Notes under the pieces: generated by a model
Database searches by the model: none
The model's input: the letters and a program-made list of their open reading frames with translations, nothing else
What the model was told of the DNA's origin: nothing
Position numbers and translations under genes: made by a program
Shown here: positions 1 through 26,083 of the stretch, in pieces
Layout of the letters: the number at the start of each line of letters is the position of its first letter
How positions within the stretch are numbered: position 1 is the first letter of the stretch
Source of the DNA: Candidatus Bathyarchaeota archaeon
GTDB lineage: Archaea; Thermoproteota; Bathyarchaeia; TCS64
Reading direction: 5' to 3'
DNA: 26,083 bases
Assembly (NCBI GenBank): GCA_030602935.1
Contig: JAUVYU010000001.1
Location: 1-26,083, forward strand

Positions 1-2
1 CA

Positions 3-674
3 AACGGGAGACTCATCTTTGGGATCGGCGCAGGATGGCACGAAGGAGAGTTCAAAGCGTTCATGGGAAGGTATCCGCCGGCGAAAGAACGTCTACAAGG
101 TCTGGAGGAGTCGGTGGAGATATGCCAGAGGATGTTCAAGGAGGAGATATCCAGCTACAAGGGGAAACTGTATCAAGTTGAGAACGTGCTCAACTCTCCT
201 CCTCCCATACAGAAACACATTCCCATTATGATTGGGGGTGGAGGGGAGAGGCGGACGTTGAAGATTGTTGCCAAGCATGGTGATATCAGCCATTTCTTCC
301 CTTGGGGAGGAGTTGAGTATGTTGAGACGAAGCTGGCAGCGCTTCAGCGTCATTGTAAGGCTGTTGGGAGAGACTTCGAGGAAATCAGGAAAGGTGTGGG
401 TTTCGTCATTATGTTAGGGAGCAGTGAAGACGAGATAGAGGGTAAAATGAAGAAGATGGCTGAAATAATGGGTTTGTCAATGGAGGATGCTATGGAGGCG
501 ATTAGGAATTATAGGGCGCATGTCATGATCAGTGGCTCAGTGGATGATGTTGCCAAGGAACTGAGTAACTACAGAGACTTGGGGCTGGGATTGTATACTT
601 TTAGTGTTTTGCCTTCTCCAACTGATGAAGATATTCATTTACTGTATGATGAAGTGATGCCTGTTCTGTGCTGA
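3..674 (+). CDS. LLM-class (luciferase-like, possibly F420-dependent) oxidoreductase, 5'-truncated by the window edge
   Basis: Frame is open from nt 3: NGRLIFGIGAGWHEGEF ... PPPIQKHIPIMIGGGGERRTLKIVAKHGD, typical LLM motifs. The ORF-track ATG at 63 is internal. Confidence 0.9.
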   Translation, partial: NGRLIFGIGAGWHEGEFKAFMGRYPPAKERLQGLEESVEICQRMFKEEISSYKGKLYQVENVLNSPPPIQKHIPIMIGGGGERRTLKIVAKHGDISHFFPWGGVEYVETKLAALQRHCKAVGRDFEEIRKGVGFVIMLGSSEDEIEGKMKKMAEIMGLSMEDAMEAIRNYRAHVMISGSVDDVAKELSNYRDLGLGLYTFSVLPSPTDEDIHLLYDEVMPVLC

Positions 675-735
675 CCCCAGAATGCACGCACCTACTAGAT
701 GACGATCTTACTACTGATCCGGCACGGGCTTCCAA

Positions 736-1971
736 TCAATACGTGAGCGTCCCATATGGCTTCAGCTTAATCCCATGGCGAGAGAGCACCTCGTCACGAA
801 AGTCAATCACCCGCCGCACGTAGCCCCTCTTCTCAAGATACGGCCCAGGGTAGAATGAACGCTTGAAGCCATAGATCAGGAGGTCGCCTATCTCCTTCGG
901 CCCCAGGTCGAAGGCCTGCACCGCCAGCTCCACCTCCCGGCTCACAGTGGTACGCGACATAAGACGGTTATCCGTGCAGAGCGTCACCGAGAGACGGTTC
1001 TCCAGCATCTTCTTGAACGGATGGTCCTGGATCGACTTGAAGCTAGGCGTCGTCTGGAGGTTCGACGTGAGGCATACCTCCAACGTGATGCGCCTGTCGG
1101 CGATGTACTGCACGAGCTGATCCACGTATCTGTCCCTGTCGCCGATCTTGGGATCCCTGATCTGGTCAGTGTTGAACATCCAGGTCCCATGCCCGATACG
1201 GTCAGCATGACACTCCGTTATCGCCTGGAAGATGGACTCAGGACCATAGTCCTCCCCCGCATGGACAGTCTTCCCGAGGAAGGCCTCATGGGCCAGCTGA
1301 TACGCCTCAGCGTGATCCTCCGCCGGGTAGCCATGCTCCTGCCCAGCCAGGTCGATCCCCACAACGGGGAGACCCAGCTCGTCACGCGCCCGTATACTCG
1401 CGCGCACCAGGGACTCGCTGGCGAGGCCAAATATCCTGTCTTCGGGGAGGTCGAAAGACTCGTACATCTCCGCAAAGGTGTGAGAGAAGGAGGGCGAAAA
1501 GTAGCGCATGGCGCAGACGATTATCCCCGCCTGGAAGGGAGGCTCCACCCCGTCCCGGATCTCCGGACGACCGTTGAACTCCCCCTTGGCTCGCTCCATC
1601 CCCTTCGAGACAGCGGAGAGCGTAGACGACACCGTGAGCCCCTCACTCGCATGCAGCTGAGGCGAGAAACGGATCTCGACGTACCGGACCCCCTCCCCCT
1701 GACAGTCGAGGCACAGCTCGTACGCTGCGCGCTCAAGCGCCTTCGAGTCCTGGAGGACAGCAGTCGTATACTCGAACCCTCGGAGATACTCCTCGAGGTT
1801 CCTGTAACGCTCCTTGAAGATCGCCTTCCTCAGACCCTCCTTCGTATCCGCAGGGAGCTTCACCCCCCGCTCCTCCGCCATCTCGATGAGGGACTCCTCC
1901 CGGAGCGACCCCCCCAGATGGACATGGAGGTCGCTCTTAGGGAGCTCACGGATAAGTTCACGCGTAGACAT
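736..1971 (-). CDS. add: Adenosine deaminase family amidohydrolase
   Basis: LPKSDLHVHL, YVEIRFSP, GIDLAG, TVHAGE, RIGHG, EVCLTSN and CTDN motifs. Start taken at MSTRELI (1971); alternative start 1992. Confidence 0.9.
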   Translation of the reverse strand: MSTRELIRELPKSDLHVHLGGSLREESLIEMAEERGVKLPADTKEGLRKAIFKERYRNLEEYLRGFEYTTAVLQDSKALERAAYELCLDCQGEGVRYVEIRFSPQLHASEGLTVSSTLSAVSKGMERAKGEFNGRPEIRDGVEPPFQAGIIVCAMRYFSPSFSHTFAEMYESFDLPEDRIFGLASESLVRASIRARDELGLPVVGIDLAGQEHGYPAEDHAEAYQLAHEAFLGKTVHAGEDYGPESIFQAITECHADRIGHGTWMFNTDQIRDPKIGDRDRYVDQLVQYIADRRITLEVCLTSNLQTTPSFKSIQDHPFKKMLENRLSVTLCTDNRLMSRTTVSREVELAVQAFDLGPKEIGDLLIYGFKRSFYPGPYLEKRGYVRRVIDFRDEVLSRHGIKLKPYGTLTY

Positions 1972-2070
1972 ATGACGCCACCTTCCACCCATATCGGTGA
2001 AATCTGTGTTACCTCGCGGAAGGTCTCAAGAATATTTAAACAGTTATAACGCGTCTCCGGCGGGGCTGGG

Positions 2071-2373
2071 TCACCAGCGGCTCATCAGTATCTCGTCGAG
2101 CTCCAGGAGCGGCTTCGCCCCCCTGAAGTATCCGATGACGTTATCCCCCTTCCTAGTGAGCTCGTAGCGTCTGCTCGTCCTCCTGTCCCGCCTCTTCTCC
2201 TCACTCGTGAGGATATCCGCAACCAATCCCTGGGAGACCATGTTCTCAAGGACCCGCTTCAGGGGCTTCCACGAGAGGTTGGCCTCATACATAATATTGG
2301 TGGGCTTCTGCGTCCCATCCTTGATCACGCTGAGGACATCAAGGTAGATCTGGAGCTTCGATCTACGGGCCAT
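2071..2373 (-). CDS. Small archaeal winged helix-turn-helix regulator
   Basis: RRSKLQIYLDVL...KPTNIMYEANLSWKPLKRVL...YELTRKG is a common archaeal wHTH pattern. Confidence 0.85.
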   Translation of the reverse strand: MARRSKLQIYLDVLSVIKDGTQKPTNIMYEANLSWKPLKRVLENMVSQGLVADILTSEEKRRDRRTSRRYELTRKGDNVIGYFRGAKPLLELDEILMSRW

Positions 2374-2397
2374 GGGAGGAAGAGATAACCCGCAATG

Positions 2398-2405
2398 ATA
2401 TTTAA
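2398..2405 (-). promoter_or_regulatory. TATA box of the wHTH gene (probably leaderless)
   Basis: TTAAATAT on the minus strand, 24 nt upstream of the ATG at 2373. Confidence 0.55.
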
Positions 2406-2454
2406 CATGTTTTGTCCGAAAAAATGAGATAAAAGAAAGCAGCGGCTCTACAGG

Positions 2455-3756
2455 TCATATCAGGTGCAGCTTCGTCTGCCTCCCCGCTAGGAACCGCAGC
2501 TTACCCCCCGTGAACACCGCGTCCTCCTCCAGGGCCATCCGCACCTCCATGCCCCCCCACTCAGGGACTATAGACTTTACGTTGAGCTCGATGGAGTGGC
2601 AGGTGTCCTCGAAGAGCTCGTAGTCCCCCTTCCCGGGGACGCCCTCCTGGTGGTCCCAGAGGCCAATAGTCGGCCCCGCAGCGTGACCGTGGAACCCGAT
2701 GGGATGGGTGTAGATGCTGGCGTTCAGCCCCTCGGACTTGGCCTTCTCCAACGCCATCTTCAGGATCTCGTTCCCGGTCCTGCCCGCCGCCATCGCCTCG
2801 GCGTGGATGTCCTGCAGCCTGTTCCCCTCCGCCATGGCCTTCCTCAGCCCCTCAGGGGCATCGACCTCCCCCGGCTTAAGCACGTAAGCGTTCTCCTGAA
2901 CGTCGGTGCAGAGGCCCAGGTACTTGAAGCCTATGTCGCAGTGGAGCAGGTCGCCGTGCTTGATCACCTTCCTGCTCTTCTCGTCGCGGCGTCCAGGCAG
3001 ACCCGCCTCGATGTCTGGGGCCCGTATGCTCACGCTGGGCTGGAACCAGGCTATGAGGCCCAAGTCCCTGATCTTCTGCCTCATCCACCAGGCCACATCA
3101 TCCGACGTGGTCACCCCGGGGGTGATCACCCGGGTCGAGAAGGCCTCGGCGATGATGGCGTGATCGATCTCCACGAGGGTCTCGTAGACCGCGATCTCCC
3201 CGGGTATCCTCCGCTCCAGCCAGCCCACCGCAAGCCTCTCGGCGCCCCTCACCCGGACCATGTACTCCTCCCCCAGCGCCTCCTCCAGGAGCAGGTACTC
3301 GCCGTGGGTGAGGCCGTCACCGTAGTTGGTGGTCTCGGAGACGTTCACCCCTATGACCTTCGGGTCCCGCTCCCTGACGATCCTCCCGAGGCACTCGTAC
3401 TGCCCCTCCTCGTCCGGGTTCCAGACCCCCTCGTAGAAGCCCTTGAAGCCCATCTTGTAGACCATCAGCCTCTCGAGGCTCCCGTCATCCTTCTTGTGGA
3501 ACAGCAGGATGGTGCGCCGCCTGGCATAGAGGGCAGGCTCCGGCACAAGGCTGAAGTAGACGGGGTCCTCGTTCGCCTCCCTCGCCACGATTATCCACAT
3601 GTCGAAGCCCTCCCGCTCCATGATCTCCGGGAGCACCGTCTCCAGCCGCTCCTTCAGCCAGGCGTTCTGGACCTCAGCCCTCTGCCTCAACAGCAGGATC
3701 TTGCCCTTGTAATCATCCGCAGAGACGACCCCTGAGGGCTTGATGTAGTCAACCAT
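2455..3756 (-). CDS. M24 family metallopeptidase (Xaa-Pro aminopeptidase-like)
   Basis: Pita-bread fold metal ligands: HCDIG, TDVQEN, THPIGFHGH, SIELN, LEED. Confidence 0.9.
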   Translation of the reverse strand: MVDYIKPSGVVSADDYKGKILLLRQRAEVQNAWLKERLETVLPEIMEREGFDMWIIVAREANEDPVYFSLVPEPALYARRRTILLFHKKDDGSLERLMVYKMGFKGFYEGVWNPDEEGQYECLGRIVRERDPKVIGVNVSETTNYGDGLTHGEYLLLEEALGEEYMVRVRGAERLAVGWLERRIPGEIAVYETLVEIDHAIIAEAFSTRVITPGVTTSDDVAWWMRQKIRDLGLIAWFQPSVSIRAPDIEAGLPGRRDEKSRKVIKHGDLLHCDIGFKYLGLCTDVQENAYVLKPGEVDAPEGLRKAMAEGNRLQDIHAEAMAAGRTGNEILKMALEKAKSEGLNASIYTHPIGFHGHAAGPTIGLWDHQEGVPGKGDYELFEDTCHSIELNVKSIVPEWGGMEVRMALEEDAVFTGGKLRFLAGRQTKLHLI

Positions 3757-3860
3757 CTCAAAACCACCAATGAACCATCGTATGACCGCATCCCAACTTA
3801 ATGCCTTCGATAAGATAGGGGCAACACCTTTTCAAGCCGAGGCGAATACCGATAACGGAC

Positions 3861-4985
3861 ATGCCCCGACTCGAACACGAGAGCACAAATCCCCTTCTAA
3901 TCCCATGGTACAGAGGATTAGAGGACCCGGAGGAAGCGCAGCTCCAGACCCTCAACGAGCTGCTGAAGGGCTACGCGAAGACAGTCTACGGCAGGGAGCA
4001 CGGCGCTGGCTCGATAGGTGGCCTTGACGAGTACAGGGAGCGGTTCCCCAGGCTGGGCTACCCGGAGCTCAAGACGCTCCTGGAGCCGGTTAAGAGGGGT
4101 GATCACGCCTCCTTTCTCCCGGAGCCCCCCGAGACCTGGGTGATGATCCGAGGGACGACGGGGACCTCCAAGATACTCCCCGCGACTAGGACCCACCTGC
4201 AGCAGATACTGAGCTGCGGGGCGAGGGCCCTCATCAACTACGTCGATAGGAGGGGCAACACCCCCTTGGGGAAGATACTCAACCTCAGCATGCCCTCCAG
4301 GGTCGCAACCATACAGGTCGAGGACGGGGAGCTCCAATACGGGTACAGCTCGGGCACCTACTCCCGGATCTTCCCCTCCCTGGGGGACTCCATCCTCATC
4401 CCAGGGCAGGCGGAGATCGACAGCCTTGAGACAGGGATGACGAGGGGGAACTGGGACAAGCGGTTCGAGCTGATCTACCGTCGAGCCCTCGACGAGGACG
4501 TATCGGCTGCCATAGGCGTCGCGCCCGTGATCCTCTCCTTCGCGAGGTACCTCAAGAGGGAGCACGGGAAGAGGCCGGCCGACCTTTGGGACATGGACGC
4601 GGTCATCTGCACCAGCGTCAGGAAGATCCAGACCAGGTACGCCCCCCTCTTCAGGAAGCACTATGGGGGCGTCTCGACGGTGGAGATGTACAGCGCCACA
4701 GAGGGGGTCTTCGCCCAGCAGCTCGATGACCTCCCCTACGTCTCCCCCAACTACGACGCGTATCTTTTCGAGGTTGAGACCGGCAGTGGCACTCGGATGC
4801 TTCATGAGCTCAGGAGGGGCGAGTGGGGGAGGCTCATAGTCTCGACATGCATGTTCCCCCGGTACGATATAGGGGACATGATTGAGGCCATGGGGAAGAA
4901 CTACTTCAGGGTCTTCGGCAGGGCCAGGTTCGCCCATGTCCTAGAGCACAGGCTCTACAGGCTCCTGTTCCGATGGTTTCTCTAG
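3861..4985 (+). CDS. GH3 auxin-responsive-promoter family adenylate-forming protein (short form)
   Basis: RGTTGTSKILP (P-loop-like), EMYSATEG and RYDIGD motifs of GH3/ANL adenylating enzymes. Start codon uncertain. Confidence 0.8.
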   Translation: MPRLEHESTNPLLIPWYRGLEDPEEAQLQTLNELLKGYAKTVYGREHGAGSIGGLDEYRERFPRLGYPELKTLLEPVKRGDHASFLPEPPETWVMIRGTTGTSKILPATRTHLQQILSCGARALINYVDRRGNTPLGKILNLSMPSRVATIQVEDGELQYGYSSGTYSRIFPSLGDSILIPGQAEIDSLETGMTRGNWDKRFELIYRRALDEDVSAAIGVAPVILSFARYLKREHGKRPADLWDMDAVICTSVRKIQTRYAPLFRKHYGGVSTVEMYSATEGVFAQQLDDLPYVSPNYDAYLFEVETGSGTRMLHELRRGEWGRLIVSTCMFPRYDIGDMIEAMGKNYFRVFGRARFAHVLEHRLYRLLFRWFL

Positions 4986-5089
4986 AGTAGTAAGGGAGTT
5001 TCTCCGTTCAGTCACACCATGATGTAGAACTGCGCTACATACACATCGATATATCGACTTTGTGGGATGCTTCTCCGGGGATACGAAAC

Positions 5090-5641
5090 ATGGTTAGAAG
5101 TATTAAACAGAGAGCCCTAAGCGAGGTCGTGTCAACACTCATACTGCTCGTCGTAGCGGTATTGCTGGCAGCCGTAGCCACATACTACGCAACAAACATC
5201 ACAATGACGAGGACCCAGAACGAGGAGGTCTCGTTCAGCAAGGCCCACATCTGGGTTAACAGCACCGGCGCAGTCGGCGCCTTCAAGCTGTCGAACCTGG
5301 GCGGGAAGGACATTCTCATCGACAAGATCGCCGTCAGAGGCGTCGAGGAGGCGTGGGCAGACGTGTTCTACTTCAGGGTGCCCTCAGGATCCTCAGTGGA
5401 TGAGGACCTGAACGTCACAAGCTACGCCAACCTAGCAGGAAGCCCGACGATCGATGGTCGCGTATACACCGCTGCCTCAGCGGACCTGCCACTACCGAGC
5501 GGCGCCGAGCTCCTCGTGTACATAGCCGGCCCAGACAACGTTCAGCTTGACGACATAGGCACCGCGATAAGTATATCGGTGTACACGAACAACGCCAACT
5601 TCATTACCGAAGTGAACGTGGAGTCCGCGACAACGAATTAA
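5090..5641 (+). CDS. Archaeal type IV pilin/archaellin-like protein
   Basis: Class III signal peptide MVRSIKQRA|LSEVVSTLILLVVAVLLAAVATYY followed by a beta-rich, S/T/N-rich domain. ATG at 5090. Confidence 0.85.
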   Translation: MVRSIKQRALSEVVSTLILLVVAVLLAAVATYYATNITMTRTQNEEVSFSKAHIWVNSTGAVGAFKLSNLGGKDILIDKIAVRGVEEAWADVFYFRVPSGSSVDEDLNVTSYANLAGSPTIDGRVYTAASADLPLPSGAELLVYIAGPDNVQLDDIGTAISISVYTNNANFITEVNVESATTN

Positions 5642-5675
5642 GGCTGATCTGTAAAGAAGAACTTAGGTACCACGG

Positions 5676-5699
5676 GGACCTCTCGAGGTCCATTTTCTC
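5676..5699 (+). terminator. Possible terminator after the pilin gene
   Basis: GGACCT-ctcg-AGGTCC hairpin followed by attttctct. Confidence 0.4.
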
Positions 5700-5766
5700 T
5701 ATATCCATAGATCCCAGTTTTTATTGTGTAATCCAGTCGATTTTTACGTGTGTTTTGGGTTCACGA

Positions 5767-5792
5767 GTGGACCGGAAGGTGTTTGAACCTAT
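5767..5792 (-). repeat. Degenerate direct repeat of the tRNA-Ala 3' end (att-like)
   Basis: gtggaccggaaggtgtttgaacctat matches tRNA nt 7354-7379 (gtggaccgggggggaattgaacccac) at 19/26 without gaps, including a perfect 9-mer, in the same orientation. Confidence 0.6.
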
Positions 5793-5907
5793 TAATGGGT
5801 AAATATGTTCTGGGAGTACGCGTATATACAGCGCTGGCGCTCATAACGGCTTAAGATTTGTGGGGAGTGTAGCTGGCCCTGGAGCAAAGGCGCGCGCACT
5901 CGTTAAC

Positions 5908-6792
5908 TTAGCCAATTGTCTCAATTGGCTGCCATTTCCACTTCTCACCCTTCTGGACTACGTGACCCAAGCCTGGAAAAGGAAAGTGAAAGGCATGCAC
6001 CAAGGCCTTCTCAACCGCAGCCCTACTAAGAAGCCGACGCCTAGTGGCTACGACCTGTTCGTGAACGAGGTCGACAGACGCACACCAGCCCGGCTGCTCC
6101 ACATGAATCGGATGGAGAACCACATCTGATACGACAAGCAGTTGGTCGTTCCCCGATGAGATAGCGAGCGCCATGTGACCGGGAGTGTGACCCTGCGCTT
6201 CAATGGATCGGATACCGGGCACGATCTCCATTTCATAGTCAACGAGGTCTAGCTGATGTCTGATGGGCGGAATGTTTTTACGTGCGAACATGAGGAGGAC
6301 TTCTTTGACGTGTTCATCAAGCATTATTTCTGCCTGCTCTGATGTCCAGAAATCCCACTCGCCCTTCCCCATGAAGAAGCGGGCGTTGGGAAAAACTGGT
6401 CTGCCTTCATCATCGGTGTTCCCGCCGATATGGTCTGGATGACCGTGCGTGATGATGACGGTGTCAATATCTTCGGGCGTAATCCCCTCAGCCTGCAGGC
6501 TCTGAAGAAGTTTTCCGGTGTTTTGGTCTAGGCCGCCTGAACCCGTATCTACTAGTACCAGATGTTTACCTGTGTTGACAACCAGACAGATGTATGGGCT
6601 AACCCATTCCACCCATTGTTCTGGTTGAATGTCGTGTTCGCGAAGCGCTTGCTCAAGATGTTCTCTTGGCGCGTTGGCAAATAGAAAGGTGGCGGGTGGT
6701 GGAAAGGTTGGGGGTGCGTACGTGTGGGTGCCGTCGCTGACAGCTATGCATTCGAAAGTTCCTACTTTGAACCGATACCTGCCAGTGCTCAT
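5908..6792 (-). CDS. MBL-fold metallo-hydrolase
   Basis: LVLVDTG, THGHPDHIGG (HxHxDH), GHTPGH and SDVVLH motifs. Start taken at MSTGRY (6792) because it fits the promoter. Confidence 0.9.
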   Translation of the reverse strand: MSTGRYRFKVGTFECIAVSDGTHTYAPPTFPPPATFLFANAPREHLEQALREHDIQPEQWVEWVSPYICLVVNTGKHLVLVDTGSGGLDQNTGKLLQSLQAEGITPEDIDTVIITHGHPDHIGGNTDDEGRPVFPNARFFMGKGEWDFWTSEQAEIMLDEHVKEVLLMFARKNIPPIRHQLDLVDYEMEIVPGIRSIEAQGHTPGHMALAISSGNDQLLVVSDVVLHPIHVEQPGWCASVDLVHEQVVATRRRLLSRAAVEKALVHAFHFPFPGLGHVVQKGEKWKWQPIETIG

Positions 6793-6813
6793 GGTTTGCA
6801 CGAAATGCGCCTT

Positions 6814-6827
6814 CAATATAAGCTTTT
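6814..6827 (-). promoter_or_regulatory. BRE-TATA of the MBL gene
   Basis: AAAAGC-TTATATTG on the minus strand, 21 nt before the ATG at 6792. Confidence 0.5.
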
Positions 6828-6858
6828 GCGCGCGCGTCCCAGTTATCTGGAATATCCC

Positions 6859-7179
6859 TTAGTTGGGTAGCGGCTCCCAGTCTGCGCGGGCGTTCCATAA
6901 GATGCGGATATCCAGGTTCTTGACGAGACGACCTAATTTTATCATTTTTCTCTGGTGCTCCTCATCGCTCCACAGTTTTGAGAACTCCTCCATGCTCTCA
7001 TACTCTTCGATCAAGACCATGTGTCCCGTACCATCGGACCAACCACCAGAATAGACCCTTTTGACTTCTAATGCTTCCCTGCGAGCGCGAAAAGGATATG
7101 TCCCTATGTAATCGAAGTATTTCTTTAGCCTATCCTCGTCCTTGAAGTTGTCCCATTCCATTATGACCAGTGTCTTCAC
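6859..7179 (-). CDS. Hypothetical small protein, possibly dimeric alpha/beta-barrel fold
   Basis: 106-aa ORF with a beta-alpha-beta-beta-alpha pattern (GGWSDGTGHMVLIEEYESMEEFSKLWSD). Fold call is inference. Confidence 0.7.
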   Translation of the reverse strand: MKTLVIMEWDNFKDEDRLKKYFDYIGTYPFRARREALEVKRVYSGGWSDGTGHMVLIEEYESMEEFSKLWSDEEHQRKMIKLGRLVKNLDIRILWNARADWEPLPN

Positions 7180-7220
7180 TTCGTAGCCTCTCTCTGTCTT
7201 CCCATGTCATTGATTTGGGC

Positions 7221-7314
7221 GCATCACCGCTTAACACTTACCATATAATGAAAATAATATATAGCGTAGTGCATCACAGCTTAAATGTTACGAGGGATGG
7301 CGCACATCACCGCT
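7221..7314. repeat. Three short direct repeats, CATCAC(C/A)GCT
   Basis: gcatcaccgcttaa (7221-7234), gcatcacagcttaa (7271-7284), catcaccgct (7305-7314). Confidence 0.6.
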
Positions 7315-7351
7315 ATTCTCGGTGCGCGCGCACCTTTATGGATATATAAAA

Positions 7352-7427
7352 TGGTGGACCGGGGGGGAATTGAACCCACGACCTCCTGGTTGCAAACCAG
7401 GCATTCATACCACTGAACTACCGGCCC
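7352..7427 (-). tRNA. tRNA-Ala: tRNA-Ala(UGC), intronless, CCA encoded
   Basis: GGGCCGG TA GTTC AGTGGTAT GAAT G CCTGG TT-TGC-AA CCAGG AGGTC GTGGG TTCAATT CCCCC CCGGTCC A CCA: 76-nt cloverleaf, anticodon UGC, G3:U70 alanine identity pair, A73. Confidence 0.96.
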
Positions 7428-7543
7428 ATAGAGCCCCTTCCAAAAGCCCTTCCACCTATGGAGTACAGGAGCCCAATTTGAATCTAACGCTGCCCCCAAA
7501 CCGACATATTAAATGGATGCAACAGAGAACTACCCTAATTCCC

Positions 7544-8215
7544 ATGGAGCTTGAAGCAGTAATCTTCGACCTCGACAACACACTCGTCGATTCAAGGCAC
7601 GACTACCGGGAGATGTCAAGGAGGCTGAGGGAGGTCTTCGACGAGCGCGGTCTCTGGCAGGAAGACCCGGAGAACCCCCGCAAGATCTGGCAGATCGTCA
7701 GGGGAGGCATGGAGGGCATCCGCAGCCTAGGCCTCTCCGAAGACGAAAGCAGAAAGCTGATGGACGACGTCAATGACGCACTCACAGCAGCTGAGCTTAC
7801 CGCCCTTGACACAGCGAAGCCCATGCCCCACGCCGTCGAGACCCTTGATGCACTCAAGAAGATGGGCCTCAAGGTGGGGATAGCCACACGTTCCGGGGCA
7901 GCCTACGCAAGACGCTGCATCGAGAAGACAGGCCTCGCTCCCTTCGTGGATGCAATGCTTGCCAGGGATGAGGTGGACAACCCCAAGCCCAGCCCCGACC
8001 ACCTCATCCAGGTAGTCGACATGCTTGAAGCAACACTCGAAAAGGTCATTTACATCGGCGACTCCACAACAGATCTGACTACAGCTAGGGCTGCAGGGAT
8101 CACCTTCCTGGGTTTCTGGTGGAACGACGAGCGTGGCACAAGGATGAAAGAGGCAGGATGTCAAGATTTCGTACGCGACCTCAAGGAAATCTTAGACTTT
8201 ATAGAAGAAAAATAG
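7544..8215 (+). CDS. HAD-superfamily hydrolase (phosphoglycolate phosphatase-like)
   Basis: FDLDNTLVDS (DxDxT), IATRS, KPSP, YIGDSTTD. The true start is ATG 7544; the ORF-track extension runs over the tRNA. Confidence 0.9.
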   Translation: MELEAVIFDLDNTLVDSRHDYREMSRRLREVFDERGLWQEDPENPRKIWQIVRGGMEGIRSLGLSEDESRKLMDDVNDALTAAELTALDTAKPMPHAVETLDALKKMGLKVGIATRSGAAYARRCIEKTGLAPFVDAMLARDEVDNPKPSPDHLIQVVDMLEATLEKVIYIGDSTTDLTTARAAGITFLGFWWNDERGTRMKEAGCQDFVRDLKEILDFIEEK

Positions 8216-8228
8216 AAAAAAAGAGATA

Positions 8229-8924
8229 TTATCTGCTTCTCATTTTAACGCGGAACTGTAGCAGCGTCCAGATCCAGTCGACGAACTCCCTCAGGTTCTT
8301 GGTCTGGATGTAGATCTCGCCGGGACCTCTGATGTTGGTGACGAAGCCCTCGCCGCTCAGGATGGTCTCCTTCCAGCCTCCGAACTTTCTCATCTCGTAG
8401 TCGCAGCTGTCAGAGAAGGCAACCAGGTGGAAGTTGTCCACTACCAGCTCCTCCCCGGGGCCCAGCTCGTGTCTGTCCAGCGCCCCGAAGGTGTTCAGGA
8501 AGAGGTCTCCGCTGCCATGGGTCCTTATCATGAAGAGGCCCTGGCCGAACAGGCCCTTGGTGAACCCCTCCCACTTGACGTCGAGATCTATGTCTTTGGT
8601 GTTGGCGAGGTAGGAGGACTTCTGGATGATGAAGCCCTTGCCCGGTTCCACCTTGAGTACCTGTATGTCGCCGACGGGAGCCGCTCCCAGCGCCAGCTGG
8701 CCCGGTCCCCCGGTTGCGACGAAGTCGTTCACGAAGAAGGACTGTCCTCCCAGGATGGCCAGCCCTATGGTGCCCAGGAGCCCTTTCTCCCGCATCCTCG
8801 TCTGGACATCGATGTTGGGAGTCATGTAGGTCATGGCCCCCGCCTCACCCACGATGCTCTCCCCCTCCTCCAGGTCGACGACGAGCATCGCGTAGGAGGG
8901 CTCGTACTTGATCTCGTATTTCAT
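8229..8924 (-). CDS. AIM24/TIGR00266 family protein
   Basis: MKYEIKYEPSYAML...EAGAMTYM...GGQSFF...GQGLF...GEELVVDNFHLVAF...SGEGFV...GPGEIYIQT. Confidence 0.9.
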   Translation of the reverse strand: MKYEIKYEPSYAMLVVDLEEGESIVGEAGAMTYMTPNIDVQTRMREKGLLGTIGLAILGGQSFFVNDFVATGGPGQLALGAAPVGDIQVLKVEPGKGFIIQKSSYLANTKDIDLDVKWEGFTKGLFGQGLFMIRTHGSGDLFLNTFGALDRHELGPGEELVVDNFHLVAFSDSCDYEMRKFGGWKETILSGEGFVTNIRGPGEIYIQTKNLREFVDWIWTLLQFRVKMRSR

Positions 8925-9122
8925 AGCATTCAAAAAGTAGGTTATACCCTTTTTTAAAGGTCTCGTAAAAGAAAGAGCAATTCTATGTGTGGCAAATTGA
9001 GCACTTTCACTATGGTCTCCACATGAAAAACCTTCGTTTTCTTTAAATTATGGATAAATGCTGGACCTTCAGATATCTTCTCGACTCACGCCATACAGGA
9101 TGTTAAACAGGTTGGCAAACCG

Positions 9123-9644
9123 ATGAAGCACAACGTTGATTTCAATATCGTCCTCCCCCTATTCTTAGGTCTCGTCTCCATACTACTCGTCTCAACCAAC
9201 GATATGTACCCACCCCCCCTGTCCACGACCCTTCTCAACGATTCCGAGGGGAGGCACGGAGATCTGTTGGTCTCGATGATCATCGAGAAGATAGACGGAA
9301 GACGGTTCCAGAATGGGTTCATTATAACACTCATCCTGAGGAATGAGGGCCCTGAAAGCTATTCATGTGATCTTTGGCAACCTGTTTTCGACGTCTACGT
9401 CTACGACGCCGACGGAAGCCTTGTCGCCGATTGGAGCAGCTGCTACGAGATGCTTGACCTGCCCATCCCGATCCACCTCAGAAGGGGGGAAGTGTTTACG
9501 GAGATTAAGAGCTGGTAGGCGAACGTGCCGGATCCACGAGATGGCACCGTCAAGCCCCTCCCTCCTGGACGCTATTACCTCAAGGGAGTCTGGCTGGGGA
9601 AGCCTCTCATCGAGACTGGGCTGATATCAGTCGACATAGTGTGA
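9123..9644 (+). pseudogene. Membrane-anchored BsuPI-like (Ig-like) protein interrupted by an in-frame TAG at 9516-9518
   Basis: N-terminal TM, then FDVYVYDADGSLVADWS...LRRGEVFTEIKSW*ANVPDPRDGTVKPLPPGRYYLKGVWLGKPLIETGLISVDIV; next stop TGA at 9642-9644. Confidence 0.7.
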
Positions 9645-9648
9645 GCTG

Positions 9649-10299
9649 TCAAGGAGCTCTGGCCTCGTTTACGATGGTGAAGAGCTCGTTGTACCTGGCC
9701 TTCGCCTGCCTGAGCTCCCTCTCCAGCCTCTTGAAGCCGGTCAGGACGCCAAGCCTGTACAGGAAGTCGCTGGGCTCCACGGGTTTAACGATGAACGCGT
9801 CAGCCCCGTGGTTGAGGGACTCCACCGCGTCCTCCAAGGTGGCGACCCCCGACATCATCAGGGTGCCCGTGACGGGGTCTTTCTCCTTCACCCTCCGCAG
9901 GAGCTCCGTGCCATCTATGTCCGGAAGCCGGATATCCATTATCACCGCGTCGAAGCTCCTCTTCTCCAGCTCCTCGAGCATATCCGAGCCGTTGAAGACG
10001 TTGACGACGTCGTAGCCGGCCTTCCTCATGATGGCCGAGAGGGTCCTGTTGAGGGGGACGTCGTCGTCGACGAAGAGAACCTTGAGTGCCGACTTCTTAT
10101 CCTGCTCCCCGAGCTCGGCGTTGCATCCGTTTGGGCAACGCCAGTAGTTCTTGGGCAGCCTCTTCCTCCCCTCGGTCTCCGGAGCCCATGTGTGATTGCA
10201 GTTCGTGCACTTCAGGGTGAAGCTGGCTTCGTCGACGAGGTCAACGTTTTTCAGTTCAAGGTTACGACGGACATGATAGGGAATTTTAGGATCAGACAT
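9649..10299 (-). CDS. Response regulator: N-terminal Zn-ribbon-like segment + receiver domain
   Basis: CTNC...CPNGC, then VLFVDDD, VIMDIRLPDIDG (phospho-Asp), MMSG and IVKPV. Confidence 0.88.
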   Translation of the reverse strand: MSDPKIPYHVRRNLELKNVDLVDEASFTLKCTNCNHTWAPETEGRKRLPKNYWRCPNGCNAELGEQDKKSALKVLFVDDDVPLNRTLSAIMRKAGYDVVNVFNGSDMLEELEKRSFDAVIMDIRLPDIDGTELLRRVKEKDPVTGTLMMSGVATLEDAVESLNHGADAFIVKPVEPSDFLYRLGVLTGFKRLERELRQAKARYNELFTIVNEARAP

Positions 10300-10452
10300 C
10301 GAGTCACCTTTTCCTACCCTTGTTCTCTCACCGGTTTATTTTAATGTTTTATGAATTGATGAATCCTTAGTTTGCGAGGAGTATATCATTAAAATCGCGT
10401 TGGATAGCATTGAATGTTGATAAACGGGATCTGATGAGAGGTCCCTGCGCAT

Positions 10453-10686
10453 CTATTTCTTCCTGATGAGTATCTTGATCTCGTCGTCCTCGACCTTCAG
10501 ATCGAGGACCTCATGACCCAACCTCTTGGCCAGCCTCTTCAGGTCCTCCTCGGCAGCTGGGTCGTCAGCCGTGACCTCAAGGGTCTGACCCGCATCAAGC
10601 TCGTCGAGGGCGAGCCTCGTCCTGAAGACGGGCTCCGGACAGTAGAGCCCTATGCAGTCTAACACCTTGTCTGGGTTCTCGGTCAT
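10453..10686 (-). CDS. tusA: TusA/SirA-family sulfur carrier
   Basis: LDCIGLYCPEPV (CPxP) ... LEVTADDPAAEEDL. Confidence 0.92.
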   Translation of the reverse strand: MTENPDKVLDCIGLYCPEPVFRTRLALDELDAGQTLEVTADDPAAEEDLKRLAKRLGHEVLDLKVEDDEIKILIRKK

Positions 10687-10743
10687 TACGTCTCACCACT
10701 CTCAATAGGACGGTAAAATTTAACCTATTTCAATCTTATAGGG

Positions 10744-11448
10744 TCAGTCCGTTGGCATCCTGGGCGGCTGAGTCATGGGGAGGATCTCCTCCTTGAGGTA
10801 ATTGAGGTACTGCCCCTGGTCGACGCTGTTGAAAAGCGTAACCGAGCCGTCCCTGACGAGGCCGACGGTGTGACCGTGCTTCTTGGACTTGGTGAGGATG
10901 TACCACGGGTCCCCCCGGGCCGAGTACTCGTTGAAGAGGCTCGTGCTCACGATGTCGGGGCCGTAGAGGCTGATCTTGTTCAGGTTGGGGATGTCCATGT
11001 TCTCGAAGAAGATAACCTTCGTGCTCTCCCGGTTGTTGAGGTGGAACGCCTTCATGGTCTCCGGCAGGATCCGGGCTTCGACTATCACCCCCATCTCACC
11101 GAAGGCGATCTCGCTAAGACGGTTCGCGACCCGGTTCGCTATGGCCTTCTTCTCGACGGCTGCCAGGTACATCCTCTCCTCGAACTCGGTGAAGGCGAAG
11201 AGGACCTCCTTGGTCGCCGGTGATGGTAGGACCTTCCCCCTGTGGTAGTTGTGCACGACATAATCGTAGGAGTAAAGGCCTGTGAGCATCCCCTCGTCGA
11301 TGGAGAGGTTGGCGATCTCGGTGACGAGCTCTAGCTCCATATCACCTTCCTGGTATGACTCCTCCTCCCTGAACCCTTCGAGCCCCACGGAGATGTCCGC
11401 GAGGGGCATATACTCCGTTGAGACGAAGACCTTTCCTGCTGTGGGCAT
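10744..11448 (-). CDS. Hypothetical soluble protein
   Basis: Long ORF with host-like codon usage and no motif I recognise. ATG 11448; alternative GTG 11457. Confidence 0.75.
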   Translation of the reverse strand: MPTAGKVFVSTEYMPLADISVGLEGFREEESYQEGDMELELVTEIANLSIDEGMLTGLYSYDYVVHNYHRGKVLPSPATKEVLFAFTEFEERMYLAAVEKKAIANRVANRLSEIAFGEMGVIVEARILPETMKAFHLNNRESTKVIFFENMDIPNLNKISLYGPDIVSTSLFNEYSARGDPWYILTKSKKHGHTVGLVRDGSVTLFNSVDQGQYLNYLKEEILPMTQPPRMPTD

Positions 11449-11560
11449 TGAACGCACCGTCCTATGGTTATCTGGGGTGATAATTTAAGGGTATGCAGAT
11501 CTAGACCGCTCGGTCAGCCTGAAGAATGAATAATTTTTACGTGGGGTAGTGATGGAAGTC

Positions 11561-12025
11561 TCAGCGTATGTAGAAATCAGCGCTCGCTTCCAGGGCTATC
11601 TCGTTCATCTCTGCGATGCACTTTATGCTCTCAAGCAGCTTCGGCTGCAGCCTTGCCACGTCGGTGAGGGAGAGGATTCCGACGAGTTTACTGTGCTCTT
11701 CGTTCCTGTCGACCACGGGCAGCTTCTTTATCTTCTCATGGAACATGATGTTCACAGCCTTCTCTAAGGGCATAGCCGGGCTCACGACGATGACGGGCTC
11801 GCTCATCACGTCCCTTACGCGTACGCTCTCGGGGTTTATCCCGCTGGTCACCACTCTCATGAGGATATCCCTCTCGGTAAGGATCCCGACCAGGTTCCCC
11901 TCGTGGAGGACCACAAGCCCGCTAACCCCGAACTTGGCCATCGATCTCGCAGCGTTCTTTATGGTCAGACTTGTCTCGACTGTAATTACGTCTCGGGACA
12001 TGATGTCCTCAACGCAAAGCTCCAT
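11561..12025 (-). CDS. Tandem CBS-domain protein
   Basis: VEDIMSRDV...LVGILTERD...VRDVMSEPV...KKLPVV...LVGILSLTD. Confidence 0.93.
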   Translation of the reverse strand: MELCVEDIMSRDVITVETSLTIKNAARSMAKFGVSGLVVLHEGNLVGILTERDILMRVVTSGINPESVRVRDVMSEPVIVVSPAMPLEKAVNIMFHEKIKKLPVVDRNEEHSKLVGILSLTDVARLQPKLLESIKCIAEMNEIALEASADFYIR

Positions 12026-12156
12026 CTGACTACCCGAAAGGTAGGTATCAGGTTTCTTTAAAGTGATTATGGAGTGAAAACACAGACGAGAACGTCCTGA
12101 AAACCCTTAATTTCAACGTATTTAGAAAAAGGGGGGTAAAAACTAGAGTAAATTGT

Positions 12157-13161
12157 TTAGCCGATGACCTCTCTGAATACCCTCAGGTGGTTTCCGCCCA
12201 GGAACTTCAATATATCCTCGTTAGAGTACTCCCGTTTGACGAGCTCCCTGGTTATGTTCGGCAGGTCTGAGACGTCGTTGATGCCCTCTGGAAGCCGTCC
12301 GACGCCGTCGAAGTCGGATCCCAGGCCCACGTAGTCGATGCCCGCAACCTCTACGATGCGGTCAATGTGGTCCACGAGGGTGGCCACCGAGGCGTTCTCC
12401 CTGTGGACGAAGCCTGCGCCGAAGTTGAGGCCCATGACGCCCTTGTGGTCCGCGATGGCGACGATCATGTCGTCCGTGAGGTTCCTCGCTACGTCTGCGA
12501 TCTCCCTGCAGTTGGAGTGGGATGCGATGAAGGGCCCCTTCTTGATGTCAGCTACGTCCCAGAAGTTGCTGTCAGTCAGGTGGGAGACGTCGAAGATCAT
12601 TCCCAGCCTGTCCATCTCCTCGAGGGCTTGGACCCCGAGCTCAGGCAGCTTGCTCTCCGACCTCCTGGCGTTGAGGCCGTCAGCGAAGGGCGTCCTGAAG
12701 TTCCACGCGAAGCTCAGCATCCTCACCCCGAGCCTGTAGACAACCCTCAGGAGCCCTATATCACCCATGAGGGGCTCTGCGCCCTCGATGGAGAGGAGCC
12801 CCGTGGTCTTCCCGGCCTTCTTGGCCGCGACGATCTCGTCAGCGGAGGTGACAGCGACGATGCCGTCGTTCGCCTCAATGCCTTCGTAGAAGATATCTGT
12901 CATCTGGAGGGCCTTCAGCGTCGCATCGGGGACGATGGGCTTATTGCCCGTGTATATGGCGAACGTCTGGCAGGTCACGCCACCATCGATCATACGCGGC
13001 AGATCGATGTGGCCGTGCTCTGAACGTTCTCCGAGGGACCTCTTGGGCCTCCTCCGCTGGGGTAGGTAGGCCATGAGGGTGTCGCAGTGGGTGTCTATCA
13101 CTATGGCCTCATTGTGGAGTCGCTGTGCTCTCTCCTCCTGGGCCTTGGTCAATTCAATCAT
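12157..13161 (-). CDS. M19 membrane-dipeptidase family protein
   Basis: IDTHCD, LSIEG, FAWN, DVSH, IASHSN, GLGSDFDG, KFLGGN. Confidence 0.93.
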   Translation of the reverse strand: MIELTKAQEERAQRLHNEAIVIDTHCDTLMAYLPQRRRPKRSLGERSEHGHIDLPRMIDGGVTCQTFAIYTGNKPIVPDATLKALQMTDIFYEGIEANDGIVAVTSADEIVAAKKAGKTTGLLSIEGAEPLMGDIGLLRVVYRLGVRMLSFAWNFRTPFADGLNARRSESKLPELGVQALEEMDRLGMIFDVSHLTDSNFWDVADIKKGPFIASHSNCREIADVARNLTDDMIVAIADHKGVMGLNFGAGFVHRENASVATLVDHIDRIVEVAGIDYVGLGSDFDGVGRLPEGINDVSDLPNITRELVKREYSNEDILKFLGGNHLRVFREVIG

Positions 13162-13236
13162 AACTTATTCCTCACATCTCAGTGCTCATTGTTCTCAAAA
13201 GACTTACCATGTCGAGCCAGGCGTCAAGCGCATTGC

Positions 13237-13704
13237 TCAATGAGCCTCTGCGATGTCCACAAGGCGATACTCCACGAGCCTCTCAAGTTCCCTGGGATCG
13301 ATCTCCAGGCCGTACAAATGATGGCCTGAGCCAAAGTTGATCCTATCCTTAGCCAGGACACGGCGGTCGACGAGTAGTGGAGCCCTCAGCAGGATAGGGC
13401 AGACCGCTCCTGGCTCGACGCCTGTGGTCGCCTTTATCTCCTCGAACGTGGCGATCCTGACGCTCACACCGATGACGCCCCTGACCTTCGCGAAGTCGAT
13501 CCTGTGGCTCCCCAGCAGGAGCGCGGCGTGCATCTCTCCGTCGGAGCCCTTCAGGAGGATCGTCTTGCATATCTCATCAACGGCTATCTCCGATGTCGAG
13601 TACCTCACCACGTCCTCGACGGAGATCGCCCTCTGACTGAGCTCGATGAGCCTGAAGTCAACATCCTTCTTCCGGAGTGCCCTCGCAGAGTCCAGCTCTT
13701 GCAT
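13237..13704 (-). CDS. YbaK/EbsC aminoacyl-tRNA editing domain protein
   Basis: ICKTILLKG, TGVEPGAVCP, INFGSG. Confidence 0.88.
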   Translation of the reverse strand: MQELDSARALRKKDVDFRLIELSQRAISVEDVVRYSTSEIAVDEICKTILLKGSDGEMHAALLLGSHRIDFAKVRGVIGVSVRIATFEEIKATTGVEPGAVCPILLRAPLLVDRRVLAKDRINFGSGHHLYGLEIDPRELERLVEYRLVDIAEAH

Positions 13705-13803
13705 ACTCTACACGTGGAGGGATTCCGCATAAAATACTGCATGGTCATAAGAGCCGCAATGCTTTCCTGCGTCTGAAAATTGAGGTGATTATGGAGTTCT
13801 AGG

Positions 13804-13950
13804 CTACGTGTATATTGGCGGGTCGACCGCTGAGTGGACCAATTTAACCAGGGTCGTTATGTCGTAGACGGGCAGCCCCGTTGCCTCCTGGATAGCGCGC
13901 GAGTAGGGTTGCACGACCGTGCACTCGAGGACCAGCGCCCCGACGTCCAG
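13804..13950 (-). pseudogene. C-terminal fragment of an Asp/Glu-racemase-family gene
   Basis: Not in the ORF track. LDVGALVLECTVVQPYSRAIQEATGLPVYDITTLVKLVHSAVDPPIYT* (48 aa, no start codon). Confidence 0.75.
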
Positions 13951-14180
13951 CCTCTCAGCGTCTCGATCAGGTTCGGGTCGAAGCTCTCCACCTCGGGGAG
14001 GTATTTCCGGGTGTTCATGAGAACCTCCTCTTTGCTGGTCTTATGAAATGTTTTCACTCGGCCCATGAGGGCGTCAATTGACTTGATGATGTTCTCCTTG
14101 GCGGCCTCCCCGTACTGCCTTCCAATCTCGAAGTCGGTGCCGCTGCATTCGATGACCTTGAGCCTCTTTTTCTGCTTCAA
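13950..14180 (-). pseudogene. N-terminal fragment of a C45-family (isopenicillin-N acyltransferase-like) Ntn-hydrolase
   Basis: LKVIECSGTDFEIGRQYGE...FDPNLIETLRG. Similarity ends at ~13950, before any catalytic Cys. Start uncertain (TTG 14180 or ATG 14216). Confidence 0.7.
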
Positions 14181-14497
14181 GTATTTCTCCGTAGTTAAAG
14201 TAAACATTAACTTCATAACATTATCTAGCCGCTACAGCAGAACGGACAACGCCTTCTCCTATCTAGGGTAGCTGGTTATCTATCTTCTATGCATTGCCCG
14301 CGCAACTACGGTGAGGCTTAAAATTGAGACCTAAGGGAATAATGTGTGTTTATTGAGACCGATGAACATTAAGATAGCGCGGTCACCCACAAAAACATCG
14401 ACAAGGTTTAAATTTTATGCAATATGATGTGATTGATAATTGAGGCATCTCATGATATGGCTTGTCATAATCAAAGGGAGTCCCAATTTAAGAATGG

Positions 14498-14505
14498 TTT
14501 AAATT
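14498..14505 (+). promoter_or_regulatory. TATA box of the SMC-like operon
   Basis: TTTAAATT 25 nt upstream of ATG 14531. Confidence 0.55.
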
Positions 14506-14530
14506 AGAGAACAGAGTCCGAGGAAGCCTG

Positions 14531-16591
14531 ATGCTGATCCGAGAAGTCATACTTGAGAACTTCATGTCCTACGAGTACGCTCGCGTCCCCCTGAAGGAGG
14601 GCGTCAACGTGGTCATAGGGCCCAACGGATCAGGCAAGTCCAGCTTCCTCGTGGGCATCTGCGTCGCCCTCGGGGACACCTACACCGAGCGGTCGAAGAA
14701 GCTCAGCGACCTCATTCGGTGGGGGCAGGACCGCGCGAGGGTAACATTACTCTTGGATAACTCGGTCAGGGAGAATGGTCGGAGATCCATCCCTCGCTTC
14801 GACAGCGACTTCATCAGCCTCTCGCGGACCCTGAGGCGGGACGGCAAGTACGGGTTCGAGATCAACCAGAGGAGCGCCCAGAAGTACGAGGTCATGGATA
14901 TCCTCAGGGACCTGGGCTTCGACCCCAATAACATGCTCATCATCATGCATCAGAACATGCCTTCAAAGTTCGCTGCCCTCAGCCCCCAGGAGAAGCTGGT
15001 CAACCTGGAGGAGTCGGTGGGCTTCGAGACCTACAGGAGGGACATCCTCGAGGCGAAGAACAAGCTGAGCAGCATCCTCAGCGAGCAGGAGAGCCTCAAC
15101 GACCTCCTGGCTAGGGCTCAGGAGACCCTGGGCTACTGGCGGGAGCAGAACGACCGCCTCCAAGAGAAGAGGCAGCACCGGACGCGGTCCCTGTTCCTCC
15201 AACGGGAGATGGCTTGGAGCAGGGTAGCCGACCTGGAGAACAGCCTCAGCAGGCTCGAACAGGAGCTGAACAAGGCGGACTCCGACCTCAAAGAGGCCGA
15301 GGCCGAGATGGAGCAGCGCAGCCAGCAGGTCATCGACACCCAGGCCTTGCTGAGGAAGAATCGGGATAACTCTGTCCTCCTCGTCGAGAAACGGGTTGAG
15401 CTTGAGAGGACTGTGGGCATCTGCGAATATACCATCGGCAACTCGAAAGACAGGTTGACTCAGCTCGACAGTATGACCTCGACGTTCCAAGAGTCGAAGA
15501 GGCGCTTCGAGATCAGCGCCGAGGCCCTCAAGGAGCGGCTCAAGGACGGGCCAACCACCCTGGACGCTTACTTTAACCTTGTGAACGAGTTCGAGGAGAC
15601 CCAGACAGAGGCCTACGACTCCTGGCAGGGCGACCTCTCGAAGCAGCGCTCCGGGATAGAGACCTCCGTCGACTCCCTGAGCAAGAAGCTGAGCGAGGCG
15701 GACGCGGGCTTGAAGGATGTAATGGAGGAGATCGCGTTAACCAACGCCCGCATCGACGAGGCCAACGACAGGTACATCGACGGGCGCATCAGCATGGCCC
15801 TCCTCACGGATCGCAGGGGACGGCTCAAGAGTAGGATAGACGAGCTCAAGGCGGATATCGACAGGCTGAGGCGGGACCTCAACGACGCCGAGGCGGAGGC
15901 CCTGATCAAGGGTTCAAGGGTTGAGACGGGTCGCTCGTCGGATGACATCTTGGGGGAGATAAGGAAGGTCAGCGGGATACTATTGGGGTTGGCGAACGTC
16001 TCGGAGGACGCCGAGGCGATGTTCGAGTCATACTCCCAGACCTTCAAGGATCTCCAGGAGAAGGTTGAGCAGGTCAAGGAGAACCGTCGCAAGGTCATGG
16101 GCGAGATAGACGAGAGGACGAGGATGTGGGCCGAGGTGATGCGGGACCTCCTGGAGGAGGTGAACAGCCGCTACCAGAGCCTTCTCTTCATGCTCCAGGC
16201 CACCGGCGAGGTGAGGCTCATCAACACCCACGACATCGAGGCCGCCGGCGTCGAGATCTGGGTCGGCTTCAAGGGCGCTGAGCCGAGCAGGCTCGACCCC
16301 TACACCCACAGCGGCGGGGAGCGGAGCACGTCGGTGATGGCGTTCCTCCTCTCGCTGCAGCAGAACGTCCTCTCCCCCTTCAGGGCGGTGGACGAGTTCG
16401 ACCTCCACATGGACCCGAGGAACAAGGAGATCGTCTCAGAGTTCATTGTCAAGACCCTCGAAGACTCCAAAGGCCAGTACATGGCCATCACCCCAAGCCA
16501 GATCACCTTCAGGGGGCAGGACGTCCACGTCATCATGGTCCACAAGACCGAGGGAGTCTCCACGATCCGGATGGTAGAGGACATTGAGTGA
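14531..16591 (+). CDS. SMC-superfamily ATPase, short and Smc5/6-like
   Basis: Walker [10 protein letters not shown]-loop IIMHQN, long coiled coils, [15 protein letters not shown] neck-like motif, HSGGERS signature, [13 protein letters not shown] Walker B/D-loop, QYMAITP. Confidence 0.92.
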
Positions 16592-17375
16592 CAGGGAGGG
16601 CAGGGCCCAGCTGGAGGGCGTGATAGCCATCTGTCGCTCCGTCTCCGAAGGAGCCCTCGACCCCTTCGCGGTGGACGTAGACTATGTCCTCTCCGTGATA
16701 AGGAGGCACTATCCCCAGGTGGCGTCCCTGGAGGAGTTCTGCCTCGACGCGTCAGCTATCAAGGAGCTGTCCAACGTGCTGGAGAAGCAGAACGATTGGA
16801 TCCAGCACCAGTCGACGACGCTCTACAAGGACCCCTTCATGCTCCAGCAGCAGCTCATGATGATGGACGTCAGCGCTGTCGCTGAGGCCTTCCTCAAGTC
16901 CTGGCACCCCGTCGTCGAGCTCGAGCAGATCTCAGTTAAAACACTTGGCGGAGCCCTCGGGTACTGGAGCGACCTCCTACCCATGGAGGAGAGGTGGGCG
17001 GAGGACCAAGTCAGCCCCGTCGACGCAGGCTCCGCAACGTGGCTGGAGGCCCAGGAGCTTGGGCTGATACCCCTGGAGGGCTTCTCGGAGACCATGGCAT
17101 CCTACTGGGCGGAGATGAAGGAAGTCTCAGAGGGGCAGGGGCGCATCCCCTACTGGGAATGGATCGGCAGGGAGACCTACCGGGAGACCCTGGTGAGGGC
17201 TTACATCACGTGCTACCTGGTGGGCTACGGATACGCCATCGTGGAGATGGACAGGTTCAGCGACAACGTCTACCTCACGCCCCTAGAGGAGCAGTCGGGC
17301 GCCGAGACGAACAAGATGATATCGTTGCCCGTAATGGTAGACTACGAGGAGTGGAGAAGATGGCGAGAAGGGTAA
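16584..17375 (+). CDS. Kleisin-like (ScpA-like) protein
   Basis: N-terminal [12 protein letters not shown] resembles the ScpA IDPWxIDI motif. C-terminal [30 protein letters not shown] resembles the kleisin winged helix. TTG start overlaps the SMC stop. Confidence 0.7.
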
Positions 17376-17938
17376 GACGCTCAGATACAAGATACTCCAG
17401 GAAGGTCAAGGACGCAGTCCACCTCCTGTTCTTCAAGCACCACAGGCTCCCCGGCGTAAGGGGCTGGGAGCTACGGCAGGAGCTGGGAGCCGAGTGGCTC
17501 GACGTCATCGACGTCCTCGACAAGCAACTTAAACTCCTCGACCTCAAGGTCACGCGCGCCCTAGACGACCCCGACATCATCGAGCCCACGAGGGCTCAAC
17601 TAGCGGACGCCAGGTTCTACATCACCATGAGGGGCTCCGTCGACCAGAAGACCGCCAAGACGATAGGCTGGAGGATAGACGACATCGCCGGGCTGGCCGT
17701 GACAATCGCGTTCCTCATCTCAAGGCAGGGGAAGACCCCCCGCGTCGACGTCGAGAAGGCTCTCGCCGAGAAGCTTCCAGGCTGGCGGACGAAGATGAAC
17801 GTCGACAGGTACATAGCGGAGGGCTACCTCGGCGAGGACGAGAGCGGCAACCTCTACATCGACTGGAGGAGCAGGGCGGAGGTTGACCAGAAGCAGCTCG
17901 TGGACCTCGTCCTGGCCTTCGGACGCAAGCCCGCTTAG
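17360..17938 (+). CDS. KITE-like (ScpB/Nse1/Nse3-MAGE-like) tandem winged-helix protein
   Basis: True start ATG 17360 overlaps the upstream stop. [16 protein letters not shown] helix and GYL...[12 protein letters not shown] wing resemble the second WH of KITE proteins. Confidence 0.68.
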
Positions 17939-20112
17939 CCCTCGAAGAGGAGGGCGCCCAGTAGCTCACGGAAGCTCCACTTGGAGCCCCCGGGAACAAG
18001 AGGGACAGCGTATACGTTCTCAGATAATGAGGGCCCCGCATCGGAGGGATGAACCACTACAACTAGGTTGTAGACATTCCTCAGCCTCTGAAGCTCGTGG
18101 ATACTTGAATCAAGCAGCGAGAAAGCTGTATCGAACAGAGGCCTGAAAGCGCACCTCATTGTTCTCCCGATCGAGTCTACAACCTCGAGATCGAGAAGCC
18201 TGCCTAACCCTGAGACATTCTGAGAGGTTGTCAATCTGACCGTGAACTCGCCATCACTCAACGTAATCCTCAGGTCATCCAGGTCAACAAACCCTCGGTC
18301 CCCGTCGAGGAGAAGAGTCGATTCTTCGTCTATCTGGAAGCCGATCCTCATGAATGACCTGACGATCTCGACCCCACACCACCTCTCATAGAGAAGTGAT
18401 GACCCGCCCATCTCGGGCAGCGAAGCCCGGATGTTGTATAGGGGTGGAGGCGTGTTCACGTCGTAGCTCTTCTTCATAGCGTAGAACCGGCCATAGTTGG
18501 GATGGGACGTGAGGACCTCCGTCTCGAGGGGCGGCTGCTGTGTGATCTCGACCTCATCTAGGAAGACAGCGGTACCTAGGTACCCCAGTATCTTACCCCT
18601 CAGCTCCTCGATCCCGGCGATGGTCTCCCGGTTTTTCGTCAGCACTTTCGCCCATCTAGCCGTCGCTGAGCTCCCTGAGAACTTTATCGCCCTGTTCAGG
18701 AGCGCCTCGATATCGGTGTTCACCTCTGAGACGGCGCCCAGCTGGGAGACCAGTCCCTGCAGGTGGGCCTTCAGCACCTTGTTCTCGAACGTGTCGTAGT
18801 TCCTTACGACGCCACTCTCGATGACGTTGATGGGGATCTCCTTGAGCAGCTCCCTAACCTCGGAGAACTCGCCATCAGTCTCTCCTTTTCGGACTAACAG
18901 CTCGTCAAGGATGGTCTTAGAGAGCTCCGGCTTGAGGCTATCCAACGAGCCCAGGGCCTTCCTCTCTGTCCTCTCGACCATCGCGTAATCGGGGTCCTCT
19001 GCTATCAGGTTGAGCACCGGTCCTAGCTCCATCCAGTGGTCCCTGATATGGTTGAGCCAGTCGGCGCTGCGCGCGCTGACCTCACCTTTGAGGACCGTGT
19101 AGACCATGTGGACGTACATGTCGGCGACCTCCTCGGCCATTATCCTTTGAAGTCTTTCATTGGATGAAGAATACCCGGCCTCCTTTCTCTCCTCTTTAAC
19201 TTGAGAACGTTCAGAGGGCGCTTCCCCCCTTCTATCTCCCTCCCTCCTGAGCAGGCCGATGAGCTGTTCCAGGGGGTCCCCGTTCTTCTCTAGGGCCTCT
19301 TCCGCTTCACGAGGAGTCCTGTCCTTCAGGTAGTCGGTCAGTGCGTCCATGAGCTCAGTTGTAGGTGACTTCTCGCTCTCAGGGGTCTGTGTCTGGCTCC
19401 TGATGTAGGCAGCCAGCGCGCCCACCAGCTCGTTGAGGGATGAGATGATGCCCTCTCTCGGCACATCTCCTGCCTCCTTCTTGAGCATTGTGACGAGGAG
19501 CTCGCACAGCTCGTCGAAGGCCGTCTTCTGGGGGCGGACCGCCTCGTACTGTGGCTGAGGTATCGCAGGTGGAGTAGGCCTGTACTGGAAGACGAGTCCC
19601 CTGCTCAACATGCGATCGATGATGCGGTCTATGAACTCGTCATCAGAGACGTCAACAGTTATCACGCGCCTCTCTGCCGGGAGTCCGGGGGCTGTGACCC
19701 TCATCCCTTCAACGGGAGGCGCCGCGACCTTGTCCGCTCCTGGCAGGACCGGCGGCCTCGCCTCAGGTATGATGACCTCCATCTCAGGAGGCTTCTCAAC
19801 CGTCGGAGTGGGCACGGTCACCTCGGCTTCCTCCTGCAGTAACAGCTCGTCGTCAGCAGCGTAGTACTGCTCCAGGATCTCGGCGCTGTGATCCCACCTC
19901 TTGTAGGAGTTGAGGCTGAGGATGATCTCGGCCTTGTCGACGTTGGCCTCGTCGGCGTCGTTGACGATGGCCATCTTGTCCTTGATCCGCCAGGCTGACT
20001 CGGCTGTGAAGAGGTTGAGTTCGTTGGGGAAGTACTTCAGGTCGATGAGGGAGTCTCCCCTGGTGACGTAGATGTACAGGTTCCCGCCGATCCTCGAATA
20101 GTATTTACCCAA
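17935..20112 (-). CDS. Multidomain DUF2357/McrC-like protein with a degenerate PD-(D/E)XK-like C-terminus
   Basis: RNYDTFENKVLK, TEVLTSHPNYGRFY and LLYERWC match DUF2357-type motifs. Unknown N-terminal domain and Pro/Glu-rich linker. TTG start abuts the upstream TAG. Confidence 0.72.
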   Translation of the reverse strand: MGKYYSRIGGNLYIYVTRGDSLIDLKYFPNELNLFTAESAWRIKDKMAIVNDADEANVDKAEIILSLNSYKRWDHSAEILEQYYAADDELLLQEEAEVTVPTPTVEKPPEMEVIIPEARPPVLPGADKVAAPPVEGMRVTAPGLPAERRVITVDVSDDEFIDRIIDRMLSRGLVFQYRPTPPAIPQPQYEAVRPQKTAFDELCELLVTMLKKEAGDVPREGIISSLNELVGALAAYIRSQTQTPESEKSPTTELMDALTDYLKDRTPREAEEALEKNGDPLEQLIGLLRREGDRRGEAPSERSQVKEERKEAGYSSSNERLQRIMAEEVADMYVHMVYTVLKGEVSARSADWLNHIRDHWMELGPVLNLIAEDPDYAMVERTERKALGSLDSLKPELSKTILDELLVRKGETDGEFSEVRELLKEIPINVIESGVVRNYDTFENKVLKAHLQGLVSQLGAVSEVNTDIEALLNRAIKFSGSSATARWAKVLTKNRETIAGIEELRGKILGYLGTAVFLDEVEITQQPPLETEVLTSHPNYGRFYAMKKSYDVNTPPPLYNIRASLPEMGGSSLLYERWCGVEIVRSFMRIGFQIDEESTLLLDGDRGFVDLDDLRITLSDGEFTVRLTTSQNVSGLGRLLDLEVVDSIGRTMRCAFRPLFDTAFSLLDSSIHELQRLRNVYNLVVVVHPSDAGPSLSENVYAVPLVPGGSKWSFRELLGALLFEG

Positions 20113-20775
20113 CTACTTTTCCCTCCCTAACTCTCCGTTTATTATGTCGTCAAATATCCCCCTCTTGCTGACGGTCGGGGCCGTGTCTTCCTCGTCCTTC
20201 TCCGTTGGCTTCCTCAGAAGGAGGTTCTCGAAGGCGTAGTTCCAGAAGACGCCCATCCAGAGTAGGGTGAACAGGGTGCCCAGGTAGTCATGGAAGATGA
20301 TGGCCTGGAGGTACCCCGAGTTGTGGGCTAGAAGGGTTGGGATTAAGATTCTGAGTATGTTAATCAGGAACGTCCCCTCCAGCCCGATGAGCACCGTCAT
20401 GATCTTGCTCCTCCTGGTGTAGGGCCCCTGGAGCCCCGTCAGGAGAGTGAAGGCTAGGAGCACGAAGCTCTGCCAGCCGATGCAGTTCCAATTAATGTAT
20501 ATCCTGAGGGGTATCCAGGCCCCGGTCAGGTACAGGTTCGATCCGTTGATGGACGCAGGCACACCGAGTGTCTTCAGTAGGACTGCCACGATCCTCACGA
20601 TGAAGGGTGCAATGAAGCCTTGGATCAGGGCGACGAGCTGGAAGCTCTCCACCACCTTCGTCAGGAACTCGTTGAACGTCGTAACGAAAGGAAGGATTAT
20701 GAACGTTACAGAGGCGACTATGATTATCCTCTGGAAGACCTTCCCCTGGGCGCGCTGAACTATCCTATCACTCAT
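20113..20775 (-). CDS. Exosortase/archaeosortase family protein (minimal 4-TM core)
   Basis: INWNCIGWQSF (Cys), INILRI (Arg), IFHDYLG (His), four hydrophobic segments. Confidence 0.88.
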   Translation of the reverse strand: MSDRIVQRAQGKVFQRIIIVASVTFIILPFVTTFNEFLTKVVESFQLVALIQGFIAPFIVRIVAVLLKTLGVPASINGSNLYLTGAWIPLRIYINWNCIGWQSFVLLAFTLLTGLQGPYTRRSKIMTVLIGLEGTFLINILRILIPTLLAHNSGYLQAIIFHDYLGTLFTLLWMGVFWNYAFENLLLRKPTEKDEEDTAPTVSKRGIFDDIINGELGREK

Positions 20776-22171
20776 CCTGCTCTCTCCTCCGTTTCAGGGT
20801 CGCTCTCAGGTGACCGGAGATGTAGCTCGTTGTTGCGAAGAAGAGCGATACCTGAATCATTTTTTTCAGGTTCTCAGGGACGACCATCCCCGGAAGGTCG
20901 ATGTTCGAATGTCTCTCCGAGCTGTCGTATTCGAGTACGTACGTCATCTCCAGGTCGTCGTAGATGCTGATGCTCAGGCGGAGGGTGTGTCCGCTGTCGA
21001 ATACTTGCTCGTTGATGTAGCTCCCCGTGAACTGGAACTGCCTCATCTGCTTCCTGATCCTGATGTCGAAGTCCTCAGAGTTGACCAGGGTCGAACCGCC
21101 TGTCTCATCCACGTTGTACAGCTCGAAGCGTATCTGGGTATCGTAATTGTTCAGCTTCTCCGAGGTCATGAACTTCAGCCAGACTGTATAGATGATAGAG
21201 CCCTGCAGGCTGTAGTCGACACCAAGTGGACCATACAGATAGAAGTTCCACATCTCGTAGAACCCCGAGGAGCTGCTAGCATGGATGGCATCGCTGTAAG
21301 CCGATGGATTGAGCTGGGTGAACTCGGGCATCGTCATTATCCGGCTCGTTGAGATCGTGTTGACGGTTACAGGAGAAGTCAGGTGTTCGAAGCTCAGTAT
21401 CGTCTGGTCGACCCCGGTGGCCCTGACCGAAATGATGGCGACTCCGTTCAGGAAGGTCGCGAGGAGGATAATCACCATCGTCGCCAAGCCCATCGCCTTC
21501 TTGCCATAGATGAAGTCAGGCAGGAGCCCGATGAGGTCTAACCCTTTGAACGATGTCCTGATCCTCTCAAGCAGGGGCTTCTCGTCGTCCTCCGCCTTGT
21601 AGTCGAGGATGAAGTTCTGGGATAGATACCAGAAGCCGCTCAGCCAGATGAAGGTCAGGACCGTCGAGAAGTAGTCGTGGAAGGTTATGGCTGGCCCGTA
21701 CCCGCCGTTCAACAGGAGGAGGCACGTGGAGGTGACCCGGATGATATTCAGGATGACCACGCCCTCGATGCCGAGGACGACGCACTTAATCCTGCTTCCG
21801 AGGGTGTACTTTCCCTGGAGGATAGTGACAAGAGATATCGCTAGGAGTATGAAGCTCTGCCACCCGACGCAGTTCCAGACGATGTCCACCTCGTAGGGCA
21901 GACCACCGGTCATCATGTATATGCTAGATCCGCTTATGACCGTCTCTATCTTGAATACCTCCTCCAACACGGTGCCAGCGAGGCGAACCATGACCGGAAC
22001 CGCGTACTTCTCCAGTACCTTGTAGAGCCCTGAACCGAGGGCTAACTGGGTGAGGAGATCGTTGATGGTGGTAATGAGGGGTAGGATCGAAAGCCCCACC
22101 AGGGTGAACCAGATGAAGCCCTCGTACCGGGCTCCGAACTTTAGGAGGAACTCCTTCACTCGGTTAAGCAT
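20768..22171 (-). CDS. Exosortase/archaeosortase fused to a C-terminal ectodomain and sorting-signal-like tail
   Basis: IVWNCVGWQSF, LNIIRV, TFHDYF; then a TM, a ~175-aa beta-rich domain, PGMVVPE, a weakly hydrophobic segment and KRRR. Confidence 0.88.
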   Translation of the reverse strand: MLNRVKEFLLKFGARYEGFIWFTLVGLSILPLITTINDLLTQLALGSGLYKVLEKYAVPVMVRLAGTVLEEVFKIETVISGSSIYMMTGGLPYEVDIVWNCVGWQSFILLAISLVTILQGKYTLGSRIKCVVLGIEGVVILNIIRVTSTCLLLLNGGYGPAITFHDYFSTVLTFIWLSGFWYLSQNFILDYKAEDDEKPLLERIRTSFKGLDLIGLLPDFIYGKKAMGLATMVIILLATFLNGVAIISVRATGVDQTILSFEHLTSPVTVNTISTSRIMTMPEFTQLNPSAYSDAIHASSSSGFYEMWNFYLYGPLGVDYSLQGSIIYTVWLKFMTSEKLNNYDTQIRFELYNVDETGGSTLVNSEDFDIRIRKQMRQFQFTGSYINEQVFDSGHTLRLSISIYDDLEMTYVLEYDSSERHSNIDLPGMVVPENLKKMIQVSLFFATTSYISGHLRATLKRRREQDE

Positions 22172-24545
22172 CGTCTTTCCTCCTTCGAAGCTTCATTACG
22201 ATCCCGGGGATCAAGGGGGCTAGTATGAGGAGGGGTAGCAACGACTCTGGCATCACCATCCCCGGGAAATCCACTCGGGAGTGCTTCTCCGTGGAGTCGT
22301 AGTCGAGGTAGAAGGTCCAGCCGTCCTCCCCCTTGAACAGTATCTCCACGATGATGCTGTGTCCCTCCCTGAACTTTATCGACTTGATGACCTCGGCGGG
22401 GAGCATCAGCGCCTCCTCCGGGGACTCGTCGTCGACCCCCACGTCCTTGAACTGGTATGAGAACTTGGAGTCAGTCTCACCGTCCTCATCCAAGTCCGTG
22501 ACGAGGACCTTCATGTCGACCTCATGCTCCTTGTCCGAGTGCAGGAACAGGTAGAGGTTCAGGCTCCCCTTCATCTGGTAGTCTTCCTCTAGGGGCCCGA
22601 ACAGGTAGAATTGCCACCCCTTCTGCCAGTCTGTGCCGGAGAGGGTGTAGCTGTCCGTGCGCGCGCGCGTCCCAAGGGAGATGTAGTCCGGATGGGTGAG
22701 GATCATGTTCGTGTATTTTCCGTTGATGGTGACGCCAGAGGCGACGTACTCGAGGTTCAGGGCGGTGATTGGGCTATCGTCCACCGGCACCGACATGGCG
22801 GCTGCGGTGACCCAGACTATCAAAGTCGACATGAGCAGCAGGAACAGGAGCGCCATCGCTGACGGCCTCCGCCTCCTCTGCCTATCCTCCTCCTCCGTCC
22901 TCTGAGCCCTGGGGGCCTCCCTTCGCGGGAGTATCCAGCTGAAGAGCCTCCTGACCCTTATCTGGAGGATCCTGTCGGTTACGCTGCCCGTTTTGAGGGT
23001 CCTGACCCAGCCTCCCTCGTCTTTCTCGAGGAGGCCCTTCACTGCTGCGTAGGCCTGGAAGGGCGTGAGGACGTAGCTGAGGACTATGAACGAGAATATA
23101 CCCGAGTAGTCCTCCTTCGCGGTCTGCTCCAGGAAGAGCCCTGACAGACTCATGAGGGGGAGGGCAAAGAGGTTGCTCAGGATGAGGCACCACCCGAAGG
23201 TGGCCGTCCAGAAGAAGGGGTGCTCCCCCAGGAACTCGGCCGCCACCCAGAAGAATGTCCCGACGAGGAAGAAGAAGGACTGCAGATAGTATGGAGCGAA
23301 GTAGACGAACTCAAGCTTCTCCCGACCAGTCATGTTGTGGGACTTGAGGACGTCCCAGAAGTATTTCTTGACGGCGAAGGTGTGCCCTTCAGCCCAGCGC
23401 ATCCTCTGGTGGGCGAGAGCCCTGATGGTCGTGGGTATCTCGGCCGGGGCCTGGATGAGGGGGGTGTAGAGGACCTTGTAGCCCGCCAGGTACATCCTGA
23501 TAGTGAGGTCCCAGTCCTCGGTGATGCTGTGAGTCCAGCCCAGGTTCTTCAGTATCTCGGCCCTGATCATGAAGACGCTGCCCGTGATCATCTTCATGGA
23601 GCCGAAGAACTCCTGGGCGACCCGCTCGATCATGTAGCCCCCGCTGAACTCGGCCCTGATCCCCTTCGTTATCCAGTTCTCGTTCTTGTTGAGGTGGTGG
23701 AGCTGGTATCCCTGGACGACGCCTATCTTTCGACGCTCGAACCAGTCGTCGACCCTGTCCAGAAGCTCCTCGCCGTTCTCGTTCCCGCCGTTTTTACCGT
23801 TCTGACCGTTCTCGTAATGCCTGAGTACATCATCGGCGAACCTGTGGCCGTTCCCGTTTGTCATCTCCCCGTGCCCATTGTTCCTGTTGCCGTCCTGCCC
23901 CTCGAAGTACCATAAGAAGCGCCTCAGGATGTCGGGGGGCGGGATAAAGTCCGCGTCGAAGACCACGGCGTATTTGGCCTTGGGATTCATGTAGTTGGTG
24001 GCCTTGCTGAGAGCACCGCCCTTGAACCCCGACCTTTCGTTCCTGTGAATGAACTTGACAGTCGGTCCGTCGGTGTTGAGGTTCAGCTCCTTCATTATCT
24101 CTATGGTCTCGTCCCTGGAGTCATCCGCTATGATGATCTCATAGTTCTCGTAGTCGATGTCCGAGCAGGCCTGTATCACACGGCGGGCGACGTTCTTTTC
24201 GTTGTAGAAGGGGAGCTGGATCGAGATGAAAGGCTCATCAATCTTCCTACCGTTGTCAAACCCATCGTTATGGGCAGATCCGTTGTTGTTCTGCCCTCTC
24301 AGGCTCGCGATGTAGTTGAGGCCCCCGTTCTGGATGGACTTGGTGCCGTTGGTCCCGTCTGTGCCGTTGCCGTTGCTGGCCCTGCCGAAGAATAGGGCGA
24401 TGAGGATCGCTAAGTAGTACTTGCAGGCGAAGAGGAAGAAGAAGAGGCCGAAAGCCAGGGCTACGTATGAGAACGTTTGGCCTATGACGGCTACAGCCTC
24501 TATCTTTTGTCCCTCCTTCGCCTTTTCTGTAGTGGTGATGCACAC
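22164..24545 (-). CDS. Processive GT2 (cellulose-synthase-like) glycosyltransferase fused to a C-terminal ectodomain and sorting signal
   Basis: QLPFYNE, DDS, KGGAL, FDADF, ITED, HQRMRW (QxxRW), TMs, WVRTLKTG; then a TM, a ~175-aa domain, PGMVMPES-LLPLLILAPLIPGIVM-KLRRRK. GTG start is tentative. Confidence 0.9.
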   Translation of the reverse strand: MCITTTEKAKEGQKIEAVAVIGQTFSYVALAFGLFFFLFACKYYLAILIALFFGRASNGNGTDGTNGTKSIQNGGLNYIASLRGQNNNGSAHNDGFDNGRKIDEPFISIQLPFYNEKNVARRVIQACSDIDYENYEIIIADDSRDETIEIMKELNLNTDGPTVKFIHRNERSGFKGGALSKATNYMNPKAKYAVVFDADFIPPPDILRRFLWYFEGQDGNRNNGHGEMTNGNGHRFADDVLRHYENGQNGKNGGNENGEELLDRVDDWFERRKIGVVQGYQLHHLNKNENWITKGIRAEFSGGYMIERVAQEFFGSMKMITGSVFMIRAEILKNLGWTHSITEDWDLTIRMYLAGYKVLYTPLIQAPAEIPTTIRALAHQRMRWAEGHTFAVKKYFWDVLKSHNMTGREKLEFVYFAPYYLQSFFFLVGTFFWVAAEFLGEHPFFWTATFGWCLILSNLFALPLMSLSGLFLEQTAKEDYSGIFSFIVLSYVLTPFQAYAAVKGLLEKDEGGWVRTLKTGSVTDRILQIRVRRLFSWILPRREAPRAQRTEEEDRQRRRRPSAMALLFLLLMSTLIVWVTAAAMSVPVDDSPITALNLEYVASGVTINGKYTNMILTHPDYISLGTRARTDSYTLSGTDWQKGWQFYLFGPLEEDYQMKGSLNLYLFLHSDKEHEVDMKVLVTDLDEDGETDSKFSYQFKDVGVDDESPEEALMLPAEVIKSIKFREGHSIIVEILFKGEDGWTFYLDYDSTEKHSRVDFPGMVMPESLLPLLILAPLIPGIVMKLRRRKDDA

Positions 24546-24558
24546 CTCTACAATATAT

Positions 24559-24577
24559 CGATTATACGATATAATCG
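24559..24577. promoter_or_regulatory. Perfect inverted repeat (candidate operator)
   Basis: CGATTATA-cga-TATAATCG, lying between the TATA box and the GT2 start. Confidence 0.55.
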
Positions 24578-24597
24578 GGCATTACCACCAAAACTAG

Positions 24598-24605
24598 TTT
24601 ATAAA
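24598..24605 (-). promoter_or_regulatory. TATA box of the GT2-sortase operon
   Basis: AAAGG-TTTATAAA on the minus strand, ~50 nt upstream of the GT2 start. Confidence 0.55.
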
Positions 24606-24770
24606 CCTTTATGCCCGAACTAGATCCTTCATAAGTGTTCTTCTGAGCATGCTTATGACGGCAGAATTAATAATCAACTTTCGTTTCACCGGATACATCG
24701 TGATTCTTTTCATGAAATCTCCCATACAGCATGCCTATATATCGCAGACAGAACACATCTTGCGGTCCGA

Positions 24771-25082
24771 ATGAGTGAAGAAGAGCCCGGCCTCGCGGAG
24801 CTGGAGACACGTTTCGTCCGGGGGTTTCTGGACGTAACCATAATGAAGCTGCTCCTCGAGGAGCCCTTCTGGGGCTACAAGATGATGGAGGTACTCAAGG
24901 ACAGGTACGGGGTCAAGGTGGGGCCCGCGGTGATCTACCCCCTCCTGGACTCCATGGAGGCAGATGGGCTAATCCTGGCCGAGACGGTCTACTCGGGCAA
25001 GAGGAAGCGCAAGGTGTACAAGGTGCTGCCTCAGGGCGAGGCTATGCTGAAGAACATGGACCGGATCCTGAAGAAGTTCTAG
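24771..25082 (+). CDS. PadR-family transcriptional regulator
   Basis: RGFLDVTIMKLL...WGYKMM...GPAVIYPLLDSMEADGLI...RKRKVYKV..QG. Confidence 0.92.
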   Translation: MSEEEPGLAELETRFVRGFLDVTIMKLLLEEPFWGYKMMEVLKDRYGVKVGPAVIYPLLDSMEADGLILAETVYSGKRKRKVYKVLPQGEAMLKNMDRILKKF

Positions 25083-25091
25083 CCCTGTGAA

Positions 25092-25880
25092 TCAACCAGT
25101 CAGTTCGAGCAGCCTGCGGGCGACCTCCCTGAGGGCCCATGTGAAGGGGTGGCTGGGGTTGTCGAGGGCGAAGAGCGAAACCCGTTGGGCCAGGAGGAGG
25201 TCGCAGTAGCAGGGGATGATGGCTATTAGTGGTTTTGAGAACTTGCCCCCGACCTCGCTGAGGAGGGTCTTCCTGCTCTCATCGGAGACGAACATGTGGG
25301 GTCGTGACTTGTTGACTAGGATGTAGGTCTGTTTCTCGAAGGGCTCGTAGAGGTCCTCGGCCATCCTCTCGACGCCCTCGATGTCAAGCTGGTCGAGGCT
25401 GGAGACTATTATGGTGATGTCTGCGCTGACGACGGCGTTCACCGAGGAGAACTGGACCCCCGGGCTCGTGTCGATGATGACCACGTCGACGCCCATCTTC
25501 TTGGCCAGCTCGTCCTTCATCTCCATGACCTTCCTCAGGGCCTTCATCTGCCACTTCCGGTCCTTCCGGGCGATCTCACGCATCGCCTCCATGTCTGGGT
25601 TGGCGAAGCCTACGAGGAGCTTTCCCTTGGTGCCGTAGTTGGAGGTCAGGTCGACCATCACCGTCTCCAGCTTGGCCTTCCCATCGAGGTAGTTGTTGAT
25701 CCAGTCCCTGACGCTGCTCTTAGCCTGGAATATTGTGAGCAGGCTGGGGGCCCTGAAGTCGAAGTCGAGGAGGGCGACGTTGTGCCCCTCGGAGGCGAGT
25801 AGCGCGCTGATGTTGCTTGCGATCAGGCTCTTCCCCGTGCCTCCACGACTCGAGTGGATTGAGAACATCTTCACCATCAT
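25092..25880 (-). CDS. MinD/ParA-family ATPase
   Basis: SIHSSRGGTGKS, LLDFDFRAPSL, IIDTSPG, ILVNK. AGGTGA Shine-Dalgarno just upstream. Confidence 0.92.
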   Translation of the reverse strand: MMVKMFSIHSSRGGTGKSLIASNISALLASEGHNVALLDFDFRAPSLLTIFQAKSSVRDWINNYLDGKAKLETVMVDLTSNYGTKGKLLVGFANPDMEAMREIARKDRKWQMKALRKVMEMKDELAKKMGVDVVIIDTSPGVQFSSVNAVVSADITIIVSSLDQLDIEGVERMAEDLYEPFEKQTYILVNKSRPHMFVSDESRKTLLSEVGGKFSKPLIAIIPCYCDLLLAQRVSLFALDNPSHPFTWALREVARRLLELTG

Positions 25881-25887
25881 ACATCAC

Positions 25888-26082
25888 CTACGATATTACC
25901 GAGAAGAGCACCATCCTCCCATCCCTCTCCTTCTTGAGGTATCCCATCCTGACGAGCTGGTTGAGGTACCCGCTCTCCACGGCCCTCGCCCGCTCAGTCC
26001 TCTCCGAGATCTCGTCGGCCGTAGCCCTCCCCAGGCTGCTGGTCACGGTGGCGGTCTTCCTCAGGTGGTCGAAGGGGGAGAG
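25888..26082 (-). CDS. C-terminal part of a winged-helix regulator (5'-truncated by the window edge)
   Basis: Not in the ORF track. LSPFDHLRKTATVTSSLGRATADEISERTERARAVESGYLNQLVRMGYLKKERDGRMVLFSVIS*. Confidence 0.85.
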   Translation of the reverse strand, partial: LSPFDHLRKTATVTSSLGRATADEISERTERARAVESGYLNQLVRMGYLKKERDGRMVLFSVIS

Positions 26083-26083
26083 G

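Follow-up and report, generated by a model that had tools for sequence, protein, structure and literature searches.

A run of three overlapping genes in the 26,083-nucleotide stretch of Bathyarchaeial DNA analysed here (the window) raises the question of what complex they encode and whether it has been seen before. An initial annotation, made from the letters alone, read the trio as a complete miniature Smc5/6-type complex of SMC, kleisin and KITE subunits and cautioned that the family might already be catalogued. Both the reading and the caution were sound: all three assignments stood up to testing by independent means, and the operon type, a Bathyarchaeota example included, has already been published. 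In the available portions of the two relevant papers, Yoshinaga and Inagaki (2021; PMC8665677) place Bathyarchaeota SMCs next to Smc5 and Smc6, while van Hooff, Raas, Tromer and Eme (bioRxiv 10.1101/2024.01.07.573240; 2024/2025) describe an operon of SMC, Nse4-like and Nse1,3-like genes in TACK and Asgard archaea, their Supplementary Table 3 giving three consecutive genes for Bathyarchaeota (E29_bin60). The tree support reported in these portions (PMC8665677 / bioRxiv 10.1101/2024.01.07.573240) is 59/70/0.97 for eight TACK homologues and 87/100/1.0 with the Korarchaeota homologue, the trees of the preprint being based on heads from which the coiled coil was removed. We consider it very probable that the trio is the Bathyarchaeial orthologue of this archaeal 'SMC5/6-related' complex, belonging to the core chromosome and present alongside a separate canonical Smc system.

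The genes lie on the forward strand at 14531-16591, 16584-17375 and 17360-17938 and encode, in that order, an SMC-family ATPase (686 aa, ATG start), an Nse4-like kleisin (263 aa, TTG start) and an Nse1/Nse3-like KITE protein (192 aa, ATG start). Gene 2 shares 8 nt with gene 1 and gene 3 shares 16 nt with gene 2, just as the overlaps had been described. Another possible start for gene 3, a GTG at 17351, would give a protein of 195 aa, the form of its relatives. Because hundreds of conserved homologues exist for all three proteins, these are real genes and not chance open reading frames. One TATA box had been claimed for the trio; the putative promoter region (14485..14506, forward strand) contains two TATA-like boxes, a BRE/TATA-like TTTAAGAA at 14487-14494 and a second, TTTAAATT, at 14498-14505. 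The first is conserved in the class: 45 of 49 Bathyarchaeia loci have as its counterpart a GGTTTAAAAAT element beginning 44-47 nt 5' of the ATG, and it is therefore plausible that a single conserved promoter drives genes 1-3. The ATG of gene 1 is preceded by a Shine-Dalgarno-like GAGGA (14520..14524, forward strand), inside a block, GAGTCCGAGGAA, that is kept in most Bathyarchaeia loci. Contigs from RNA-labelled marine-sediment libraries span all three genes and both junctions; such contigs do not prove that the genes are transcribed together, and some of the material may be carried-over DNA. They leave 14200-14453 uncovered, a gap that is not evidence for a transcript start. A sigma-70 and terminator scan of the locus was uninformative, the host being an archaeon.

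The product of gene 1, a small Smc5/6-related SMC ATPase, is divided into an N-head (approximately aa 1-165), antiparallel arms and a C-head (approximately aa 540-686). It matches SMC_N in Pfam (8.3e-33), stays under every curated NCBIfam cut-off and, in a language-model atlas search, retrieved only generic short SMC_N clusters. The ATPase motifs are intact. Walker A, GPNGSGKS (14618..14641, aa 30-37), is invariant in our alignment (A3). The ABC signature HSGGERS (16307..16327, aa 593-599) aligns with SGGERS of Smc5, and the 14-residue Walker B and D-loop motif (16373..16414, aa 615-628) aligns with PFRVVDEINQGMD of Smc5. At the H-loop position, QYMAITP (16475..16495, aa 649-655), a proline replaces the switch histidine; the aligned Smc5 segments read QYFFITP (human) and QYFLITP (yeast). 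I653, T654 and P655 are invariant in Bathyarchaeia homologues, and across classes the proline is invariant and the threonine nearly so. The initial annotation had been struck by the likeness of these head motifs to Smc5/Smc6, and searches of the PDB agree with that impression. The whole protein finds yeast Smc5 (6.5e-33), and both head halves rank Smc5 first, the N-head giving 60 bits with Smc5, 57 with Smc6 and 53 with Pyrococcus Smc, and the C-head 71 bits with human Smc5 and 44 with Pyrococcus Smc. A family C-head profile separates them further (Smc5 112 bits for human and 107, Smc6 70, archaeal Smc 67, bacterial Smc 46-48), with no Rad50, MukB or JetC match at E 1e-3. Identity of the N-head to the canonical Smc of the same genome is 28%. 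By score ranking, the heads appear to be nearest to Smc5, then Smc6, with prokaryotic Smc further off; this affinity is read from bit scores against PDB chains together with the published trees.

The term 'miniature' proved apt for a 686-aa SMC without a hinge. No match to SMC_hinge (PF06470) was obtained in gene 1 with Pfam at E up to 1, and the protein contains no CxxC zinc hook, its sole cysteines being C44 and C298. At the hinge's place stands a central arm/apex segment (15407..15730, aa 293-400, forward strand) that is specific to Bathyarchaeia and carries the invariant motif GPTTLD-YF, and a heptad heuristic breaks at aa 340-355. Orthologues in the other Thermoproteota classes, 584-649 aa in length, lack the segment, and the central region is unconserved from class to class. 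A different interruption, KG-RVETGR in the C-terminal arm (15908..15934, aa 460-468, forward strand), is kept in all classes aligned and also breaks the heptad heuristic; it may possibly be a joint in the arm. The arms comprise some 110-185 residues each. In every lineage examined (Thermoproteota/TACK) the SMC is 570-690 aa long, without hinge domain and without zinc hook, and in the available portions of PMC8665677 and bioRxiv 10.1101/2024.01.07.573240 we came across no comment on how short the protein is or on its lack of a hinge. It is possible, if somewhat short of probable, that in the lineages examined, all from Thermoproteota/TACK, the Smc5/6 relatives are hingeless mini-SMCs of this length equipped with a full kleisin and KITE set. 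If this were true and previously undescribed, the Smc5/6 lineage would have begun as, or TACK archaea would have reduced it to, a hinge-independent minimal head-kleisin-KITE DNA clamp. Among natural SMC-kleisin-KITE machines it would also be the smallest, and a tractable system for learning which SMC functions need long arms and a hinge.

Gene 2 has the architecture of a kleisin, as had been proposed from its ends: an N-terminal helical domain (aa 1-80), a linker and a C-terminal winged helix (aa ~165-235). The flexible linker includes a strongly conserved 10-residue motif that is invariant (aa 76-85). Scans of gene 2 with Pfam, NCBIfam and PADLOC, and a single-sequence PDB search, returned no match. 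A family profile (A1) placed the yeast Nse4 C-terminal domain (E 0.049) ahead of the ScpA N-domain (E 0.42) in the PDB, a Foldseek search with an AF2 model (pLDDT 66) gave Nse4 as the top match (1.3e-3), followed by RAD21 and the ScpA C-terminal winged-helix domain (TM 0.73), and atlas language-model features pointed to the Nse4 family (0.92). The profile, fold and language-model lines are each weak, but they agree, and they support the assignment of gene 2 as an Nse4-related kleisin.

For gene 3 the same scans and single-sequence search were likewise empty, and a profile of close homologues (A2) found no PDB relative. A more diverse profile (A4) matched Nse3/MAGE (7dg2_C, 1.6e-4), MAGE-G1 (1.6e-3), human NSE3 (6.3e-3) and NSE1 (8.3e-3); its top match, a designed repeat protein, was set aside as spurious. 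Eight of 33 family members match Pfam SMC_Nse1, the best at 4.7e-6. The AF2 model is poor (pLDDT 54) because the alignment is shallow; its top four Foldseek matches are nevertheless MAGE domains, with JetB among the weak ones. Confidence in both AF2 models is low to moderate and all fold-search E-values exceed 1e-3. Atlas features again favour MAGE (0.90), with MksE/DUF4194 among distant neighbours. The KITE-like winged helices noticed at the outset thus correspond to two domains (aa ~9-100 and 104-175) without a RING finger, and the assignment of gene 3 as a tandem winged-helix KITE related to Nse1/Nse3 is supported.

The SMC-kleisin-KITE order is kept in all 73 Bathyarchaeia loci (species) wherever the contig is long enough, in 13 of the 17 loci compared in other classes of Thermoproteota and in GCA_015522695.1; two distant KITE homologues sit on contigs too short for neighbouring genes. 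A search of 401 Thermoproteota genomes found the KITE gene in 198, usually once per genome, and KITE identity is 77-100% among the homologues listed. The chromosomal neighbourhood is stable, an M19 dipeptidase gene standing upstream in 40 loci. Downstream, 30 Bathyarchaeia loci have a convergent DUF2357/McrC-like gene; as a candidate general nuclease partner this gene was rejected, since among 401 genomes a single-protein search found it only within the same order. Elsewhere in the genome are a canonical Smc (467 bits; SMC_hinge 6.9e-22), whose gene runs off its contig, and a ScpB (115 bits), and the trio is therefore a second SMC system. The stand-alone ScpB has purD and a B3/4-domain gene as neighbours and no ScpA beside it. 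A search for ScpA in the genome, which is 58.6% complete, was negative, so that for this organism a 'second complete complex' is demonstrated only in part.

Could the trio instead serve mainly as an immune system against plasmids and viruses, similar to Wadjet/JetABCD or to the restriction of extrachromosomal DNA by Smc5/6, rather than maintain the chromosome? Two SMC-kleisin-KITE machines, Wadjet and Smc5/6, have roles against DNA elements (review PMC10586767); PADLOC reports weak matches of the SMC to its MADS3, LmuB and JetC models, and the McrC-like neighbour would suit such a role. Yet the operon lacks a nuclease gene, whether JetD/Toprim or another, PADLOC models match neither gene 2 nor gene 3, and the single-protein search of 401 genomes found the McrC-like gene only within one order. 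Moreover, the trio usually occurs once per genome, with strong conservation of sequence and gene order, in a stable housekeeping context, unlike patchy, fast-evolving defence islands. We regard a mainly immune function as unlikely, and the role in plasmid or virus restriction suggested by the initial annotation found no support in this analysis.

A reading of the trio as an ordinary prokaryotic Smc-ScpAB condensin that has diverged is hardly credible, even though the two have the same subunit logic, archaeal Smc heads come second among the PDB matches and the ScpA N-domain gives a weak profile match. Gene 1 scores 165 bits with TIGR02169 against a cut-off of 729, Pfam finds no ScpA, ScpB or SMC_hinge (PF02616, PF04079, PF06470), other parts of the genome code for a genuine canonical Smc with a hinge and a genuine ScpB, and matches to Smc5, Nse4 and Nse3/Nse1 all outrank those to Smc, ScpA and ScpB. 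A length of 570-690 aa without a hinge is nearer to RecN than to SMC, and NCBIfam Rad50 models match the first 100 residues weakly, which would fit a repair ATPase of Rad50/SbcC or RecN type followed by two unrelated winged-helix proteins. Against this stand the missing zinc hook, with C44 and C298 the only cysteines, the absence of an Mre11 gene nearby, Rad50 scores that are far under those for Smc5/6 and nil for the C-head, and the specific matches of genes 2 and 3 to kleisin and KITE; such an origin is very improbable.

The preferred reading, an archaeal SMC5/6-related complex, can be pictured by analogy with Smc-ScpAB and Smc5/6. Two SMC copies would engage their heads around two ATP molecules, and one kleisin would bridge them, its N-terminal helices on one neck and its C-terminal winged helix on the other's cap, with a KITE homodimer on the kleisin linker. 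The head-kleisin-KITE module may clamp DNA, which ATP hydrolysis would release or move, and the role of the complex is presumably chromosomal, in repair or organisation. Owing to the short arms and the missing hinge domain, the enclosed compartment would be much smaller than that of canonical SMC complexes, and without a hinge the classical SMC dimer geometry is not assured.

The operon appears to be an extant relative of the machine from which eukaryotic Smc5/6 arose, which makes it relevant to how eukaryotes came to have several SMC complexes. The point about SMC origins is already in print from phylogenies, for which this window provides a clean, complete example. The comparisons made here add two points: throughout Thermoproteota the SMC is always very short and without a hinge, and conservation is strong in both the promoter and the linker motif of the kleisin. 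In the literature searched we found no biochemical study of any archaeal member, and the compact trio would lend itself to reconstitution and structural study.

In comparison with known systems, the trio differs from Rad50/SbcC in having neither CxxC nor an Mre11 gene nearby and in scoring far below the NCBIfam Rad50 cut-offs; it also falls short of the curated NCBIfam models for ASRP/Sph and arcadin-4 (NF045487, 73.7 bits against a cut-off of 300; NF053563, 44 against 860). With Wadjet/MksBEFG (JetABCD) it has the SMC-kleisin-KITE module in common, but it lacks the JetD nuclease, its context is core-genome and vertically inherited, its SMC is much shorter, and similarity to JetC is only at the level of the coiled coil. 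Prokaryotic Smc-ScpAB resembles it in operon organisation and in a presumed homodimeric SMC with one kleisin and a KITE dimer, whereas the trio does not satisfy the curated models for Smc, ScpA and ScpB, has no hinge and coexists with a separately encoded canonical Smc and ScpB. The eukaryotic Smc5/6 core is alike in all three subunits, the heads being nearest to Smc5/Smc6 with ITP at the H-loop, the kleisin nearest to Nse4 and the KITE nearest to Nse3/MAGE and Nse1. In eukaryotes, however, an Smc5-Smc6 heterodimer of subunits of ~1100 aa is joined by hinges, while the trio has one hingeless SMC of ~690 aa, presumed to form a homodimer since there is only one SMC gene, and a single KITE that lacks the RING finger seen in Nse1; the operon has no further members, neither Nse2 nor Nse5/6. 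As far as the available portions of van Hooff and colleagues describe it, the archaeal 'SMC5/6-related' operon has the same three subunits in the same order, in a single operon and in the same taxon (TACK, Bathyarchaeia), with a condensin/cohesin-related Smc alongside, and nothing essential differs.

The trio is encoded on the + strand by three genes that overlap end to start across positions 14531-17938, an arrangement described in the initial annotation and confirmed by the ORF coordinates: an SMC ATPase (gene 1, 14531-16591, 686 aa), a kleisin (gene 2, 16584-17375, 263 aa, with a TTG start and an 8-nt overlap with gene 1) and a KITE protein (gene 3, 17360-17938, 192 aa, with a 16-nt overlap with gene 2). 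An alternative GTG at 17351 would extend gene 3 to the 195-aa form found in relatives. The source genome, from an uncultured member of the Bathyarchaeia, measures 1.26 Mb and is 58.6% complete. The observation of the trio is confirmed, and its interpretation as a Smc5/6-type system is supported.

In Pfam, gene 1 matches the generic SMC_N model alone (8.3e-33), and it reaches no curated family cut-off among the NCBIfam models, scoring 165 bits against 729 for SMC_prok_A (TIGR02169), 74 against 300 for ASRP and far below the cut-offs of the Rad50 and arcadin-4 models. When the whole protein was compared with all PDB chains, yeast Smc5 ranked first (6.5e-33); Pyrococcus Smc, human Smc5 and Smc6 came after it. 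Because the coiled coil could inflate full-length scores, the two halves of the head were searched separately. The N-terminal half scored 60 bits to Smc5, 57 to Smc6, 56 to Smc2 and 53 to Pyrococcus Smc, while the C-terminal half scored 71 to human Smc5, 65 to yeast Smc5, 44 to Pyrococcus Smc and 35-43 to Smc6. A profile of the C-terminal half, built from 15 orthologues of several classes, matched Smc5 at 112 and 107 bits, Smc6 at 70 and archaeal Smc at 67, with bacterial Smc (46-48) and Smc1 and Smc3 (about 40) lower and no Rad50, MukB or JetC match at E 1e-3. The head motifs first quoted as recalling Smc5/Smc6 are all found in the protein; QYMAITP aligns with QYFFITP and QYFLITP of Smc5, and the Walker B/D-loop stretch with PFRVVDEINQGMD of Smc5, and the argument from motifs therefore holds. 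None of Walker A, Q-loop, signature motif or Walker B varies across the family alignment, as would befit an active ATPase.

The protein is short, about 683 aa throughout the Bathyarchaeia and 570-649 aa in other classes and lineages. Neither gene 1 (Pfam) nor any of 120 homologues (precomputed domains) has an SMC_hinge match, and gene 1 contains no CxxC of a zinc hook. Residues 293-400 (15407-15730) form an insertion restricted to the Bathyarchaeia, in which GPTTLD-YF is invariant, and absent from the 570-649-aa Thermoproteota orthologues. In the alignment, the N-arm of the shortest orthologues passes almost directly into the C-arm; arm lengths are rough, being drawn from a crude heptad heuristic and the head boundaries. 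The C-terminal coiled coil is broken by KG-RVETGR (aa 460-468, 15908-15934), which is conserved in every aligned class and may represent an SMC 'joint' or a partner-binding site.

Gene 2 has no direct family match in Pfam, NCBIfam or PADLOC and none in a single-sequence PDB search. A profile of 35 homologues, compared with the PDB, placed yeast Nse4 first (E 0.049), aligning the C-terminal region with its C-terminal winged helix, and matched the N-terminus to the ScpA N-terminal domain (E 0.42). In the AF2 model (pLDDT 66), a low-confidence linker connects N-terminal helices, one of them long, to a C-terminal winged helix; nearly all of the model's Foldseek matches are kleisins (Nse4 at 1.3e-3, RAD21, a second Nse4, Brn1 and Scc1), and it superposes on the ScpA C-terminal winged-helix domain with a TM of 0.73 on the target and an rmsd of 2.9. 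Language-model features rank eukaryotic Nse4 clusters (0.92) above ScpA (0.77). The kleisin-like character proposed for gene 2 is thereby borne out, Nse4 being the top match by PDB profile, Foldseek and features alike. An invariant 10-residue motif within the linker (aa 76-85, 16809-16838) is a candidate site at which the KITE dimer or the SMC might dock.

Gene 3 is the most conserved of the trio (77-100% identity among the homologues listed). A close-homologue profile found no PDB relative, and an exhaustive profile search of 1.84 billion representatives recovered only 128 clusters. A diverse profile of 33 members of these clusters matched Xenopus Nse3/MAGE (1.6e-4), human MAGE-G1/NSE3 (1.6e-3 and 6.3e-3) and NSE1 (8.3e-3 and 0.011) in the PDB; among the same 33 proteins, Pfam detected SMC_Nse1 in eight (best 4.7e-6) and MAGE in two. 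Two helix-helix-helix-wing units are visible even in a poor AF2 model (pLDDT 54), in agreement with the KITE-like winged helices originally suggested. MAGE homology domains take the first four places among the Foldseek matches of this model, and JetB and the Nse1-Nse3-Nse4 complex rank lower; atlas features give MAGE 0.90, Nse3 0.79 and MksE 0.77. These results make gene 3 an Nse1/Nse3-type KITE that lacks a RING finger.

The SMC-kleisin-KITE order is intact, as far as contigs reach, in all 73 species-level Bathyarchaeia loci; outside this class, 13 of 17 Thermoproteota loci also keep it. At the other four (L125, L126, L118 and L121) the mini-SMC was not found adjoining kleisin and KITE, which at L125 and L126 lie about 1.9 kb apart. 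A distant lineage, GCA_015522695.1 (locus L132, 4591-7555), has the same order, with proteins of 570, 234 and 184 aa; there the trio is convergent with a gene for a 950-aa Lhr-type helicase, a possible sign of a DNA-repair neighbourhood. Of the 401 Thermoproteota genomes sampled, 198 have the KITE, mostly in single copy, with whole families lacking it. The Bathyarchaeia trio also occurs, with protein identities of about 70-80%, on contigs assigned to Patescibacteria, Krumholzibacteriaceae and Desulfaltia MAGs (L012, L032, L053); these contigs are probably mis-binned archaeal sequence. Upstream, an M19 dipeptidase gene is divergent in 40 loci. In 45 of 49 Bathyarchaeia loci (14485-14530 in the window; loci L010-L082), the SMC ATG is preceded by a GGTTTAAAAAT-type BRE/TATA element whose first base lies 44-47 nt upstream of it; the element is followed downstream by a conserved GAGG-containing block, GAGTCCGAGGAA, about 10 nt before the ATG; conservation of promoter and leader across the class is unusually strong. 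Contigs from RNA-labelled sediment libraries span both gene junctions, tentatively suggesting that the trio is expressed.

On the - strand, a convergent gene for a 725-aa DUF2357/McrC-like protein (17935-20112) ends 4 nt inside gene 3, and relatives occupy this position in 30 Bathyarchaeia loci. The appearance is not that of a mobile defence island: a single-protein search of the 401 Thermoproteota genomes found this neighbour in the same taxonomic order only, and the operon contains no nuclease gene. The trio's conservation follows the pattern of a core function inherited vertically.

A canonical Smc is present in the same genome (467 bits to TIGR02169, SMC_hinge 6.9e-22), its gene extending past the end of its contig (C44), as is a ScpB (115 bits), encoded by an isolated gene flanked by purD and a B3/4-domain gene (L009, contig C134) with no ScpA beside it; ScpA was not found in the source genome (58.6% complete). 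Gene 1 shares only 28% identity with this Smc over the N-terminal head, and the trio is thus a second SMC system of the genome.

The suspicion that the family might already be catalogued was justified. Yoshinaga and Inagaki (2021, PMC8665677) found archaeal SMC homologues, namely those of Crenarchaeota, Verstraetearchaeota, Thaumarchaeota and Bathyarchaeota, to group with the Smc5+6 clan. In TACK and Asgard archaea, van Hooff et al. (bioRxiv 10.1101/2024.01.07.573240, version 2, May 2025), whose trees were built with the coiled coil removed, showed two SMC operons; one is related to SMC5/6 and includes an Nse4-related kleisin together with an Nse1,3-related KITE. The text and supplements searched from both papers yielded no discussion of the short length or missing hinge of the SMC, and the hingeless mini-SMC offers a modest upside. 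In Supplementary Table 3 of van Hooff et al., three consecutive genes are listed as a Bathyarchaeota operon, and Nse4-related and Nse1,3-related neighbours are scored in further Bathyarchaeia; equivalence to that operon is based on the shared taxon and gene order and on the family assignments. The finding, though correct, is therefore not new, the trio being another orthologue of a biochemically unstudied system that has been described before.

Follow-up and report, generated by a model that had tools for sequence, protein, structure and literature searches.

Exosortases and archaeosortases are widespread, and their activity has been biochemically proven for very few of them; to our knowledge, the link of either to exopolysaccharide production has never been explained mechanistically. 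ArtA of Haloferax volcanii, for which one substrate with an internal tripartite signal has been reported, is archaeal and falls in the enzyme superfamily to which the archaeosortases of the locus described here also belong, and its PGF-CTERM motif likewise starts with P-G, although the signature is PGF there and PG[MI]V[VM]PE here. For ArtA, removal of the C-terminal helix coupled to lipid attachment has been shown experimentally (summarised in Haft, bioRxiv 10.1101/2023.06.07.544157). The PEP-CTERM/exosortase (XrtA/EpsH) system resembles this locus in that a V-P-E motif abuts a transmembrane (TM) helix with an Arg-rich cluster behind it, the enzyme is polytopic with Cys-Arg-His, and there is a genomic tie to exopolysaccharide synthesis. 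It marks many secreted proteins per genome, whereas the bearers here number one to three and are exclusively enzymes of the locus. The XrtG/Firmicu-CTERM system of Firmicutes (TIGR03110, TIGR03111), whose operon composition has been described for L. plantarum (PMC12854382), also resembles the present locus, as its exosortase-family enzyme is small (~190 aa), shares an operon with GT2s and has a dedicated, essentially single target with a tripartite C-terminal signal; that signal is on a separate protein, whereas here it is on the GT2 synthase and on archaeosortase paralogues.

The window (the whole stretch of DNA analysed, 26,083 nucleotides) derives from an uncultured Bathyarchaeia archaeon and encodes a GT2, an archaeosortase fusion and a short archaeosortase, all on the minus strand, with the following features:

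22164..24545, minus strand: GT2 processive glycan synthase with C-terminal tagged ectodomain (P0001, 793 aa; Pfam)
22791..22859, minus strand: GT2 internal TM helix, aa 563-585 (translation; aligned to the fusion-protein helix)
22266..22790, minus strand: GT2 copy of the predicted jelly-roll ectodomain, aa 586-760 (BLASTP E 5e-28; AF2; VIA)
22245..22265, minus strand: GT2 signature motif PGMVMPE, aa 761-767 (conservation in alignment A2; tail logo)
22167..22244, minus strand: GT2 tail, a 17-aa hydrophobic helix with conserved Pro (aa 768-784), then basic KLRRRKDDA (aa 785-793)
20768..22171, minus strand: archaeosortase paralogue fused to a second module copy (P0002, 467 aa; TIGR04178)
21587..22171, minus strand: catalytic membrane domain of the fusion protein, aa 1-195 (homology to the short paralogue)
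21428..21496, minus strand: TM helix before the second ectodomain, aa 226-248, with GKK on its N-terminal side and invariant Ser248 as its last residue
20894..21427, minus strand: second copy of the predicted jelly-roll ectodomain, aa 249-426 (BLASTP; alignments; AF2 strand pattern)
20873..20893, minus strand: fusion-protein signature motif PGMVVPE, aa 427-433 (alignment of 18)
20771..20872, minus strand: degenerate fusion-protein tail, a weakly hydrophobic segment and KRRREQDE (Kyte-Doolittle)
20113..20775, minus strand: short archaeosortase (P0003, 220 aa; TIGR04178 and PF09721)
17935..20112, minus strand: DUF2357-like protein, 725 aa, last operon gene (PF09823 match at threshold)

The ATG of P0002 overlaps the GT2 stop by 8 nt, as does the start of P0003 the stop of P0002. 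Of 12 Bathyarchaeial loci compared, 11 have a homologue of the DUF2357-like protein 3' of the short archaeosortase, and the twelfth (L010) ends before that point.

The C-terminal ~235 aa of P0001 and P0002 (compared as residues 560-793 and 200-467) were 29% identical over 248 columns (BLASTP, 94.7 bits, E 5e-28), a likeness far beyond chance that bears out the proposal of the initial annotation that one ectodomain is carried by both the GT2 and the archaeosortase. The strings that it quoted, WQFYLFGPLEEDYQMKGS and WNFYLYGPLGVDYSLQGS, were found in the translations, the copies end in the PGMV(V/M)PE that it had read (...DFPGMVMPES in the GT2, ...DLPGMVVPEN in the fusion), and its coordinates were right, 22245 being the last base of the GT2 Glu767 codon and 20873 that of fusion Glu433. 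Its extent of ~175 aa holds for the ectodomain, but the homologous region is larger: in each module a TM helix comes before the ectodomain, and PGMV(M/V)PE after it leads into a hydrophobic segment with a basic tail. The enzyme that it had labelled a sortase belongs to the exosortase/archaeosortase family (TIGR04178) and not to the sortase family. In an alignment of 21 modules (A2), P190 and G191 were invariant and V193 and E196 were present in at least 90% of rows, as was S14, the Ser ending the pre-ectodomain helix. Stand-alone module proteins were also found, including a two-module protein of locus L012 and P0045, and the bacterial relatives P0051, P0052, P0057, P0058 and P0068 repeat ectodomain-VPE/VPD-TM-basic internally, each time with a new signal-like helix after it, which shows this unit to be modular.

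The ectodomain, described initially as unrecognised, indeed matched no Pfam or NCBIfam model. AlphaFold2 (AF2) gave an all-beta jelly-roll for the GT2 ectodomain (pLDDT 87.2, strands over model residues 22-190), in agreement with the beta-sandwich that had been suggested, a module that may bind glycans or self-assemble, and the full-length model of the fusion protein had a like beta-strand pattern with pLDDT 80-93 over aa ~290-410, in a model whose overall pLDDT was 63, whose tail was below 50 and in which docking of the tail at the active site is not visible. The VIA neighbours of the ectodomain model were CocE/PepX-type C-terminal jelly-rolls (Z 14.8, 12.8, 12.2 and 10.9), a domain of this type was matched by Foldseek (E 2e-7), and CBM15, CBM4, CBM29 and others gave VIA Z of 7-8, a range that the tool itself classes as common. 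The ectodomain is thus predicted to be a jelly-roll like CBMs and the C-terminal domain of CocE/PepX hydrolases. The jelly-roll of CocE/NonD and PepX (galactose-binding-domain-like fold) is the best structural neighbour, but identity is 10-17%, the ectodomain has no attached hydrolase domain and its context is different; similarity of fold is no proof of function. The layout, and only the layout, is analogous to that of BcsA-BcsB, in which a processive GT2 has an extracytoplasmic CBM-like beta-sandwich partner on a single C-terminal TM anchor; BcsB, however, is a separate protein with no exosortase association, and the ectodomain has no sequence relation to it.

The Pfam GT2 families PF13641, PF00535 and PF13632 matched P0001 over aa 108-484, and its translation contains DxD (FDADF), TED (ITEDWD) and QxxRW (QRMRW) motifs, the combination of GT2 fold and DxD/TED/Q(Q/R)xRW by which processive membrane GT2s of the BcsA/PgaC/NodC/chitin-synthase type are recognised. 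The best NCBIfam match was PgaC/IcaA (95 bits, cutoff 422), with no named equivalog at cutoff. The helix at aa 563-585 is signal-anchor-like, with RRRR before it and the nearly invariant Ser at its end. The hydrophobic helix and KLRRRK that had been noticed after the motif are present as a 17-residue stretch followed by KLRRRKDDA, with a best 15-residue Kyte-Doolittle mean of 2.47. Among sorted proteins, a polytopic membrane enzyme is an unusual cargo, a counterpoint to sorting.

P0003 matched TIGR04178 at 37.9 bits (cutoff 23) and PF09721 at 36.6 bits (cutoff 25.7). Its residues C98, R142 and H162 were invariant in an alignment (A3) of 18 archaeal and bacterial sequences, both short and fused, and the Cys-Arg-His triad is intact in all three archaeosortase genes of the source genome. 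P0003 grouped with other short forms from Bathyarchaeia in one clade (100/97), adjoining bacterial ones, and by sequence is the orthologue of the small exosortases encoded downstream of tailed GT2 genes in bacteria. Neither P0002 nor P0003 reached the cutoff of any named archaeosortase model (ArtC, ArtF, thaumarchaeosortase, pacearchaeosortase, XrtX/XrtY), the best subfamily scores being 29.5 against 150 for ArtF and 18.3 against 80 for pacearchaeosortase, and the ArtA model was absent from the NCBIfam matches of both. For the bacterial and other Bathyarchaeial short sortases, the TIGR04178 signature was the sole model reached.

Membership of the described systems was rejected in each case. 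For XrtG, P0003 scored 20.8 against the TIGR03110 cutoff of 102.75 and P0001 scored 23.3 against the TIGR03111 cutoff of 363.95, and Firmicu-CTERM was unmatched. For PEP-CTERM, neither PF07589 nor TIGR02595 was matched by the window tails or eight related tails at E<=10; the second Pro of PEP is also absent here, and the enzyme, at ~200 aa, has a weak PF09721 match (the 36.6 bits given above). For PGF-CTERM/ArtA, the window tails did not match PF18204, which one bacterial tail approached at 14.1 bits against 18.8, and no named archaeosortase model was reached at cutoff. The tails of P0001 and P0002 matched none of the NCBIfam CTERM models at E<=10, and no curated NCBIfam or Pfam model fits the tail, the sortase subfamily or the GT2.

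The initial annotation had proposed a new CTERM-like signal, PGMVxPE, and the tail is indeed conserved and unmatched by curated CTERM models, but its core is broader (P-x-I-V-V-P-E, not specifically PGMVxPE). The consensus reads P-x-[IV]-[VI]-[VM]-P-E, followed by a helix with a conserved Pro and then a run of R/K. In a logo of 62 distinct tails, whose selection demanded just the P-E pair, two preceding aliphatic or small residues, a helix and basic residues, Pro was found at -6 in 55, Val at -2 in 50, Ala at +9 in 45 and Pro at +13 in 54. Motif, TM segment and basic tail were conserved in all 18 fusion homologues and in every Bathyarchaeial GT2 orthologue, the PE being kept in 19/19 of the latter. 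The motif abuts the helix without a spacer, the geometry that Haft (bioRxiv 10.1101/2023.06.07.544157) gives for signals processed by sorting enzymes that are embedded in the membrane.

Beyond Bathyarchaeia, in several bacterial phyla, the protein encoded directly 5' of a member of this small exosortase subfamily has a recognisably homologous tail. Upstream sequence was available for 75 loci (Bathyarchaeia, Chloroflexota, Patescibacteria, Dormibacterota and others). In 56 of them (17/19 in Bathyarchaeia, 39/56 in the others) the tail closes the ORF directly upstream of the small exosortase/archaeosortase gene; the end of this ORF lies between -50 and +450 nt from the sortase domain, on the same strand in every case. 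The 19 loci with no directly adjacent tail-bearer were mostly from Patescibacteria, with a few from Chloroflexota. Such a tail was present on just 82 of the 3491 ORFs in the surveyed loci, and in the source genome it is confined to three proteins of two sortase loci. Strong matches to the sortase subfamily were found in 11 of 151 Bathyarchaeia genomes, all 11 of which have the module, adjacent to the sortase in every case, and module plus tail matched in the same 11 genomes and in one more whose match is cut by a contig end. The tail-bearer is nearly always a processive GT2, as were eight of nine bacterial tail-bearers tested. In archaea and bacteria alike the tail follows one small uncatalogued sortase subfamily, and so is probably a protein-sorting signal not described before, with the synthase itself as its cargo.

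Only one Bathyarchaeia lineage has the module fused to extra archaeosortase paralogues. The 23 full-length homologues of P0002 were all metagenome-derived or from Bathyarchaeia, and as far as could be found, archaeosortase paralogues with their own substrate-like domain have not been described before. The catalytic domain of P0002 is 39% identical to the short paralogue (E 1e-44) and matched TIGR04178 over aa 95-183 (32.5 bits, cutoff 23), with C101, R145 and H165 invariant in 18 aligned sequences and the WNCVGWQS, R145 and FHD motifs invariant in the archaeosortase domain. In the fusion-protein alignment (18 sequences), L426, P427, G428 and V430 were invariant and E433 was present in at least 90%. 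The tripartite layout that had been pointed out stands for the GT2, but the archaeosortase copy is degenerate (best 15-residue Kyte-Doolittle mean of 1.18 against 2.47), though it includes KRRRE. Fused tails in general have PE in just 6/18, the remainder having SE, DE or EE, and are less hydrophobic (mean 1.89 against 2.36); that of P0002 is the least hydrophobic of the 18, such that this copy may escape cleavage.

We consider it likely that the module is the dedicated cargo of an uncatalogued small exosortase/archaeosortase subfamily and that its C-terminal end works as a tripartite sorting signal like those of PEP-CTERM and PGF-CTERM proteins. The jelly-roll ectodomain would sit outside the membrane between two TM helices, and the short archaeosortase (20113-20775), perhaps with the fused paralogue, would recognise the tail in the membrane and cut at or just after VPE, the new C-terminus passing to a membrane lipid or another acceptor by analogy with ArtA. 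After the cut, the synthase ectodomain, which probably handles nascent glycan at the synthase exit, would lose its second anchor, and it would be released entirely if signal peptidase also cut the preceding signal-anchor-like helix. The GT2 itself would remain membrane-bound via its other helices unless a second cut happens. The archaeosortase-fused copies would be a lineage-specific elaboration, whose relaxed tails may be substrates in cis or may dock homotypically with the GT2 ectodomain.

In a stronger form of this sorting model, signal peptidase I would cut after the conserved Ser and the archaeosortase would cut the tail, freeing a lipid- or glycan-anchored jelly-roll from both enzymes. 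Before each ectodomain come a basic stretch, a helix of ~22 residues and the nearly invariant Ser, with a small or aliphatic residue at -3 of a site placed by eye; the bacterial P0051, P0052 and P0058 string together several units in which VPE-TM-basic is followed by a helix ending Ala-x-Ala-like; and the stand-alone module proteins agree with such a release. Signal-peptidase cleavage inside polytopic proteins is rare, however, and we regard this form as tentative and somewhat unlikely.

It is unlikely that the module is instead a permanent, uncleaved BcsB-like subunit, a glycan-guiding domain fused to the synthase, with a C-terminal helix anchoring it as BcsB is anchored beside BcsA, and with its VPE-helix-basic end being a docking helix for the small exosortase-like membrane protein, which would act as a structural partner or on another substrate. 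The bearer is a polytopic synthase with DxD/TED/QxxRW, the predicted ectodomain fold is a CBM-like jelly-roll, loss of the Pro of PE is tolerated in fused tails, and the module on sortase paralogues themselves fits homotypic or helix-helix assembly better than self-destruction. Against this, the invariance of the Cys-Arg-His triad in short and fused enzymes despite large divergence argues for catalysis, PE is kept in all of the GT2 orthologues, and the tail has the tripartite layout and motif-abuts-helix geometry of proven exosortase/archaeosortase substrates.

It is more doubtful still that the archaeosortase cuts the VPE tail of the synthase in order to move the ectodomain onto lipid or onto the nascent polysaccharide of that same synthase, the fused copies being self-processing or self-loading; if true, polymer export and covalent protein-glycan (or protein-lipid) anchoring would be one coupled machine, from Bathyarchaeia to Chloroflexota and CPR bacteria. 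Plain paralogy, a domain duplicated between neighbouring genes and ending in an ordinary C-terminal membrane anchor with no link to sorting, is very improbable. Domain exchange between neighbouring genes is frequent and C-terminal TM plus basic anchors are common (45 generic cases in the source genome), but motif positions outside the TM segment are conserved, this genome has the motif at its sortase loci only, and one sortase subfamily is paired with it in both Archaea and Bacteria.

The favoured reading, a dedicated cargo and its sorting enzyme, defines an uncurated sorting signal and sortase subfamily in genes that current annotation labels just 'exosortase/archaeosortase family protein' and 'glycosyltransferase'. 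The hosts, Bathyarchaeia, Chloroflexota, Patescibacteria and Dormibacterota, are major uncultured lineages with poorly known envelopes. On this reading a single enzyme serves one or two substrates, and the synthase that it would process is encoded directly upstream, such that the locus provides a minimal, co-expressible pair, which could show directly what exosortases cut and to what the product is attached.

The window corresponds to contig C47 in a 262-contig, 1.26-Mb Bathyarchaeia MAG (completeness 59%), and its minus strand encodes an operon of four tightly packed genes arranged head to tail.

Features of the operon and its flanks, in window coordinates
24771-25880, plus/minus: PadR-like gene (plus) and MinD/ParA-like ATPase gene (minus), upstream of the GT2 gene
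22164-24545, minus: GT2 synthase, 793 aa, with PF13641, PF00535 and PF13632 over aa 108-484
20768-22171, minus: archaeosortase fusion, 467 aa, its ATG overlapping the GT2 stop by 8 nt; TIGR04178
20113-20775, minus: short archaeosortase, 220 aa, with an 8-nt overlap with the preceding gene; TIGR04178
17935-20112, minus: DUF2357-like protein, 725 aa, starting at the base right after the preceding stop
14531-17938, convergent: SMC/ScpA/ScpB-like trio, recurring in most of the 12 compared loci

The translated GT2 contains the processive membrane synthase motifs FDADF, ITEDWD and QRMRW and scores below the cutoff of every named NCBIfam equivalog, the top match being PgaC/IcaA (95 bits vs 422). It also contains two Asn/Gly-rich low-complexity insertions, approximately located at 24270-24400 (minus strand; aa 55-100), ahead of the catalytic domain, and at 23780-23900 (minus strand; aa 215-255), within it. 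TIGR04178, the exosortase/archaeosortase signature, is matched above its cutoff of 23 bits by both the 467-aa protein (32.5 bits) and the 220-aa protein (37.9 bits), so the enzyme termed a sortase in the initial annotation is an archaeosortase. Their catalytic domains share 39% identity (E 1e-44), and the cutoffs of the named exosortase/archaeosortase subfamily models were reached by neither the window enzymes nor eight relatives.

The proposal that the GT2 and the 467-aa protein share a domain was borne out by BLASTP (29% identity, E 5e-28, last 234 vs last 268 aa), and the boundaries originally drawn for the two copies end exactly at the Glu codons of both PE pairs. The aligned unit comprises, in order, a basic stretch, a helix of approximately 22 residues ending in a conserved Ser, a domain of approximately 175 aa, the motif (F/L)PGMV(M/V)PE, a hydrophobic segment and a basic tail. 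The E-value and family-wide conservation rule out chance or low-complexity resemblance between the two modules. As first described, the ectodomain is unrecognised, having no Pfam or NCBIfam sequence match, and its identity with a known Pfam domain was rejected, the likeness to PepX_C/CocE-type jelly-rolls being at fold level only.

The AlphaFold2 model of the ectodomain, built from a 21-row alignment (pLDDT 87.2, pTM 0.77), shows an all-beta sandwich spanning model residues 22-190. Its top PDB neighbours in Foldseek were CocE/NonD hydrolases, cocaine esterase among them, matched through their C-terminal jelly-roll (E 2e-7, TM 0.57), and an independent structure search returned the same domain class (Z 14.8, 12.8, 12.2 and 10.9), with a long list of carbohydrate-binding modules behind at Z 7-8. 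The earlier suggestion of a CBM-like beta-sandwich holds at fold level, as far as the model indicates. A full-length AlphaFold2 model of the fusion protein (mean pLDDT 63, pTM 0.42, tail below 50) was too poor to place the tail at the active site.

The module family is rare, since a profile of 21 modules, searched against 1.84 billion representatives, retrieved just 92 clusters with E<=1e-3; the fusion protein had 23 full-length homologues in a collection of 5.8 billion proteins. An 18-sequence fusion alignment has no variation at L426, P427, G428 or V430 and almost none at E433; the enzyme-half residues C101, R145 and H165 do not vary either. The tail is the best-conserved portion of the module family. 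The same MAG contains a third copy of the module, in an archaeosortase fusion beside RFC genes, which is either a dispersed paralogue or derived from a contig of a second strain within the bin. No further tail-bearers were found in the 59%-complete MAG beyond the sortase loci of C47 and C78, using a motif regex and a more general tail detector, so that this assembly shows no sign of a many-substrate system. Variant architectures occur elsewhere in Bathyarchaeia, including stand-alone proteins with one or two modules (L012 and the protein P0029).

Further module-bearing genes, in locus coordinates
L001:2852-4252 (contig C78 of the source MAG, G000): the third copy, again joined to an archaeosortase (466 aa; 46% identity with the 467-aa fusion), no GT2 nearby
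L012:306-1538: stand-alone protein with two tandem modules, replacing the fused archaeosortase
L050:6354-9296: GT2 with two tandem modules, 981 aa

Several bacterial relatives have two or three internal units of ectodomain, VPE/VPD, helix and basic residues, each followed by a new signal-like helix. These repeats fit a processing signal able to work internally as well, and the modularity keeps alive the idea that the helix preceding the ectodomain may be a cleavable signal anchor.

The association of tail and sortase extends well beyond the window. Search patterns drawn from each half of the fusion protein retrieved 79 loci from one-genome-per-species contigs; most of these loci match the sortase half only. 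Among them, only Bathyarchaeia have the fused architecture, and relatives of the short enzyme, approximately 40% identical, are present in further groups that include Chloroflexota, Patescibacteria, Dormibacterota and Eisenbacteria. A same-strand ORF finishing in [aliphatic]2-P/x-E, a helix and an R/K cluster ends between -50 and +450 nt from the sortase domain in 56 of the 75 loci with upstream sequence (17/19 Bathyarchaeial, 39/56 other). Among the 62 distinct tails passing a stricter P-E search, positions of the tail logo left unconstrained by that search are conserved (Pro -6 in 55, Val -2 in 50, Ala +9 in 45, Pro +13 in 54), indicating that the tails are homologous and not merely similar in composition. 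Strong matches to the sortase subfamily were present in 11 of 151 Bathyarchaeia genomes, and the module with its tail in the same 11 plus one more, in which a contig end truncates the match; sortase and module were adjacent in every genome carrying both. Accepted exosortase/archaeosortase-signal pairs were first proposed from co-occurrence and neighbourhood evidence (Haft, bioRxiv 10.1101/2023.06.07.544157), and the present evidence is of the same kind. Some lineage labels are affected by probable binning errors in public MAGs: L020, labelled 'Patescibacteria', nests within the Bathyarchaeial clade, and the sortases of three 'Nitrosopolaris' MAG contigs (L045, L066 and L077) are near-identical to those of Chloroflexota/Dormibacterota.

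In a tree of 95 sortase domains, every fused form falls in one clade (support 100/96), and the short enzyme of the window belongs to a separate Bathyarchaeial clade (100/97) beside the bacterial short enzymes. Gene content varies, with five Bathyarchaeia loci (L018, L019, L021, L025 and L050) encoding the GT2 and short enzyme only and three (L006, L007 and L009) encoding the GT2, two fused paralogues and one short enzyme. GT2 tails are canonical (PE in 19/19; mean best 15-mer hydropathy 2.36), whereas fused tails are relaxed (PE in 6/18, otherwise SE, DE or EE; mean 1.89), indicating that the GT2 is the primary bearer. The fused tail of the window has the weakest hydropathy of the fused tails (1.18), and the archaeosortase-borne module may be cleaved poorly or not at all.

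Other neighbours kept across the Bathyarchaeial loci, besides the convergent trio, are the MinD/ParA-like ATPase gene (12/12 compared loci), the PadR-like gene (4/12) and a DUF2357-like homologue (25-85% identity) directly after the short archaeosortase (11/12, the twelfth locus, L010, ending before this position). The DUF2357-like protein may belong to the system as its fourth component, but it has no predicted link to sorting.

Neither the window tails nor related ones had a relevant NCBIfam or Pfam match, or any CTERM model at E<=10; related short sortases matched the general TIGR04178 signature without reaching named models, and related GT2s reached no equivalog model. Literature searches on archaeosortase, exosortase and Firmicu-CTERM/XrtG found no paper describing the tail or its pairing with a sortase. 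Among described systems, the closest combines XrtG with Firmicu-CTERM and XrtG-associated GT2s (PMC12854382), all three models of which fail here. Two further ORFs of the source MAG have PGF-CTERM-like ends, and the assembly, 59% complete, yielded no ArtA-like gene.

PGF-CTERM-like-tailed ORFs of the source MAG
G000:C147:1102-4758: ends in IPGFP, a hydrophobic helix and basic residues
G000:C168:3049-3669: ends in IPGFP, a hydrophobic helix and basic residues

The tail is probably a recognition and cleavage signal for the adjacent archaeosortase, the short form of which has an intact Cys98-Arg142-His162 triad. The ectodomain would be positioned on the outer face of the synthase, its C-terminal anchor would be removed by the predicted cut and, by analogy with ArtA, the new C-terminus could be passed to a lipid or other acceptor; cleavage and its acceptor are inferences here, as are glycan binding and what the fused paralogues do. 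The main alternative, in which the ectodomain stays in place permanently, as BcsB does, and its tail serves only to dock the small membrane protein, is considered unlikely. Eight of the nine bacterial tail-bearers examined are GT2 synthases, several with N-terminal receiver domains. Among the bacterial tailed GT2s encoded upstream of or beside the sortase in L030, L015, L028, L059 and L014, a response-regulator receiver domain is often present at the start; an MshEN domain occurs in one protein and RNA polymerase alpha-CTD repeats in one. These receiver and accessory domains suggest signal-controlled polymer synthesis.
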